Assembly (NCBI GenBank): GCA_026416845.1
Contig: JAOAEL010000007.1
Location: 78-64,077 of the forward strand
From: Patescibacteria group bacterium
GTDB lineage: Bacteria; Patescibacteriota; Microgenomatia; UBA8517
DNA: 64,000 nucleotides
Direction: 5' to 3'
Positions 1-64,000 of this stretch are shown here, piece after piece. Each line of letters starts with the position of its first letter. Positions within the stretch are counted from its first letter, which is position 1. The position numbers and the translations under genes are program-made. The notes below the pieces were generated by a model. It had not been told where the DNA came from and searched no databases. It was given only the letters and a program-made list of their open reading frames with translations.

Positions 1-7
1 TTACTTA

Positions 8-574
8 ATGCTTTTAGGTTGGGCTCCCAAGGACAACAGAGAGATTTTTAGTTTGAATGATTTTATACAGGCTTTTGATCAGGATGGGGTGCAAAAAGCA
101 AATCCGGTTTTTAATTCCGAGAAACTTGATTGGTTCAATGGGCAGTATATCAGAATGTTGTCAGAAAAAGAGTTGGCAGATAAGATTTTGGATTTTTACA
201 AAGATAAGTATCCTAAAGAAACGGTTTATTATTTATCTCCGCTTGTCAAAAGTCGTATCAGAAAACTTGTCGAATTTGAAGGTCTGGCAGGCTATGTGTT
301 TAAAAGAAGAAAACCAATTAGAATTACAGATAATTTTGAAGCTCATATAAAATCGGCGATTGATGCTCTTTCTGAAATTTATGATTGGAATAAAGAAAAT
401 ATCGATAACGCACTGCTTGGCAAAATCAAAGAATGCGGCTTTAAAACTGGCGACTTTTTTATGGATTTACGGGGAGCAATTGCTGGTAGCAGAGTGACCC
501 CACCTTTTAACGAAAGCTTAGTGCCTATTGGCAAATTAGAGACTTTAGAGAGATTAAAAGAGAGTTTGTTGTAA
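8..574 (+). CDS. gltX: Glutamyl-tRNA synthetase, C-terminal anticodon-binding portion. The N-terminus is cut off by the window edge.
   Basis: The translation (LLGW...FNSEKLDWFNGQYIR...) matches the conserved C-terminal region of bacterial GluRS. The ORF runs in from the window start. The overlapping alternate-frame ORF 57..350 is treated as spurious. Confidence 0.7.
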   Translation: MLLGWAPKDNREIFSLNDFIQAFDQDGVQKANPVFNSEKLDWFNGQYIRMLSEKELADKILDFYKDKYPKETVYYLSPLVKSRIRKLVEFEGLAGYVFKRRKPIRITDNFEAHIKSAIDALSEIYDWNKENIDNALLGKIKECGFKTGDFFMDLRGAIAGSRVTPPFNESLVPIGKLETLERLKESLL

Positions 575-679
575 AATTTTGTATTTTTTTTAATTCTTAG
601 GTTCTAAATTTATCTACAAAATTAACGTTTATGTTAATTAGTCTTAAAATTTGGTTGATGATAAACTTCTTAATTTAAA

Positions 680-1195
680 TTACGGACTTAAAATACTTGC
701 AATTGCTTTTGCAAATTCATTTGAATCAGGTTCATTGTAACTGAAATTTAACAACTTATGTTCCTTTTTGATCCATTCAGCTAAAAGATATTTAGTTTGG
801 GCGTTTGGATTTATTTGTTTTTCTATTTCATTTGGCACGTGAAGTTCAAAAGTAAAGAAACGAACCGGCCTGACTCCAAGAAATATTGCCACATGACTTG
901 CTTCAGTTGTATTTCTAGGTTTGGGTAATTTGATAACTAGCAAAGGAGCTTTATTTACTCCTATTGCAGCCATAAAAGAAGAAAAATCATCTTCTTCTAC
1001 TAATACATCTGTTTCAGAAAGATTATAGTTTTTTAAAGCTTCAAAAGTTTGTTTTAATGTTTTTTTCAAAATTGCATCTCCCAACCTGACAACAGAATCG
1101 AAAAAAGCGAAATAATCTTGTACAATGTCTCGTAGATATTGATGAGTAAAATAATACAACAACGTTGGTCTATTGTCCATTTTTTTACTAAGCAA
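680..1195 (-). CDS. Hypothetical protein
   Basis: 171-aa ORF with no motif I recognise. Codon usage is consistent with the rest of the window. Confidence 0.35.
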   Translation of the reverse strand: MLSKKMDNRPTLLYYFTHQYLRDIVQDYFAFFDSVVRLGDAILKKTLKQTFEALKNYNLSETDVLVEEDDFSSFMAAIGVNKAPLLVIKLPKPRNTTEASHVAIFLGVRPVRFFTFELHVPNEIEKQINPNAQTKYLLAEWIKKEHKLLNFSYNEPDSNEFAKAIASILSP

Positions 1196-2227
1196 ATAAA
1201 ATCAATAATTAACTTTAACTGAAACTGATTTAATCTAAACATTCAGTGATTGTTTGTCAATAAACAACCTTATGTATACTTTATCAAAACTCCAGTTTTC
1301 CCAGTCGCTCCAATCATTTTGTTCGCATTTGTTCCAATCATACACTGATTTATGATTTATCCTCCAGCCATCGCTTTTTTCAATCACAATCCCACCGATT
1401 TGTTCTGTTTTTTATCTTTGATGAAGAGTTGAGCTATTGCTTTGGAGATTTCTTCAACATTTGGGTAAAAGTAAAATTATCAGCCAATTTTCCCCCTAAC
1501 TATCGAAATGCGATGTCATTTTCAAATAAAGTGGGAGTCCGTTAAATTATCCACGACGGCGGATGGTTTTCAAAATACATTTCTTTTACTTTAAAAAATA
1601 TATCCAAACCATTGGATGGCCTGGCTAGCTCTTTTCATACCATTCATTGTGAATCTGAGCAAAATTTTCAGAAGTTTTATCTTCCCAGCCTCTTGAGATT
1701 TGTTTCAAGTCTTATTGTGTAACAGTATCAAAAGTTCTTATCTTGAGTTTTCAATCTTTGCTTTCGCAAATATCTTTAGTGATGTAAACCTAGGTCCATA
1801 AGTTAACTCTATTTCTTCGGCTTTAGATAGCCTGTCAATCTATTGATAACTTGGTAGCCTTGGCTCTAATGTATTTTTTTGTCTTTTTCCTTGACTATCA
1901 GTTTTTACTTACACTCTCACGCTTTCATCAAAAAAGGAAAATCACTACTTTAAGAACACACGTAGACCCATTATATGCCCTTCTGGTTCAAATCCGAAAA
2001 AAAAGAACCACAGGTTTCATATCCAGAATAATTTTAAACATATAATAGAGATGAAAATCAACTGATTTTGTAGATGCAAGGTGCCAATTTCAAGGCTAAT
2101 TCTCCAAGCACTGAGGGTAAAGTACCAATGTTTGAGTAGTCAAATTTACTTTAGTTAGAATGAAGATATGTGTTTTTCTGTGCCACAAGGTTATTTTGTT
2201 AAAATCGGGGCTGAGCCTTCACAAAAA

Positions 2228-2345
2228 ATATCGAACTTCAATGTACTGGATTGGCCTTTAGCCTCGTTTGCTCCGTCGCGGCGCCCCCACACGCCGTGCC
2301 TCCACTATTTTTTGCGCGTGTAATTTTCGCTCGGCTTCGTAGAGT
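2228..2345. other. GC-rich non-coding island (candidate structured RNA or foreign remnant) just upstream of ORF 2419
   Basis: The segment ccgtcgcggcgcccccacacgccgtgcctccac ... gctcggcttcgtagagtgcagggtgtg is far more GC-rich than the surrounding AT-rich DNA. It has no ORF. It contains a short GC stem (CGGCG ... CGCCG). Confidence 0.3.
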
Positions 2346-2418
2346 GCAGGGTGTGTTTACAAAATTTTGCAATTTGATAAAATTTCAGCATAGAATCAAT
2401 AATTAACGTCATTATACT

Positions 2419-3720
2419 ATGTTAGACCAATTTGAACAAAGACCGCCAATCAATTTTGAAGAAGTAAATCTCACTCCTGAAAAAAAACCGCGTCCAAAAA
2501 TTTGGGGCGAAGTAAGTGACCCCAAAAAACATGATCCAAAAAAATTTCGGTATTTGGTTCATGCCTTCAATCCTTTTGCAACGGCTTCGCAACAATTAGC
2601 TGCAGTTTCCGCAGAATTATCCGGCGCATGTAAAGTTGATAAATCAGAAGGTGATCAATCCATAAATCTTTTTGATCAGCCAGAAAGATTAGGTGAGCGG
2701 GTTTCTCTAAGTATGTCTCTTATAGATCAAGAACATACCAGAACTTGGGGACAAGGAGGAATTATCGTTGAAGCTCCAGAGGGCAATATCGTTATCACTT
2801 CCCCAACTGACATGGGGTCGCATAGTTCAAGCAAAGAATTTTTGAGACGACAGGCACAAGGTCGATTACTGCTTTCTGGCGATCAATTACTTAAATTAAC
2901 TTCTGGTGGAATCTATAACGAGGTTGTGGCTTTTGGAAGATCTGAAAGCGGAGAGACACTGCAATTAAGAGGTTTCTTTATCAAAGTGGACAAGCGTGGT
3001 CAGCCAACCGATCCGGTAATTGCAGAAAAAATGAAACAACATGCTAGACGATTAAATTTGCCTCTTGTTGAAATACAAGTTCAAGGGCCTTATGAGCAAG
3101 AAATGTTTGAGATCGCAGAAAATAGTGTTTGGGCGCATTATAGAGGCAATCGATATAATTTAGGTAGCGATAACCCTGAATTTGCTTTCAGAGCATACGA
3201 CGATAAGTGTGATACTTTTTTCCCTTCTCCTCAAGAAATTGAAGATGTGATTGCACATTTTGTTCAGAGTGGCAATTTAGATTCGGCGCAAGCTCAACAA
3301 ATTAGGCAAAGGTATAAAATTGCAGACTCTCAAAGAAAATCTCCAAAAGTTGAGTATGATCCGAAAACAAATGAAATAATCCGAGTAACTATCAAAGATG
3401 GTTATGGTAAAGATGAGATTGAATATTGGTTAAACCCGTTCGGAAATTGCTGGAGAGTTAATATGAAGGAATACAAAAAAGTTCTCAGAAAAAGTTTCTT
3501 AAATTCACAAAGAATAAGAACTGATGCTTATCAACACTTGAGATATCAAACTCCACTCTCAAGCTCTGAAGTATTATTTATATTAGAAAGCAGAAGAGAA
3601 ACTATGGAGCCGGAACAATGCGAAAAATTAATAAGGCTTTTTAGCAGTGTGAAAGATAAAATTGATCAGGTATACAATCAACAGCAGACTTTCACACGAA
3701 GAAATAGGTTTAGTCTTTAA
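2419..3720 (+). CDS. Hypothetical protein of 433 aa with no recognisable domain
   Basis: Long uninterrupted ORF. Its GC content looks noticeably higher than neighbouring genes. It lies between a decayed non-coding stretch and a tRNA-Gln gene. Confidence 0.5.
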   Translation: MLDQFEQRPPINFEEVNLTPEKKPRPKIWGEVSDPKKHDPKKFRYLVHAFNPFATASQQLAAVSAELSGACKVDKSEGDQSINLFDQPERLGERVSLSMSLIDQEHTRTWGQGGIIVEAPEGNIVITSPTDMGSHSSSKEFLRRQAQGRLLLSGDQLLKLTSGGIYNEVVAFGRSESGETLQLRGFFIKVDKRGQPTDPVIAEKMKQHARRLNLPLVEIQVQGPYEQEMFEIAENSVWAHYRGNRYNLGSDNPEFAFRAYDDKCDTFFPSPQEIEDVIAHFVQSGNLDSAQAQQIRQRYKIADSQRKSPKVEYDPKTNEIIRVTIKDGYGKDEIEYWLNPFGNCWRVNMKEYKKVLRKSFLNSQRIRTDAYQHLRYQTPLSSSEVLFILESRRETMEPEQCEKLIRLFSSVKDKIDQVYNQQQTFTRRNRFSL

Positions 3721-3849
3721 AATTTTTGCGTTTTTTATTCCTTATTTTTAGGTAGTTGGTAGCAAGTTTCAAGAAAGTTGGATTTGACTCCCTTGCTATG
3801 GTATCAGGAGCGGCAAGTGCCACCTCCCAAACTCTTTCAAATTCATATT

Positions 3850-3922
3850 TGCTGCGGGATAGGGATTCGAACCCCAATAAACAGATCCAGAGTCTGTTGT
3901 CCTACCATTAGACGATCCCGCA
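3850..3922 (-). tRNA. tRNA-Gln (anticodon CUG)
   Basis: The reverse complement folds as a cloverleaf: acceptor TGCGGGA/TCCCGCA with a U1-A72 first pair, D-stem GTCT/GGAC, anticodon stem ACAGA/TCTGT, loop CTCTGGA (U33, anticodon CTG), T-arm TGGGG-TTCGAAT-CCCTA, discriminator G. Folded by hand, not by software. Confidence 0.75.
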
Positions 3923-4110
3923 ATATTTTTCGAATTAAGATTTATTGACAATTTCCAAATTTTTGCCTGTTCAAAAGCGTTTGGAATACAAAATGTGTGT
4001 TTTTTATTTTTAAAATCTAATTTGATAAAAAATTTAACTGCCTTTTATTTTATATTTTACTCAAGCTCAAGTCTAAAGTCTAATTTGTCAAAACTGCTTC
4101 TTGCTTTATA

Positions 4111-5634
4111 CTAAAAGCCGGGAAAGTAATCTGTTTTTATTTGTTTATTTGGTATGCCGATTTTGGCAAGCAGGTTTTTATAAGAATCAACCATCGCGCT
4201 TGGGCCTGATAAATAATATGTTTGCTCTTTATGGTTTTTTAAATATTTTTTGATTATTTCTTCGTTTAAGTATCCTACTTCTCCCTTCCAGTTTGGGGAA
4301 ACCAAATCTTTGTTTGTAAGCAAGTAAATTGTTTTCAATCCTAATTTTTTGTTTGCTTGGTCTAGCACATTTTTGTATGCTATGTCGTTTATTGTATTGT
4401 TTGCGTAAAAAAGAGTGATTGGTCTTTTTTCTTTGACGTTGGTAAGATATCTGATCATACTTATAAAAGGCGTGATTCCTATCCCGCCCGCGATGAAAAC
4501 CAGAGGTTTATTGATGTCTTTTGGCATTACAAAATCACCGCCTAAATTTCCTGCCAATACTTTGTCGTTGGCTCTTAAATTAAAAATTGTATCTTTGAAG
4601 CTACTTCCTTTCGCATCCGCAAACTTTATTCCAAATCTTACTTTTGTGTCGGTTGGCGATGACGCAATAGTGAAGTACCTTCTATTCCCTCTTGTGTCGT
4701 TTGTGGTCGTATTAAGAGTTAGTTCCAGATATTGTCCGGGCAAAAATGTCAATTTTTTGTCTGGCTCAAAAACAAATTCGTAAGTGTTTCTGGCTATTTT
4801 TAGCTTTGTTTTAAAAGCAAGAATAGTTTTTTGTTTTGGACTTATCAAACACGAAAATACATTGCCAATTACTATTGCAAGCTCGGGAGATGAAAAAATT
4901 GGGCCAAAAGAAAATTGAAAGCTAAACAAAAATCCAACTACCGCTCCATATATTTTTCTTTGTAAATTTGTTGCAGGCATTGTCGAAGGTTCTGTAAGCA
5001 TTATTGTTCCCAGAAAGATTGTTGGCCATGAAATAACTACCTCATAAATTGATTTCACAATATCAATATTGTTTTTCAGGCTAAATAAACTGCTTGTCGC
5101 AAGCGTTGTTATAAAAAAAGCAAAGACCATGCCGGATTGTCTTATCTTTTTAACCACTAAAAATCCCAATATGGCAACAGGTATTGCAAGACTTGCGCTT
5201 CCTACCCACCATATAGAATTTCCGAAGCCAAAAATGCCAATTGTCAAAAGAGCGATTGCTACCGGATTGAATATATGACTGTTTTTTAGTTTAAAAATAT
5301 ATTTTGATAAGATAGCAATTGTACTTGCGATGATTGTTATTAAAATATCGCTTTGATAATTATCTGGCGGAGCAATAATCAAAAAAAGTATTAACGCGCT
5401 TATAAGCCATGAATCATTGTTTGTGGGAAGATTAGAAATTTTTTGACAAATTTTGTTTGAAATATAGCATGTTATGATTATTACTGACAAAGAAACAATA
5501 AGAGAAATTGCGTTTAAAGGGAGTATACCTAAAAATCCGTATGCTATTGATAATAAGGCAATCGCACAAAGCGCGTAAACAGTGATTTTATACATTGTGA
5601 TGTTATTTAAATATGTGTCGATTTTTTGTATCAT
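4111..5634 (-). CDS. Polytopic membrane protein with a C-terminal ferredoxin-NADP-reductase-like FAD/NAD(P)-binding oxidoreductase domain
   Basis: The N-terminal ~250 aa is highly hydrophobic with about eight predicted TM helices. The C-terminal half carries an RxYS-type FAD motif (RRYFTIASSP) and a GGxGxxP NAD(P) motif (AGGIGITPF). Confidence 0.6.
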   Translation of the reverse strand: MIQKIDTYLNNITMYKITVYALCAIALLSIAYGFLGILPLNAISLIVSLSVIIITCYISNKICQKISNLPTNNDSWLISALILFLIIAPPDNYQSDILITIIASTIAILSKYIFKLKNSHIFNPVAIALLTIGIFGFGNSIWWVGSASLAIPVAILGFLVVKKIRQSGMVFAFFITTLATSSLFSLKNNIDIVKSIYEVVISWPTIFLGTIMLTEPSTMPATNLQRKIYGAVVGFLFSFQFSFGPIFSSPELAIVIGNVFSCLISPKQKTILAFKTKLKIARNTYEFVFEPDKKLTFLPGQYLELTLNTTTNDTRGNRRYFTIASSPTDTKVRFGIKFADAKGSSFKDTIFNLRANDKVLAGNLGGDFVMPKDINKPLVFIAGGIGITPFISMIRYLTNVKEKRPITLFYANNTINDIAYKNVLDQANKKLGLKTIYLLTNKDLVSPNWKGEVGYLNEEIIKKYLKNHKEQTYYLSGPSAMVDSYKNLLAKIGIPNKQIKTDYFPGF

Positions 5635-5637
5635 GTT

Positions 5638-6522
5638 TTAATTTTTTAAAAATAATTCAGCTTCAAAACCGCTTGATTTTTCAAAGCTAAAATCTTTTTT
5701 TAAGATGAGATAATCAAAATTGTAAGCATTTTGCAATATAGATTTATCTACCAAAAATAGGCAAGTTGACATTGTGTCGGCTATTAAAGCGCTTTGCGCT
5801 ATTGTCCATGTGGCAATAATATCGGTAGGGGAACTTAATGTTTGAGGATTGATAATATGATGAAATTTGTCCCATCGTCGCCTGTTGCCCGACGACGCGC
5901 AAATGCTTGCGTTATTAAGATAAATAATTCCAATTACTTCAGATAAATTTTTGGGATTTTCCAATCCTATTTGCATTCTTCCTTTGGGGTAGTTATTGAC
6001 GTATATATCCCCTCCCGCGTCAATGCAAAAAGAGTTGATTTGGTTGTCTTTCAGCAAATTTTTTATTATATCAATCAAGTATCCCTTGCCAGCCGCTCCG
6101 AAGTCTATGACGACATTTTGTTTTATTTGAATATATGGATAGTTGTATTCAAGCGCGTTTTCCCATGTTGGCGGATGGTGAAGCGAGATTTTGGGAATAA
6201 AAGAGTAGTCTGAGCCATATCCTGATTCTTCCATGAGATCGCCTATTAGTGGAGTGAAAATTCCATTTGTGATTTTGTATAAGTTTTGATATAAGTCAAA
6301 AATATCTTTTGCGTCTTTAGGCAATTTTGACTTTTGTCTTAGGCGGGATATTTTTCTCAACCAAGAATCGTCTCTAAATCTTGAGTATTTTTTTTCAAAA
6401 TTGTCAGCTTCGCTTTTTACCAAATCAGAAATTTTGGCTTTAATTTTTTTCGATACAGGATCGTAAATATCAATTTGCCAAACAGTCCCCGTTGCTTCAA
6501 ATGTAAAGCTGTTGAGATCCAT
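5638..6522 (-). CDS. apbE: FAD:protein FMN transferase (ApbE family flavin transferase)
   Basis: ApbE-family signatures are present (GAAGKGY...D, CASSGNRRRW...INP) at a length of about 290 aa. Confidence 0.7.
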   Translation of the reverse strand: MDLNSFTFEATGTVWQIDIYDPVSKKIKAKISDLVKSEADNFEKKYSRFRDDSWLRKISRLRQKSKLPKDAKDIFDLYQNLYKITNGIFTPLIGDLMEESGYGSDYSFIPKISLHHPPTWENALEYNYPYIQIKQNVVIDFGAAGKGYLIDIIKNLLKDNQINSFCIDAGGDIYVNNYPKGRMQIGLENPKNLSEVIGIIYLNNASICASSGNRRRWDKFHHIINPQTLSSPTDIIATWTIAQSALIADTMSTCLFLVDKSILQNAYNFDYLILKKDFSFEKSSGFEAELFLKN

Positions 6523-6528
6523 CTTTGA

Positions 6529-7032
6529 TTACGATTTAGCTTCCGCTTTTATTTTTGCGATGGCTTCGTTAAAGCCTTTTGGGGTTAGCGATGAACCGGC
6601 AACTTTGGTTAGGTTAAGATCGCCAATTTTTTTGCCAATAACAAATTGTTTGTAATTATTGGCAAATTCCTGCTGAAATCTTCTTGATGGCGGATCGCTG
6701 GCTCTAATTTCTACTGATGAATCTATTATTATCCCTTTTTCTAATTTTATTCTTAGACCTATTTCACTTTGCCCGCCGGGAGTTGTGTATTGCCCTAATG
6801 CCTCGTAATCCCCGTCTTTGTATGTGTTGACAACTGTATCAACTTTATCAGACGATTCTTCGTTTGTTATTTCAATTGCAGGTGATGTATTTGTCGTGGG
6901 GGTGGCAGGTTTTTGCTGACTTAAATATACTCCAATTGCAATTGCGGCAATTACAAAAACAACCGCCATTGGCAAGAAATTGCTGTTTTTTTGATCTGGT
7001 TTTGATTCTGGTTCACTATGGTTTTCTTCCAT
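6529..7032 (-). CDS. Membrane-anchored FMN-binding domain protein, a likely ApbE flavinylation substrate
   Basis: An N-terminal TM anchor is followed by an FMN_bind-like domain ending in a GSSLT flavinylation-type motif. It sits immediately upstream of apbE on the same strand. Confidence 0.55.
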   Translation of the reverse strand: MEENHSEPESKPDQKNSNFLPMAVVFVIAAIAIGVYLSQQKPATPTTNTSPAIEITNEESSDKVDTVVNTYKDGDYEALGQYTTPGGQSEIGLRIKLEKGIIIDSSVEIRASDPPSRRFQQEFANNYKQFVIGKKIGDLNLTKVAGSSLTPKGFNEAIAKIKAEAKS

Positions 7033-7092
7033 AAAACTTTCACCTCCTTGTTGATAAAAATGGTGATTGTAGAAATTAAATTAGTCAAGCAG

Positions 7093-7629
7093 TTAGTCTC
7101 TATTTAGATTCGTTTTGCGTATTAGTTTGGCTATCATTACTATCTGTCTTATTTCTCCATCGGCTCCTTCAAAAACAGTTGCTCCTGTAGCTTTTTGGTA
7201 TTCTGATAGCAGTTGAGAAAGCATTTCGTTTGCTTCATTTTGTTCCTCTTTTATTTTTTCCATCTTTTGATTTAGAGCTTTACCGTTTGGCGAGGACATT
7301 AACTCTTTTTTCCTTTTGCTTTTTTCTTTTGTTGATTCTTTGGCTTTGACAGAAAGTTCAGCGTATAAAGGATCGTTTGAAAGATATGAATCAATCATCT
7401 CTTTTACAGGTTGAATTTCCTGCTTAAGATTTTCAATTCTTGAAAGATATATATTTATTTGAGATTGAAGGTTTTGAAGATAATCAAATTGACTAGAAGC
7501 ACTTTTTGTGTCTACAACTTGGTTTATTTGTGTTGAATTGTTTTCACTTGAATAGGAATTGACTTGAAGATTTTGTGTATTTGCAGTTTCTGCAAAATCT
7601 TGATTTGTTGTTTTTGTTTGGTCATCCAT
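7093..7629 (-). CDS. Hypothetical coiled-coil protein
   Basis: 178-aa ORF rich in Q/E/K heptad-like segments. Confidence 0.35.
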   Translation of the reverse strand: MDDQTKTTNQDFAETANTQNLQVNSYSSENNSTQINQVVDTKSASSQFDYLQNLQSQINIYLSRIENLKQEIQPVKEMIDSYLSNDPLYAELSVKAKESTKEKSKRKKELMSSPNGKALNQKMEKIKEEQNEANEMLSQLLSEYQKATGATVFEGADGEIRQIVMIAKLIRKTNLNRD

Positions 7630-7673
7630 AATTTAACATTAAGCCATAAAAAACATTAAATATCAACAGATAT

Positions 7674-7988
7674 TTGAATGAAGTGTTTATGTTGATTGTC
7701 CGCGCAAAAAAATTGGGATTTTTAGAGTCAGTGGCAGGATTGATGTTTGGTTTTCAGAAACCGCCTGTGTATTTTGAATCAAGAATCGGAATACATACAT
7801 TTTGGGTTTTTTATCCTATAGATGTTATCATACTAAACAGGCAGGGAATTGTAATTAAATTGGTTGAGTCGCTTAAACCTAATCAAATTCTTTTTTTGGG
7901 ATTTAAATCATTTGTAGCGCTTGAGTGTAAGAGTTGTTTTATAAAAGACAATAAACTAAAAGTGGGGGACAAAGTGATTTTTGTTTGA
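7674..7988 (+). CDS. DUF192-family small protein
   Basis: The GLMFG...GIHTFWV...PIDVIILNRQG pattern resembles DUF192 (COG1430). Confidence 0.45.
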   Translation: MNEVFMLIVRAKKLGFLESVAGLMFGFQKPPVYFESRIGIHTFWVFYPIDVIILNRQGIVIKLVESLKPNQILFLGFKSFVALECKSCFIKDNKLKVGDKVIFV

Positions 7989-8000
7989 GCAAGATTTTAT

Positions 8001-8843
8001 ATGGAGATGACTAATCAAAAACCAGATAAATTTAAGGCTGTTTGGGTTTCCCATTCCTCAATTGCGGATTTTTTAAGGTGCCCGAGGACTTATTATTTGC
8101 GAAATGTTTATAAGGATCCAAAAACTAATCATAAAATAACAGTTATGTCTCCCCCTCTTGCACTAGGGCAAGCTGTTCATGAAGTTATAGAATCATTATC
8201 TTATTTACCCGCGCAAGAAAGAATGCTTATTAAATTGTCAAAAAGGTTTGAAACAGCATGGCAAAAGGTTTCTGGCGAAATGGGTGGATTTAAAGATAAA
8301 AAAGAAGAAATCGAGTACAAAAATCGTGGTTTGGTAATGCTAGATAGAATACAAAAAAATCCCGGGCCAATTCTTAGAAAGGCTGTTAAAATAAGAGCTG
8401 ATGGCGGATTGCCTTATTTTTGGTTGTCTGAAGAAGAAAATATAATTTTGTGTGGGAAGATTGATTGGCTTGAATATTTGCCTGATGATAGCGTGCATAT
8501 AATTGATTTTAAAACGGGGAAAAATGACGAAGAAGCTGAATCTTTGCAATTGCCGATTTATTTGCTTTTAGCGGTTAATACTCAAAGAAGGTTGGTTTCA
8601 AAGGCAAGCTATTGGTATTTAGATAGAGATAATTCTAGGATTGAGAAAGTTTTGCCGGAATTATCTTTGGCAAAAGAACAGGTTTTGAAAGTTGCGCGAA
8701 GAATAAAACTCGCTCGTCAAATGAATCATTTTAAATGTCCAAAAGAAGGATGTTTTGCTTGTCGGCCGCTTGAGAAGATCCTAAAAGGCGAAGGTAAGAA
8801 AGTTGGTGTAAGTGAGTATAATCAAGATATTTATGTCGTTTGA
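8001..8843 (+). CDS. PD-(D/E)xK nuclease with a Cas4/RecB-like Cys cluster
   Basis: An N-terminal Cys (CPRTYYL) plus a C-terminal CPKEGCFAC cluster suggest a 4Fe-4S site. A D...E.K core (GKIDWLE ... IIDFKTGK) is present. This is the domain architecture of Cas4/AddB-type exonucleases. Confidence 0.55.
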   Translation: MEMTNQKPDKFKAVWVSHSSIADFLRCPRTYYLRNVYKDPKTNHKITVMSPPLALGQAVHEVIESLSYLPAQERMLIKLSKRFETAWQKVSGEMGGFKDKKEEIEYKNRGLVMLDRIQKNPGPILRKAVKIRADGGLPYFWLSEEENIILCGKIDWLEYLPDDSVHIIDFKTGKNDEEAESLQLPIYLLLAVNTQRRLVSKASYWYLDRDNSRIEKVLPELSLAKEQVLKVARRIKLARQMNHFKCPKEGCFACRPLEKILKGEGKKVGVSEYNQDIYVV

Positions 8844-8927
8844 TGCTGGTTTGTCTAAATTCACAGACTTTTGATAAAATAACCGCTATTGATTAAGTAA
8901 ATAACCCAATATTTAATTTTTTGTAAT

Positions 8928-10748
8928 TTGTTTATGCGAATTATAAATGTTGCTGTTATTGCTCATGTTGATCACGGCAAAACGACACTTGTTGACGCTA
9001 TCTTAAAACAGACTGACACTTTTCGTAGCAATCAAGCCGAGATGCAACAAACCACTATTTTAGATAGAAACGAGCTTGAAAGAGAGCGGGGAATTACAAT
9101 TATTGCTAAAAACTGTGCAGTTATGTACAAAGGTGTAAAAATCAATATTATTGACACTCCGGGTCATGCAGACTTTTCGGGAGAAGTTGAAAGAACTTTA
9201 GGAATGGCCGATGGCGCTCTCTTGATAGTTGACGCTCAGGAAGGCCCAATGCCTCAAACCAGATTCGTGCTTAAAAAAGCCATATCTTTGGGGCTGAAGA
9301 TAATTGTGGTTATCAACAAAATTGATAAACAATTTGCGAAACCGCAAGAGGCGCTTAGGAATGTTGAATCTCTTTTCTTGGAACTTGCCAATGATGAATC
9401 ATATCTTGATTTTCCTGTGTTATATGCGATAGGAAAACGGGGAGTTGTTTTTAATCAAATTCCAACCAATCTAGAACAAGAAGGCAATGTTTATCCTTTG
9501 TTGGATGCGATTTTGGATAATGTGCCTTGCGTTTCTGAAAAATCAGGTGTTTTTAAGATGGTTGTCACATCTTTGGATTATGATGCCTATTTGGGTAAGC
9601 TTGTAATTGGAAGAGTGTATCAAGGGAAAATTCAAAAAGGAATGAAGGTAATAAATACTAAGTTTGCAAATTCAATTTCAAAAGTTGAAAAACTTTTTGT
9701 TTATCAAGGATTAGACAAAGTGGAGGCTGAAGAAGCGCAAACAGGTGAAATAGTTTGTTTCTCTGGCGTGGGGCAAGTTTCAATTGGTGATACTATTTCA
9801 GATCCTTCAGATTGTGTTTCTCTGCCCGGTGTCAGTGTTGGCGAGCCAACGCTTCATATGACTATTGGTCCCAATACTTCTCCTTTTTCAGGTAAAGAAG
9901 GGAAATATACAACCAGTAGACAACTTGAAGAAAGACTAGAAAAAGAATTGGAAAGCAATTTAAGTTTGCGTCTTGAAAAACTTGGGAATGGAAAATTTGT
10001 GATTTCAGGGCGTGGCGAGCTGCATTTATCTGTTTTGCTTGAGACTTTAAGACGCGAAGGTTATGAGATGGAAGTGGGTAAACCTGAAGTAATAGTTAAA
10101 CAAATTGATGGTGTTTTAAAAGAGCCTGTGGAGGAGGTTCTGATAATTGTTCCTAGCGAATTTGTGGGTGTTGTGTCTGAAGAGTTGGGAAGAAGATACG
10201 CATCTCTTGTCAATATGCAGACTATAAATGAATATGAGACAGAATTTGTTTATAAAGCGCCAACAAGAGTTTTGATTGGTTTAAAAAGCGCGCTTTTGAC
10301 AGCGACAAAAGGCACAGTGGTTTATTCATCCACGTTAATGGGATATGAACCTTTAGGCAAAACACTTCCCAGATTAAGAAAGGGTGTTCTGATTGCCGAT
10401 CGTGCCGGAGAAGCTTTGGCTTACGGTCTTGAAAACGCTCAGGAAAGAGGTGTTACCTTCATAAATCCAGGAGAGCAAGTTTATGAAGGAATGATAATAG
10501 GTAGTAATGCCAAGGATGAGGATATTTTAATTAATGTAACAAAAGGCAAAAAACTTACTAATATGAGATCCAAATCTTCTGATGGCATTATACAACTAAC
10601 ACCAGCGACTAAGTTTTCTTTGGAGCAGTGTTTGGATTTTCTAGAAAGCGATGAGCTTTTGGAGATTACCCCATTATCTTTAAGATTGAGGAAAAAATAT
10701 CTTACAGAAGCTGAGAGAAGGAAAATGCAAAGGCAGATTGAACAATAA
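8928..10748 (+). CDS. typA: Translational GTPase TypA/BipA
   Basis: G-domain motifs (AHVDHGKTTL, DTPGH, NKID) and an EF-G-like domain order at 606 aa. Confidence 0.9.
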   Translation: MFMRIINVAVIAHVDHGKTTLVDAILKQTDTFRSNQAEMQQTTILDRNELERERGITIIAKNCAVMYKGVKINIIDTPGHADFSGEVERTLGMADGALLIVDAQEGPMPQTRFVLKKAISLGLKIIVVINKIDKQFAKPQEALRNVESLFLELANDESYLDFPVLYAIGKRGVVFNQIPTNLEQEGNVYPLLDAILDNVPCVSEKSGVFKMVVTSLDYDAYLGKLVIGRVYQGKIQKGMKVINTKFANSISKVEKLFVYQGLDKVEAEEAQTGEIVCFSGVGQVSIGDTISDPSDCVSLPGVSVGEPTLHMTIGPNTSPFSGKEGKYTTSRQLEERLEKELESNLSLRLEKLGNGKFVISGRGELHLSVLLETLRREGYEMEVGKPEVIVKQIDGVLKEPVEEVLIIVPSEFVGVVSEELGRRYASLVNMQTINEYETEFVYKAPTRVLIGLKSALLTATKGTVVYSSTLMGYEPLGKTLPRLRKGVLIADRAGEALAYGLENAQERGVTFINPGEQVYEGMIIGSNAKDEDILINVTKGKKLTNMRSKSSDGIIQLTPATKFSLEQCLDFLESDELLEITPLSLRLRKKYLTEAERRKMQRQIEQ

Positions 10749-11040
10749 ACCTGTTTCTTTGAAACAATGGCTTTTATATTTAAGTTCTTTGCCAAGCTGG
10801 TATTTTCAGGTTGATTTGATTATTTTAATTACCCATTGCGGTTTATCTTTGATTTACAAAAACAAACTTTAATAAATTAAAAGCAGTTTTTTATAAACTT
10901 TGTTAAATTTAATTCTGTTTTGACAAAATTGTTTTATTTGGAAAGATTTAGTTCTTAAATTGTCTTTTTGTTTGTCTTAAACTGTAAGTAATAAATTTGT
11001 TTGAAATTTTTTAATTCTGCTTGTTCGCATTGTCTAAGTT

Positions 11041-11577
11041 ATGCAATGGATTAAAAATGTATTTTTGTTTTTGCTCTTTGGAGTTGGTATTTTTATTTGT
11101 GTTATTGGTGCTGTTTTAATTATTCATGCAACTAGTAATTATTCTTATGTCAAAACATTTGAGGAGGAGATTCTAATTAAATCTCAAGCCAAAGATGTTT
11201 ATAATTTTATTTTGGATCCTCAAAAGGTTCAAGAATGGTGGAGTGGAACAAGAGAAGTTATTTTACTTACTCAAGGTGAACCGGGTAAAAATACCAAATA
11301 TGTTCTTGTTACTAATCAGGGAGATGTGTCTTTCAGTGTCAGAAGTTTATCTAAAGATAAAAGTATCGAACTTAGTTATGAGTTCAAAGATAATCAAAAT
11401 ATTGGCAACACACAATTTACCCTAATTGAACAGAATAAAAACACGACACTTAGAGTGAAAACTTCAATAAGATTTATTCGACAAAATGAAAGGTTTTGGT
11501 CCCCGGTGACAACTTATAATTTGCGTAAAAAAACTAAAAAAGATTTAGAAAAACTTAAAATTTTAATAGAAAAATAA
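11041..11577 (+). CDS. Membrane-anchored hypothetical protein, possibly an SRPBCC/START-like fold
   Basis: An N-terminal TM helix is followed by a ~150-aa soluble domain. No strong motif. Confidence 0.35.
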   Translation: MQWIKNVFLFLLFGVGIFICVIGAVLIIHATSNYSYVKTFEEEILIKSQAKDVYNFILDPQKVQEWWSGTREVILLTQGEPGKNTKYVLVTNQGDVSFSVRSLSKDKSIELSYEFKDNQNIGNTQFTLIEQNKNTTLRVKTSIRFIRQNERFWSPVTTYNLRKKTKKDLEKLKILIEK

Positions 11578-11581
11578 AGAT

Positions 11582-13240
11582 TTACTTTCTTTTGAAAAAT
11601 CTATTAAGCTGGTTTAATGTGATTTCAATTTTGACTGGTCTTCCGTGTGGGCATGTGTATAAGAAGTCTTCTTCTTCAAGTTGATTAATCAAGTTTAATC
11701 TTTCATCTGATGATAATGTTTGTCCAGCTTTTATAGCGCTTTTGCAAGCTATGTATGACAACATTTTGTAACTTTTGCTATCTATTTTGCTTACTTGTTT
11801 TGATTGAATCAGTTTTTCTATTATTTCTCTTATTATTTCTAAATGGTTACGGTCATGCAGTATCTTGGGGACATGAGTTAAGATTGGGTAGTTGTTGCCA
11901 AATTCTTCAATTTTGTAACCAATCTTGTTAAAAATTTCTTTGTTATCCCAGAAAATTTCAATTTCTCCTTTGGGTAGTTTTAACAAAATTGGCGATTCTA
12001 ATTCTAAAGCATTTTTAGGTGATATTTTTTCTAAAAAGGATTTTTTCAATTTCTTAAAAAGTATTGCTTCATGTACTGCATGTTGATCAAAAAAGGCTAC
12101 TCCCGATTGAGTTTCTTTTACTAAATATATCTTTTTTATTTGTAATATTTCATTGCTTTCTGAAGTGCTATTTTCATGAAGTTCATTTTTGAGTATAGCG
12201 CCTGCATAGCTATTAACTACTGATTTTTTCCAGCTAATATTACCGAATGTTAAATTGTTTTTGCTTAAGGTATTTAAAATGGCTTTTAATGTCTCAGAAT
12301 ATATTTGCTCAGGAATTCTAAATCGCACATCTTCTTTTCTGGGGTGTATGTTCACATCGACTAATTCTGTATGTATGTTAATTTTCAGAATTGCCATTGG
12401 GTACATTGTATGCTCGAGTAAATTTTCATAACCTTCTTTTATTGCGGAATTAATAAGAGAATTGTATATTCTTCGATTGTTTAAATAGGTGAAAATTTTG
12501 TTTGTTGTTGTGAAAGATATTTGTGGATGTGCCAAAAAGCCTTCTATGGATAAATAACTGCCTTTGTAATTTATATGCAAAAGGTTTTGTAAGATTTCTT
12601 GGCCAAATACATTTTCAATTTTTTCTTCTATAGTTTGTTTTTTGAGTATTTCATAAATTAGTTTGCTGTCGCTTCTCAAAGTAAAGCCAATGTTTTGCGT
12701 GCCTAGCACAAAATCAATAAAAGTGTCGATTATATGTTTTAGTTCTGTCTTTTTTGAACTAAGAAATTTTTTTCTTGTTGGCACATTATCAAATAGTTGT
12801 CTCACATCTACTTTTGTTCCTTCTTTCAACGCTATTGGTTCTATATTTATATCTTCGCAAATTTTTACTAGTCTATGTCCGAATTTGTCTTTCTCTCTTT
12901 TTGATTCTATTGATAGATTAGAAACATTAGCTATACTTGTTAAAGCTTCACCCCTAAATCCAAGTGTTTTTATATTTGTTAGATCTTCCAGTTTGTGTAT
13001 TTTGCTTGTGGCATGTGGTTTGATAGATAAAAGCAAGTCTTCTTTGCTCATGCCAATTCCATTATCGACAACTCTTATTAAAGCAAGTCCGCTATCTTCA
13101 ATTTCAACATCTATTTGTGTGGACAAAGCGTCTATTGAATTCTCAATTAATTCTTTTATTACATATGAAGGCCTTTCGATAACTTCTCCGGCCGCGATTC
13201 TTGACACTACTGATTCTGGCAATATTTTAATCTTTGGCAT
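11582..13240 (-). CDS. mutL: DNA mismatch repair protein MutL
   Basis: N-terminal GHKL ATPase motifs (AAGEVIERPSYVIKELIENSIDA) at 552 aa. It overlaps the mutS stop in an operon-like way. Confidence 0.9.
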   Translation of the reverse strand: MPKIKILPESVVSRIAAGEVIERPSYVIKELIENSIDALSTQIDVEIEDSGLALIRVVDNGIGMSKEDLLLSIKPHATSKIHKLEDLTNIKTLGFRGEALTSIANVSNLSIESKREKDKFGHRLVKICEDINIEPIALKEGTKVDVRQLFDNVPTRKKFLSSKKTELKHIIDTFIDFVLGTQNIGFTLRSDSKLIYEILKKQTIEEKIENVFGQEILQNLLHINYKGSYLSIEGFLAHPQISFTTTNKIFTYLNNRRIYNSLINSAIKEGYENLLEHTMYPMAILKINIHTELVDVNIHPRKEDVRFRIPEQIYSETLKAILNTLSKNNLTFGNISWKKSVVNSYAGAILKNELHENSTSESNEILQIKKIYLVKETQSGVAFFDQHAVHEAILFKKLKKSFLEKISPKNALELESPILLKLPKGEIEIFWDNKEIFNKIGYKIEEFGNNYPILTHVPKILHDRNHLEIIREIIEKLIQSKQVSKIDSKSYKMLSYIACKSAIKAGQTLSSDERLNLINQLEEEDFLYTCPHGRPVKIEITLNQLNRFFKRK

Positions 13241-15839
13241 ACTTCTCTTTTATTTGAGCAAGAAAATTTAAGGCTTTAATTGGTGTTAGTTGATTGATAT
13301 TAATGTTTCTAATTAAATTGATAATTTCTTTATTTGTTGATTTTTCACTTTTAAGATTGATTTGATCTTTTTCTTTTTTATCTTCTTGTTTATTTTTTTC
13401 GAGAGATTCCAAATTTTTTTGAGCATTTATTATGACACTTTCCGGGACTCCTGCAAGCTTGGCTACCGCTATTCCAAAACTGTGAGAGGCGCCACCCGGT
13501 TTTAGTTTATATAAAAAAATCGGCAGATTTTCGTTTTCAATAACCTCCATGTGGTAATTGCTTACTTTGTTAGGATAAATTTCTTCCAATTTTTGAAGTT
13601 CATGATAATGAGTTGCAAATAAAGTTTTTGGAGTTGGGGTAAAATTTTTGATTAAATATTCGGCAATTGATTGGGCTATGCTTATTCCGTCATATGTGCT
13701 TGTGCCTCTTCCTATCTCATCCATTACAATTAAGCTTTGACTGGTAGCGTTGTTTAGAATAAAGGCTGTTTCTACCATCTCAACCATGAAAGTTGATAGC
13801 CCATCAGCAATCATATCTGACGCTCCGGATCTAACAAATATTTTGTCGACAATACTTACTCTTGCTTTTGATGCAGGTACAAAACATCCTATATGGGCAA
13901 GAAGTACAATAATAGCAATTTGGCGAATAAAAACTGATTTTCCTGCCATGTTTGGTCCAGTGATTATTATTAATGGTTGTTTGATGTTATCCATAGTTAT
14001 GGAATTTGGTATAAATGCTTTTTGAGGGAGCGAGTTTTCAACTACTGGATGTCTGCCTTCTTTTATAACTATTTCTCCTGAGTATAGAAGTTGAGGTTTC
14101 ACGTAGTTTTGCCTTTCAGACAAATCCGCAAATCCAACCAAACAGTCAAGTGTTGCTATTGCATTTGCCGCTTTTTGTATAAGCAAAGATTGTTTTATTA
14201 CATTTTGCAAAACTTCATTATATATTTCATATTCTTTTTGTTTCAGTTCCTCTTCGGCTACTAAAATTTTTGATTCCCACTCTTTTAGTTCAGGTGTGAT
14301 AAATCTTTCGCCATTTACTAAAGTTTGTTTTCTTATGTAATTTTGAGGCACGTTTTTTATGTTTGATTTGCTGACTTCTATATAATAACCAAATACTTTG
14401 TTGTATCTGACTTTTAGCGAAGAAATTTTTGTTCTCTCTTTCTCTTTTTTTTCTAGCGAAGCCAGCCATTCTTGTCCCCCATTAATAAGCCTGCGCAACA
14501 TGTCAATTTTTTCATCGACATTTTCTCGTATTATTCCCCCTTCTTTCACAGAGAAAGGAGGATCAGGGAGTATGTAATCATCTATATATTTGACAAGAAA
14601 AGTGATTTTGGTTGAAATTTCTTTTTGAATGTCTTGAATTATTTTGGTGTCAATTTTAACTAATAAATGTTTAATTTTTATAATTTTTGCAAGCGCGTTT
14701 TTTAATGTTATTAAATCTCTGGCGTTTCCAATTCCTACTGACAAACGAGACAAGATTCTTTCAATATCTGGTATTTCTGTTAACAAATTTCTTATAGACT
14801 CTCTTTCTTTATGGTTTTTAATTAGCTCTTCCACTCCATCAAGTCTTTCTAAAATTTGTTGTCTTTTTCTTAGTGGATTTGCCAACCAATTTTTCAGCAT
14901 TCGTCCGCCCATTGCTGTGTTGGTTTTATCAATGGTTGATAAAAGTGTTCCGGATGTTTCTCGTTCTCGTATTGTTGAAAAAAGCTCTAAGTTAATTATT
15001 GTCGATTTATCAAGTGAAACGTATTCTTCGGATTCGAGCACTTTTATTTTTTTTATGTGTTTTAATTTTCCTTTTTGAGTATTTTGCAAATAACCAATTA
15101 AAGCGCCGCAGGTTTTTTGAGAAAGAATAAGATTTTCTATGCCAAATCCGTCTAATGTTTTTACCGCGAATTGCGCAAGCAAGGTTTCTTTATTAGCGTA
15201 TCTTTCCCAATCATTATAGGGGTATATTGCTAAATTTCTGATTGCTTTAAGAGTTTTTAGTAGGTTTGGATTATTGTATAGTCTTTCTGGCAAGATACAT
15301 TCTGAAGGCTGAATTTTGATTAGTTGGTCAATTAATTCTTGATTAATTTCTGTGTATGTATTTTGACAGGTTGCCAGATAGCCAGTAGAGATATCTGCTA
15401 TTGATATAGAGTAATACAAGTTGTCGTAATCAATGCTTATTAAATAATTATTTTGTTTGCGATCTAAGGACTTTTCGTCAAAAAGGGTTCCTGGTGTTAC
15501 GATTCTTACGACATCTCTTTCAACAATGCCGTATTTATTGGGTTCGCTTACTTGTTCGCAAATTGCGACTTTATATCCAGCCTTTATTAATTTTGCCAAA
15601 TACGCATCAACTGCGTGATATGGCACTCCAGCCATAGGAATTCGACCGTCTTTGCCTTTTGGCCTTGAGGTAAGGGCTATGTCAAGAACTTGAGCGCCTA
15701 TTTGGGCATCGTCTAAAAACAATTCGTAAAAATCGCCTAGTCTGAAGAAAAGTAAACAATCTTTGTATTTTTTTTTGATCGAAGCATATTGCTTCATCAT
15801 TGGAGTTGTAAATTTATCTAATTGACCTTTTTTGTCCAT
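13227..15839 (-). CDS. mutS: DNA mismatch repair protein MutS
   Basis: A mismatch-binding N-terminus (FRLGDFYELF) and a Walker A (GPNMAGKS) at 870 aa. Confidence 0.9.
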   Translation of the reverse strand: MDKKGQLDKFTTPMMKQYASIKKKYKDCLLFFRLGDFYELFLDDAQIGAQVLDIALTSRPKGKDGRIPMAGVPYHAVDAYLAKLIKAGYKVAICEQVSEPNKYGIVERDVVRIVTPGTLFDEKSLDRKQNNYLISIDYDNLYYSISIADISTGYLATCQNTYTEINQELIDQLIKIQPSECILPERLYNNPNLLKTLKAIRNLAIYPYNDWERYANKETLLAQFAVKTLDGFGIENLILSQKTCGALIGYLQNTQKGKLKHIKKIKVLESEEYVSLDKSTIINLELFSTIRERETSGTLLSTIDKTNTAMGGRMLKNWLANPLRKRQQILERLDGVEELIKNHKERESIRNLLTEIPDIERILSRLSVGIGNARDLITLKNALAKIIKIKHLLVKIDTKIIQDIQKEISTKITFLVKYIDDYILPDPPFSVKEGGIIRENVDEKIDMLRRLINGGQEWLASLEKKEKERTKISSLKVRYNKVFGYYIEVSKSNIKNVPQNYIRKQTLVNGERFITPELKEWESKILVAEEELKQKEYEIYNEVLQNVIKQSLLIQKAANAIATLDCLVGFADLSERQNYVKPQLLYSGEIVIKEGRHPVVENSLPQKAFIPNSITMDNIKQPLIIITGPNMAGKSVFIRQIAIIVLLAHIGCFVPASKARVSIVDKIFVRSGASDMIADGLSTFMVEMVETAFILNNATSQSLIVMDEIGRGTSTYDGISIAQSIAEYLIKNFTPTPKTLFATHYHELQKLEEIYPNKVSNYHMEVIENENLPIFLYKLKPGGASHSFGIAVAKLAGVPESVIINAQKNLESLEKNKQEDKKEKDQINLKSEKSTNKEIINLIRNININQLTPIKALNFLAQIKEKYAKD

Positions 15840-15936
15840 CGAAAATCAATATATCACAATGTTTTGATCTGAAAACAATTTTAGTTTTTGTGACGTTTAT
15901 GAAAAATTTAAGTTAATGTCTGAAAAGATTTAAATT

Positions 15937-16644
15937 TTAAATCTCAGTACTTTTTCTTTCTATCAAAATAAACCTTGGGATTCCTTGAGAGTTTGTTAAT
16001 ATTGTCGAATTACCAACTTTTCCTGTAATTTTTTTGATTAAGTATAAGTTATCGTTGTTACATTGGATTAAAACAAACTTTGGTTTAATTATTGGAATGT
16101 GTTTTATTATATCCTCTATTGGTTTAAGTCCATAATTGTCTGAGGTAACAATTGCTTGTTTAGGCTCTTTTAGTATGAGTGGATTTTCTTTTATGAAACT
16201 GTCTTTTTTATACAAAATTCGGCTTATGTAAGGAGGATTTATGACAAAAAAATCCACTTTGCTGGCGCTGAATTCATGTAGCCAACTTGAGTGATGGTTT
16301 CTAACAAATTTTATATTCAAACAATTATTTTCCACAGCGTTAAGCTGTGCAATTTTAAGTATTTTTGTCGAATAGTCACTGGCAAGAAATTTTATATCTG
16401 GGAATTTTTTAGCCAAAAAGATTGCGATAAATCCAGATCCAGTTCCCGGATCTGCGACGGTTTTTATGTTTGAGTTTCTTTTTATTATACCTGAGGCAAT
16501 TTGTATTAATTCAACTGTTGTTGGATGAGGCACATAGGTATGTTCATTCAAATGAAGTTTTATGCCTTCTATCTCCCCTTCATATTCGTAATTTTTATCT
16601 ATTTCACCAATTATTTTTTCTCTTAAATCATTTGTTAGTCTCAT
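15937..16644 (-). CDS. HemK/PrmC-like SAM-dependent methyltransferase (NPPY motif)
   Basis: A SAM-binding motif (DPGTGSGFIAI) and a catalytic NPPY. Confidence 0.6.
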   Translation of the reverse strand: MRLTNDLREKIIGEIDKNYEYEGEIEGIKLHLNEHTYVPHPTTVELIQIASGIIKRNSNIKTVADPGTGSGFIAIFLAKKFPDIKFLASDYSTKILKIAQLNAVENNCLNIKFVRNHHSSWLHEFSASKVDFFVINPPYISRILYKKDSFIKENPLILKEPKQAIVTSDNYGLKPIEDIIKHIPIIKPKFVLIQCNNDNLYLIKKITGKVGNSTILTNSQGIPRFILIERKSTEI

Positions 16645-16668
16645 TATGATTGGTATTTTACAAATACT

Positions 16669-17190
16669 ATGCCAAGTAGTACATTGTTAGAAGTCAAAAA
16701 AATATCTTTTTGTTATAAATTTATGAATATAAAAAATTTGCCTTACAGACAAGGGGTTATCGGTGTGATAACAAATAAAGAAAACGAGATTTTGATAGTT
16801 CAAATGGTTGCTTATGGTGTAAATGATTGGAGGTTTCCTGGTGGCGGTATTGAAGATGGAGAGTCTCCCGAAAACGCTTTATTGAGAGAGCTTGACGAAG
16901 AATTAGGAACAGACAAGTTTATCATAAAGAAAAGGTCAGCAATTCTAAATAGGTATGAATGGTCTAATGAAATGGTACAAAAACAATATAGAAAACGAAA
17001 AAGATATTACCGCGGGCAGGAACAAATCCAATTTTTGGTGGAATTTACAGGCGAAAAGTTTGATATCAGGATTAATTCTAAAGAATTGAGACAAATAAAG
17101 TGGGTAAAAAAAGATGAGATAAAAAGATATTTTAATTTTAAAGGCCAGTATGAAATGGCAATGAATGTGTTTGAAGAGTTTGGTTTATAA
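16669..17190 (+). CDS. NUDIX hydrolase
   Basis: Nudix box GGGIEDGESPENALLRELDEELG. The true start is probably the internal Met near 16717. Confidence 0.75.
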   Translation: MPSSTLLEVKKISFCYKFMNIKNLPYRQGVIGVITNKENEILIVQMVAYGVNDWRFPGGGIEDGESPENALLRELDEELGTDKFIIKKRSAILNRYEWSNEMVQKQYRKRKRYYRGQEQIQFLVEFTGEKFDIRINSKELRQIKWVKKDEIKRYFNFKGQYEMAMNVFEEFGL

Positions 17191-17916
17191 TTTTTTATCT
17201 GCTTTTTGTTTATAATGTCCAAAATTGTATTTTATTTTATTTGCCTGATCGAAGGCTTCAAAAAGGAAAAAGAATGATAACAATAGATATAGAAAAGTTG
17301 TTTTTATTATTCCATCTTTTTTGAATCTTCTATCTGAAACAAAAACACAAAAAGGCATTATTATAAACTTTCCTGTTTTTGCGGCTTTTCTTATGAAGTG
17401 TATGTCATCGTAGGTGTGTTTGCTTTCGAATCCTCCCGTTTTATGGTAATGATCCCTTTTGACAACTATAAACGCTCCTGCTCCTGAAGGTTTTATTTTC
17501 TGAAAAATAAAAAAAATTAAATTAAAGAAAAGGTAAACTATCCATATTGGTATATTTTTTGAAGATGGCAGATAATACGCGCATGCTATGTCAGGATTGT
17601 GTTTTCCAAAATAAAAAAATATTTTCTCTATGAAATTAGGTTTTACTCTGGTATCAGCGTCTAAGAAGACTAATATGTCGCTTGTTAATCTTTGAGCACC
17701 GAAGTGTCTTTGATGTCCTACTCCTCTTTTTGACTTAATTAATTTGACATTTTTGTATTTTTTCACTATCTCTCTGGTTTTATCAGATGATTTTCCATCA
17801 ACAATCAGAATTTCATTCGCCTTTATAGTTTGATTTTCTAAATCGCTAAGCAATAATCCTATGTGATCTTCTTCGTTTAGAGTTGGTATGACTATCCCTA
17901 TTGTTTTACCGCTCAT
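17185..17916 (-). CDS. Family 2 glycosyltransferase
   Basis: GT-A N-terminus (IVIPTLNEE ... VDGKSSDKT ... DAD). Confidence 0.65.
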   Translation of the reverse strand: MSGKTIGIVIPTLNEEDHIGLLLSDLENQTIKANEILIVDGKSSDKTREIVKKYKNVKLIKSKRGVGHQRHFGAQRLTSDILVFLDADTRVKPNFIEKIFFYFGKHNPDIACAYYLPSSKNIPIWIVYLFFNLIFFIFQKIKPSGAGAFIVVKRDHYHKTGGFESKHTYDDIHFIRKAAKTGKFIIMPFCVFVSDRRFKKDGIIKTTFLYLLLSFFFLFEAFDQANKIKYNFGHYKQKADKKL

Positions 17917-18768
17917 TTAATTAAAAAAACTTATGCCTTTTAGGTGTAGTGTCAGAAAAAACAAGTAACCGCCAACAAAAAAATTCAAGAACGGGAACAT
18001 CCAGTATATCTTTGAAATGTTTGACTTTTTTAAAAGAATATAAATTGGGATTATTGGATAGATTATTGATGGTATAAATAAAATACTTTTGTAAATTAGT
18101 ATTGTTGTGGTGACGAACCAAAAAAAACTACAGAGTAACAAACTTTTGTGTTCTCCCAATTTTACCGCGCTTGTTTGCAATCCTGCTTTTGTGTCTGGTC
18201 TGATATCTGGTATTGCTGAGAATAAGTGCATTGAAAAGCACCAAACAAATGAAGCGATAATGTAGCTTAAATCAGGTATCTTATTAGTTGTTAAAACATA
18301 ACCATATAATCCTGGCATTGCATATAGACAATTAGACATAAAATCCAAAATTGGTTTTGATTTAAATCTAATTGGGTGCACACTGTAAAAAAAACCAAGA
18401 ACAAAAAAAGCAAGCAAGATTAGACTTGAAAGTTTATTCCCAATTAAGAATAAGGGTATTGACATTAAAAGTGAAAGAAATATTGATATCAAATATAGAT
18501 TTAATTGATTGAATTTATATTTATTTTCCTTGTTAGTTTTTTTAGGATTGTATTTATCTGTATCTTTGTCTGAGAGATCATTTATTCCGTAGAGGAATAA
18601 GTTTGCCGGCACTAAAAAATAAGCCAAGCCGTAAAAAAAATTCAATGAATAAAATTTTTCCAAATTTGTAATTCCGGCTGTATAGCCTACCAAAAAAGGT
18701 CCTGCTAGGTAAATCCAAAAAAGAGGTCTTGAGATTTTGAATACTGTTTTTATAGAAGTGATATCCAT
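17917..18768 (-). CDS. UbiA-family aromatic/isoprenoid prenyltransferase (membrane)
   Basis: Polytopic membrane protein with Asp-rich motifs of UbiA-type prenyltransferases (NDLSDKDTD). Confidence 0.6.
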   Translation of the reverse strand: MDITSIKTVFKISRPLFWIYLAGPFLVGYTAGITNLEKFYSLNFFYGLAYFLVPANLFLYGINDLSDKDTDKYNPKKTNKENKYKFNQLNLYLISIFLSLLMSIPLFLIGNKLSSLILLAFFVLGFFYSVHPIRFKSKPILDFMSNCLYAMPGLYGYVLTTNKIPDLSYIIASFVWCFSMHLFSAIPDIRPDTKAGLQTSAVKLGEHKSLLLCSFFWFVTTTILIYKSILFIPSIIYPIIPIYILLKKSNISKIYWMFPFLNFFVGGYLFFLTLHLKGISFFN

Positions 18769-19571
18769 ACAGATAATGCTTCTTTTATGACGCGGTAAGG
18801 CGATGGTTTTACCTTTTTCTCAAAGACGATCATTGGGTTTTTGTATATTTTATTTATTGTCCATTTGTAAAGATTTGATGCAGTTTGAATAGGAATTCTG
18901 TACTTTTTGGGTATGTATCTAAAACCATTTTCGGCTTCGTTTTGAATTTTGTAGTAAATTTGTATTTGGGATCTGATTAAGGCTGACATTTTCTCTGAAT
19001 TTTGGTGCTCTAGATAATCCTTGTTTGTTAAATTGTGTTTGATAAGTTCTGATTTTGGTATATATATTCTTCCCAGTAAAATATCTTCGTTGATATCTCT
19101 TATGAAATTTGCGTATTGCATAGCTTTGCCTAGTAATTCTGCGTAAGGAAAAGATTCTTTGGGCAAGTCAAGAATATAAGCCATCATCACCCCAATGACA
19201 TTTGCAGATCCATAGATATACTGATCAAGTTCTGAAAAATTTTCATACTCTTTTTTACTTAAATCTTTTTCCATTGCGGATAAAAAACTGAAAATTAATT
19301 CTTGAGGAATTTTTCTTTTATTAAAAAGCGCCGCGCAGTCATCTATTATTATGTTACCAGTATGTGTTTTTTCTCTAAATGCTTGTTTGGTTAATTTTTT
19401 AAAATTGTAAAAATCTTCTTTTTTTTGTGGTATGACATCCACAAAATTATCAGCGGTCCTGACATAAGCATACAAGGTAAACACTTCTTTTTTAACTTCT
19501 TTTGGAAAGAATAAACTTGAATAATAATAAATTATACTTCCATTTTTGAAAATTTTTTGTTGCAGGTTCAT
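18750..19571 (-). CDS. Squalene/phytoene synthase family protein (CrtB/HpnD-like)
   Basis: YAYVRTADNFVD and ANFIRDINEDILLGRIYIP match the two Asp-rich motifs of head-to-head isoprenoid synthases. It overlaps the prenyltransferase gene by 19 nt, which suggests an operon. Confidence 0.65.
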   Translation of the reverse strand: MNLQQKIFKNGSIIYYYSSLFFPKEVKKEVFTLYAYVRTADNFVDVIPQKKEDFYNFKKLTKQAFREKTHTGNIIIDDCAALFNKRKIPQELIFSFLSAMEKDLSKKEYENFSELDQYIYGSANVIGVMMAYILDLPKESFPYAELLGKAMQYANFIRDINEDILLGRIYIPKSELIKHNLTNKDYLEHQNSEKMSALIRSQIQIYYKIQNEAENGFRYIPKKYRIPIQTASNLYKWTINKIYKNPMIVFEKKVKPSPYRVIKEALSVWISLL

Positions 19572-19603
19572 TTTTTTAAAGATTAGTGAATAAAAATTTG
19601 TGT

Positions 19604-20995
19604 TTATTTTTGTTTTTTTAAAGACAAGCTTGCTTGTCTTAAATTTGAAATTTGTTGGAGGTAAGCTTTGATATTAAATTTTTTCTCTAAACCTGTTTTA
19701 GTCATTGCTCTTATTTTACCAATTACTGGTCTTGTGAAAAAAGGTCTGTCATGAAGCCCGCCAATTGACCATAAAATTCCGACATACCCATTTGGATCTC
19801 TGCCATCAAGTTCATATTTATCATTCAAGTATATTGCGATTTTTACTGCTTCTTCGGGGCTTTTGGTCCATTCAAGTATCTTTTTTGCCCAGTACATTCT
19901 GAGATATCCGTGCATTTTGCCAAGTATTACCATTTCTGTGTTTGCCGCGTTCCAGAGATTATCATGGGTTTTTGATTTTTCCAATTCGGATAGAGAATAA
20001 ATATGTTCTCTTTTGTCTTTCAAATGAGCTATAAGTTCTTTTTTTGCCCAGTTTGGAATTCCATTTATGTTGTCGTAGTTTTTATTATAGTAGCAGTAAT
20101 TATCTGAGAGTTCCTTCCTTACGATGATTTCTTCGAGAAAAGTTTGAGTATTTTCATCTTCTTTTCTTTTTTTAATTTCCAAAACTACCTGTTGCGAGCA
20201 AATATGTCCAAAATGCAAATATGCGGATAGCCCAGACAAGGCGTTTTTAGTAGGGTCATTTCTGTTTCTTTTGTAATTGTCAAGTTTATGGTTAATAAAT
20301 TCAAACATTTTTTTTACTGCTTCACTTTCTCCGGGTTTGATTGGTATTGCGCTTTTTAGTTTTTCTATTTTTAATTTTCCAAGGTAATAGTCCCAATTTA
20401 TTCTTTTTATTAAATTTGGTTTGTTTTGCTTTTTAACTTCTGGAAAGGTTGTCAAAAATTTGCTTAGTAGTTTGGTAATTTTAGGTCTGAATGTCTTGGC
20501 GGAAAATTCTTGTTTGGCTGAAGCTATCCAGCATGGCACTATGTTGTGTGCGTCAACTTCGTAGAAAGCAATATTGATTTTAGAAAGAATTTTTTCAATT
20601 TTTCTTCTTTTATATTTAGATGGAGAGAAATCTATGACAATGCAAGTGGTATCTTTGTTGTTGGCAATTTTAGTCACTTCAGATATTGCATTTCCAAAGA
20701 TGAAGTTAAAGGGAATGTGTAGTTTGGACAAATTACTCTCAACTTCCTTTAGTCCTTCAAGCATAAATTTTATGTTTCTTGGGTGAGTTTTGGGTTGTTT
20801 ATCGTAAAATACAAAAAAAACTTCCAAGGTTGAATTTGTTTCTATCGCTTTTTGTTGTGCAAAAAGCAGTGCCCAGTTTTTATTTACTCTTTGATCACGG
20901 CTCATCCAGTAGTATACTTTTGAGCCATTTTTGTTTATATCTGATTTGTTTAGTTTTCTTGCTCTTTCTTGCAAAACTTGCATGGTTTTTATCAA
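19604..20995 (-). CDS. phr: Deoxyribodipyrimidine photolyase / cryptochrome family
   Basis: An N-terminal photolyase alpha/beta domain and a C-terminal FAD-binding helical domain at 463 aa. Confidence 0.75.
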   Translation of the reverse strand: MIKTMQVLQERARKLNKSDINKNGSKVYYWMSRDQRVNKNWALLFAQQKAIETNSTLEVFFVFYDKQPKTHPRNIKFMLEGLKEVESNLSKLHIPFNFIFGNAISEVTKIANNKDTTCIVIDFSPSKYKRRKIEKILSKINIAFYEVDAHNIVPCWIASAKQEFSAKTFRPKITKLLSKFLTTFPEVKKQNKPNLIKRINWDYYLGKLKIEKLKSAIPIKPGESEAVKKMFEFINHKLDNYKRNRNDPTKNALSGLSAYLHFGHICSQQVVLEIKKRKEDENTQTFLEEIIVRKELSDNYCYYNKNYDNINGIPNWAKKELIAHLKDKREHIYSLSELEKSKTHDNLWNAANTEMVILGKMHGYLRMYWAKKILEWTKSPEEAVKIAIYLNDKYELDGRDPNGYVGILWSIGGLHDRPFFTRPVIGKIRAMTKTGLEKKFNIKAYLQQISNLRQASLSLKKQK

Positions 20996-21031
20996 ATATT
21001 TTCTGATTAAATAAAATTGCTTGAGTTTATA

Positions 21032-22255
21032 TTACCTTCTTGTGAAGATTATTGCATTTGGTATGTCTCTGCCGGGCCCAACTTTGTATCCTCCGCTCCA
21101 AAGGGCAGTTGATCCGCCTGAATCGAGGTTCATAGCGTTTTCCATTCCAAGAGCTTTAAGAACTCGCGCAGATTCTACCACAGTTGCATTGTGAACTACT
21201 CCAATAAAAACAATATTTCCTTTGTTTGCCACAAAACTTCTATTTCCTTTACTGCCTTTTTTAGGGTCGTCATCCCCACCAAAGCGGATATTGCCGTTTT
21301 CTAGAAGCAATGGATAATTTGATATAACGCCATCAACGCTTGTGTCTCTTCCCCATTGCGATGCAGAGGAAACAAATCTGATATATCCATTGCCAAATAT
21401 GACAGCCGGATTATTGCTGTATACATTGTTTGAAGAATTGAAATAATGCTTATTTTTATTCATTACCAAAAGGTCAAAAGAATTTGTTTTATTTGCACAT
21501 GAAGGATATGTTGCAGGGCAAAAATAGGTGCCGTTTATACCAGCGAATCCTCCGTTTCTTGATACATAAGTTGACAAAGGAAGAACAGGACAATTGTTGG
21601 CGCAGTCACTATCGCTTGCGGTATCGACAATAACTCTGGTGGTAGAAATATCAGCAGCTATTAGGCTTACCATAAAAGATCCTATGTCAGTGTTAACTTG
21701 TTGTCTTGAATATCCAGAAGCTGGTGGGGTGTTGTTTTGAGGCACATTTGTTGGAATGCTTAAGTTTGATGCCAGTTTTGTTTCTTCTTCTTTGATTTTT
21801 TTATTAAGCTCATTTATCTTTTGAGTTGCTGACTCGTAGTCTTTTTTTGAGAGATCGCTTATAGCTTTTGCGAAAGTTTCATCCAGCACTTTGGTTTTGT
21901 TGGTTTTTTCTTTCAAATCCAGCAAACTTTCATAAGTATCAACTAAGCTATTGTATGTTTTTTGGATATTTTTTATCTCTTCTGCAAGCTCTTGGTTTAT
22001 TTTTACCTGATCTTGGGCGCTAAAATCTTCAAGTTCTTTTTGTGTTTTTTGCAACTCGCTTAGATATTGATTTTTTTCTGAAGCAAGCGATTCTAATCTT
22101 GAATTGAGCGACTTAATTTCTAGATTCGAGTTGTAAACTGCATATAATGCATATAAAAGAGGCAAAAAAATTGCAATTATTACAATTATTAAAAGATTGC
22201 TAAGATTTGCAGAGAGCAAAGCTCTTAAACTTGACAGCTTTTTAAACATATGCAT
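21032..22255 (-). CDS. Membrane-anchored protein with a C-terminal phosphodiester glycosidase (DUF2233-like) domain
   Basis: N-terminal TM, then a coiled-coil, then a C-terminal domain resembling the NAGPA/DUF2233 family. Confidence 0.45.
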   Translation of the reverse strand: MHMFKKLSSLRALLSANLSNLLIIVIIAIFLPLLYALYAVYNSNLEIKSLNSRLESLASEKNQYLSELQKTQKELEDFSAQDQVKINQELAEEIKNIQKTYNSLVDTYESLLDLKEKTNKTKVLDETFAKAISDLSKKDYESATQKINELNKKIKEEETKLASNLSIPTNVPQNNTPPASGYSRQQVNTDIGSFMVSLIAADISTTRVIVDTASDSDCANNCPVLPLSTYVSRNGGFAGINGTYFCPATYPSCANKTNSFDLLVMNKNKHYFNSSNNVYSNNPAVIFGNGYIRFVSSASQWGRDTSVDGVISNYPLLLENGNIRFGGDDDPKKGSKGNRSFVANKGNIVFIGVVHNATVVESARVLKALGMENAMNLDSGGSTALWSGGYKVGPGRDIPNAIIFTRR

Positions 22256-22319
22256 GATTTATAATATTTCTTTTAGAAAAAAAATAAAATTGGAAAATTA
22301 TATATAATCAAATCTGCAA

Positions 22320-22976
22320 ATGCTCTATGCCTTTTTATTGTTTGTCCAGATTGTTTTTCTGTATTTGATTTCTAAGCAAATTCTGAAATTGCTTTTAAGT
22401 TCAAAACAAAATTCCAAATTTAGAAAAATTCGTTTTTTTGTATTTGCCGTTTTCTTTTTGCCTGGGACGTTTTTGCATGAATTGTCTCATTTTGTAATGG
22501 CAAAGCTTTTGGGAGTGAGAGTTGAAAAATTTAACTTATTTCCCGTTTTTGCCGAATCAAAAATAGTTTTGGGAAGTGTAAGTCTTCAAAAAACGGATTT
22601 TATAAGACGATTTATAGTTGGTGTAGCACCGCTTTTTTTTGGAATAGCGATACTAAGCATTTTGGGTTTTTTCTTGACTAATTATCGTGATTCGCTGTCG
22701 TTTTGGTCATATGCTGTATTTGTTTTTTTAATTTTTGTGATATCAAATACTATGTTTTTAAGCGATAAAGATTTGGCAGGAAGTTGGAAGTTTTATATAT
22801 TTTTGCTTTTTGTTGTTGTAATTTTGTATTTTATTTTGAGATATTTTGATGTTGAAATTTATCAATTTTTGGATCAAATGTTCCAGAATATTTATTTTTT
22901 TGTGCATTTATTGGTTTATCCTTTGCTTATAAATCTTTTCTGCTTATTGATTGTGAGCTTTTTGTCAAAAAATTAG
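22320..22976 (+). CDS. Polytopic membrane protein with an HExxH motif (putative metalloprotease-like)
   Basis: A HELSH motif sits in a hydrophobic context, with multiple TM helices. Confidence 0.4.
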   Translation: MLYAFLLFVQIVFLYLISKQILKLLLSSKQNSKFRKIRFFVFAVFFLPGTFLHELSHFVMAKLLGVRVEKFNLFPVFAESKIVLGSVSLQKTDFIRRFIVGVAPLFFGIAILSILGFFLTNYRDSLSFWSYAVFVFLIFVISNTMFLSDKDLAGSWKFYIFLLFVVVILYFILRYFDVEIYQFLDQMFQNIYFFVHLLVYPLLINLFCLLIVSFLSKN

Positions 22977-23005
22977 CTTGGTGATTTATCCTAAAATTTT
23001 TTGCT

Positions 23006-23692
23006 TTGAATATGGCGACGCAAGGATACTTGTTAATTGATAAACCAAAAAATTTAACTTCTCACGATGTTATTAATATTTTAAGAAAGATAACTGGTGT
23101 GAAAAAAATTGGTCATGCTGGCACTTTGGATCCAAACGCTACAGGACTTCTAATAGTTGGAATTGGCAGGGAGTTTACAAAAAAGCTTGGATATTTCGCA
23201 AGTCAAGTCTCCAAAGAATATGAAGCAGAGATAATTTTAGGTGAAACTAGAGACACTTTTGATGCAGAAGGCGCTGTGATTCGTGTTAATAGCTTGGTTC
23301 CTAGTTCAGATCAGGTTAAACTAGTACTTGAGAAGAAGATTGGCAGACAAAAACAAATACCGCCAAAATTTTCAGCAATAAAAATTCAGGGTAGAAAAGC
23401 TTATGAATTGGCTAGAAAAGGCGAAAGTTTTATGCTAGAACCAAGAGATGTTATGGTTCATTCAATTGATTTGCTTGATTATAATTATCCTAAACTAAAG
23501 TTGCTTTTGAAAGTTTCAAGTGGGACATACATAAGATCGCTTGCAAATGATATTGGTGATATGCTTGGATGTGGAGCGTATCTCAACGAACTTAGACGAA
23601 CAAAAATTGGCAAATATTCTGTTTATGAAGCGGACAAGTTGGAAAATATCAAACCCGAGAATTGGCAAGGTTTTGTTAGGTTGGAAATTTAA
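23006..23692 (+). CDS. truB: tRNA pseudouridine(55) synthase TruB
   Basis: GYLLIDKP ... HAGTLDP catalytic-Asp motif. Confidence 0.85.
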   Translation: MNMATQGYLLIDKPKNLTSHDVINILRKITGVKKIGHAGTLDPNATGLLIVGIGREFTKKLGYFASQVSKEYEAEIILGETRDTFDAEGAVIRVNSLVPSSDQVKLVLEKKIGRQKQIPPKFSAIKIQGRKAYELARKGESFMLEPRDVMVHSIDLLDYNYPKLKLLLKVSSGTYIRSLANDIGDMLGCGAYLNELRRTKIGKYSVYEADKLENIKPENWQGFVRLEI

Positions 23693-23764
23693 TTTTTATG
23701 GATAAAATTTAAGGCTAATTTTGTTTTTCACGAAAATAAGATCTAATTTTTAAACTTTTTCATA

Positions 23765-24508
23765 ATGGACATAACACAAGCAATTATTTTGGGTATTATT
23801 CAGGGTGTTACTGAATTTTTGCCAATTTCTTCCTCTGGGCATTTGGTTATTGTTCAGAATTTAATGCCTAATTTTTCCCAACCCGGGATACTTTTTGATG
23901 TTACTGTTCATGTGGGGACATTGTTTGCTGTGATTTATTTTTTTAGACAAAGAATTTTATCAATCAGCAAAAGAGATATATTTTTATTAGGATTAGGCAC
24001 TGCGCCGTCAATTCTTGCCGGATTTTTCTTGCAAGAGTTTTTGGAGAATAGTTTTAAAGCAAGCAATTTTTCGATTGGGATGCAATTTATTCTTACTGCT
24101 TTGATGTGTTTTTGGGTGGATCATGCAAAACATGATGATAAGAAAGTTACAGCAACGAATTCAGTATTAATTGGCATTGCTCAGGCTGTTTCAATCTTGC
24201 CTGCTATATCAAGGTCTGGTGCTACCATTTTTGCTTCAAGAATTTTGGGAATAGAAAAGTCCAAAGCCGCTGAGTTTTCTTTTTTGTTATCTATTCCGGC
24301 AATTTTGGGAGCGTCTGTTCTTCAACTAAAATCTCATGTGGGATCTGTACCCAAATCAGACATTTTTGCTTATTTTGTCGGGTTTTTTGTGGCTATGGTT
24401 GTTGGGTATTTTTCTATAAGTTTTACCATCAAAACTCTTCTAAGTTCAAAATTTAAGTGGTTTGGTTTTTATACTTTGATTTTGGGTATGATGTTAATTT
24501 TTATCTAA
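23765..24508 (+). CDS. uppP: Undecaprenyl-diphosphatase UppP/BacA
   Basis: GxxQGxTEFLPISSSGHL signature. Confidence 0.85.
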   Translation: MDITQAIILGIIQGVTEFLPISSSGHLVIVQNLMPNFSQPGILFDVTVHVGTLFAVIYFFRQRILSISKRDIFLLGLGTAPSILAGFFLQEFLENSFKASNFSIGMQFILTALMCFWVDHAKHDDKKVTATNSVLIGIAQAVSILPAISRSGATIFASRILGIEKSKAAEFSFLLSIPAILGASVLQLKSHVGSVPKSDIFAYFVGFFVAMVVGYFSISFTIKTLLSSKFKWFGFYTLILGMMLIFI

Positions 24509-24869
24509 CAAGATTTGCTATTTTAGGCGTGAACAAAATTAACCCCACTATTACGGAAAGAATCGAGGCTACCAAAACTCCAGCGGCTGCCACATCTTTG
24601 GCAATTTTTGCTTGAGGATTGTATTTTGGACTGATCAGATCTACAACTGCTTCGATGACAGTATTTAGCAGCTCCATTGTGATAACGTAAAAGATTGTGA
24701 ATGCAAGTATTATCCATTCGATAGCTGAAAGATTGAAAAAGAAACCAACCGATAAAATTATTAAGGCGATAGCTAAATGAATTCTAAAGTTTGGTTCATT
24801 TTTCATTGCTGTTTTGATGCCTTCAAACGCGTATCCAAAACTTTTTATGGTTGAATGTTTGATTCCCAT
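24501..24869 (-). CDS. dgkA: Diacylglycerol/undecaprenol kinase DgkA family
   Basis: Roughly 120-aa three-TM protein carrying a DgkA motif. Confidence 0.7.
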   Translation of the reverse strand: MGIKHSTIKSFGYAFEGIKTAMKNEPNFRIHLAIALIILSVGFFFNLSAIEWIILAFTIFYVITMELLNTVIEAVVDLISPKYNPQAKIAKDVAAAGVLVASILSVIVGLILFTPKIANLVR

Positions 24870-24928
24870 GCTTCGAGTATAAACCCAAATAATTGATAAA
24901 ACAAAATTAGGTATGTATATTTAAATTA

Positions 24929-25642
24929 ATGTTTGACAAAAAGTTTTTTTTGTTAATTTTAGTATGTAGTTTATTTATCATTTCTGTTGTCCCAACTTTA
25001 ATAAACAGTTCTACAAAGTACAAAGAGCAAATTCTTGTGGGGCAGGATGATTTACTATCGTGCGATACAAATTCTTATACAGGCGAAATTAACACTTTTG
25101 ATAAGTTTGCCTATTTTGAGGGTCGAAGATTTTCTTACCCGTCTTATTTGCTAGATTACTTAGCTGGTGAAAATTCTAACATCTCTAATGTGATGGGTGT
25201 AAATAGTGACGCAAAGTGGGTTCAGGTCGATTTGTCAGATCAAACTTTAATTGCTTGGGAGGGTGATAAAAAAGTTTTGGAAACCAAGATATCGTCAGGT
25301 TTGCCCCGCACTCCCACACCTAAAGGGGAGTTTAGGGTTTGGATTAAGTTAAGATCCGCTAAAATGGAAGGAGGTTCAGGAAGAAATTACTATTATTTGC
25401 CCAATGTTCCCTATGTTATGTATTTTGCCAATGAGAATGTCCCCGCTCGCAAAGGTTACGGTTTGCATGGAGCTTATTGGCATAATGATTTTGGTAGGCC
25501 CAGGAGTCATGGTTGTGTAAATCTACCAATTCCTATAGCAAAGCAGTTGTATGAATGGGTTGATCCTGTTTTGCCACCTGGGAAGAATGTTGCACGAGCT
25601 ACAAAAGAAAATCCGGGCACAAGAATTGTAATACACGACTAG
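24929..25642 (+). CDS. L,D-transpeptidase (YkuD domain)
   Basis: Catalytic HG...SHGCVNL motif, with an N-terminal signal/anchor. Confidence 0.75.
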   Translation: MFDKKFFLLILVCSLFIISVVPTLINSSTKYKEQILVGQDDLLSCDTNSYTGEINTFDKFAYFEGRRFSYPSYLLDYLAGENSNISNVMGVNSDAKWVQVDLSDQTLIAWEGDKKVLETKISSGLPRTPTPKGEFRVWIKLRSAKMEGGSGRNYYYLPNVPYVMYFANENVPARKGYGLHGAYWHNDFGRPRSHGCVNLPIPIAKQLYEWVDPVLPPGKNVARATKENPGTRIVIHD

Positions 25643-25691
25643 CAAGATTTATAATTTGTTATAAATGGCTTAATTTTTTTGAGTATCTTTT

Positions 25692-26150
25692 ATGCATGAT
25701 ATAACTTATAACTTGATACTTTTTATTGCCAGTTTTTTGATTTGGATTATGATTTTGTGTGCAATAATTTTGTGGTTTTTTTCCAAAAGAAGACAACATA
25801 AGGTATTAGTTGCAATTTTTTTTACTATTTTAATTGCTGTGTTTATATCTCAATTGATTAAAAGTTTTTTCCCTTATGCGCGACCTTTCGAATTATATAA
25901 TTTATCTCCGATTACTTTGACTTTCCCTAAAGATTCTTCTTTCCCGTCAACTCATGCTGCAGTTGCTTTTGCTTTAGCATTTTCTTTAAATTCTTATTAT
26001 AAAAAATATGCTTTTTGGTTTTTTATTTGCGCAATGTTTGTAGGTATTGGAAGAATTGTTAGTAATGTTCATTTTTTAGGGGATGTTGCTGGTGGTGTAT
26101 TGGTTGGGTATCTTGCAAATAAGATTAGAATATTACTAAGAATTAGTTGA
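25692..26150 (+). CDS. PAP2-family phosphatase
   Basis: PAP2 motifs PSTH ... SRIVSNVHFLGDV. Confidence 0.7.
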   Translation: MHDITYNLILFIASFLIWIMILCAIILWFFSKRRQHKVLVAIFFTILIAVFISQLIKSFFPYARPFELYNLSPITLTFPKDSSFPSTHAAVAFALAFSLNSYYKKYAFWFFICAMFVGIGRIVSNVHFLGDVAGGVLVGYLANKIRILLRIS

Positions 26151-26198
26151 CAAACTTGACAATTAGCAAAAGATGTTCTAGACTGCTAAAGCTATTTT

Positions 26199-28688
26199 AT
26201 GAATGAATTACAAAAAGATAACATAAAAGAAGAAAAAACAATAAGAAAACTGCCGATAGTTGCAATTCGTGGTTCTGTGCTTTTTCCAAGTACTGATTTG
26301 GCTCTTAATTTTGGTCGTAAAAAGAGTATAGAAGCAATGAGCTTTGCTTTTAATCAAGACAAGGTAGTTGGTATTTTTACTCAAATTGATTCTCGTACTG
26401 TAGATCCTAACTATAATGATCTTAATAAAGTTGGAACTTTGGCAATAATTTCTCAAATGATGTCAACAGAAAATGAAGTTGTAGCTCTTGTTAAAGGTCA
26501 GAAAAGGATATTTTTAAAAGAAATTGTTTCTACAGAACCTTATTTGCTTGGAATTGTTGAAGAAATTCAGGAAGAAGAATTAAGCAATCAGTATAAGTTA
26601 GATGTTGAAGCGTTAACTAACAAAATTTCTGAACTTTTCAAAAAGGCTATCAATCTTGGCAAACAAGCAGAGCTTGTTTCGGTCATGCGTTTAATTTCTG
26701 ATCAAATAAATCCTAGTGATCTTGCAGATCAAGTTGCATCTTTACTTGATATATCTGCTAAAAAGAAGCAGGAAATTTTAGAAATTATACCTTTGAAAAA
26801 GAGACTTGAAGTGGTTTATGAAGCTCTTTCTCATGAAGTAAACGTTTTAGAACTGGAAAAAAACATATCTGATAAGACGCAAAAGAGATTTGAAGAACAA
26901 ATGAGAAAAGCAATGCTTCGAGAAAAGAAAAAAACTATAGAGCAAGAATTGGGCGAAGTTGATGATGAAAATATAATTTCTGAAGAGTTGAAAGAGTATA
27001 GAAGAAAAATTAAGGAATCAAGAATGCCTAAAAATGTTCGTGATAAAGCTGAAAAGGAACTTAAAAAGCTTTCTCAATTGTCTCCACATAATCCTGAAGG
27101 AGGTTACATAAGAAATTATTTAGATTGGTTAACTGATATGCCATGGAATAAGTTTTCTGAGAGCCGTGTCTCAATTGCCAATGCCGCCAAAGTTTTAGAT
27201 AAAGAGCATTATGGTATAGAGAAAGTTAAAGAGCGAATTTTGGAATATTTATCTGTTATGAAAGTAAAATCTACTGAAGTGTCTGAAAAAGGCAAATCTT
27301 CTACAAGCTCAAATTCAAAAAAAGATTCTGATAAAGATTACCATCCTACTATTTTGTGTTTTATTGGACCTCCCGGTGTAGGTAAGACATCTATTGGCAA
27401 GTCTATAGCCAAGGCATTAAATCGCGAATTTGTAAGGATTTCTTTGGGAGGTGTTAGAGATGAAGCAGAGATTAGAGGACATAGGAGAACCTATGTTGGA
27501 GCTTTACCAGGTAGAATTATACAGGGAATAAAAAATGCTGGCACAAAAAATCCTGTGTTTATGCTTGATGAAATAGATAAACTAGGCAATGATTTTCGAG
27601 GTGATCCTTCTTCGGCTCTTTTAGAAGCTCTTGATCCAGAGCAGAACAAAGAATTTTCTGATCATTATTTGGAAGTTCCTTTTGATCTCTCACAAGTGAT
27701 GTTTATAGCAACTGGAAATGTTTTGGAAGATATACCACCAGCCCTTCGTGACAGAATGGAAGTGATAAGGTTTGCTGGTTACACACAAGATGAAAAATTT
27801 CATATTGCTAAAAATTTCTTGTGGAGTAAGCAAGTTAAGGCTCATGGTTTAGCAAACAAAAATTTAAGATTGTCAAAGCAAGCTTTAAATGAAATTATTA
27901 ACAGGTATACTAAAGAAGCAGGAGTTAGAAATTTAGAACGTAGTTTGGCAACTATTTGTAGAAAAATAGCGAGATGTGTTGCTGAGAATAAAGAATATCC
28001 AACATTGATTAAGGTTGCTGATGTTAGAAAATACTTAGGGCCTCAAAAGTATTCGAATCAACTGGCTGAAAAGAAAGAAGAAGTAGGAATGGCCACAGGT
28101 CTTGCTGTAACTGCGGCTGGTGGAGAGATTCTTTTTGTTGAGGTTGCTTTGATGCCCGGTCGTGGACAGTTAGTGCTTACCGGGCAACTTGGCGATGTTA
28201 TGAAAGAATCTGCAAAAGCTGCATTTACTTGGTCTAGATCTCACTGGCAAGAATTAGGTCTTGATAGGCATTTTGCCAAAGGTATTGATGTGCATATTCA
28301 TGTTCCTGAAGGAGCAGTGCCTAAAGATGGTCCGTCCGCAGGCATTGCAATAACTACGGCTTTGGTATCTGCGCTTACAAAAATTCCTGTCAGAAGTAGT
28401 GTGGGTATGACTGGTGAAGTGACTTTGCGTGGCAGAGTTTTGGAAATTGGTGGTGTAAAAGAAAAGGTTATTGCGGGACATAGGGCAGGACTTAAAACTA
28501 TAATTTTGCCGAAAGAAAATGAGAAGGATATGGAAGAAATTCCTGAAAATGTTAGAAATGACTTAAATTTTGTTTTTGCATCACAAATTCAAGAAGTCCT
28601 TAAAATTGCTCTTTGCAAAATGCCAAAGCCAAAAATTGAAAAATCCGAAGAATTGCCTAATAAATTCTCTGCGATTGCTAGTGCTTAA
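26199..28688 (+). CDS. lon: ATP-dependent protease Lon
   Basis: Lon N-terminal domain, AAA+ Walker A (GPPGVGKTS) and a C-terminal Ser-Lys protease domain (DGPSAG) at 829 aa. Confidence 0.9.
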   Translation: MNELQKDNIKEEKTIRKLPIVAIRGSVLFPSTDLALNFGRKKSIEAMSFAFNQDKVVGIFTQIDSRTVDPNYNDLNKVGTLAIISQMMSTENEVVALVKGQKRIFLKEIVSTEPYLLGIVEEIQEEELSNQYKLDVEALTNKISELFKKAINLGKQAELVSVMRLISDQINPSDLADQVASLLDISAKKKQEILEIIPLKKRLEVVYEALSHEVNVLELEKNISDKTQKRFEEQMRKAMLREKKKTIEQELGEVDDENIISEELKEYRRKIKESRMPKNVRDKAEKELKKLSQLSPHNPEGGYIRNYLDWLTDMPWNKFSESRVSIANAAKVLDKEHYGIEKVKERILEYLSVMKVKSTEVSEKGKSSTSSNSKKDSDKDYHPTILCFIGPPGVGKTSIGKSIAKALNREFVRISLGGVRDEAEIRGHRRTYVGALPGRIIQGIKNAGTKNPVFMLDEIDKLGNDFRGDPSSALLEALDPEQNKEFSDHYLEVPFDLSQVMFIATGNVLEDIPPALRDRMEVIRFAGYTQDEKFHIAKNFLWSKQVKAHGLANKNLRLSKQALNEIINRYTKEAGVRNLERSLATICRKIARCVAENKEYPTLIKVADVRKYLGPQKYSNQLAEKKEEVGMATGLAVTAAGGEILFVEVALMPGRGQLVLTGQLGDVMKESAKAAFTWSRSHWQELGLDRHFAKGIDVHIHVPEGAVPKDGPSAGIAITTALVSALTKIPVRSSVGMTGEVTLRGRVLEIGGVKEKVIAGHRAGLKTIILPKENEKDMEEIPENVRNDLNFVFASQIQEVLKIALCKMPKPKIEKSEELPNKFSAIASA

Positions 28689-29113
28689 CAAGAAGTAAAA
28701 ACAAAAAAATTTTCAAAAATTTACCTTTGATAAATGTTTAGTTATTTAAAGATTATTTCCAAAATTTTAATAGTAATTTTAATAGTAAATTGGAGAAAAG
28801 TAGTGACGCAAAGCAGGGGTTAGGGAGATTCATGCAAATTGGTGTTCCTAGAAAACAAGATTTTGATATTGCCCGAAAGCATTTTATGTCTTTTGTTGTA
28901 ATTGAATGAACAAATTTGCCGTAGAGTATATGCTACCCCAAAAAATAAACATAGGCAAAATAATCGCAATTAAAATGAAATACTTTAAAAAGGATTTATT
29001 TTTTTTGTTCTTGATTGGCTTCAACTTTCATATTAATTGAATTATTTTTGTTTTGTACATTAAAAATGTTTTTTGTAAAGTGAAGTGTTAAAATACAATA
29101 GTTTTTTTATAAA

Positions 29114-29185
29114 GGCGCTATCGTCTATCGGCTAGGACGGCAGGTTCTCATCCTGCAAAGCAGGGTTCGATTCCCTGTAGCGTCA
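29114..29185 (+). tRNA. tRNA-Glu (anticodon CUC)
   Basis: Hand-folded cloverleaf: acceptor GGCGCTA/TAGCGTC, D-stem GTCT/GGAC, anticodon stem GCAGG/CCTGC with loop TTCTCAT, T-arm CAGGG-TTCGATT-CCCTG, discriminator A. CCA is not encoded. Confidence 0.75.
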
Positions 29186-29318
29186 CAAATGTCATAAGGT
29201 TTAGATTGTGCTTTTGATCCTGTAATTCGTATTAACATAGTGGTACATTGACCATTTTGGTCACGAGAAGAATAATTACCTCTGTAGATGTTGTTATTCC
29301 TGAATAATTATCATTTTA

Positions 29319-29938
29319 TTAGTCAAAATAAACTTTGTTTTGATGCGAGAGAGAAGTTCTTGTCATTCTTCTACTGTTCCTATTTGGAGAATGTGTAAAA
29401 GATAGTTTTTGATTGTTTTTATTGGCTGAGATTTTGGTGATTCTGTAACATCGGTTTTTGCTACTTCTTAAAAGTTTTCTAAAGTTTTCAAGTGACAATA
29501 ATTTTAATTCAATAAATTCATGCTCTTCAGCCTTTGACTCGCTGACTTTTTCACAGTCAGTTGCAACAAAACAATATCTTCTCATGGTTGAATAAGCATC
29601 ATCAAAACAAGTAGTCACGAGTTGTACTGTTACCTTGTAACCTGTTTCTTCAAGTAGTTCTCGTTCCATTGTTTTTTCTGGTTTTTCGTTTGGATCAACA
29701 AATCACGTGGTAATTCTAGTAGGATTTCTTTTGGACCTTGACGATATTGCTTGGCAACAATAACTTTATTGTCTCTGGTCATGGCCAAAACTACGGCAGC
29801 AGGGTCTTCCTTTTTAATATAAAAATCAGTTTCTTTTCCATCTGGGAGCCTAAACATCACTCTCTCGATATTTCGACTATATTTTTCAAAAGCAATTTTT
29901 CTTGAGAGTTCGTACCATTTCTGTACCTTCTTATTCAT
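29319..29938 (-). pseudogene. Frameshifted NUDIX ADP-ribose pyrophosphatase-like gene
   Basis: Two overlapping minus-strand ORFs (29630..29938 and 29319..29669). The first carries the N-terminal part and the second the Nudix box (RELLEETGY), separated by a frame change. Confidence 0.55.
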
Positions 29939-30089
29939 AGACTTATTCTAGGTTATCTACACTACCCACGCAGGTCAATAACTGGTCATGGTCTATCTTT
30001 ATTGAGGTAGCCACCCTCTTTTGTGAGTAATATCTTTTCCATTAAAAGGTAGATTATTTCCACATAAGGAAGTCATTTTTCCTCCGGAT

Positions 30090-30680
30090 TTTTGAACAAG
30101 CAGAATTCCCACCGCGTAATCCCAAAGCGCTACTGACTGCCCCTGCTGTGCAAATCACACTGCAGAATGTACATCTCCTCGCAGTAGAGCGCAGATCTTT
30201 GGAGTTAAAACAGAAACTTCAAGTGGAACAAATCCAGTTCTAATATATTCAAAAACTCGTGTGTTTTTAATTTAACGAAGGCTCACAGCTATTCTTTTTT
30301 TTGCAGGATTATTTGGCTATAGGGCAGCCCTATTTAATCTTACTCCTTTACCTTTAATGGCAGTAAAGTGCTGGTGTTTATCGGGCATTAAGATTGAAGC
30401 GATTGTGGGTTTTCCATTTTGAACAGCACAGATGAATGTACTCCATTCGTTTTTACCTTTAATAAATTCTTTAGTTCCGTCAATTGGATCGATGACAATA
30501 CATAATGACCTTTCCATTAAAAAAGTCGTCTTTGAAGCTTTCTTTGCCAAAAACAGGGTCTATATCAGAAAATATTTCGTTTGTAATATTCTCGATTGCA
30601 ATATCAAATTTGGTGACAATATCAAGCGTTCCGTTCACATTCACCTTATCAAGGATTCTTTTTGTCCTAATCGCCATTGA
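30090..30680 (-). pseudogene. Decayed inositol-monophosphatase/CysQ-family gene
   Basis: Minus-strand fragments carry the IMPase motifs (IDPIDGT in ORF 30317..30550; WDYAVG readable in another frame near 30130). They are interrupted by frameshifts and stops. Confidence 0.5.
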
Positions 30681-31469
30681 TTAATTACTAAAATGGCGGC
30701 TTGGTTAATTTCATTAAACTTTGCGAGTATTAATTCATTTATGGAATCTACTGGCTTTTCCTCTTTGCTTTTTATATATTTTTCAATATTTAACCGAGTC
30801 TTCAATCACTTTTGTTAAGTCTCTTACTTACACGGTTTTTGGATTTGAAGGAATGTTGCTACTTTCTATGACATATTTTTTTATAGCAAAAGTTTAGATT
30901 TGATGTATATAAAAATACATACAAATTATCTCAAGAATGTAATGAGTTTGGAAAGTTTTGTAGCTATTGACTAAGTTGGATGATTTGGGTTGGTGGTAGT
31001 AAAAACGAGGGGTCTGGGAATGTGAATATGCTGTTTTGAAATTTTAAAATTATTAACGATTTTAATAATTGTCTCAGTGAATTTGATAGTATCTTCAGCT
31101 TTCATATACTAGAGGCTATAGGAGGATATTTTTCCATAAATTTGGATTTGCTCTTTTTTTTGTCATCTTGACACGTTAAATGTTTACCAAGAAGTTTTTG
31201 TGATAATAACACAATTTGTTTATTTCTCTTTTGGATCTAACAAAAGTCCTGAATTGTTAATTGGCATTTTGATCGAATAAGATGTGTGAATGTTCACAGT
31301 TGATTTTCTCATTTTTACTATCAAAGAAAATTGCCTAAGAAGGTTACTTATTATGATTGTATTGAAATGAAACTTGGAGTCTCAGAAGATTTCAAATTCT
31401 GACTTTTGGTAATAAGAACTTTCGCTTGGGAACCAGAGTGGAGGAGGGAAACATGGATTGGGAAAGTTC

Positions 31470-31810
31470 ATACAAATTTGAGTACCTAGAAAGCATGATC
31501 TTGACAATGACTGAAAACATCTTATATTTTTTGCCGTAATAGGAAGAACTAACACACCATAAAACAAAGTTGCTAAAAAAAGGACTACAGGCAAAAAAAT
31601 ACAATTAAAAGAGAGTACTTTACATAATCCATTTTTTGTGTGTTAAGGTTGTCATAAATTAAATGTTAACAATTCTATTTTACATATCTAATGTTTCTTG
31701 TAAAGTATAATTTGAGATGCAATCCCCTTTCATCAAGGTGTTCTTGTTTGTCAACTAATACGACAGTTTCTTATCCTGCAAAGCAGGGTTTGATTCCATT
31801 TAGAGTCACA
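31470..31810 (+). repeat. Degenerate second copy of the tRNA-Glu locus (upstream leader plus the 3' two-thirds of the tRNA), about 2.65 kb downstream of the intact gene
   Basis: 31768-31810 aligns to the 3' 50 nt of tRNA-Glu at roughly 85% identity (shared core TCCTGCAAAGCAGGGTT). Similarity continues about 300 nt upstream: 31470-31545 versus 28826-28900 at about 75%. Confidence 0.55.
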
Positions 31811-32439
31811 ATTAATTTTTTTAAGATTAATTAAACGGTTCCAAATTAGATACAGTTTTTTTTGAAGGAAAAATTATTTGAAATTTAAAAGCTTCTGTAC
31901 ATGATTTAGCGTTTATAATACCTCAAATGATGTTTGGTTAAAAAGAATTATCTGTCTTGAAATAGAAGATCGTAATTCTACTAGATTTTGCATCAATTGA
32001 TTGGTTCACTTAGAAAGTTTTTCACTTCTGGCCGATTTTTGGGTTAAGTAGATTGGTATTGCGAATCAGCAATTATGTTAAAAAAAATGAAACATTTCAT
32101 TTCTTTTGGTATGCGAGCGGTGATGCAGATATCAAGATTTGATTGATGTTAAATTTCAAAAATGGTTTAACATCGCTGGTCATTTTTTTAGTATTTTGGT
32201 ATATCCTTCCCCTAGTATGTTCATATGTACTCAAGATTAAGACCTTTCACGTTAGATAGATAGCAGCGTTATATTAATGTATTTGGACTTTTTTGACCTG
32301 ACATAAATATGTTTATTCTGATTTGTCAGTTGATTTTTTGATTCGGACCAGATGAACTTTATGATTATAATAATTTAGTTTGGGCAGTGATGTTGAGTTG
32401 TTCACCGTGATCCAGGAAGCTAAAAATCATGTTGGTTGT

Positions 32440-33720
32440 TTAATATAGTTTGCCTATTTCTTCGTTTATTTTGTTGACATGACTTACTAAATTTTCCCCT
32501 GATATAGTATGAATTTCTATATGATTTGGCAAGTTGGTTGTATTCTTTGGTTTTCCATTTTGTCTATTTGCCACCATATCTTGGCAGTTAACAATTATTA
32601 GTTGCCCGCGAACGTTATGGCTTCTGCTAATCCAAGATCTCAAATCGAAGTCAGAAGGAACAGATGGGGTGAAAGACTCAAGAAAAGCCGGAACCACATG
32701 AGTAGTTTGCTCAATATAATGTTTTGGTGTTGTATTTCTTGCCTCATTTTCAAATTTGAGTTCAATAAAATCTATGTTAAGACTTGCTTCAAAAAAGATG
32801 AGTTTCACTGAATCTTCTAGTTTTTTGATTTTTTTTGACCTATACCAACCTGCAACGTTTTTCAAAGACATTCTTGCGATTTTAAAATTATGTAGCAGTT
32901 CTTTTATCATACTTGCTTGAGATGACCGAGAATCGTATGTAATAAATACACCATCCATCTGCTATGCTAGTTATTTGACGCATTTTATCTCCGCTTTTTT
33001 TATCTAGTAGAAACATGCGTATGCCTAAAGTTTGTTCAAACTTTCGTATGAGCGCTTCTCGTTCTGAAGGTTTTTGCATTGTTGCATCTAATTTTTTATC
33101 TCATTTATACTTGGAACTTGTCCAAGATTATATTGGTATAGATACATGACTAGCCTACAGTACCCAGCTTCTCTATTGTCCTTGCAGGCAATTTTGTAAC
33201 TTTCGTTTATTCCGGTTGCGGTAGATCTTTGAGTTGGAGTGTCAACCATATTCAAACCGGCAATGAAAGTCGCACTAATTTTTGGAATTGTAAACTATCT
33301 TTGAAAGTATATGATTGGCAATTTCATCAGCTAATTGATTAATTTCAATGATTAACTTAAACCATAGATTGGGATCATTTTCAATTACAGGTTGCCAATC
33401 TGCTTTTAATAGTATTGTCAAATAATCACTAGCAACCAAATTGGGTGATTCCAAGAATCTTTCTTGTGTTATTTTTTCTGCATATCTTTGGTACCTTTTT
33501 TTATTTTTTCTATTATTTGTTGTATGTTTTCTTTATTTTTAGTTCCTTCTAGACGTTGAATTACGGCAGTATGTCCGAGTTTACCTATCATTAGATGCAA
33601 TGTGCTTGGTATGCCTTCACAACCGGAAGGCAATTCTGTTCTTGTTTGCAGGTGAGATGGAGAAATTCCGGTAGCTATGTACAAATTTTGAACACTGCCG
33701 TTTCTTTCAGCTATTGACAT
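32440..33720 (-). pseudogene. Multi-frameshifted gene remnant of unknown function
   Basis: Three or four minus-strand protein-like frames abut with frame changes across 1.3 kb (ORFs 33469..33720, 32888..33079 and 32440..32958, plus an open stretch between them). No intact ORF remains and no family was recognised. Confidence 0.35.
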
Positions 33721-33837
33721 ACTGGAGAGTTTTTATGCGCAATGATATCTTTTTGAGATGAGAAATGAAATTTTAACCGAAATTATCAGAAATTATTTTT
33801 ATGGAGCGTTTTTTAAATTTTTCTGTTCTAGTGGATT

Positions 33838-35268
33838 TTAATGTAGTCCGGTCAAAAGTTTTGTTTTTGTTATGACTAAGTTTCTGGCTTCTTTTTGCAT
33901 ACGTTTTGCAAAGTAGGAAATAAATGGAGGGGCAACAAATGTGGTTAACACAATAACGATTACTATTACTGAAAATATCTCAGAGGATAAAACGCCCAAA
34001 CTTTTGCCAACAGAGGCAAAGATAAGTCCTACTTCACCTCTTGGAACCATAGAAATTCCGACTAGAAATTTTTCATTCCATGTTCCTTGCGCTACAAAAC
34101 CGGAGATAAATTTGGTTAAGATAGCCGCGATTCCAAGAATGAAAGCATAGAAATATAACTTAGGATTAAGCAGTGTCCCAAAGTCTATTTGTAGACCTGT
34201 GAACACGAAAAATATAGGCACTAAAACAAATCCTAGAGTATCTATCAAATCTTCAACATGGGTATGGCTATGTTTTTCGATAATTCTATTAACCCTTTCT
34301 TTTATTTTACTTTTTAATCCCTTAATTGCTGTTAAATCTTTTACAAATGATGGTTCACTGAAACTTTTGAAGTGGACAGCATCAAGCACTAAACCAGCGC
34401 AGAATGCGCCTATGATTGGAGCTAGCCCGGCAAGCGATGCCACATAAGCGTAAATTAAAGCAAATGAGAAAGCTATGCTTAGTTTCATTCCAACATTTGT
34501 GTTTATGTTGGCAAAAAAGTATGAAACAGATTTTGCAATCATATTGCCAAGCACTATGGCTCCTGCCAGAAACCCAAATGTTTTGAGAGCAAGAGATGTT
34601 ATAAGATTTATGTCTACTGTGCCATGTTCCGCTATTGCTGTTACTATTGCCAGAACGAAAAGACCTAGTACGTCATCGATTACTGCGGCTCCCAAGACTG
34701 TTTGGCAGGACACACATTTTAGAATTTTCAAATCAGAAAAAATGCTGGCAGTAATTCCAACACTTGTGGCTACAAGAGATGCTCCAATAAACATGTAAGT
34801 AACGTATGATTCATCCGGGAAAAGAATTGGTCCTAAAAAGTACGTGCCAACTAAAAATGGGGCGACGACTCCGGTTGTGGCTACTAAAACTGCTTTTAAT
34901 CCTACCTTGCTTAATTTGGCGATATTTGATTCAAGACCAATTTTAAAAAGTAGAATGATTGCGCCCAGTTCAGCAAGGAATTTAAAGACCTCCTGTTCAG
35001 GTATGAACTGCAATGGCTTGACTCCTAAGTAAGCAAATGCAGAAAGTGTGATACCAGCGGTTAGTTCCCCCAATACTGCAGGCAAGCCAATCTTTTCAAA
35101 AATACTCCCAATTTTGCCTGAGAGTAGCAAAACTGCAAATAGAAGAAGTAATATAGTACTTGAGTGGTTGTTGCCTACATCCTCGCTTGTAGCATAGGCT
35201 TGTTGCGGGAAGATAAATAAAATTATCAGAGAAATTAGGATCGAAAAATTTTTTATTTGTATCAACAT
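33838..35268 (-). CDS. Cation:proton antiporter (CPA/Na+-H+ exchanger family)
   Basis: 476-aa protein with about 12 TM helices and a Na_H_Exchanger-like glycine-rich pattern. Confidence 0.7.
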   Translation of the reverse strand: MLIQIKNFSILISLIILFIFPQQAYATSEDVGNNHSSTILLLLFAVLLLSGKIGSIFEKIGLPAVLGELTAGITLSAFAYLGVKPLQFIPEQEVFKFLAELGAIILLFKIGLESNIAKLSKVGLKAVLVATTGVVAPFLVGTYFLGPILFPDESYVTYMFIGASLVATSVGITASIFSDLKILKCVSCQTVLGAAVIDDVLGLFVLAIVTAIAEHGTVDINLITSLALKTFGFLAGAIVLGNMIAKSVSYFFANINTNVGMKLSIAFSFALIYAYVASLAGLAPIIGAFCAGLVLDAVHFKSFSEPSFVKDLTAIKGLKSKIKERVNRIIEKHSHTHVEDLIDTLGFVLVPIFFVFTGLQIDFGTLLNPKLYFYAFILGIAAILTKFISGFVAQGTWNEKFLVGISMVPRGEVGLIFASVGKSLGVLSSEIFSVIVIVIVLTTFVAPPFISYFAKRMQKEARNLVITKTKLLTGLH

Positions 35269-35706
35269 ATTTCTATATTTCTGAACACAAGTTAAATGTT
35301 ATCACTTTTGTCAAATTTAGGAAATAATAAATTGATTAATTAAATTAAGTCTTTTTTACGAAAATTAGAAAAAAAATCATAGTTAACATCTTAATTTTTT
35401 ATTTTAATTTTATTTAATTAGTACTTTGTTAGTACTTTATTAAAAAATTAAGAAAAATGAAAAAATGTATAAAGAATTTACCGAGTTGATTACCGAGTTT
35501 AAAGTAATAATTTCACCAAAGGCGGCAAGGATTATAACATGAAAAAACTTGACTAGTGTAATTTTAAATGTATTGTATGTAAAAGATTAAAATAAAAAAA
35601 TTTGACAACTATCAGTCCTAAAAATAAAAGATAGAATTTGATTGCAGATTTAGTTTAGTTGTTGTTTAAGTTTAGGTCATTATTCTTGTTTTTAGTTTTG
35701 TGCAAA

Positions 35707-36747
35707 TTAAGTAATGTTTGATTTGCTTTGATTTATCCTTAATTCAAATTCGTAATTTATTTTTATTTGGTATGGTATTTTCTTTGCGCAACTGAATTTT
35801 TGGTTGTAAATTCTTTCTTGGAAATTTTCGATTGTTCTTTTCAGTCCTTCTTTCAAGTCGATTTTTTGATTCCACCCTAAAGATTCTATTTTTGCAGTGT
35901 TAGGCAATCTTCTATCTAAATCGTGATTAGGTCTATCTATGTATTTAATTTTGCTTTTCGATTTAGTCATCTTTATTATAAGATTGGCCAGATTGTTAAC
36001 TGTGATTTCAGTTTTACCACCTATGTTGTAAATCTCACGTTTCTTGCCTTTTTCCATTGCAAGAATTAATCCTTTTACCGAATCGTCAACATAGCATAAA
36101 GCTCTAGATTGCGTGCCGTCTCCTTGTATTGTTATTTCTTCGCCAAGCAAAGCTTGTTTTATGAATCTTGGTACCACGCGAGTATCAGAAAGACTCATAC
36201 CCGGTCCATATGTGTTGAAAAAACGCACTGTAAGCGCATTAACATCATACTTGTCAACATACATAGCAAGAATAGTTTCTCCTATTCTTTTGCCTTCTTC
36301 GTAATTTGCTCTCCAGCCCTGAGGATCTACTAACCCAAGATCGTTTTCTGCTTGAGGAAAATAAAGTGGTTTGCCATAAATTTCCGCAGAGCTTGTGTAC
36401 ACGTACTTTGCTTTTTTCAGCTTTGCCAGTTTAAGAGTATTTTGCATGCCTGTTGTGCAGGCATTGATAATTTCTTCTCCGTATATTTTTATATTAGGAG
36501 GTCCAGTAGGGCATGCCAGATTATATATTCTGTCAATATTGATTTTAGAGAATGTTTTTAAAAACTCTGCCGACTCGATTGCGATTTGATAGAACTTGTA
36601 ATTTGGGTCTTTTAAGTATTTTTTGTAATTTTCCGAGCTTCCAGTAATCATTGAATCCACTACAAAAACTCTGTTTTTTGTTTTTAGCATTTGCTCAACT
36701 AAATTGGATCCTATGAATCCTGCTCCACCGGCGATTAATATATTCAT
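35707..36747 (-). CDS. UDP-glucuronate decarboxylase-like NAD-dependent epimerase/dehydratase (extended SDR)
   Basis: GAGFIGS Rossmann motif, catalytic YxxxK, and strong resemblance to UXS/ArnA-type decarboxylases. Confidence 0.7.
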   Translation of the reverse strand: MNILIAGGAGFIGSNLVEQMLKTKNRVFVVDSMITGSSENYKKYLKDPNYKFYQIAIESAEFLKTFSKINIDRIYNLACPTGPPNIKIYGEEIINACTTGMQNTLKLAKLKKAKYVYTSSAEIYGKPLYFPQAENDLGLVDPQGWRANYEEGKRIGETILAMYVDKYDVNALTVRFFNTYGPGMSLSDTRVVPRFIKQALLGEEITIQGDGTQSRALCYVDDSVKGLILAMEKGKKREIYNIGGKTEITVNNLANLIIKMTKSKSKIKYIDRPNHDLDRRLPNTAKIESLGWNQKIDLKEGLKRTIENFQERIYNQKFSCAKKIPYQIKINYEFELRINQSKSNIT

Positions 36748-37351
36748 AGCTTTTTATTTTGATTTGCAGATTTTGCAATTATACTATACTTTTAACTTTT
36801 ATTCGGTTTAATCAAATCTATAGTATAGATTTTGTTTTTAAAATTGGATTTCGCTTTTTTTTAATTAAATTTGTATATTTGTGTCAAGTTTAAATTGGAT
36901 CAAAGAACTTGAATTTTCGGAATTGTATCTTGTAAGTTCTATTTTGTTTGAAGTTTAAGCAAGAAACTGTTTTTTAGTCTAGCTGCTATTTTATTATGTT
37001 GTTATGTTATTGTTATTTTAAATTATTTAGTTTAGTTGGTTAGTTAGTTGGATTATTTAAATTAATAAAATAAATAAAAAAGTAGTAACAATAACAATTA
37101 GTTTGAGACACAAAAACGAAAATGGATCTTGACATTTTTCATGTATTAAATTAAAATACCAAGCACTATATTTTTTAAGATTTTCAATTTTTTCTCCCTA
37201 ATTAGACGTACATGCTACTGTAATAGTAGTAAAAAGAAGGTTTAAAAAAATTAAATTTAGGGTGTTAAAATCTAGTTCTCTTAACTAAAAAACTAAAAAA
37301 GCTTTTATTTTTTTATTAATTTTTAGCTATTTATTAGAATTAATTTAATTT

Positions 37352-37825
37352 ATGAGTGTATTTAAACAGCCAATAAAATTAACACAGCAAGGTTTTGACG
37401 CTCTTAAAGCTGATTTTGAAGAGTTGGTTAAAGTGAAAAGACCTGCTTTAGTTGAAAGATTGGCAAATGCCAGATCTCAGGGAGATTTGTCTGAAAACAG
37501 TGATTACCAAAATGCAAAAGATGAACTTGAATTTTTGGATGGTAGAATATCCGAACTTGAAGAAGTTATTAAAAGCGCTGTTATTGTATCTGCAGATGAT
37601 ACTAAGACAGCTGGCATTAAAGTTGGCACGAAAGTCACAGTAAAAGTAAAAGACACAACTCATATATATTTTATTGTAGGTGATTGGGAAGCGGATCCAA
37701 TCCAAAAAAAGATTTCTCATACTTCGCCTCTCGGGCAAGCTTTGATAGGCAAAAAGCAAGGTGAAAAAGTAGAAGTTGATGCGCCTGTTGGCAAATTGAT
37801 TTATGAGATTATCAGTGTAGAATAG
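37352..37825 (+). CDS. greA: Transcription elongation factor GreA
   Basis: Coiled-coil N-terminus plus an FKBP-like C-terminal domain at 157 aa. Confidence 0.85.
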   Translation: MSVFKQPIKLTQQGFDALKADFEELVKVKRPALVERLANARSQGDLSENSDYQNAKDELEFLDGRISELEEVIKSAVIVSADDTKTAGIKVGTKVTVKVKDTTHIYFIVGDWEADPIQKKISHTSPLGQALIGKKQGEKVEVDAPVGKLIYEIISVE

Positions 37826-37885
37826 CTTTTTAATTTAAAAAGCCTTCAAGTTTCTAAAGTTGTAATTTATTGCTAAAATAGCTTC

Positions 37886-39448
37886 ATGTACTGGGCAAAT
37901 AAAATTGCGGATGAAATAATTTCTTCTGGTAAGTATTATCCGTATTGGGTTGATGATATGAAAACTCCTTCGGGTTTAGCTCATGTAGGGTCTTTGATGG
38001 GTCCTGTGGTGCATAGCATTATTTATAGATCTCTTAAAAAAAGAGGAGTTGATGTTGAATTTACCTTTGTTATAAATGATTTTGACGCTGTTGATGGTTT
38101 ATCTGACGATTTAATTCCCGAGTATTCCAAGTATCTTGGTTTTCCATTAAAAGCTGTTCCTTCCCCGGATTCCAAGTTTCAGTCGATGGCTGATTATTAT
38201 GCTGATGATTTTATCAATTCTTTTAGGGTTTTAGGTGTTGAGGCGAAAATTTTATCTTCATGGCAAATGTATCATGAAGGAAAATTTGATAATGTGATAA
38301 AAACAGCTTTAGATAATAGTGAAAAAATTCGCAAAATATACAAAGAAGTTTCGGGTAGCGATAAAGAAAAAAAGGGTTGGTTGCCGTTTCAGGTTATTTG
38401 TGAGAAGTGTTCCAAATTAGGAACTACAAGAGTTTATTCTTGGGATGGCAAAAAAGTTAGTTATGTTTGTGAACCAAATCTGGTTGAATGGGCTCAAGGT
38501 TGTGGATATCAGGGTGAAATTAGTCCATTTGGGGGGAATGGCAAATTGCCTTGGAAAGTTGACTGGCCAGCGCATTGGAAAGTGATGGGAGTTACTATAG
38601 AGGGTGCTGGCAAAGATCATGCTTCAAAAGGCGGATCTTATGATATTGCGATGGCTTTGTGTGAGGCAGTATTTGATTTCCCTAAACCTTACAAATTGCC
38701 TTATGAATTTTTGTTGATAGGTGGTAAAAAAATGAGTTCATCTAAAGGGTTAGGGCTTAAAGCGCGTGATCTGGTCAAAATGCTTCCGCCGGTTATAGGG
38801 AGGTTTTTGTTTGCAAAGCATAATATAAAAAGGCAGGCTAATTTTGATCCCTATGGAAATATGGCAATACCTGAGCTTTTTGATCTTTATGACCAAGCGC
38901 AAAAGGCTTATTGGGAACAATCAGATGAAAATTTATCTGCGATGTTTGAATATTCGCAAATTACCAATAAGATGCCAAAGCCACATTTTGTGCCTAGGTT
39001 TTTGGATGTTGTTAATTACTTGCAAGATTCAAAAGTTGACATATATCAAAAATTTTCAGAATTAAAGGGCGACAAGCTTTCACTTGTTGAGAAAAAGGTT
39101 TTGAAGGAAAGAATTAAATATGCAAGAATTTGGATTTCCGGCTACGCTCCCAAAAAGCAGGTGTTTTTGCCTTCAGATACAATTCCGCCGGAAGTTAAAA
39201 ATTTGTCCAATGCACAATTGGAGTATCTTAAGTTGGTACTTGATTCGCTTGAATCGAATCAAAACCCTGAGGAATTTCAAACTGTTTTGTACAATCTGTC
39301 CAAACAAATTAATCTTCCCGCTAAAGAAGCGTTTGGCGCTATATATATTGCCTTAATTGGCAAACCTCATGGGCCAAAGGCGGCTTGGTTTTTGCTGGAA
39401 CATATTGAAGTGGCAAAAATGAGATTTAGGGAAATATTAAATCTATGA
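37886..39448 (+). CDS. lysK: Class I (archaeal-type) lysyl-tRNA synthetase
   Basis: N-terminal YWANKIADEI, a HIGH-like element (PSGLAHVGSL) and KMSKS as KMSSSKG. It aligns in my memory to Pyrococcus-type LysRS-I. Confidence 0.75.
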   Translation: MYWANKIADEIISSGKYYPYWVDDMKTPSGLAHVGSLMGPVVHSIIYRSLKKRGVDVEFTFVINDFDAVDGLSDDLIPEYSKYLGFPLKAVPSPDSKFQSMADYYADDFINSFRVLGVEAKILSSWQMYHEGKFDNVIKTALDNSEKIRKIYKEVSGSDKEKKGWLPFQVICEKCSKLGTTRVYSWDGKKVSYVCEPNLVEWAQGCGYQGEISPFGGNGKLPWKVDWPAHWKVMGVTIEGAGKDHASKGGSYDIAMALCEAVFDFPKPYKLPYEFLLIGGKKMSSSKGLGLKARDLVKMLPPVIGRFLFAKHNIKRQANFDPYGNMAIPELFDLYDQAQKAYWEQSDENLSAMFEYSQITNKMPKPHFVPRFLDVVNYLQDSKVDIYQKFSELKGDKLSLVEKKVLKERIKYARIWISGYAPKKQVFLPSDTIPPEVKNLSNAQLEYLKLVLDSLESNQNPEEFQTVLYNLSKQINLPAKEAFGAIYIALIGKPHGPKAAWFLLEHIEVAKMRFREILNL

Positions 39449-40011
39449 CACGAGAACAAGCGCTTAATTTTTTACATAAGCATGTCAAAAATCAGAACCT
39501 TCGCAGGCATTGCTATGCGGTTGAAGCTGTTATGCGAGCTCTGGCGAGAAGGTTTAATGAAAATGAAGAGGTTTGGGGAATAGCAGGCCTTTTGCATGAT
39601 GCTGATTATGAAGAGACAAAAGAAGATATGCGCGCAAAACATACCAAGTTGTTAATGCAGTGGCTTTTGGATTTTGCTGTTGATAGCGACATAAAGGATG
39701 CAATTCTTGCGCATGGTTGGGGATATGTTAATGACGCTCCTATGCCAAGAACTAAAATGCAATGGGCGCTTTATTGTTGTGACGAACTTACTGGTTTAAT
39801 TGTCGCGGTCGCTCTTGTTATGAAAGATAAGAGGTTGTCTTCTGTTTCTGTTGATTCGGTGGTCAAAAAATTCTCTGAAAAATCGTTTGCAAAAGGAGCA
39901 AATAGAGAACAAATAAAAAAGTGCGAAAGCGCTTTGGGGATACAGCTTAATGATTTTGTTAGTATAGCTCTTGCTGCAATGAAATCTGTTTCTCCGGAAT
40001 TGGGATTGTGA
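39445..40011 (+). CDS. HD-domain phosphohydrolase-like protein
   Basis: H...HD motif (LLHDADYE) at 188 aa. Confidence 0.5.
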   Translation: MTREQALNFLHKHVKNQNLRRHCYAVEAVMRALARRFNENEEVWGIAGLLHDADYEETKEDMRAKHTKLLMQWLLDFAVDSDIKDAILAHGWGYVNDAPMPRTKMQWALYCCDELTGLIVAVALVMKDKRLSSVSVDSVVKKFSEKSFAKGANREQIKKCESALGIQLNDFVSIALAAMKSVSPELGL

Positions 40012-40237
40012 GGAAAAATAAACTGAATATATTTATTCAGATTTTTTAACGATGAATTTATTATAACAATTAAATGTATTTGAATATACATATAAATTAA
40101 TGACAATTTATTAAAATTTACAAAATTTACATTTGGAATAATATTTGATATGTTTTTTGCCGAATTACCAAATATTGCCAAATATTGATTAATTTTGGTT
40201 TAGTTTATTTTGTTTAAATGTTTTATAATTTCGGAGT

Positions 40238-41500
40238 ATGTTAAATGTTCAATTTATTCGCGAAAATCCTGAAAAAGTCAAGAAAGGAGTTTCAGATAAA
40301 CAGTATGATGCTTCTTTGGTAGATAAAGTTTTGGTTATTGATAAGAAAAGACGTCAGTTAATACAAGAACTGCAGGATCTTCGTACAAAAAGAAATTCAA
40401 TTGCGAATGCTGTGAAAAATTCAATTGATAAAAGCGAACTTGTCGAAGAAGGGAAAAAAGTTAAAGAAGCAATTCAATTAAAAGAATCAGAATTAGCAAA
40501 GCTGGAGGAAGAATTTTTTGAGATTATGAATCAGATTCCTAATCTTCCCGCTCCTGATGTTAAAGTTGGCAAAAATGATTCAGAGAACGAGGAAATCAAA
40601 AAGTGGGGGGATATACCGCAATTTGATTTTGAGCCACTTGATCATCTTAGATTGGGTGCAAATCTTGGTATAATCGATTTTGATTCTGGCGCAAAAGTTT
40701 CTGGATCTCAATTTTATTATCTTTTTGGAGATGGTGCTCTTTTGGAACTTGCTTTAGTGCATTATGCTTTTGAAAATCTTATAAAAGAGGGTTTTGTGCC
40801 GGCGATTACGCCGGATTTGGCAAAATCAAGGTATTATCTAGGCACAGGATATCTTCCCAAAGGAGATGAAGCTCAAACTTATACTATAGAAGGTCAAGAT
40901 TTGGGACTTATTGCTACTGCGGAAGTAACTCTTGCTGGCAAGCACGCTGATGAGGTAATTCTGGAGCAAAATTTGCCAATCAAGTACGTAGGTTACTCGC
41001 ATGCTTTCAGGCAAGAAGCTGGCGCATACGGAAAGTACTCAAAAGGTTTATATCGTGTCCACCAGTTCACAAAAGTTGAGATGTTTATTTATTGCACTCC
41101 TTCTGAGTCAAACAAAATGCATGATTATTTGTTGGAATTAGAAGAAAAGCTTTATCAAGGCTTGGGATTACCTTATAGAGTTATCAAACAATGCACTGGC
41201 GATTTGGGAGCAATGGCGGCAAGAAAATATGATATAGAAGTTTGGATGCCGGGTAGAAATGATTATGGAGAAGTTACATCTACATCAAATTGTACAGATT
41301 ATCAAGCAAGGAACTTAAATATCAAGTACAGGACAAAAAATGGCAAAAATGAGTATATTCATATGCTCAATGGTACGGCTATTGCCGTATCCAGAACAAT
41401 AATTGCAATCTTAGAAAATTATCAGCAAAAAGATGGCTCTGTTTTGATTCCCAAAGCGCTTCAAAAGTGGATGGGCAAAGATAGGATAGTTGCAATCTAA
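40238..41500 (+). CDS. serS: Seryl-tRNA synthetase
   Basis: N-terminal coiled-coil arm and class II motifs at 420 aa. Confidence 0.9.
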   Translation: MLNVQFIRENPEKVKKGVSDKQYDASLVDKVLVIDKKRRQLIQELQDLRTKRNSIANAVKNSIDKSELVEEGKKVKEAIQLKESELAKLEEEFFEIMNQIPNLPAPDVKVGKNDSENEEIKKWGDIPQFDFEPLDHLRLGANLGIIDFDSGAKVSGSQFYYLFGDGALLELALVHYAFENLIKEGFVPAITPDLAKSRYYLGTGYLPKGDEAQTYTIEGQDLGLIATAEVTLAGKHADEVILEQNLPIKYVGYSHAFRQEAGAYGKYSKGLYRVHQFTKVEMFIYCTPSESNKMHDYLLELEEKLYQGLGLPYRVIKQCTGDLGAMAARKYDIEVWMPGRNDYGEVTSTSNCTDYQARNLNIKYRTKNGKNEYIHMLNGTAIAVSRTIIAILENYQQKDGSVLIPKALQKWMGKDRIVAI

Positions 41501-41541
41501 ATTTTACTTTGAGAAATTGACTTTTTCGGTTTTTTGATTTG

Positions 41542-42096
41542 CTAAAATTGTTTTTCTCTGCTAGTTGTTGAGCTTTTTGTTGTTGCTCTTCCTCCTTGCC
41601 ATTGTCCATGATAAGTTCGTACTGCTTTTCCTTTGATTTCCACAAAATAAATTTGCGCAAATCTGGCTCCAAGTTCTATTTCAGCAGGTTTGGCGTTATG
41701 GTTAATTAGTCCAAAATAAAGCTCTCCCTGATATCCCGGATCTATCATCCCAGTTCTTAGCATTATTCCTGAACGCAAGAGTGTTGATCTTGGCAATACC
41801 ATTGCCGCTATGTTTTCGGGCATGTTAACTTTTTCAATTGTTTTTACCAAGTAATAGACGTTTGGTTTAAATAAAAAACTTGACCTTTTATTTTTGTCAA
41901 AAATAGCGACTTCTCGCAGATCTGGGGTTTCTCGTTCTTCAATGCCTAAAAACAAACTTCCATCAAGTTCATATACTCTGTCAAGTTGTAAATCAAAAAC
42001 ACATCCCACTGGCGACTCCATGTCCCGTTTTGATAGTCCGGATATTAAATTGCGCTTTTTAATTAATTTTTTCAGTTCCGAATGACCAAGTATCAT
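41542..42096 (-). CDS. dcd: dCTP deaminase/dUTPase-family protein
   Basis: dUTPase-like beta-barrel motifs (GMIDPGYQGEL). Confidence 0.65.
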   Translation of the reverse strand: MILGHSELKKLIKKRNLISGLSKRDMESPVGCVFDLQLDRVYELDGSLFLGIEERETPDLREVAIFDKNKRSSFLFKPNVYYLVKTIEKVNMPENIAAMVLPRSTLLRSGIMLRTGMIDPGYQGELYFGLINHNAKPAEIELGARFAQIYFVEIKGKAVRTYHGQWQGGRATTKSSTTSREKQF

Positions 42097-42099
42097 AAT

Positions 42100-43266
42100 T
42101 TATTTATAATACTTTTTACCTTTTAATTTTTCAGGTAGCAAGTTTTCTTGATTGTACATTTTATAATCTTTTCCATAGCCTAAGTTTTTCATTAGTTTTG
42201 TTGGAGCGTTTCTGAGTTTAAGTGGTATAGGAAGGTTGCCGTGTTTTCTAACATCGCTTAGCGCTGATTGCAAACCTTCGTATGCGCTTCTATCTTTTTT
42301 GGCTGTCGCAAGATAAATAGCTCCATGAGCAAGATTGATGGCGCATTCAGGGTATCCTATTGTCTCGCATGCGCGAAAAACTTCATTTGCAACAACAAGC
42401 GCGGTTGGTTGCGCCATGCCTATATCTTCTGAAGCAAAAATAATCATTCGCCTTGCAATATAAAGCGGATCTTGTTCTGCTGATACCATTCTAGCCAAAT
42501 AATAAAGCGCCGCAGATGGATTTGATGCTCTCATACTCTTTATGAATGCGGAAATTGTGTTATAGTAATCCTCCCCCTTTTTGTCAAAAGTATACTGAGG
42601 TTTTTGCAGTGCTTGTTCAATGTGATTTATGGATATTTGAGAGTCATTAGTAAGATTTGATGCGATTTCCAAAACGTTAAGTAGCGTTCTGGCGTCTCCA
42701 TTTGAACTTTCAATTAGAAATTCTTTGGCGTTTTTCTCTATTTGGCATTTTAGTTTATCAAGGGCTTTATTTAGGATTTTTGACAAATCGTTTTTACCAA
42801 GTTGAGTAAGAGTTATAACGCGGCACCTTGATAATAATGGTCCAATCACTTCAAAACTTGGGTTTTCAGTTGTTGCCCCGATCAGAATAATCTTGCCTTT
42901 TTCAATATATGGCAGAAGTTTGTCTTGTTGTGCTTTGTTGAATCTATGAATTTCATCAATGAAAACAATTGGAGCTTGGCTTGTTTTATCTAAAGAGTTT
43001 ACAAGCTGTTGTATGTCACGACTTGAAGTGTTTACTGCCGAGAATTCATGAAATTCCCGATTTAGCTCGCTTGCTATAATTCTTGCAAGAGTTGTTTTTC
43101 CACTACCAACTGGCCCCCATAATATGATAGATGGAAAAAATTTTGTAGATTTTGAGTTTTTAATAAGCGTGTCGATCAATCCTCCCTTGCCAATTAAATG
43201 TTCTTGCCCTACATAATCTTTTAGGCGTTTAGGGCGCATTATTTCATACAAAGGAAATTTTCTCAT
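42100..43266 (-). CDS. rarA: Replication-associated recombination protein A (AAA+ ATPase RarA/MgsA)
   Basis: Walker A GPVGSGKTT, Walker B FIDEIHRF, and the MgsA C-terminal domain. Confidence 0.85.
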   Translation of the reverse strand: MRKFPLYEIMRPKRLKDYVGQEHLIGKGGLIDTLIKNSKSTKFFPSIILWGPVGSGKTTLARIIASELNREFHEFSAVNTSSRDIQQLVNSLDKTSQAPIVFIDEIHRFNKAQQDKLLPYIEKGKIILIGATTENPSFEVIGPLLSRCRVITLTQLGKNDLSKILNKALDKLKCQIEKNAKEFLIESSNGDARTLLNVLEIASNLTNDSQISINHIEQALQKPQYTFDKKGEDYYNTISAFIKSMRASNPSAALYYLARMVSAEQDPLYIARRMIIFASEDIGMAQPTALVVANEVFRACETIGYPECAINLAHGAIYLATAKKDRSAYEGLQSALSDVRKHGNLPIPLKLRNAPTKLMKNLGYGKDYKMYNQENLLPEKLKGKKYYK

Positions 43267-43405
43267 AAATTGATATTTAAGTATAAATTTGTATTTGAAG
43301 CAATCAAGATATTCTCTAATTTTTATTTTTCGTGATAATTAAGAATCAGATTTTTGTAAAATAGCAAAAAACTTTTGTAATTATTTGATTTTTGGTTTGA
43401 ATTAA

Positions 43406-44359
43406 TTATTTTAGTCCGAACTCTTGTTTGCGGGAGTCTCTTAAACGATAAAGTTCTATTATTCCTATGTTATTTTGATAGTCTGGAGTTCCAGGATAAT
43501 TTCTGTCTTTTAGTAGTCCACGAAAAAAATAATCTGCAACAGTATTATGTCTAAAAGTGGTCATTAGCCAGCCTATATCTTCTGCTGTTGCATTATAATA
43601 AGATGCTAATTCTTTCAGTTCTTCTTTTTCAAATATTTCGTTTAATGCTAAAATTCTATAACACAGATGTACTCCACGGACTCTAGGTGTACGAAAATAA
43701 TTTTCTATAGCTTGTTTAGAGGCAGCGACCAAAGCATATTCTATAGGCCAATTGTAGTTGAGATGATCTGAAGTAGTGCTAAGTGACATTTTCGAACCAC
43801 TATATCCAGCATCATCAATTCCGACAAAAGTTCCTGTTGGGTTTAATTCGAAGAAATTGATAATTTCATCTATGCTTAATTTTCTGCTCATTTTCCACCA
43901 AAGTTTTATATTTTGATATTCCTTTAACAAATCCAAATTGTCTATTGTGTGTTTAATTTCTAAAGGGCTTATACCTGTAGGAGGTGTAGATAGTATGATG
44001 GGTTTTTGACAATGTTGATCAATGCTTGCTATTAATTTAATTAATGATTGTATATACCTTAGTTTTGAGATGAAATGGACATTTTGTAGCAATTTTTCCA
44101 ATATTTCTCTTGATCTTCCTTGTTTTTGCCAAAACATTCTGAAATTTTCTATGTTTTCTTCATTGTTGCCCATCCAATTAGGATCTTCAAAAATATTTGG
44201 CGGGGTTGGTAGTTTTGATAATTCTTCAACTGTTTCTATTCTGTAAGCTTCTATTTGTAATTTTTTTTCTTCTGGTCTAGATTGTAAATCGTCTTGATTG
44301 GCTTCTGAGTTTTTCCCCCTTTTTTTTATTATTTCTTGTATTCTAGTTATCCATTCCAT
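43406..44359 (-). CDS. Hypothetical protein
   Basis: 317-aa ORF with no motif I recognise. Confidence 0.35.
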   Translation of the reverse strand: MEWITRIQEIIKKRGKNSEANQDDLQSRPEEKKLQIEAYRIETVEELSKLPTPPNIFEDPNWMGNNEENIENFRMFWQKQGRSREILEKLLQNVHFISKLRYIQSLIKLIASIDQHCQKPIILSTPPTGISPLEIKHTIDNLDLLKEYQNIKLWWKMSRKLSIDEIINFFELNPTGTFVGIDDAGYSGSKMSLSTTSDHLNYNWPIEYALVAASKQAIENYFRTPRVRGVHLCYRILALNEIFEKEELKELASYYNATAEDIGWLMTTFRHNTVADYFFRGLLKDRNYPGTPDYQNNIGIIELYRLRDSRKQEFGLK

Positions 44360-44509
44360 CTCGTATCTTGTTTTTCTTAACTGTACAAAAAAATTGTAAC
44401 ATATTTATTGTGTGATGAAAGGTTGGTTTTGTATTTTTTCACCTTGCAGAGGGTTAGATTTATTAAAATTAAAATAAAAATTTAAGGTTTAGTTGTTAAA
44501 TAAACATTT

Positions 44510-46319
44510 ATGAAACGGATAAAAGAATTTTCTTTCACTTTTTGGGCAGTTTTAAAAATAGCCGGCAGAGTTAACAGGCCGTTTTTGATAGGAGTGATTT
44601 TAACTAATGCTTTTTGGGGATTATTGTCATTGCCCGCCTTTTATTTGAACAAGCTTTTAATTGATGAAGTTTTGGAAAATATAGGAAATCCCACTTGGCA
44701 ATTAGGTATTAATTTTATAATTTTTTTGATAATTGCAAGATTATTCATAGAATTTTTACAAAATGTTTTATCGGGAGCAAGTCAGTTTTTGAAAGAAATT
44801 TTTTCAAATTTGCTTTACGACTATTTTGAACGTTCTTTCTCTGCAAAATTATCAGAACTTGACATAGCTACTGTCGATGATCCGGAATTTAAAAACAAGT
44901 TTGAAAAAATACAACGCGAAGGTAACCGTCGTTTGTGGGGGTTATTATCGCCATTGTCAGATATTCCAAACTATTTAGTTGGCTTTTTGTCCTCGATTTT
45001 TGTTTTGTTCTTTCTATCTCCTATTGCGGTGTTTGCTGTTGTATTGGTTTCTATTCCTGAGTTCTTTACTAATTCGCGGATTGTCAAAAAACGTTACGAT
45101 TTGGCAAACCGAATGGCTCCAATTTATAAACTTATGGGATGGCTTAATTATTACCTCATAAGAAACAGGAATTTCATGGAATTGAAAATCTTAAATCTTA
45201 CCCCCTTTCTAACTGAAAAATTAAAGAATGCTCAAGAAATTTGTCAAAAAGAAGAAATTGCTTTGAATGTGGAGCAACAAAAATTGCAAGTTTTAACTAT
45301 GATTCCTTTTACCATTTTGCAAATTTTTATGTCTGTTTGGTTAGTTGTTCTTACCTTAACCCAAAAGATAACTGTTGGTTCATTGCAATTTTATTTATCA
45401 ACTTTGGTCAATGCTCAAAGGAATCTTGCTTCTTTGGCAAATTCATTTGTTGCAGTTTATGAAAATTACATTTATGTCCTTATGTTAAGGATTTTATGTG
45501 GTTTATGTCTCTTAAGCCTTTAATTGATGATTCCAGAAAAGGTGTCATTCCTCAAGATGGGGAGTTGGTTATTAAGTTTACCGATGTATGGTTTAGGTAT
45601 AGAAAAAATCAGAAATCGATATTAAAAAATGTTAATTTTGAACTCAAGCAAGGAGAAAAAATTGCGATTGTGGGAGAAAATGGCGCAGGAAAATCAACTC
45701 TGATAAAACTTATTTCAAGATTTTATGACCCGCAAAAAGGCAAGATTACAGTAAATGGTGTCGATCTAAAGGAAATTGATTTAGCTTGGTGGAGAGGCAA
45801 GCTTGCGGTGATTTATCAGGATTTTGAGCAATATCCTTTTACCGCAAAGGAGTTCATTGGTTATGGATATGTTTCGGAATTGTCAAATTTGGAAAAAATT
45901 GTTTCGGTTGCTAAGAAAACAGGAATTCACAAGTACATTAATACTCTTGCAAAAAATACGACACTCCTTTAGCGCCTGATTTTGAAGGTGGAATAAATCT
46001 TTCTGCTGGTCAGTGGCAAAGTATTGGGATAGCAAGAATGTTGTTTAGGGAGAAATCCCAGTTTGTCATCATGGATGAACCTACAAGCAATGTGGATCCA
46101 GAAGCTGAAGAGAATATATTTAATGAGCTTGCTAAACTTTCAAGCGATAAAATACTTATATTTGTTACCCAAAGATTTTCTACAGTGAGAATTGCGGATA
46201 GAATCTTTGTTTTGGAAGGAGGAAAGATAATAGAGCAGGGAACACATCAAGAACTAATGGAACTTGATGGAAAATACAAAAAACTGTACTTACTGCAAAC
46301 CAAAGCTTATAATCATTGA
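44510..46319 (+). pseudogene. Fused ABC exporter (TMD-NBD, MsbA-like) interrupted by two frame changes
   Basis: Three consecutive ORFs carry the TMD (44510..45523), the NBD N-terminal half with Walker A GENGAGKST (45496..45972), and the NBD C-terminal half with LSAGQ signature and Walker B VIMDEP (46038..46319). The 45972 break lies at an A6 homopolymer and the 45500 junction is a frame change. This is either a real pseudogene or homopolymer sequencing error. Confidence 0.6.
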
Positions 46320-46981
46320 GAATTAAAATGGCAACCTTGTCGGATATTTTAACAGGCAAAAAAGTTCTGGAGAAAACCAATTCTAAGTACAATGGCGAGA
46401 TTACCGTGATTTACGATTTTGTCTTTGGCACTCATATAAAAGTTGGTGGACTTACACAGTCAGGAAAATTAATTAAAGAAATTTGGACAACTGCAATAAA
46501 AAAATCAAAAGTAAACAGGTTAAGTTTCAAAAGTGGATTGTTGCTTGGTCTTGGTGGTGGGTCTGTAGTTCATGTATGGAAGCGATTTTGGCCTGAGATG
46601 AAAATTGTTGGAGTTGATATAGACGCAAAGATGGTAGAGATGGGAGAAAAGTATATGAAACTTAACACGAAAGAGATGGAAGTAATGATTTCGGACGCTT
46701 TTGATGCTATAGTCAATTTAAAATTGCAATGCAAAGTCTTTGGTTTGATTGGTGTGGATTTGTATTTTGGGGACTGTTATCCAGATAAATTTGATAATGA
46801 AGAATTTCCGAAACTTTTAAAATCGCTTTTAGTAGAGAATGGTGTGGTGGTGTTTAACAGATTGTATTACGGAGATAAACGCCCAAGTTCTGCAAAATTT
46901 GGTAGAATACTTGAAAGTGTGTTTAATAAGGTTGATGTTGTTTATCCTGAGGCTAATGTGATGTTTGTTTGCAGTAATTAA
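46316..46981 (+). CDS. Spermidine-synthase-like (class I MTase fold) protein
   Basis: GLGGGS and VGVDID motifs resemble the aminopropyltransferase family. Confidence 0.4.
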   Translation: MRIKMATLSDILTGKKVLEKTNSKYNGEITVIYDFVFGTHIKVGGLTQSGKLIKEIWTTAIKKSKVNRLSFKSGLLLGLGGGSVVHVWKRFWPEMKIVGVDIDAKMVEMGEKYMKLNTKEMEVMISDAFDAIVNLKLQCKVFGLIGVDLYFGDCYPDKFDNEEFPKLLKSLLVENGVVVFNRLYYGDKRPSSAKFGRILESVFNKVDVVYPEANVMFVCSN

Positions 46982-47486
46982 TAATCAAATATTTATGAAA
47001 GAGAGTTATCAGAGGCTAGTTGATTTAGGTATTCTTGAACCAAATCAATTGTTATTGTTGGCATGGAAAGATGCTTATCCTGATTTTTACAGAATTTATT
47101 TGATTGAGAGACAAAATCAACATTGTGAGTATGAATCATTCCCTATAGGAATTGATAGATTGCAAATTTTTGTTTCATATAACACCAATCCATTGCCTAG
47201 AGTTGGAGCAAGAGTTGAAAATGAAATTGGATCGCCAACAACGATTGCTGATTTTGGTGCAATTACAGGTGCTAAAAATTGGCTTGAAGATTTGGAAAGG
47301 AACAATGTTGCTCATCCTTTTGTTAGATTTGTTAATGGCTTTCGAGTTTTGCAAAGTTCTGCTTTGTATTTGCCTCAAAACTTAATTTACATTGCAAAAC
47401 ACTTTAATAGAGGTGGAGAAGTTTTGTTGCTTGGTGCCAATTCAAATGATAATTGCCCAAAATTAAATACTAGTTTAATTGTTTAA
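46965..47486 (+). CDS. Hypothetical protein
   Basis: 173-aa ORF coupled to the upstream gene. No motif recognised. Confidence 0.3.
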   Translation: MFAVINNQIFMKESYQRLVDLGILEPNQLLLLAWKDAYPDFYRIYLIERQNQHCEYESFPIGIDRLQIFVSYNTNPLPRVGARVENEIGSPTTIADFGAITGAKNWLEDLERNNVAHPFVRFVNGFRVLQSSALYLPQNLIYIAKHFNRGGEVLLLGANSNDNCPKLNTSLIV

Positions 47487-47502
47487 TTAAAGCTTTTTCC
47501 CC

Positions 47503-48069
47503 TTAATTTTTAAACAAAATTGCAACTCCTATTGCAATCAAAATTGCAGGCCAAATTCTTTCGAAGTCAATTTTGCCTAGAATGCCAAAGTTAGAAAGCA
47601 AAAAGACTACGCCGACAAATATTAGTATAAATCCAAATACTTGTTTTGAATTTCTTTTTTGAACAGCCTGGTTAAATTTATTAGTTAATTCTTGAGCTTT
47701 TGAGTGCATTTCTAATGCATTATCTTGAATATCCTTATTGGTGAGAATTAAGTTATTAGAATTATAGCTTGGCAGTATTATCCATAAAATGATGTATATG
47801 AGAAATCCTGATCCTCCAAAAAAACAAAGAAAGATAAATATAATTCTCACAATTGTTGGATCAACATCAAAAAACTCTGCCAATCCTCCGCAAACACCCC
47901 CCAAGATCTTGTTGGTTTCAGATCTATAAAGTCTTTTGATGTGTTGGTCATCTTTATTAATTTTATTGATTTTTTCTTTTGTGTTGTTTTCTGTTGAATT
48001 GATTTTCTTTGATTTTTTGACTGCCATATCGTGTTTACATATTTTACTTTTTGAAATTAAATTTTCCAA
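47503..48069 (-). CDS. PspC-domain membrane protein
   Basis: RLYRS...ILGGVCGGLAEFFDVDPTIVR PspC motif, followed by TM helices. Confidence 0.6.
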   Translation of the reverse strand: MENLISKSKICKHDMAVKKSKKINSTENNTKEKINKINKDDQHIKRLYRSETNKILGGVCGGLAEFFDVDPTIVRIIFIFLCFFGGSGFLIYIILWIILPSYNSNNLILTNKDIQDNALEMHSKAQELTNKFNQAVQKRNSKQVFGFILIFVGVVFLLSNFGILGKIDFERIWPAILIAIGVAILFKN

Positions 48070-48136
48070 TTGATATGTTAGCGTACTATTGTGCTATTAA
48101 TCAAATGTAGTTTCTGTTAGAATCTATTCTTGACTT

Positions 48137-50914
48137 ATGCTTAAATTTTTCACAAAACTTCTTGATCTTAACGAAAAAGAAATCTCAAAATTAAGAAAAG
48201 TTGTTGATAAAATAAACTCGCTTGAAGATAAAGTAAGAAAACTTAAGGACAAGGAGTTTCCCAAAGAAACTCAAAATTTGAGAAAAAACGTAAAAGATGG
48301 TGAAATTTTAGAAAATATTTTGCCGTACGCTTTTGCTCTTGTTAGAGAAGCTTCAAGACGCGCTTTAGGCAAAAGACACTATGATGTTCAGTTAATGGCA
48401 GCGGTAGCTCTTTTTCAAGGAAAGGTTGTTGAGCAAAAAACAGGTGAAGGAAAAACTTTGTCGGCTGTTCCTGCTTTGTATTTGAGATCGCTTACAGGCA
48501 AAAGTGTACATTTAGTTACTGTAAATGATTATCTTGCCAGACTTGGGGCAGGTTGGAATGGACCCATATTTGAATTCTTGGGATTAAGTGTTGGTGTTGT
48601 TATTCAGGAAAATAAATCTTTTATCTATGACAAGTCTTACTCAGATTATTCTCATGGAGATGAAAGATTATCGCATTTAAGGCCTGTTAGCAGGAAAGAA
48701 GCGTATCAGGCGGATGTGACTTATGGGACTAACAATGAATTTGGTTTTGATTATCTTAGGGACAATATGGTTAATTCTCTTGATCAAGTAGTCCAAAGAG
48801 ATCACTATTTTGCGATTGTTGACGAAGTTGACTCTGTTCTTATAGACGAGGCACGCACTCCTCTTATTATTTCAGCTCCAGATACTGATCCAACTGACAA
48901 ATATTACAAGTTTGCCGAGCTTGTTGAGAAACTTAATCCAGATACAGATTTCAAGGTTGACGAAAAATATAAGACAGCAACTCTTACAGAGCATGGAATT
49001 ACAAGAGTTGAAAAAATACTCGGTGTGGATAATTTATACGAAAGCGATTATGAGGCGATTCATCATATAGAGAATGCTTTGCGAGCGAAAACTTTGTTTC
49101 TAAGAAATAGAGATTATGTGGTTAAGGATAATTCAATAATTATAGTTGATGAATTTACTGGCAGGCTAATGGTTGGTAGGCGTTGGAGCGATGGCTTGCA
49201 CCAGGCTATTGAGGCAAAAGAAAAAGTTCCAATTCAACAGGAAAGCAAAACTTTGGCAACGATATCGTTTCAGAATTATTTTAGGCTATATGAAGTGCTT
49301 TCGGGTATGACAGGCACTGCCGCCACAGAAGCGGAGGAATTCAAAAAGATATACAAGTTGGATGTGGTGGTTATCCCCACTCACAAACAAATGATTCGAA
49401 AGGATATGCCTGATGTGATTTATAAAACGGTTAGAGCCAAATATAGCGCTATTGTTGACGAGGTGGAAAAAAGACGCAGTAAAGGTCAACCGGTTCTTAT
49501 AGGTACCACTTCAATAGAAAAAAATGAGATATTGGGTAGTCTTCTTAGACGAAAGAAAATTCCGCATAACATTTTGAACGCAAAAAATCACGAAAAGGAA
49601 GCTTTGGTTATAGCTGACGCGGGCAAACCGGGAGCTGTAACTGTTGCTACCAATATGGCCGGGCGCGGAGTGGATATAATTTTAGGCGGGGTAATTCCTG
49701 ACAAGCCTGAAGGGATGTCCCAAGAGCAATTTGAGAAATCTCAAGTGTACAAAAATTGGAAAGCAGAGCATGACAAAGTAGTAAAAGCTGGTGGGCTTCA
49801 TGTCATTGGTACTGAGAGACACGAATCAAGAAGGATAGACAATCAGTTGCGGGGACGCGCAGGGAGGCAAGGAGATCCAGGATCTTCCCAATTTTTTCTT
49901 TCTTTGGAAGATGATCTTCTACGTATATTTGGTGGGGATCAGATTAAGTCTATTATGGATAAACTAAAAATTGGTGAGAATGAATCTATAGAAAATAGCT
50001 TGATCTCCCGTGTTATAGAACAAGCGCAGATTAAAGTTGAGGGATTTCATTTTGATTCAAGAAAACATGTAGTTGAGTATGACGATGTTATAAATCGTCA
50101 ACGCGATTTTGTTTATAAACTTAGAAGGAAAGTTTTAGAGTCAGAGGATCTCTCAAATGAAATACAAGAAAAGCTTGATTCTCAAATAGACAAAATAGCT
50201 CTTATATCAACTCTGGAAAATGGATTCATAGATGTTGAGACTTTAGTGAATCGCTTTGTTGAAATAGTTCCGTTTGATGACCCATCCAGAAAAAGAATGA
50301 AGAAAGAAGTGGAAAAGAGATTACAAGATATTGATCTTGTTAAGGATTTACTTAAGAAAGCGGTGAGAGATGTAATTGATGCACGCAAAAAAGAAGTTGG
50401 CGAAAGTGTATTTAAACAAATTTGCAAAGTTTCGTATTTGTCATCAATTGACAAGCTATGGATAGAGCATATTGACACTTTGGATGATTTGAGAAACAGT
50501 GTAAGACTTCGCGCTTATGGGCAAAAAGATCCTTTAGTTGAATTCAAAAACGAAGCTTACATGCTTTTTGAGAATCTTTTGGAAAATATAGATTACGAAT
50601 TATCGCTTCGATTATTTAGAATACAGGCTTTGCAAATACCATTTGAACCTCCGCTTGGCGATGCAAAGACAAATTTTGATAATAATGATAATACCGGATT
50701 GATTGACGCGACTGCCGATTATGTCGCAAAACAAGGAATGCCTGTGTTTGAAACCAAGGAACAAAAAATTTTAGACAAGGCTTTGTCCGATAGCAGATTA
50801 GGCGATGCCGGCAAAAAACAATCTATTTCAAAAGCAAAAATTGGGCGCAACGATCCTTGCTGGTGTGGCAGTGGTAAGAAGTGGAAGTTTTGCCATTATC
50901 CTCAGAAAAGTTAA
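48137..50914 (+). CDS. secA: Preprotein translocase ATPase SecA
   Basis: DEAD-like motor motifs at 925 aa and a C-terminal zinc-binding CxCGSGKK...C tail. Confidence 0.9.
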   Translation: MLKFFTKLLDLNEKEISKLRKVVDKINSLEDKVRKLKDKEFPKETQNLRKNVKDGEILENILPYAFALVREASRRALGKRHYDVQLMAAVALFQGKVVEQKTGEGKTLSAVPALYLRSLTGKSVHLVTVNDYLARLGAGWNGPIFEFLGLSVGVVIQENKSFIYDKSYSDYSHGDERLSHLRPVSRKEAYQADVTYGTNNEFGFDYLRDNMVNSLDQVVQRDHYFAIVDEVDSVLIDEARTPLIISAPDTDPTDKYYKFAELVEKLNPDTDFKVDEKYKTATLTEHGITRVEKILGVDNLYESDYEAIHHIENALRAKTLFLRNRDYVVKDNSIIIVDEFTGRLMVGRRWSDGLHQAIEAKEKVPIQQESKTLATISFQNYFRLYEVLSGMTGTAATEAEEFKKIYKLDVVVIPTHKQMIRKDMPDVIYKTVRAKYSAIVDEVEKRRSKGQPVLIGTTSIEKNEILGSLLRRKKIPHNILNAKNHEKEALVIADAGKPGAVTVATNMAGRGVDIILGGVIPDKPEGMSQEQFEKSQVYKNWKAEHDKVVKAGGLHVIGTERHESRRIDNQLRGRAGRQGDPGSSQFFLSLEDDLLRIFGGDQIKSIMDKLKIGENESIENSLISRVIEQAQIKVEGFHFDSRKHVVEYDDVINRQRDFVYKLRRKVLESEDLSNEIQEKLDSQIDKIALISTLENGFIDVETLVNRFVEIVPFDDPSRKRMKKEVEKRLQDIDLVKDLLKKAVRDVIDARKKEVGESVFKQICKVSYLSSIDKLWIEHIDTLDDLRNSVRLRAYGQKDPLVEFKNEAYMLFENLLENIDYELSLRLFRIQALQIPFEPPLGDAKTNFDNNDNTGLIDATADYVAKQGMPVFETKEQKILDKALSDSRLGDAGKKQSISKAKIGRNDPCWCGSGKKWKFCHYPQKS

Positions 50915-51117
50915 TCTAATTTTTTTATGTTTTTAAATATGTTTCGTGAAACTTAATTTTGATTCAGAAATGGTGATTATTTTTTTCAGGAGAATAATTT
51001 TATAAAATTTTTAAGTTTTTAGGTTGTAAATATTTGGTTTTAATTAATAACAAAAACACAAAAACCTTGATATTTTTTGATTTATTCAAACACTCACTAA
51101 ATTATTGCTTTAGTTTT

Positions 51118-52122
51118 TTAAACAGATTTGACGAGGATGCGTATCATTCTTTCAAATTCGATTGCAGATGTTTGGTATTCTTGGATTAGTTTTCTAGCTC
51201 TTTCTTCATCTTTGTTGATATACGTATTAGATTGATATATTTCTAATGAAGCGCCTAAATTGTGTAGGGAAGTGCCTAAAACTACAATCAAAGGCCATGG
51301 TGCTGAATTAAGAAAATTTATTAATTCTATACCTGTGTCATGTTCGTTAGATTCATTAGACTTGATTTTATTTGTTGTTGATTGTATCCCTTGTTGAAGA
51401 GCTCTTGTAGTTAAAGCTAATAAAGATTGAATTGCAGAATAAATTAATCCAATGTCTACTAATTTTTCAGTTCTTTCTTCTTGAGGATCGATTATAGCTG
51501 TTAACATGCGAGAGATTCCTAAATCCCAGTGTTCTATTAATGACTGACCAGCATTTATTATTTGACTGGTATCAAAGTAAATTACCCATTTATTTCCTCC
51601 TGCATTAAAAGATACCTGAGGAGGTCGATAATCAAGCGCTCGTGCAATTGAGGGAGTTAGATTGGGATAAAGACGTTCTAGAACTTCATGAAATGGTTTT
51701 TTACCGAAACTGATTTCTATTTCCATTTTTCTTATTTCTTCTAAAGCTTCGTCTAAACTTTCAGGTGGGACCATTGTTTTTAGCCTTTCTAAGATATTTA
51801 TCTCAATAAGATTTATATCTGCAAAAACTTGTATATTTCCTCTTTCTGTTGGGATATTGGTATTATCTGTTATTGTGATATTTAATTGTGACAATAATTC
51901 TTCTTTATTGTCTTTTATTGAAACACTTGTGCTTGAAGTTTGTTGCAATTCCCCTGGTAATTGTTTTTTTGGTTCTTGAATTTGATTTATTGTGATCCCT
52001 TCTCTTCTAATGATCACTTTTTCACTGATTAAACCCAAAAATGCCGCTGATAAACCTTGAATAAATTCTCTTCGAGTGCATTTTTGTTGTTTAGAGGGTT
52101 TTATTTTTTCTCGTTCTTGCAT
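51118..52122 (-). CDS. Hypothetical secreted protein with a twin-arginine-like signal peptide
   Basis: N-terminal TRREFIQGLSAAFLGL resembles a Tat motif plus an h-region. It lies downstream of the ECF sigma and anti-sigma pair. Confidence 0.4.
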   Translation of the reverse strand: MQEREKIKPSKQQKCTRREFIQGLSAAFLGLISEKVIIRREGITINQIQEPKKQLPGELQQTSSTSVSIKDNKEELLSQLNITITDNTNIPTERGNIQVFADINLIEINILERLKTMVPPESLDEALEEIRKMEIEISFGKKPFHEVLERLYPNLTPSIARALDYRPPQVSFNAGGNKWVIYFDTSQIINAGQSLIEHWDLGISRMLTAIIDPQEERTEKLVDIGLIYSAIQSLLALTTRALQQGIQSTTNKIKSNESNEHDTGIELINFLNSAPWPLIVVLGTSLHNLGASLEIYQSNTYINKDEERARKLIQEYQTSAIEFERMIRILVKSV

Positions 52123-52408
52123 TTGATGGTGATTTTATATAATTTTATGTTAAATTGCAAATTATATTTTAAATTTTTAAAGGCTTGTTTTACTTACTAA
52201 ATCAATTACATTTTGTTTTTTGATTTTGATATGCTTTTGAAATAAGACCTACACACTTAAAAACTAAAAAAGTAATAGTTTTTATTTCTGATTGAAAGAT
52301 TTTCCTTCAAGGCGGACTTCTTACTTCTGCTCTTAAGTATTTTTGTAGATTTGTCATTTTTCTTCCTCCTCTACTACTAATACTAGTGATACTTTTAAAA
52401 GTTTCGTT

Positions 52409-52801
52409 TCAATTTGAAAGATATTTTCGAGTTTCGCGAAGGCGAGCGGGTATTTGTGTAAGCCTTGTTTTGTGCGTTAAAAATAAAGCTAATGCAATAC
52501 TACCTAGTCCCAGTCCAAGAGTGCCTTTGTATGTTTCTTCAAACACATTAATTGCAAGTTGTTTAGCTGTTGCTAAATTTTGATTTTCTTCACTTGTTAT
52601 GTTTTGACTTGCTTGTAGGAAATTTTTGTGTTTGAATCTAGCAATTGTGCTATGTGTTGAATAAGCGGTAACACAAAGCAAAACTATGAGAGTTGGCATT
52701 GTGGCGGCGCACAAAAGATATAGCTTTTGTCTTTCACACTTGGCCACATTATGCATTATTTCTTTTGACAAATTTTCGCTGATGGCGTCTTTTATCTTCA
52801 T
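52409..52801 (-). CDS. Putative membrane anti-sigma factor
   Basis: Small single-TM protein whose start overlaps the stop of the ECF sigma gene by 4 nt. Confidence 0.35.
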   Translation of the reverse strand: MKIKDAISENLSKEIMHNVAKCERQKLYLLCAATMPTLIVLLCVTAYSTHSTIARFKHKNFLQASQNITSEENQNLATAKQLAINVFEETYKGTLGLGLGSIALALFLTHKTRLTQIPARLRETRKYLSN

Positions 52802-53373
52802 AAAAGTTTCATTCTAAGATAGTATTTGCCTCTGTGAATTCTGGTTCTAATTGTGTTTATTGGCAAATTCATGGCAGTTGCAATTTTGGCATAAGACATA
52901 TTTTCTATATAAAATTCTCTAAGAGGTTTTTTGTACATTTCTGGCAGTTTTGACAAAGCTTTGATTAATCTTTTGATTTCTTCCATGTGAATAAGTTTAT
53001 CAAGCATTGATTCTTCAGATGTGGGGACATGGTTGGACAGTGCTACCAATTTCTTTTCTTTTTTGATGATATCATAGGCTGTATTTGTCATGATTTTGTA
53101 TATCCAAGGACGAAATGACCTTGTTTCATCGAACTTAGCTAAATTTTTATATGCCTTGACAAATGCGTCTTGAACGGCATCTTTGGCAAGTTCATCATCT
53201 TGTAGGATTATTTTTGCTTTTCTAAAAAGAGGCTGTTGATATTTTTTTACTAAAGCTTCAAAAGATTTAAGATCTCCGTTTTTGCTTCTTGTTACAAGTA
53301 AAATATCGTCAACCAAAGAAAATTCATCCTTCATACTCTTAAATACGATTATCTTGTTAAAAAGTTTCAGCAT
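52798..53373 (-). CDS. RNA polymerase sigma-70 factor, ECF subfamily
   Basis: Sigma region 2 (FEALVKKYQQPLF...DAVQDAFVKAY) and a region 4 HTH at the C-terminus. Confidence 0.8.
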   Translation of the reverse strand: MLKLFNKIIVFKSMKDEFSLVDDILLVTRSKNGDLKSFEALVKKYQQPLFRKAKIILQDDELAKDAVQDAFVKAYKNLAKFDETRSFRPWIYKIMTNTAYDIIKKEKKLVALSNHVPTSEESMLDKLIHMEEIKRLIKALSKLPEMYKKPLREFYIENMSYAKIATAMNLPINTIRTRIHRGKYYLRMKLL

Positions 53374-53518
53374 ATCCTGTTTTTACTTTATAACATAAAT
53401 AACATAATTGGCCACGTTTAAACTTGCCGTTGACAAACTCAAATGAAGCGGATTAGGATTAGTCAAGAATTTGGTTCTAGTTCAGAATAGTTCAAATTTA
53501 GACGGGGAGGTGAATTTG

Positions 53519-53695
53519 ATGAAATTTTATAGTGTTCAAATCAGAGAGTCGGTAGAAGTTCCAGACGATCAAGTGGAAGTGGTTACTATGAAAAATGGTA
53601 AGCTGGCGGCTAAAGCAAAAACCACTCATAATGGTCGTGAACTTAAGCTTTTTAAAATCTTAAGCAAAGAGGATGCCGCTCGCCTAAAGAAATAA
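53519..53695 (+). CDS. Small hypothetical protein of about 58 aa
   Basis: A strong SD (GGGGAGGTG) lies 7 nt upstream of an internal ATG. The annotated longer ORF (53471) is probably an over-extension. Confidence 0.35.
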   Translation: MKFYSVQIRESVEVPDDQVEVVTMKNGKLAAKAKTTHNGRELKLFKILSKEDAARLKK

Positions 53696-53760
53696 TAGTT
53701 AGATTTTTTGATCTAAAAATTGCAAAAATTTTCTAGTTTTTAGACTTTTAACTTTAAAAC

Positions 53761-53787
53761 AAAGATTACCTTTAAGTGGTAGTCTTT
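53761..53787. promoter_or_regulatory. Imperfect palindrome AAAGATTACC-N7-GGTAGTCTTT just upstream of the COG0523 GTPase gene; candidate metalloregulator operator
   Basis: Nine of ten positions are complementary between the arms. It sits 25-50 nt upstream of the likely ATG (53813) of a Zur-regulon-type gene. Confidence 0.3.
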
Positions 53788-54712
53788 GTTTGGTTTAACC
53801 ATATCTAAGTTTATGATTCCCGCTATTTTGATTACTGGTTTCTTGGGTAGTGGCAAAACTACTTTTGTGAATTATTTGCTTGCTAAGTACCCCAATATCA
53901 AGTTTTCTGTAATCTTAAACGAGTTTGGAGACATTAAATTAGAAAGCCAGTTTATCAAGTCTCATAAAAAAGATGTTATAGAACTTGCCAACGGGTGTAT
54001 GTGTTGTATAGCCAAAAGCGATGTCCCTAGAGTGATTGGTTTGATTCTGGAGAATTCTCCCCAGACAGAGTATTTGCTTATTGAAGCTTCAGGACTTTCA
54101 GATCCTGATCCAATACATGAATCCTTTAATGATCCGCGTGTTTTTGGCAAAGTTTTTCTTGCTAAAGTTGTTTGCATTGTTGACGCTTTGAATTTTTTGG
54201 AGATGAAAAATACTCACCCTACGATTATGGCTCAACTTTCTGATGCCGACTTGGCAGTTATATCAAAAGTCAAAGAAGCAGGAATTGAGAGATCTAATCA
54301 GATACAAAATTTAATTAAAAATCTCATGCCGCTTACTCGTGTAGTGTTGTTTGATGATTCATTTGATTCATCGGAGTTATTCGCCGTCAAAGCAAATTCT
54401 TTGTCAGATGATTATGAAAAAGACAAGAATGATCATCACCATGTGCATGAAAAGTTTAAGGAGTATTGGTTTGTTAGCAGTAATTCTTATTCTCGCAAGG
54501 ATATTGAGGATGCATATAAAAATTTGCCTGAATCAGTCTTGCGTTCAAAAGGTATTGTAGTCTCAAGAGATGGTAAGAAAATTTTGATTCAATATGTAAA
54601 AGGCAAGCTTGAGTTATTGGAAGCAAGCTGGAGTGAAGATGAAGAAAAGAAGACTCAAATACTTTTTATTGGCAAGGATTTTGATGAAAAAGAGATGGAA
54701 AAACTTTTTTGA
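53786..54712 (+). CDS. COG0523 G3E-family metallochaperone GTPase (CobW/ZigA/YeiR-like)
   Basis: GFLGSGKTT P-loop and a CMCC metal-binding motif. The likely true start is ATG at 53813. Confidence 0.75.
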   Translation: MFGLTISKFMIPAILITGFLGSGKTTFVNYLLAKYPNIKFSVILNEFGDIKLESQFIKSHKKDVIELANGCMCCIAKSDVPRVIGLILENSPQTEYLLIEASGLSDPDPIHESFNDPRVFGKVFLAKVVCIVDALNFLEMKNTHPTIMAQLSDADLAVISKVKEAGIERSNQIQNLIKNLMPLTRVVLFDDSFDSSELFAVKANSLSDDYEKDKNDHHHVHEKFKEYWFVSSNSYSRKDIEDAYKNLPESVLRSKGIVVSRDGKKILIQYVKGKLELLEASWSEDEEKKTQILFIGKDFDEKEMEKLF

Positions 54713-54779
54713 TTTCTTTGGAAGCTTCAAAGTTTAAGCAAATCAACATTTTTTTGTTGTTATGTTTTGGTCTTGAATT

Positions 54780-54795
54780 TTGCAACTGAGTTGCA
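54780..54795. promoter_or_regulatory. Inverted repeat TTGCAAC-TGA-GTTGCA upstream of the Fur-family gene; candidate autoregulatory operator
   Basis: Arms of 6-7 nt with a 3-nt spacer, about 24 nt upstream of the probable ATG at 54819. Confidence 0.3.
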
Positions 54796-55199
54796 TAAAA
54801 TGTTGTTTAGTTTATTGTATGAAAAGAAGTACTCCAGTTCGAAATAAGATTTTAAAACTGCTACGAGTGTGTAAATATCCACTTTCTGTTCCGGAAATTA
54901 ATAAAAAAGTAAAAGCAAACAAAACTACTATTTATAGGCAAATAGAATCCATGATCAAGGAAGGTATTTTGTTTAAATTTGATTTTGGGGATGGTGTGGT
55001 TCGTTATGAATCTGCTTCTAATGGCCATCATCATCATTTGATTTGTAATAATTGTGGAGAGATAGAAGGTGTAGTTCTTGATGACGATTTGACGAGAGAA
55101 GAAAAACTGATCTTTGAGAAAAGAAACTTTTTGGTCACAAGTCATATGCTTGAATTTTTTGGTTTCTGTAAAAATTGTCAGAGTGACACTAAAAGTTAA
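54780..55199 (+). CDS. zur: Fur-family transcriptional regulator (Zur-like)
   Basis: HTH region (PLSVPEINKKV...TIYRQIESMIKEGIL) plus HHHH and CNNCG metal sites. The real start is likely the ATG at 54819. Confidence 0.7.
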   Translation: MQLSCIKCCLVYCMKRSTPVRNKILKLLRVCKYPLSVPEINKKVKANKTTIYRQIESMIKEGILFKFDFGDGVVRYESASNGHHHHLICNNCGEIEGVVLDDDLTREEKLIFEKRNFLVTSHMLEFFGFCKNCQSDTKS

Positions 55200-55207
55200 T
55201 TTGTAAA

Positions 55208-56167
55208 ATGAGAATTGCTTTTGTAGGCAAAGGAGGAAGTGGCAAAAGTGCTTTATCTGCGCTTTTTGTAACTTATTTGTCAAACAAGTATCCAGAAAAA
55301 AATGTTTATGCGGTTGATGCAGATTTAAATATACATTTGCCAAGATATCTTGGTTTTAAGTTAAAGTCAAAAAATTTTACCTACTTATCTGATTCCAGAA
55401 GCATGCAGGATATAAGAAATTATTTAATAAATAAGAACACACGCATAAAACACGTTGATCATTTTAGAAAAACTACACCTCCTGCGATTGGTTCTAATAT
55501 TGTTGATTTAGCTGACAAGAATAACTACATATTTAAAAATTATGCCTTGAATCGAAAGAATATTTTCTTAAGTGTAGTGGGGACATATTCTAAAGGAAAA
55601 ATTGGGCAGAGTTGTTATCATGATCATTTGTCTATATTTGAAAACATACTATCGCATTCTTTGGATAGAAATTCATACTTGGTTGCTGATATGGTAGCTG
55701 GGATTGATGCTTTTTCTGGTAGTTTGTATGCGCAATTTGATATTTTGATTGTGGTGGTTGAACCAAGTAGAGCTTCTTTTGAAGTTTTTGATCAGTATTT
55801 AGATTTGGCTAAAGAAGCTGATATTCAAGATTTAATCAGAGTTGTTGGCAATAAAGCAAGAAGCGATGATGATGTGAAATATATTTTAAAATTAATTCCT
55901 AAAAAGTATTTGCTTGGAGTGTTTAGTTATTCAAAGCATGTAGAAAATGTAGATCGAGGAATTGAGAATTTAGATCTAAATAAATTAGAAAAAAACGATT
56001 TTGATGTTTTAGCTAATATAGATGCCTATATAAATAAGATTGTAGTTGATGAAAATTCAAGACTTCAAAGATTGTATGATGTGCATAGGAAATATGTTTC
56101 TCAAGATTACGTGTTGAAAAGATATGGAGACTTGACTTCACAAATAGATAATAATTTTAAGTTTTAA
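55208..56167 (+). CDS. CooC/MinD-family P-loop ATPase (metal-insertion accessory ATPase-like)
   Basis: Deviant Walker A (AFVGKGGSGKSAL), a CooC-like AVDADLN motif and a Cys-containing segment (GQSCYHDH). Confidence 0.6.
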   Translation: MRIAFVGKGGSGKSALSALFVTYLSNKYPEKNVYAVDADLNIHLPRYLGFKLKSKNFTYLSDSRSMQDIRNYLINKNTRIKHVDHFRKTTPPAIGSNIVDLADKNNYIFKNYALNRKNIFLSVVGTYSKGKIGQSCYHDHLSIFENILSHSLDRNSYLVADMVAGIDAFSGSLYAQFDILIVVVEPSRASFEVFDQYLDLAKEADIQDLIRVVGNKARSDDDVKYILKLIPKKYLLGVFSYSKHVENVDRGIENLDLNKLEKNDFDVLANIDAYINKIVVDENSRLQRLYDVHRKYVSQDYVLKRYGDLTSQIDNNFKF

Positions 56168-56172
56168 TATTT

Positions 56173-57600
56173 ATGAAATCTCCCGAGTTTGGTATTCACC
56201 ATAAAATGGTTTTTAGTGGTCAAGATGCTTTAATTAATTACTTTAATCCTGAGAGTCATCCACCGATTCCTTTAGTTGAGATTCCTAATGATTTGAATCC
56301 TTATTGCGAAGATAGAGTTCGTGTTTTTGGCAAGATAATGTCAGCCACTCCTCTTGCGAATGTTAAATGCTTGCCAGCTTACCATATGCTCGAACAAGCG
56401 TTAAAAGCAGGTAAACTTGCGAATATTGAGAGAATATATGAAAGTTCATCTGGGAATACTGCCTTTTCACTTACTGTAATTGCTCGCGCCTTGGGAATTG
56501 ATGATGTGAATATTTTTGTTTCTAGTTCAATTTCGCCTGAAAAATTAGCTTTTCTAAAACTTCTAGGCATAACTGTGATTGTAAACCAAGAGCCAATGTG
56601 TCCAGACCCAGAAGATCCAGAAAGCGGAATTAACAAGGCTAAAAATTACGCAATGCAGTTTCAAGGTTATTGCCCTTCTCAATATGATAATCCTATGAAT
56701 CCAGATGCGCATTATAGATGGACTGGCCCCCAAATATTTTGGCAGTTGGATGGCAATCTTCAAATATACGCTGCCACACTAGGCACTACTGGAACTATTT
56801 TAGGGAGTGGAAGGTTTCTCAAGGAACACTTGCCTAATTTAAAAGTAGTAGGTGTTGCAAGCGCTGAGGATAAAGTTCGACTGGGTCCTAGATCTAAAAA
56901 TTCTCTTAAAGAAATTGGTTTCCCTTGGCAAGAATTTGTTGATGTTGTTGTGGAAGTTGAAGACAAAGAAGCTTATGAATTAAGTTTAAAGTTGTTCCAA
57001 AGAGGGTTTATGGCTGGGCCTAGTTCAGGATTTAATTTAGCTGGTTTATATCGATACATAGAGGGGATAAAGCGTGATGGCAGTCTTGATTCTTTTAGGA
57101 ATTCTAGTGGCGAGATAGTTTGCGTGTGTATATTTCCGGATGGACCTTTACCTTACTTAAATTCTTATCAGACCAACGTTTCTAGTGAATTAATGTCTAA
57201 AGTGCTAAATGAGCATTTATTAAAGTCGGAATTATTGAAAGCTGAAATTCTCACTGATAGAGGTTTATATCCAGCTAATGTATTTGAGCTTTTGCAATCT
57301 GACAGAAATGTTGAAATATGGGATATTCGCAAAGAAATAGATTATGAAAGATTTAGAATACAAGGAGCAAAAAGAATAGATGTTGAATTAATTGAAAGTA
57401 TGACAGACGAAAAAATTGGCTATTTAACAAGAGAAAATATTTATGTTATTGTGGTCGATTGTGGGTTGGCAGATTTTAGTTATTCTGGAGTTTTAGCTTC
57501 AATGATTTTCAGAAAAGGAATAAACGCCTTTTATATGATAGGGGGGATGGATGATTGGTCAAAAGCTGGTTTTCCTGTAGATAGAGGGTATTTTAAGTAA
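56173..57600 (+). CDS. PLP-dependent cysteine synthase/CBS-family enzyme fused to a C-terminal rhodanese domain
   Basis: The N-terminal ~330 aa match O-acetylserine sulfhydrylase motifs (PLVEIPN, lysine in NVKCLP, SSSGNTAFSL, GTTGTILG). The C-terminal ~110 aa has rhodanese topology with an active-site-like Cys (VVDCGLADFS). Confidence 0.65.
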   Translation: MKSPEFGIHHKMVFSGQDALINYFNPESHPPIPLVEIPNDLNPYCEDRVRVFGKIMSATPLANVKCLPAYHMLEQALKAGKLANIERIYESSSGNTAFSLTVIARALGIDDVNIFVSSSISPEKLAFLKLLGITVIVNQEPMCPDPEDPESGINKAKNYAMQFQGYCPSQYDNPMNPDAHYRWTGPQIFWQLDGNLQIYAATLGTTGTILGSGRFLKEHLPNLKVVGVASAEDKVRLGPRSKNSLKEIGFPWQEFVDVVVEVEDKEAYELSLKLFQRGFMAGPSSGFNLAGLYRYIEGIKRDGSLDSFRNSSGEIVCVCIFPDGPLPYLNSYQTNVSSELMSKVLNEHLLKSELLKAEILTDRGLYPANVFELLQSDRNVEIWDIRKEIDYERFRIQGAKRIDVELIESMTDEKIGYLTRENIYVIVVDCGLADFSYSGVLASMIFRKGINAFYMIGGMDDWSKAGFPVDRGYFK

Positions 57601-58029
57601 ATAGCTGATTATCTTTTTTTTTATTTGCATAATTTATTTTTTACCACTAGTAATTAAAAAAGAATACTTTAATAATAACTCTTTTGACATGTTGGATTAT
57701 GAAGAAAGTAAAATTACACGAGTATATCAGTTACAGCAGGTAAAGATATTTTAGGGGTATTAAGTTAAACAGGCTCAAAAGTTAAAATTTGTTTGTTTGG
57801 TTAGAAGATCTCTGAAAATTTTCAAGATTTTTGTTGAATGTTTGTGGGTTTTTTTAATTTTTGGAATTTCCTTCTACGAAGAAGGTTAGTTGAGAAAACA
57901 ATTGACAAAGTTGGCAAAAAAGTGTTGCTCGAAAGATAGATTGCTTAAATTAATTATAGATAATGGGAAAAAGGTTGAACTATTTTTTTTGAGAATTTTT
58001 TGATATTATCTCTTGTGTTACCTTAAAAT

Positions 58030-59355
58030 TTGAGGCATTATTTTAATTGCATTTATTTTTTGTGTTTTAAAATTTCAAAATATATGAAAAAACTATTTTT
58101 AATTGCAGTTTTGTTTATCACTTTTTCTACCTTATCTTTTGGAACAATCAAGGCTCAAGAAAATAATCAAGCTTCAGACGAAGAACAATTACAACAATTA
58201 ATGGATGAGCAGATGCGACAGCAATTACCTCCACCTCCTAAAGAAGAAATTTTTAGAGCAAGAGTTGATGAAATTGTTGAGGAAGGCAATCGTGATATAG
58301 GTGGATATCAAAATATGTTTCAGAAAGTTAAGGTTCGCATTCTTGACGGAGCGGAAAAAGATTCTGTGCATGAGATTGAACATGGAGGGGCATTTAGAAT
58401 TACTGACCAGCAGAAGGTAAAAGCTGGCGATAATGTGGTTTTGCTAAAGTATACTCCGCCAGGAAGTGAATCGCAGTATCACATCGTAGATAAGTATAGG
58501 CTTGATGTTTTGTATGTTTTGTTGTTTGCTTTTTTTGTACTCATATTTACATTTAGTCGTTGGAAAGGAATTGGTTCGTTTTTGGGACTAATTCTTAGCT
58601 TTGTCATAATAATAAAATATATGGTGCCTCAAATAGTTGCGGGGACAGATCCTTTGCAGGTCAGCATCATATCCTCACTTATCATAATGACTACAACTAT
58701 TTATTTAGCTCATGGTTTTTCCAAACAAACAAGCGTTGCTCTTTTAGGTACTGCAATTAGTTTAGTTTTGACAGGTTTATTATCTATACTTATAGTTGAT
58801 CTTGCCAACCTTTCGGGTCTTGGAAGCGATGATGCGTATTCTTTGAGGCTTGGACAAACTGCTGATATAAATTTTAAAGGCTTGCTACTTGCTGGAATGA
58901 TAATTGGTGTTCTTGGCGTTTTAGATGATATTACCACTAGTTTATCCGCTTCTGTTTTTGAGGTGGCGAGAGCCAATCCAAAACAAAAATTTAAAGATCT
59001 TGTCGCAAGTGGCTTAAGAGTTGGGAGAGAACATGTGGCTTCTTTGGTGAATACTTTAATTTTGGCTTATGCAGGTTCCTCTTTGCCTATTCTTTTATTT
59101 ATTGTAATAAATCCGAACAATATTCCCCTTTGGGCTATTGTGAATAGCGAGCTTATTACTGAAGAAATTGTCAGGATGCTTTCTGGTTCGATTGGTCTTT
59201 TGACGGCAGTGCCTATCACAGTTTTACTTGCAGCAAAATTTGCGTCCAGAGAAACTCAGATTTCTGCTTTGGGTGATTTCAGAGCAAACAGCGAAGCAAG
59301 AGTTCGCTCTCGTGCTTCAAGTAAAAAAACTTTGCCAAAACCAAGGGCAAAATGA
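58030..59355 (+). CDS. Polytopic membrane protein, YibE/F-like
   Basis: Signal/anchor, a ~130-aa extracytoplasmic domain, then about 7 TM helices. The start is probably at 58084. Confidence 0.45.
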   Translation: MRHYFNCIYFLCFKISKYMKKLFLIAVLFITFSTLSFGTIKAQENNQASDEEQLQQLMDEQMRQQLPPPPKEEIFRARVDEIVEEGNRDIGGYQNMFQKVKVRILDGAEKDSVHEIEHGGAFRITDQQKVKAGDNVVLLKYTPPGSESQYHIVDKYRLDVLYVLLFAFFVLIFTFSRWKGIGSFLGLILSFVIIIKYMVPQIVAGTDPLQVSIISSLIIMTTTIYLAHGFSKQTSVALLGTAISLVLTGLLSILIVDLANLSGLGSDDAYSLRLGQTADINFKGLLLAGMIIGVLGVLDDITTSLSASVFEVARANPKQKFKDLVASGLRVGREHVASLVNTLILAYAGSSLPILLFIVINPNNIPLWAIVNSELITEEIVRMLSGSIGLLTAVPITVLLAAKFASRETQISALGDFRANSEARVRSRASSKKTLPKPRAK

Positions 59356-59734
59356 ATTTTCAGCTTTGTTTTTGCAAGTCAAATTGAAAAAAATTAAGCA
59401 GTAAAGTCTAAATGTCAGCCACTAAATTTTAAACAAGCTTTTGATAATTAGCTTTCAATAAATTTTTTTGGATCTAATGAGATATGTTCAAGCATGTGAG
59501 ATATCATGGCAAATATCCCAAATCCACAAAACAAAATAGTGAAAAAACATTGGTAATTGGTGCATAAATTAATATTTTTCTTATTTCAAGCTTTTTTATA
59601 GTCAGTTTGATGAATATTGTTTCAAATAAAACTACTTTATTTTCTATAAAAAGTGGATTTTAGATGGCAAGAATCGTTTGTTATATGTATAAATTTGATA
59701 TTGTTATGATATTAAAAATTATTACTTTTTTGTA

Positions 59735-60310
59735 ATGACAGCCAGGACACATGATGCATTTGCTTTTACCTCTTTAGTCACTGTGGCGACTATATTTCCG
59801 CCTGATCAAATAAATCTTTATACCTTTTTTGCTTGTATTATTGGCAATATCACTGGGGCTTTGATACCTGATTTAGATGATCAAGGAAATCGGCTTTGGG
59901 ATTTGATGCCTGCTGGGAATTTGTTTGGCAAAATTTTCAGAAGAATATTTTACAAACACAGAACCATATCTCACTCGCTTTTGGGTATGTGTTTGGTTTA
60001 TAAATTCTTTGAATGGTTGCTTCCCAAAATTCTAAACCCTGAGTTTATAGATCCGACTCTTTTGCTTTACTCAATAATGATTGGCTTTGTGTCTCATCTT
60101 GTTGTAGATGCTCTCACCAAAGATGGCATTCCACTTTTTTTCCCATTCAAACCGAATATTGGTTTTCCTCCTTTTGAAGCTTTGAGAGTTCGAACTGGAA
60201 GTTGGGTTGAAAATTTTGTGGTTATGCCGTCTCTTGGAGTATATTTTATTTGGTTTATTAGTAACCATACTGAACAGATTAAGATTTTATTGGAGTCTAT
60301 TAAGACTTAA
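59735..60310 (+). CDS. Membrane-bound metal-dependent hydrolase (DUF457/YdjM-like)
   Basis: His-rich motifs (RTHDAF, HRTISHSLLG, SHLVVDALTKDG) typical of DUF457. Confidence 0.5.
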   Translation: MTARTHDAFAFTSLVTVATIFPPDQINLYTFFACIIGNITGALIPDLDDQGNRLWDLMPAGNLFGKIFRRIFYKHRTISHSLLGMCLVYKFFEWLLPKILNPEFIDPTLLLYSIMIGFVSHLVVDALTKDGIPLFFPFKPNIGFPPFEALRVRTGSWVENFVVMPSLGVYFIWFISNHTEQIKILLESIKT

Positions 60311-61037
60311 GTTTTCTTGCGACGGCGATTATTCCGTTTCCGATAAACAAGTTAGTGTAATTCAAAAAAAATTGTTCAATTCTTGTAAGCGCAATCATGA
60401 TTTTATTTATCAAAGTATTCACTTTTGTTACTGCCGTTTGAGAATTATTTCTACCTGATATTTGCCATAGGATGTGTTTAATCAAAGCAGGCAAGAAAAG
60501 AAAAAAATTGATGTAGCTTAATTTTTCGATTTTGAATTTTGTTTGCGCTAGCATTTCTTTTACCTCAGAAATGAAGTATCTTTTTTTGATATGTACCCAC
60601 TTATCGTGTTCAGAGGCAAGCCATGGTATTGCTGATGCTCGCATTATTAAAATCCCATTTGGTTTTAATACTCTAAAAATTTCAGACAAAGCTTTTTGTT
60701 CGTTATCAACTTCGGCAAGATTTATGACATCTATGCATGTTACGATATCAAAATAATTATTTGGGTATGGTATCTTTGTAACGGAGCCGATTTTGACATT
60801 TATGTTTCTTTTTTTTGCATATTTTATTGCTTCTTTTGATAAATCTATTCCATACACTCTACCCAATGCAGACATTTTTTTTGCCAAAAGTCCGGCGCCG
60901 CAACCTGCATCAAGTATTTTGGGATTTTTTTTGCGTGAATATTTTTTAATCAAAGAGATAACAATTGAATGAATACCAACATAGTAAAAATGAGTGGCTT
61001 CGTTTTTGTATATATTTTCGTATTCGGCAGATTCCAT
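60300..61037 (-). CDS. Class I SAM-dependent methyltransferase
   Basis: ILDAGCGAGLLA motif I and VLKPNGILIM. Confidence 0.7.
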   Translation of the reverse strand: MESAEYENIYKNEATHFYYVGIHSIVISLIKKYSRKKNPKILDAGCGAGLLAKKMSALGRVYGIDLSKEAIKYAKKRNINVKIGSVTKIPYPNNYFDIVTCIDVINLAEVDNEQKALSEIFRVLKPNGILIMRASAIPWLASEHDKWVHIKKRYFISEVKEMLAQTKFKIEKLSYINFFLFLPALIKHILWQISGRNNSQTAVTKVNTLINKIMIALTRIEQFFLNYTNLFIGNGIIAVARKLKS

Positions 61038-61073
61038 TATTTGTTAGATGTTTTAATCTAAAAGTTTCAAATT

Positions 61074-61787
61074 TTATTTTGGAAGCATTAATTCAATCCA
61101 TAATTTTGCTAATTCTGCCAAAGTTTTGGCTAATTTATGTGGCTTGAAAAATTGAGAACTGCCATGTTTTCTCTCGTAGTGGTGCACTGATACTTGTCTG
61201 AAAACAGCGCCTTGATTTTGAGCTTTTTTTACAAGTTCCACGCAAATTGCCCCGCTTTTTATTTTCAGATCCAGTTTTTTCACAAGATTTGCTCTTATGA
61301 GTCTGAAATCGCAATCAACATCATAAACCGGTAACCAAAAAGCCCATCTTACGACAAAGCTATAGAAATTGCCCAAAAAAATTCTGTATGTTGGATCTTT
61401 GCGAGCCATTTTCATGCCATTCACGAAATCTACGTCATCTGTCATGAGTTGATACAGAAGTGGCAGTTCTTTTACATCATATTGCCCATCGCCGTCGGTG
61501 TAAAAAATTAAATCTTTTGATGCCGTTTTAAAGCCGCTTATTAGCGCTCCGCCATATCCTTGATTTTTTTCATGAAATACTAGTTTTAGATTTTTATATT
61601 TTTTTTGCAATTTTTTAAGTGTATCCCTGCTTTTATCAGTAGAACCGTCATCTATGACTATAACTTCATAATTATCTGCCAATTTTTTTGCCACGCTAAA
61701 TGCGTCTTCAACTAATTTGCCAATTGAGTGTTCATCGTTATAGCAAGGGAAAAAAATGCTAAGCGATGGTTTTTGGGAAGTGGACAT
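61074..61787 (-). CDS. Family 2 glycosyltransferase (dolichyl/polyprenyl-phosphate sugar synthase-like)
   Basis: GT-A motifs (IFFPCYNDE, VIVIDDGSTDKS, DGDGQYD). Confidence 0.75.
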   Translation of the reverse strand: MSTSQKPSLSIFFPCYNDEHSIGKLVEDAFSVAKKLADNYEVIVIDDGSTDKSRDTLKKLQKKYKNLKLVFHEKNQGYGGALISGFKTASKDLIFYTDGDGQYDVKELPLLYQLMTDDVDFVNGMKMARKDPTYRIFLGNFYSFVVRWAFWLPVYDVDCDFRLIRANLVKKLDLKIKSGAICVELVKKAQNQGAVFRQVSVHHYERKHGSSQFFKPHKLAKTLAELAKLWIELMLPK

Positions 61788-61904
61788 AATTTTTTGAAAA
61801 ATTGAAATCTAAAGTTGATTATAACTTATTACCATCCTTTTTAGGTGGAAATTTATGTATAAGGCTTGATTAGTAATTTTTAGTGGAATAAATAGAGAAA
61901 CAGA

Positions 61905-64000
61905 GCCTTTTAGTTCCTAACTTTCGATGCACTCAGTTGGTCCGATTGCCTTTTAGTTCCTAACTTTCGATGTGCCACCTCTATCACTAAGCCTTTTAGT
62001 TCCTAACTTTCGATGTAGCAAGAAACACATTTGTGCCTTTTAGTTCCTAACTTTCGATGCCTTGCTCCACTACCGGGGCCTTTTAGTTCCTAACTTTCGA
62101 TGATCCACAAACTCTTCACCGCCTTTTAGTTCCTAACTTTCGATGTTAGCCCCCCTGATTAGATGCCTTTTAGTTCCTAACTTTCGATGTTGAGGTGAAA
62201 GGATTGGCGCCTTTTAGTTCCTAACTTTCGATGCTAAACGAAGGCTTGGACGCCTTTTAGTTCCTAACTTTCGATGTTAATTTTTTCAATTCCTTGCCTT
62301 TTAGTTCCTAACTTTCGATGTCCAGCCACCTCCGGGCACGCCTTTTAGTTCCTAACTTTCGATGTTGGTGATACTGGAAACAAGCCTTTTAGTTCCTAAC
62401 TTTCGATGACTGTTTCACCAAGCCAAAGCCTTTTAGTTCCTAACTTTCGATGCAATTCAAGCAGATGCCTGCCTTTTAGTTCCTAACTTTCGATGCACCT
62501 GCTATGATGACCTGCCTTTTAGTTCCTAACTTTCGATGACAATCAAAGGAGGGTGGGGCCTTTTAGTTCCTAACTTTCGATGTTTCCAACTTTTTCTGCT
62601 CGCCTTTTAGTTCCTAACTTTCGATGAGGAACGTACCCTATGGTAGCCTTTTAGTTCCTAACTTTCGATGTGTACGACTTTGAGGATAGCCTTTTAGTTC
62701 CTAACTTTCGATGTTTTTCATAGCGCCTCCTCGCCTTTTAGTTCCTAACTTTCGATGTATGTCTTATAATCACATGCCTTTTAGTTCCTAACTTTCGATG
62801 AGTGCAAACCCAGTAGGAAGCCTTTTAGTTCCTAACTTTCGATGCCTTTGGGACAGTGACAGGCCTTTTAGTTCCTAACTTTCGATGGACATTTTAGTTG
62901 CGGAGGCCTTTTAGTTCCTAACTTTCGATGAAAAGGAGGGGAACTTACCGCCTTTTAGTTCCTAACTTTCGATGTTAGCGATAATCTCCGCTGCCTTTTA
63001 GTTCCTAACTTTCGATGAAATGCTCAGTGACAGTTTAGCCTTTTAGTTCCTAACTTTCGATGACTGGGTTTGATGGATTTTGCCTTTTAGTTCCTAACTT
63101 TCGATGTTAGCGATACTTTATACTGCCTTTTAGTTCCTAACTTTCGATGCCAACCAAATGAGTGTTTATGCCTTTTAGTTCCTAACTTTCGATGTTCAAC
63201 CAACCCTGCTTGAGCCTTTTAGTTCCTAACTTTCGATGGTCTCCCTCTTTTCCTCTAGCCTTTTAGTTCCTAACTTTCGATGTGCCGATTACTTTTACAA
63301 TGCCTTTTAGTTCCTAACTTTCGATGCAAGGCGGTTACCAATTAGCCTTTTAGTTCCTAACTTTCGATGCCCCGCAAACGCCACGATCGCCTTTTAGTTC
63401 CTAACTTTCGATGCAACGCCGCCGTGAAGGCGCCTTTTAGTTCCTAACTTTCGATGATATGAATTAGGGGCAATGCCTTTTAGTTCCTAACTTTCGATGT
63501 TGCCGTTCAGTTTCCAAGCCTTTTAGTTCCTAACTTTCGATGTGCCAACATTTTGAGTTTTGCCTTTTAGTTCCTAACTTTCGATGTTCTCTTATGTGGA
63601 CGAAAGCCTTTTAGTTCCTAACTTTCGATGGAATTGGAAAAAAATGTAAGCCTTTTAGTTCCTAACTTTCGATGCACTGGAGCAAGTGGTTCGCCTTTTA
63701 GTTCCTAACTTTCGATGAAAAGGCTTTTGAGGTAATGCCTTTTAGTTCCTAACTTTCGATGCTGAAAGAGCGGCAACAAGCCTTTTAGTTCCTAACTTTC
63801 GATGTGTGGGGAATTGACCCTAAGCCTTTTAGTTCCTAACTTTCGATGTGGCATACCATAATTAGTGCCTTTTAGTTCCTAACTTTCGATGTGATCCGAT
63901 TCTGACTAAGCCTTTTAGTTCCTAACTTTCGATGTATGTTTTCAAAAGGACAAGCCTTTTAGTTCCTAACTTTCGATGCTAATTTTGGTATGTCAAGAGC
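61905..64000. CRISPR. CRISPR array of at least 48 repeats of 25 nt (GCCTTTTAGTTCCTAACTTTCGATG) with 18-20-nt unique spacers; it continues past the window end
   Basis: I counted 48 occurrences of the repeat at a 43-44 nt period. Every spacer is different. Repeats are near-identical; one copy at 62035 has T5 instead of T4. No cas genes lie within 60 kb upstream. Confidence 0.9.

Follow-up and report, generated by a model that had tools for sequence, protein, structure and literature searches.

The locus described here, from a member of the ultra-small Patescibacteria, raises the question of what a relative of CooC1, the ATPase that inserts nickel into the CO dehydrogenase of Carboxydothermus hydrogenoformans (PDB 3kje), may do beside a Fur-family regulator when neither CO dehydrogenase nor hydrogenase was found by a Pfam scan of the largest ORFs of the window (the whole 64-kb stretch of DNA analysed) and of those in approximately 10 kb around the cluster. 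An earlier note had described a metal cluster in which a CooC-like ATPase follows a 58-aa ORF, a COG0523 GTPase with a CMCC motif and a Fur-family regulator, and had seen in the window neither CO dehydrogenase nor hydrogenase as its possible client. All four genes are real, the reading as a Fur-family metal cluster is supported, and the lack of a client was confirmed among the window ORFs scanned against Pfam. A fifth gene (56173-57600) was overlooked, and it explains the cluster: the ATPase is not an orphan, as its adjacent gene, similar to aspergillomarasmine A synthase, is a conserved partner. On balance, we read the locus as a metal-sensing repressor controlling an operon that pairs a CooC-like ATPase with a relative of aspergillomarasmine A synthase. 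Its features are as follows.

52798-53373, divergent from the 58-aa ORF: ECF sigma factor (Pfam scan)
53519-53695, + strand: 58-aa ORF, conserved small protein with a strong Shine-Dalgarno sequence
53712-53744 and 53757-53791, + strand: two stem-loops 3' of the small ORF (folding)
53813-54712, + strand: COG0523 (CobW/HypB/UreG-type) GTPase (PF02492, 2e-40, plus PF07683)
54773-54801, + strand: fur promoter-like site (consensus scan)
54781-54795, strandless: predicted operator, perfect 7-1-7 inverted repeat TGCAACTgAGTTGCA (conservation and position)
54819-55199, + strand: Fur-family metalloregulator, 126 aa (PF01475, 3.7e-20)
55208-56167, + strand: CooC-like SIMIBI ATPase, 319 aa (best solved relative CooC1)
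56173-57600, + strand: PLP-dependent CysK-fold and rhodanese fusion, 475 aa (Pfam PF00291 plus PF00581)
58084-59355, + strand: YibE/F-family membrane protein (PF07907, 2.5e-72)

The ATPase and its partner enzyme

The fur, ATPase and PLP/rhodanese genes (54819-57600) form a single operon with intergenic gaps of 8 nt, then 5 nt. With CooC1 the ATPase shares the SIMIBI fold, the deviant Walker A motif GKGGxGK[ST] (here GKGGSGKS), the switch motifs DxD and DMxAGxE/D, and the sequence position of the metal motif. Among solved structures, phmmer gave 2.7e-13 for CooC1, 0.004 for ParA and 0.1 for MinD, and CooC1 also ranked first in the Foldseek search (7e-12); judged by its sequence and fold, the protein is thus closest to CooC and not to MinD/ParA, which supports its description as CooC-like in the earlier note. 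Weak PF10609 matches were also observed. In contrast to CooC1, to which it is 24% identical, the ATPase has Cys-Tyr-His (C136-Y137-H138) in place of Cys-x-Cys, with SCYHDH aligned to QCYCRE of CooC. It has approximately 65 extra residues, and carries an insertion of approximately 60 aa (KTTPP) and a three-helix C-terminal extension of approximately 70 aa. Its partner, unlike that of CooC1, is a PLP/rhodanese or PF20704 protein, within a zinc-type regulon and with no CO dehydrogenase nearby. C-Y-H was present at the motif position in 78 of the 80 related genome loci (C-F-H in one of them), and a pattern search gave no match in the remaining two. In rare cases the ATPase is fused to another enzyme, either a methyltransferase or a HAD hydrolase, which would suit a role in small-molecule synthesis as well.

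The gene at 56173-57600 is, by sequence, a homologue of aspergillomarasmine A synthase, by far its nearest solved relative: phmmer gave 3.9e-71 (243 bits) against 8h4h and 3.8e-27 (98 bits) for the next best, a cysteine synthase, Foldseek aligned both domains with 8h4h (1e-41 over 477 columns), and the NCBIfam CysK/CysM scores were far under the cut-offs. Structures 8h4h and 8h4q are the aspergillomarasmine A synthetase, which couples O-phosphoserine with aspartate; aspergillomarasmine A is a zinc chelator made by this fungal enzyme and binds only Zn2+, Co2+ and Ni2+. The Aspergillus oryzae enzyme likewise combines a CysK-fold PLP domain with a C-terminal rhodanese-like domain, and its PLP lysine aligns, whereas the present family is prokaryotic (Patescibacteria and DPANN), is always paired with a P-loop ATPase and has an invariant Cys143 with no counterpart in the fungal protein. 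In our alignment, K65 (the PLP lysine), S93-G94-N95, C143 and the rhodanese cysteine C430 were invariant. Cys430 lies in a GlpE-like active-site loop of a domain that aligns with active sulfurtransferases; neither it nor Cys143 is required by the known aspergillomarasmine A chemistry, a hint of sulfur transfer.

The conserved unit in relatives was (Fur)-ATPase-PLP/rhodanese: among 28 non-actinobacterial loci, DPANN archaea included, 23 had the PLP/rhodanese gene 3' of the ATPase and in the same orientation, stop and start codons often overlapped at the junction, and the linkage also held for loci fetched via the PLP enzyme (L096, L097). In one sub-group a PLP decarboxylase gene separates the ATPase and PLP/rhodanese genes, and in L035 and L041 the ATPase occurs without the PLP enzyme; its partner there is a small Cys/His protein (PF20704), likewise under the operator described below.

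The predicted operator and its regulon

A consensus scan placed the fur promoter at -35 TTGAAT (54773-54778) and -10 TAAAAT (54796-54801), and the 17-nt spacer is occupied by the operator at 54781-54795. This is the second of two palindromes previously proposed as operators (TTGCAAC-TGA-GTTGCA); it is better than had been described, being a perfect 7-1-7 repeat with the core TGCAA-N5-TTGCA and with positions 6-7 and 9-10 also palindromically conserved. Neither palindrome is repeated in the 64 kb, where TGCAACTgAGTTGCA has a single exact match; the second is strongly conserved in related genomes. The window operator scored 23.7 bits with a matrix built solely from sites at other loci; the second-ranking window position reached 11.5 bits, and the highest score among 30 shuffles was 17.2. 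In 19 of 28 related loci an operator lay ahead of Fur or of the ATPase, counted as a TGCAA-N5-TTGCA palindrome of at least 14 bits within at most 600 nt upstream of the ATPase. At related loci it was found in promoters of Fur, ATPase, ZnuA, ZIP and nicotianamine synthase (NAS) genes, and matches of at least 14 bits across 1.15 Mb of fetched loci were almost confined to these promoters. Loci L088 and L087 have a like promoter layout (TTGACA-operator-TATGAT or TATAAA). We therefore predict, from sequence, that 54781-54795 is bound by the Fur-family repressor encoded beside it and that the fur gene is autoregulated.

The content of the regulon points to zinc. Operators precede Fur-ZIP, a nicotianamine-synthase-like gene, and the small ORF and YibE/F in L088; two lie between Fur and ZnuABC in L096; L097 is ordered ZIP-Fur-operator-ATPase-PLP; and in Streptomyces (L059, L064) the ATPase is flanked by Fur-COG0523 and ZnuABC-Zur. 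Placement before ZnuABC, ZIP and the nicotianamine-synthase-like gene makes this a Zur-like regulon, and 'Zur-type', as the earlier note had it, is therefore reasonable as a functional label. A Zur identity is not supported by the regulator itself, whose start codon was set by alignment with homologues: it has an HHHH motif and two CxxC pairs, its best solved relatives are Fur (1e-16), Mycobacterium tuberculosis Zur (6e-13) and Nur (3e-7), and no obvious Zur-type Cys ligand is seen in its sequence, which counts against zinc. The operator half-sites and spacing are identical to those of the Streptomyces coelicolor nickel (Nur) box, tTGCaa-N5-ttGCAA. However, the regulator is not particularly Nur-like, and the palindromic positions 6-7 and 9-10 resemble n-1-n Fur/Zur boxes and not the Nur box. 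Within the window, neither a zinc transporter nor a zinc-independent ribosomal paralogue, the latter a suggestion of the earlier note, was found under an operator.

The remaining genes belong to separate transcription units here. The small ORF has its own promoter-like site (TTGACA-18-TAGGAT, 53430-53459), and its strong Shine-Dalgarno sequence (GGGGAGGTG, immediately 5' of the ATG) and divergent sigma factor were confirmed as noted earlier. Its product has 79 homologues in Patescibacteria (60-91% identity); of the 7 distinct contexts of the gene, 4 place it beside ZIP and/or YibE/F, and its copies in L087 and L088 have the operator in their promoters, whereas the window copy has none. The first palindrome, though real and longer than described, is not supported as an operator. 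It is a 14-bp stem (53757-53791) in which 13/14 positions are complementary and the remaining one is a G-U pair in the + strand RNA, and it has no second copy in the window; the RNA of 53696-53812 folds with -28.3 kcal/mol (z = -3.84), and unrelated strong hairpins lie 3' of the small-ORF homologues in L088 and L089. The stem-loops at 53712-53791 are probably a transcription terminator or attenuator of the small ORF. As in the COG0523 zinc metallochaperones ZigA, YjiA/YeiR and CobW, the GTPase combines a GTPase domain and CobW_C with CxCC (GCMCC) and a His-rich linker (DHHHVHE), but it falls below every NCBIfam equivalog cut-off (best CobW, 121 bits vs 332). It lies upstream of the operator-bearing fur promoter, the matrix scan of the window found no operator ahead of it, and a link with the ATPase was seen in just 3 of 80 related loci (L032, L059 and L064). 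It is thus an operon neighbour and not a conserved part of the operon, which does not bear out the idea of a single Zur-like regulator that controls both metal-insertion NTPases. YibE/F occurs beside the module or operator in L011, L013, L016 (where it abuts the PLP gene), L088 and L096, and near the small ORF and ZIP in L091 and L092, which makes it a candidate transporter tied to the regulon. All three genes are frequent regulon neighbours; their window copies lack the operator.

Function of the operon and competing explanations

Starting from the observed gene identities and linkage and from the conservation and position of the operator, we infer the metal, the enzyme product and the role of the ATPase. 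We lean towards an operon for metal starvation, probably of zinc, that makes an aminopolycarboxylate chelator and includes a dedicated metallochaperone. Metal-bound repressor on the operator would block RNA polymerase at -35/-10, as its position and conservation suggest, and on shortage, most likely of zinc, would leave and allow transcription. By homology, the PLP enzyme most likely alkylates aspartate or a similar amino acid at its amine with O-phosphoserine or O-acetylserine, which would give a chelator of Zn, Ni or Co. By analogy with CooC, the ATPase most likely dimerises on ATP, its two Cys-Tyr-His motifs would form a Cys2His2 site at the interface, and it would serve as a metal carrier linking client proteins with the chelator or transport pathway, while the neighbouring COG0523 protein may be a GTP-dependent metallochaperone. 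Metallophore gene clusters under Zur control provide a precedent. Those compared (EDDS in Amycolatopsis japonicum, coelibactin, pseudopaline/staphylopine) also have a Fur-family repressor, a 7-1-7 operator over the promoter and synthesis of a small aminocarboxylate chelator controlled along with zinc uptake genes, and L088 even has a nicotianamine-synthase-like gene under an operator of the window type; the operator sequence (TGCAA-N5-TTGCA) and the synthase family differ. None of them is known to include a CooC-like ATPase. Against a chelator operon count the lack of any recognised metallophore exporter or importer, the archaeal copies, which have neither Fur nor operator, and the invariant Cys430 and Cys143 with their hint of sulfur transfer.

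Another explanation, unlikely in our view, is a Nur-like repressor over a nickel or cobalt chelator and a CooC-type nickel chaperone. The Nur-box core, the closest folds to the ATPase (CooC and ATPase-type HypB, both nickel chaperones) and the binding of Ni2+ and Co2+ by aspergillomarasmine A would all fit, but the regulator resembles Nur less than it does Fur or Zur, ZnuABC, ZIP and COG0523 make up the regulon neighbourhood, the window and the examined loci showed neither a nickel enzyme nor a Nik transporter, and Cys2His2 sites typically hold zinc. Less probable still is a system for mobilising sulfur under an iron-sensing Fur, possibly feeding Fe-S assembly, in which the CysK-fold enzyme would make cysteine or a persulfide from its own rhodanese Cys persulfide and the ATPase would carry clusters or sulfur like Mrp/NBP35. 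The invariant Cys430 and Cys143, the sulfurtransferase-like rhodanese domain, the top similarity of the regulator to Fur and the PF10609 matches, of a class that includes Mrp/NBP35, are set against the 243 bits to aspergillomarasmine A synthase versus 98 to cysteine synthase, the low CysK/CysM scores, an ATPase without the CxxC of those carriers, the zinc-type neighbours (NAS among them) and the absence of adjacent Suf or Isc genes at the loci examined.

We give a slimmer chance again to the ATPase being a biosynthetic helper, supplying or activating a substrate for the PLP enzyme at the expense of ATP, and not a metallochaperone. Tight and probably translationally coupled gene pairing and the rare fusions argue for it, and there is a precedent for a dedicated O-phosphoserine supply in a metallophore cluster, as SbnA of the staphyloferrin B pathway receives its O-phosphoserine from the serine kinase SbnI; however, the Walker A signature lysine, the switch motifs and the metal-motif position are those of MinD/CooC-type dimeric switch ATPases, not kinases, and the ATPase also occurs with the PF20704 protein in place of the PLP enzyme. 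Least probable of all is a single Zur cluster as first proposed, with both NTPases co-regulated through two operators and the CooC-like protein an orphan nickel-insertion factor. All genes do lie on one strand inside 4 kb and COG0523 is a classic Zur regulon member, but the non-recurring first palindrome fits a terminator, COG0523 has neither operator nor regular linkage, and the ATPase has its conserved partner. Whatever the exact function, the pairing of this ATPase with an aspergillomarasmine A synthase-like enzyme, previously unstudied, recurs across many Patescibacteria and archaea.

Gene content and conservation of the cluster

The earlier note had described a metal-related cluster of four genes, all of which are present. 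The cluster, however, comprises five genes on the + strand (53.4–57.6 kb), the PLP/rhodanese gene at its 3' end having gone unmentioned. The genes and their neighbours are:

52798–53373, divergent from the cluster: ECF sigma factor
53519–53695, + strand: small ORF encoding a conserved protein of 58 aa, with GGGGAGGTG immediately 5' of its ATG
53813–54712, + strand: COG0523 GTPase (PF02492, 2e-40; PF07683, 4.9e-12; GCMCC motif, His-rich linker)
54819–55199, + strand: fur, Fur-family regulator (PF01475, 3.7e-20)
55208–56167, + strand: P-loop ATPase of 319 aa (in Pfam, a weak match to PF01656 only)
56173–57600, + strand: PLP/rhodanese protein of 475 aa (CysK-fold PF00291, 2.2e-39; rhodanese PF00581, 2.2e-5)
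58084–59355, + strand: YibE/F membrane protein (PF07907), 3' of the cluster

The identification of a COG0523 GTPase with a CMCC motif was borne out by its CobW/HypB/UreG GTPase domain, CobW_C domain and CxCC motif, and the ECF sigma factor does lie divergently from the small ORF. The fur, ATPase and PLP/rhodanese genes have operon-like spacing, with gaps of 8 nt and then 5 nt; the gap between the COG0523 gene and fur is 106 nt. Among the window ORFs scanned with Pfam (the largest ones and those within approximately 10 kb of the cluster), neither CO dehydrogenase nor hydrogenase was encountered, as had been remarked from the sequence. The same scan detected no zinc-independent ribosomal-protein paralogue, for which a search had been suggested, within approximately 10 kb of the cluster. 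No riboswitch or other known RNA was found in the cluster, and the Rfam matches in the 64 kb were two tRNAs only.

For the comparison of neighbours we used 80 genome loci encoding relatives of the ATPase and the annotated contigs of three more homologues (fetched loci are designated by L numbers). Linkage counts refer to 28 distinct non-actinobacterial loci; in the high-GC actinobacterial loci, spurious antisense ORFs overwhelmed the clustering of neighbours, and L059 and L064 were analysed with a GC3 filter. A PLP/rhodanese gene is located 3' of the ATPase gene on the same strand in 23 of the 28 loci: in 15 nothing lies between the two genes, whose stop and start codons frequently overlap, and in 8 a gene of the Orn/DAP-decarboxylase fold (PF02784) intervenes. 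Three other loci of the 28 encode a Cys/His protein of 130–170 aa (PF20704) in place of the PLP/rhodanese protein. A Fur-family gene was present within approximately 5 kb, on the same strand or divergent, in 19/28 loci. Archaeal copies (Aenigmarchaeota and Iainarchaeota) keep the ATPase–PLP pair without Fur, and in the loci fetched via the PLP enzyme (L096 and L097) the ATPase gene was again found immediately 5'. A myxobacterial PLP/rhodanese homologue (30% identity) has no ATPase nearby, which restricts the pairing to the closer clade.

In another form of the module, observed in L012, L013, L014, L017, L019, L020, L022, L032 and L059, the PF02784 enzyme is encoded between the ATPase and a PLP/rhodanese protein of more divergent sequence (23–28% identity to that of the window). 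We take this form to resemble the way in which EDDS and staphyloferrin B are made, with an SbnA-like enzyme and a decarboxylase.

Two further features of the window lie outside the cluster. A CRISPR-like array (61905–63978, + strand) contains 48 identical copies of the 25-nt repeat GCCTTTTAGTTCCTAACTTTCGATG and extends to the window end, which is also the contig end. As the repeats start every 43–45 nt, the spacers measure 18–20 nt, a length that presumably recalls the CasY/Cas12d arrays of CPR bacteria; no cas gene was found in the 2 kb 5' of the array. An ORF of 507 aa (4111–5634, − strand) unites an NqrB/RnfD-like membrane domain (PF03116) with an FNR-type NAD-binding domain (PF00175), an unusual pairing.

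The operator, the hairpin and the small gene

Two palindromes had been put forward as operators, and this held for the one before fur. It is a perfect 7-1-7 repeat, TGCAACTgAGTTGCA (54781–54795), which occupies the spacer between −35 (TTGAAT) and −10 (TAAAAT) elements 24 nt 5' of the fur ATG; the repeat and its core, TGCAA-N5-TTGCA, have their sole exact match in the 64-kb window at this position. The consensus TGCAA[A/C]TnA[G/T]TTGCA recurs just 5' of Fur or ATPase genes in related loci. With a matrix derived from the sites of the other loci only, the window operator scored 23.7 bits, against 11.5 for the runner-up in the 64 kb and 17.2 for the best of 30 shuffles. Matches of at least 14 bits in the 1.15 Mb of fetched loci were almost confined to these promoters and occurred within 600 nt of the ATPase gene in 19 of the 28 loci; exact core matches numbered 20 in 97 loci, all but one in such promoters. 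Because it recurs and is conserved upstream of Fur and ATPase genes in related loci, the site is a real operator, and it is the predicted binding site of the adjacent Fur-family repressor. No further operator was detected in the 64-kb window, the regions before the COG0523, small-ORF and YibE/F genes all scoring below 9 bits. The proposal that a single regulator governs both NTPases was thus not upheld: the COG0523 gene has no operator upstream, and COG0523 is linked to the ATPase in three loci only (L032, L059 and L064).

The other palindrome (53757–53791) forms a 14-bp stem in which 13 of 14 positions are complementary, the odd pair being G-U in the + strand RNA. It was rejected as an operator: the sequence occurs only once in the window, it is placed directly 3' of the highly conserved small gene, and in two homologous loci (L088 and L089) a strong hairpin of unrelated sequence follows the small-ORF stop codon. 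A second hairpin (53712–53744) precedes it, and the 117-nt spacer after the small ORF folds with −28.3 kcal/mol (z = −3.84). The hairpin may act as the small-ORF terminator or as an attenuator before the COG0523 gene; its tail, GUUUGGUUU, has no more than a moderate U content, and the site is missing from the list of a consensus scan.

The small ORF with its strong Shine–Dalgarno sequence proved to be a real gene, with 79 homologues of 44–79 aa (60–91% identity), which belong to Patescibacteria wherever the organism is named. The protein has no Cys and one His, and the leader of the gene is approximately 60–90 nt long. It adjoins ZIP and/or YibE/F genes in 4 of 7 distinct contexts (the window, L088, L091 and L092), and in another it is beside rpsF-ssb-rpsR; the spacer of its promoter holds the operator in L087 and L088, but not in the window. 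It had no Pfam or NCBIfam match and, together with the lack of Cys, this leaves the idea of a zinc-independent ribosomal paralogue unsupported.

The ATPase and the PLP/rhodanese enzyme

More than 1000 homologues of the ATPase were found in a large protein collection, the named organisms among the best matches being Patescibacteria and DPANN archaea. Many bear the JGI name 'CO dehydrogenase maturation factor', an automated label that is almost certainly wrong for these organisms. In an exhaustive search of cluster representatives (E ≤ 1e-30), the family comprised 142 clusters at 50% identity, nearly all of 310–330 aa, and ranged over Patescibacteria, DPANN, Actinobacteria and Chloroflexi. Two alignments (27 and 62 members) revealed as invariant the deviant Walker A motif GKGGxGK[ST] (GKGGSGKS in the window), the MinD-type switch motifs DxD.N. 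(DADLN) and DMVAG.DAF (DMVAGIDAF), KTTPP within an insertion of approximately 60 aa, and further motifs VGTY, IGxxCYH, EP and NK; the C-terminus is a conserved helical extension of approximately 70 aa. No family specific to this ATPase was found in Pfam or NCBIfam.

Among solved structures the closest by sequence (phmmer) is CooC1 (3kje, 2.7e-13), against 0.0037 for ParA and 0.11 for MinD. With the single-chain AlphaFold model (pLDDT 92.9), Foldseek likewise ranked CooC1 first (3kje, 7.2e-12), then ATPase-type HypB and then MinD. As CooC1 is the top match in both searches, the protein, earlier assigned to a CooC/MinD family, does not group firmly with MinD/ParA. A MinD/ParA identity was ruled out by these searches and by an NCBIfam MinD score of 18 bits (cut-offs >200), and no MinC-, MinE- or ParB-type partners adjoin the gene in the Pfam scan of the window or in the annotated contigs of three homologues.

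With CooC (COG3640) the ATPase shares the SIMIBI P-loop fold, the deviant Walker A and the MinD-type switch motifs, but it differs in two respects. The CooC nickel motif Cys-x-Cys (QCYCRE), located at the dimer interface, aligns with SCYHDH of the window protein, where the clade has Cys-Tyr-His (C-Y-H; C136-Y137-H138). Moreover, CO dehydrogenase/acetyl-CoA synthase genes are not beside the window ATPase among the Pfam-scanned ORFs, and in annotated related loci its neighbours are Fur, PLP/rhodanese or PF20704 genes. The C-Y-H motif is invariant in both alignments, was found (as C-F-H in one locus) in the ATPases of 78 of the 80 genome loci, with no pattern match in two, and is kept in Actinobacteria and Chloroflexi at approximately 33% identity. 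Judged by its sequence, the ATPase is a distinct CooC-like clade and not CooC itself.

In Actinobacteria, Chloroflexi and a few Patescibacteria (L021, L035, L041, L049 and L056–L079), a C-Y-H ATPase is followed by the PF20704 protein (130–170 aa; e.g. L059:8005–8397), which has a conserved FQNCH motif and a Cys at its C-terminal end. Its label, 'NucS shadow ORF', may be wrong, because the codon usage resembles a genuine gene's (GC3 0.91 in Streptomyces) and several Patescibacteria MAGs retain the ORF.

The solved structures nearest to the PLP/rhodanese enzyme, by a large distance, are 8h4h and 8h4q of aspergillomarasmine A synthase (in Foldseek, 'aspergillomarasmine A synthetase', apo and complexed with O-phosphoserine), with 3.9e-71 and 243 bits in phmmer; the top-scoring cysteine synthase reached 3.8e-27 and 98 bits. 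Its model (pLDDT 90.7) aligned with 8h4h over 477 columns and both domains. Both enzymes combine a fold-type II (CysK-like) PLP domain with a catalytic lysine and a C-terminal rhodanese-like domain in one chain, and the window enzyme is clearly nearer to aspergillomarasmine A synthase than to CysK, CysM, SbnA or CBS (phmmer, 243 bits vs at most 98; Foldseek, 1e-41 vs 3e-21). Its NCBIfam scores were 143 for cysKM (cut-off 344), 122 for cysK (351) and 121 for cysM (394), with SbnA far under the cut-off; an ordinary cysteine synthase was ruled out by the CysK and CysM scores and by the difference of 243 vs 98 bits. The PLP lysine K65 lies in an NVK motif that aligns with NVK of 8h4h. An alignment of the prokaryotic family shows no variation at K65, SGN, C143 or the rhodanese Cys430, and the rhodanese loop aligns with active sulfurtransferases.

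Regulon metal and possible function

In the relatives, zinc uptake genes stand behind the operator; none does so in the window itself. In L096, adjacent to the ATPase–PLP pair, a pair of operators lies between the Fur gene and ZnuABC, and L097 has the order ZIP–Fur–operator–ATPase–PLP. L088, fetched independently via the small ORF, carries operators in front of Fur–ZIP, of a nicotianamine-synthase-like gene and of the small ORF with YibE/F. In two Streptomyces loci (L059 and L064, after GC3 filtering) the ATPase and PF20704 genes are situated between Fur–COG0523 and ZnuABC–Zur, and one of the two also has PLP/rhodanese and decarboxylase genes. Zinc is favoured because ZnuABC, ZIP, COG0523 and metallophore synthases are classic Zur-regulon content (PMC6103462), and from this content the metal of the regulon is probably zinc. 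The designation 'Zur-type' given earlier stands as far as a Fur-family regulator with a promoter operator and the operators before ZnuABC and ZIP in relatives are concerned, but the regulator sequence is nearer Fur. In NCBIfam it scored 25 bits for Zur (vs 167) and 75 for Fur (vs 220), below every equivalog cut-off; HHHH and two CxxC pairs are conserved among its homologues, but no extra Zur-type Cys is.

The rival reading of the metal is nickel or cobalt. The half-sites and spacing of the window operator equal those of the nickel-responsive Nur box, tTGCaa-N5-ttGCAA (PMC2691836), and tTGCAActgagTTGCAt fits 11 of the 12 half-site positions of this 6-5-6 box, whereas the regulator is nearer Fur, Zur and PerR than Nur in sequence (PDB matches: Fur 1e-16; Zur 6e-13; Nur, 3eyy, 3.1e-7 at rank 16). 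Aspergillomarasmine A synthase, a PLP enzyme resembling cysteine synthase, converts O-phosphoserine and aspartate into toxin A and then aspergillomarasmine A (PMC12751119; 10.1101/2025.10.30.685158; PMC8319579), and a related fungal enzyme, also with a rhodanese-like domain, uses alanine instead. Of the common metals, aspergillomarasmine A binds Zn2+, Co2+ and Ni2+ only. By homology, the PLP enzyme of the window would join O-phosphoserine or O-acetylserine to an amino acid, giving an aminopolycarboxylate chelator; by analogy with CooC, the ATPase would dimerise on ATP, its two C-Y-H motifs forming a Cys2His2 site that moves metal. We tentatively suggest, as a possible though rather doubtful reading, that the two proteins could be an ATP-driven machine making an aminopolycarboxylate (possibly sulfur-containing) chelator and handing zinc or nickel to or from it. 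The invariant C143 and Cys430 are unaccounted for by the known chemistry of aspergillomarasmine A synthase, and the operon might alternatively serve sulfur or Fe-S chemistry. A biosynthetic role of the ATPase is kept alive by rare fusions: to a SAM-dependent methyltransferase in one homologue (P0361, 575 aa; motif C-H-H) and to a HAD-family hydrolase in another (P0427, 562 aa; C-F-H).

Genes for YibE/F (PF07907) recur by the regulon, in the window and in L016 (3061–4158), L088 (5191–6255), L096 (9562–10119), L091, L092, L011 and L013. In L016 the gene abuts the PLP/rhodanese gene, and in L088 an operator precedes the small ORF, which in turn precedes the YibE/F gene. YibE/F may be a transporter of the metal or the chelator; a literature search on YibE returned noise only. 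In L088, a Patescibacteria locus, Fur, ZIP and the nicotianamine-synthase-like gene (PF03059), each behind an operator, span 2858–4788, and the last is a candidate for a second metallophore type in Patescibacteria.

We interpret the operon as a metal-starvation regulon of the Fur-family type, in which a new clade of chaperone-like ATPases is combined with a marasmine-type synthase of prokaryotes; its parts come from known superfamilies. Literature searches, with most subscription journals outside their scope and hence weak as evidence, found nothing on the ATPase family or its pairing with an aspergillomarasmine A synthase relative, and nothing relevant on CooC-like proteins apart from CO dehydrogenase or on metallophores in Patescibacteria. 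If the two proteins do form a chelator-making machine, Patescibacteria and DPANN archaea would have their first metallophore pathway, and CooC-type ATPases their first member whose client is not CO dehydrogenase; the C-Y-H ATPase would also be reused in Actinobacteria, alongside the small Cys/His protein PF20704. A Cys2His2 site in a CooC-like chaperone would extend the known P-loop metallochaperones past nickel. The relatives of aspergillomarasmine A synthase in prokaryotes have practical interest too, as aspergillomarasmine A and its analogues inhibit metallo-beta-lactamases. With the 15-bp operator, the metal regulon of uncultured lineages can readily be predicted. The genomes of Patescibacteria and DPANN archaea are tiny, and these organisms are believed to take most of their needs from their surroundings; a conserved, regulated chelator operon would show them investing in their own metal acquisition.

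Follow-up and report, generated by a model that had tools for sequence, protein, structure and literature searches.

A long CRISPR array with 18-20-nt spacers in a Patescibacteria contig, carrying the repeat of type V-D (Cas12d/CasY) loci

The array of closely spaced repeats that closes the window (i.e., the whole stretch of DNA analysed here, 64,000 nt in length) very probably constitutes the older part, distal to the leader and spanning at least 2.1 kb, of a type V-D (Cas12d/CasY) CRISPR array on the chromosome of a Microgenomates-type (Woesebacteria-like) bacterium of the CPR. Its assignment to type V-D is based on sequence as well as on geometry, since the repeat is the same, over all 25 positions, as that of loci encoding Cas12d, and departs from a published CasY repeat at a single position. 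A Cas12d/CasY-like nature had been put forward in the original prediction for this DNA, and is now supported by seven loci in which the identical 25-nt repeat is found beside cas1 and cas12d. The array, its borders and the neighbouring genes are arranged in the window as follows:

61905..63978, minus strand (predicted crRNA sense), CRISPR array of 48 repeats and 47 spacers, delimited by parsing and by repeat matches elsewhere
63979..64000, minus strand, 48th spacer (20 nt, CTAATTTTGGTATGTCAAGA on the plus strand) and the GC of a 49th repeat, delimited by repeat parsing
61788..61904, no strand assigned, AT-rich flank of 117 nt from the leader-distal repeat to the GT2 start, i.e., the array/chromosome junction, with no leader
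61074..61787, minus strand, GT2 glycosyltransferase (Pfam PF00535, 99 bits)
60300..61037, minus strand, SAM methyltransferase (Pfam)
59735..60310, plus strand, YdjM/DUF457 (Pfam)

The 25-nt repeat (GCCTTTTAGTTCCTAACTTTCGATG on the plus strand, and CATCGAAAGTTAGGAACTAAAAGGC in the minus-strand form that corresponds to the predicted crRNA sense) is present in 48 perfect copies, the first starting at 61905 and the last ending at 63978, and such a number of exact copies of a 25-mer makes an origin by chance impossible. The 47 complete spacers, no two of which are alike, have lengths of 18 nt (21 spacers), 19 nt (24) or 20 nt (2), with an array period of 43-45 nt, for which Tandem Repeats Finder gives 44. 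These values agree with the initial description of at least 48 units of a 25-nt repeat with unique spacers of 18-20 nt; the period then proposed, 43-44 nt, holds for most units and falls short of the upper end of the measured range, and the repeats, then called almost invariant, turned out to be more uniform still, being identical in 48 of 48 cases. Elsewhere in the window, neither repeat variants with up to 5 substitutions nor reverse-complement copies were detected. The final 22 nt of the window (CTAATTTTGGTATGTCAAGAGC) consist of a 20-nt spacer followed by GC, i.e., the first two bases of a 49th repeat, and the leader motif of related loci (AGTATA.., AGTTTA.. or AGCATA.. in plus orientation) was not matched by positions 63979-64000. 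Thus, as the window ends on a spacer and a repeat start, unlike the leader in related loci, the array extends beyond position 64000. With at least 48 repeats, versus 12-17 in the assembled relatives, it is the longest array among the loci compared.

Repeats located at the old end of an array are often degenerate. The leader-distal terminal repeat of the window (61905-61929) is perfect, and the terminal repeat of L008, one of the related loci described below, has one mismatch; the perfect terminal repeat, together with the identity of all 48 copies, suggests that the window array is young or has been homogenised. Periodicity alone would also be displayed by a tandem repeat unrelated to CRISPR (i.e., a minisatellite or an assembly artefact), an explanation that we consider virtually untenable, given that the spacers are all unique and tightly controlled in length, that the repeats are invariant, and that the same repeat carries wholly different spacers beside cas genes in other genomes. 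The minisatellite was refuted, the inter-repeat segments having no copies and Tandem Repeats Finder reporting 65-66% matches over whole units.

On its leader-distal side, the CRISPR array is followed across the AT-rich flank by the gene for the GT2 glycosyltransferase, which is a housekeeping neighbour marking the array boundary and lies outside the CRISPR system. Promoter-like matches in this flank (61788-61904) were no commoner than in shuffled sequence. The three genes upstream of the array (GT2, SAM methyltransferase and DUF457) had been read as unrelated to cas, with which the Pfam assignments agree, and exact-sequence look-ups of the GT2, methyltransferase and YdjM products of the window returned no record. 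The same junction, formed by a repeat, some 100-125 nt and the GT2 start, was also found in L010, whose GT2 is 99% identical to that of the window, and in L011 and L012 (81%); sequencing run SRR15826902 includes a strain having this junction and a GT2 of 99% identity. These are Logan contigs from three other sequencing runs, containing the closest GT2 relatives, and all of them end inside the first repeat, beside the GT2 orthologue:

L010, 1-25, contig end inside the first repeat
L011, 6-30, contig end inside the first repeat
L012, 1-24, contig end inside the first repeat

The shared repeat-GT2 junction indicates that relatives with 81-99% identity in GT2 have kept the array at the same insertion site, and the contigs stopping inside the first repeat indicate that assembly from short reads is interrupted by the array. 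Elsewhere, the window contains housekeeping genes of the kind expected in a CPR genome, among them MutS, MutL, Lon, BipA and SecA (Pfam), a gene content characteristic of small genomes, with a window GC of 33.6%; an Rfam scan of the window returned two tRNAs and nothing else. The closest named GT2 homologues belong to Woesebacteria, Blackburnbacteria and Daviesbacteria, and the identical repeat is carried by loci of Patescibacteria MAGs, in keeping with a CPR (Patescibacteria) host.

For the identification of related loci, the exact 25-mer was scanned in public genome and metagenome contigs, and nine loci from Patescibacteria-type MAGs were retrieved, five of which (L003, L005, L006, L007 and L008) include an array with flanking genes. 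Five further contigs (L018-L021 and L025), all from samples other than that of the window and three of them from Logan assemblies, were reached through homologues of the Cas12d protein of L008; L019 and L025 have repeats identical to that of the window, and L018, L020 and L021 display repeat variants of one or two bases in the same locus layout. The exact repeat and cas-side flanking genes are thus combined in seven loci (L003, L005, L006, L007, L008, L019 and L025), and in all seven Cas1 (Pfam PF01867; TIGR00287) adjoins the array and a cas12d gene lies beyond cas1. The large protein encoded beyond cas1 in L003 and L005-L008 is without a Pfam domain, and all five of these Cas12d matched NCBIfam NF033951, the Cas12d/CasY equivalog, with 386-956 bits against a cutoff of 250; the Cas12c model gave 31-62 bits on the same neighbouring proteins, also against a cutoff of 250. 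The Cas12d of L019 and L025 are 55% and 69% identical, respectively, to the L008 protein, several homologues of which are named Cas12d/CasY by NCBI in the same match list. No spacer was common to the window and any retrieved locus, and no matches with up to 1 mismatch were found between the spacers of one locus and the sequence of another, the window included. A fragmented Cas12d in L006 and L007 was considered and rejected, both being intact in one frame and running off the end of the fetched locus.

Conservation is much stronger in the repeat than in the effector: the former is 100% identical across L003, L005, L006, L007, L008 and L019, yet the Cas12d proteins of these loci are 35-55% identical, and the effector sequence therefore cannot be deduced from the repeat by itself. 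This divergence beside identical repeats, along with the absence of an effector from the window, would be compatible with a different or undescribed short-spacer effector of type V-like kind, whose array would merely resemble those of CasY in geometry. Such an effector is most improbable, as verified Cas12d loci have the repeat without a single difference (25 of 25 positions), a published CasY repeat shares 24 of these positions, and all the partner proteins tested score above the cutoff of the Cas12d equivalog and far below that of Cas12c. The earlier suggestion of an undescribed compact type V-like system was therefore not sustained, all the evidence fitting ordinary type V-D.

All oriented relatives of the window array display the same order: first a structured RNA some 100 nt in length, next cas12d, then cas1, encoded on the other strand, and finally the leader and the array. 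The leader, located on the cas1 side, is AT-rich, about 90-160 nt in length, and ends in TTGA-N17-18-TAtACT abutting the first repeat; furthermore, in all oriented loci, the repeat has the form CATCG...AAAGGC when read in the same direction as cas12d. Scans of AT-rich DNA for promoters and terminators performed no better than on shuffled sequence, and the orientation is thus based on the conservation of the leader motif. Judging from the conserved leader and the direction of cas12d in these relatives, position 61905 would correspond to the leader-distal, oldest end of the array, and the crRNA strand of the window, with its direction of transcription, would be the minus strand, a point on which the original prediction had been silent. 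An oldest end at 61905 agrees with published array growth, the Cas1-proximal end being given as the growing one in a report on CasY from hot springs (PMC6509639).

The cas side of every related locus corresponds to the side past position 64000, so the cas genes of the array are expected there, and we infer that cas1 (the sole adaptation gene in type V-D), cas12d (an effector of about 1,200 aa with RuvC) and the scoutRNA lie just beyond the end of the window. Within the window, tblastn searches using Cas1 (four proteins) and Cas12d (three) of related loci found nothing (best E value of 0.17), as anticipated by the original prediction, which had stated that the effector was not in the window. 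A scoutRNA covariance model also gave no hit in the window, the best score (13 bits) falling inside the array itself.

Single perfect copies of the repeat, each lacking an array and cas genes in its vicinity, were observed at positions 1616-1640 of L004 and 2176-2200 of L009. The solo repeat of L004 lies about 60 nt past the stop codon of secA, and the locus formed by scoutRNA, cas12d, cas1 and array starts right after secA in L018 and L020, and one gene after secA in L008. Such solo repeats resemble vestiges of loci that were deleted, and their presence in L004 and L009 indicates that locus loss does happen. Related genomes carrying solo repeats without array or cas genes (L004, beside SecA, and L009), as well as the lack of any cas gene within 60 kb on one side, speak for an orphan type V-D array, i.e., one built by Cas12d and Cas1 whose neighbouring cas genes later disappeared or were relocated, and which would then be inert or serve, in trans, a system encoded at another genomic site. 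An orphan is, in our view, quite unlikely: cas1 and cas12d are found on the unseen side in 7 of 7 loci with the identical repeat and cas-side flanks, the window covers the cas-distal side alone, where cas genes are not expected, and the identity of 48 of 48 repeats in the longest of the arrays fits an active or recently active locus. A cas side that is non-canonical in a broader sense, being either orphaned or equipped with a fragmented or altered Cas12d (cf. the published fCasY locus) with at least 48 homogeneous units kept, is unlikely.

The reading of the array as part of an ordinary type V-D locus can be compared with systems already described. CasY.1 of Katanobacteria was reportedly presented by Burstein and colleagues in 2017, and type V-C (Cas12c), with its scoutRNA/tracrRNA, is said to come from Harrington and colleagues in 2020. 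CasY systems from hot springs have 25-nt repeats and 17-20-nt spacers, according to Table S3 of Chen et al. (2019, Front Microbiol 10:928; PMC6509639), and the repeat of the window differs by 1-4 mismatches from six CasY repeats listed there, all being of the same family. A comparison with published CasY repeats had been proposed in advance as a check, and it revealed a match at 24 of 25 positions with the repeat of the QZM_B4 Woesebacteria CasY (CATCGAAGGTTAGGAACTAAAAGGC), and at 23 of 25 with that of a Roizmanbacteria CasY (CGTCGAAAGTTAGGAACCAAAAGGC), both in the same report (PMC6509639). These Woesebacteria and Roizmanbacteria hosts are Microgenomates, like the host of the window, and the published layout, "CasY + Cas1 + CRISPR", is the layout of the loci bearing the window's exact repeat (PMC6509639). 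The window differs from the hot-spring CasY loci in its new spacer set, and in that the cas genes lie outside it; one Woesebacteria genome is recorded there with 78 unique spacers (PMC6509639).

KbCas12d (CasY.1, from Katanobacteria) has 26-nt repeats and 17-19-nt spacers, and its locus consists of cas1 and cas12d alone, with a scoutRNA needed, transcribed in the direction of the array (bioRxiv 10.1101/2023.12.12.571249). The CasY geometry given in the original prediction (repeats of about 26 nt and spacers of 17-19 nt) is in agreement with this source and with the hot-spring report (PMC6509639). KbCas12d resembles the window in array geometry, and the relatives of the window in locus make-up; its array includes only 14 spacers, versus 47 complete ones in the window. 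Further, the KbCas12d scoutRNA is described as lying "upstream of the array", whereas the candidate in the relatives of the window is upstream of cas12d. The PAM is 5'-TA for KbCas12d and 5'-TR for CasY15 (bioRxiv 10.1101/2023.12.12.571249).

The candidate scoutRNA of these relatives is a conserved structured RNA of 80-108 nt, located immediately upstream of cas12d, at the following positions:

L003, 264-369, plus strand, candidate scoutRNA upstream of cas12d
L008, 4601-4704, plus strand, candidate scoutRNA upstream of cas12d
L018, 5880-5983, plus strand, candidate scoutRNA upstream of cas12d
L019, 5890-5986, plus strand, candidate scoutRNA upstream of cas12d
L020, 5920-6000, plus strand, candidate scoutRNA upstream of cas12d
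L021, 5891-5998, plus strand, candidate scoutRNA upstream of cas12d

In its fold, a closing stem of 13 bp encloses one to three hairpins, with standard pairs in 96 of 96 base-pair cells and compensatory changes in five pairs, and its covariation score was reached by none of 500 shuffles. A covariance model built from four loci also detected the candidates of L020 (61 bits) and L021 (97 bits), both outside model building, and no Rfam family matched the scoutRNA region. An invariant UGCCUU in this RNA is complementary to the AAGGC at the 3' end of the repeat, and a segment near its 5' end, AGUUCCUAACU, constitutes an 11-nt anti-repeat complementary to the repeat core AGUUAGGAACU, with a predicted duplex energy of -16.2 kcal/mol. 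Moreover, the anti-repeat covaries with the repeat, as in L018, where the core is GGTTAGGAACC and the scoutRNA reads GGTTCCTAACC. An 11-nt pairing besides the 5-nt dock would make the candidate scoutRNA tracrRNA-like, rather than one of "short complementarity". In type V-C (Cas12c), the 3' end of the repeat is the docking site of a small RNA supplied in trans, as in the relatives of the window, and the Cas12c2 structure displays extra repeat:anti-repeat duplexes (Kurihara et al., 2022; PMC9522604), resembling the combination of 11-nt anti-repeat and UGCCUU dock. The effector family of type V-C differs, as the scores of the relatives' proteins on the Cas12c model (31-62 bits versus the cutoff of 250) indicate. 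A sequence search for a solved Cas12d structure found none.

In the type V-D system proposed for the window, a promoter in the leader past position 64000 would transcribe the array on the minus strand, and each crRNA would begin with a 5' handle derived from the repeat (...AGUUAGGAACUAAAAGGC) and continue with a guide of 18-20 nt. The scoutRNA, which would be encoded just upstream of cas12d, would pair with the repeat at two places, the UGCCUU dock with the 3' AAGGC and the 11-nt segment with the repeat core. Carrying both RNAs, Cas12d would cut DNA matching the guide beside a 5'-TA or 5'-TG PAM, by means of its RuvC site, and Cas1 would insert new spacers at the leader end. Both this PAM and this cleavage activity are what we infer for the window's own system.

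Regarding the targets, the spacers have a GC of 43%, versus 33.6% for the window, and no spacer matches with up to 2 mismatches were found in the window itself; this higher GC and the lack of self-matches fit a foreign origin. Eight window spacers were scanned for protospacers against IMG/VR, and two of them gave three exact 19-nt matches, located in unrelated contigs, with a TG 5' flank in one case:

Spacer 47, exact match in L013 (249-kb phage contig), clamp-loader gene, 5' flank AT
Spacer 47, exact match in L014 (33-kb phage contig), transglycosylase gene, 5' flank TG
Spacer 34, exact match in L017 (3184-3202), large-terminase gene, 5' flank GT

The two sites of spacer 47 have only 20 nt of match in common, and a further 10 kb of L014 (14.9 kb in all) revealed just chance-level spacer matches, with 3 mismatches. 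L017, a 5.4-kb contig with 48% GC (IMGVR_UViG_3300050014_000868), is also matched on its reverse complement by spacer 40, at 4230 (2 mismatches) and 3939 (3 mismatches). None of the L017 matches to spacers 34 and 40 has a TA or TG 5' flank, and this contig may be related to a true target from which it has diverged, or constitute a chance match. Among the eight spacers scanned against IMG/VR, no second spacer matched the same contig exactly, and the matches obtained are about what chance could give, being unproven as targets.

Within the array (61930-63935), five spacer pairs share a 9-mer or longer, versus 0.95 expected from shuffles, and 1 of 500 shuffles reaches that number. Spacers 25 and 28 both begin with TTAGCGATA, and spacers 21 and 27 have a common 10-mer on opposite strands. 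The sequences flanking these shared k-mers differ, and therefore they do not correspond to overlapping protospacers of one sequence; the spacers may derive from related or repeated targets.

As regards its significance, the array described here represents one more type V-D array for a family described between 2017 and 2020, notable for its length alone and with little significance beyond annotation, and its presence implies a Cas12d orthologue in the source genome. A non-canonical cas side, if true, would hint at a role different from standard interference. By means of viral contigs from the same sample, the phages of this uncultured CPR bacterium could be traced through the 47-48 spacers, and, in the related loci, the invariant repeat accompanying a divergent effector, together with the extended anti-repeat, could aid the design of guide RNAs for Cas12d.
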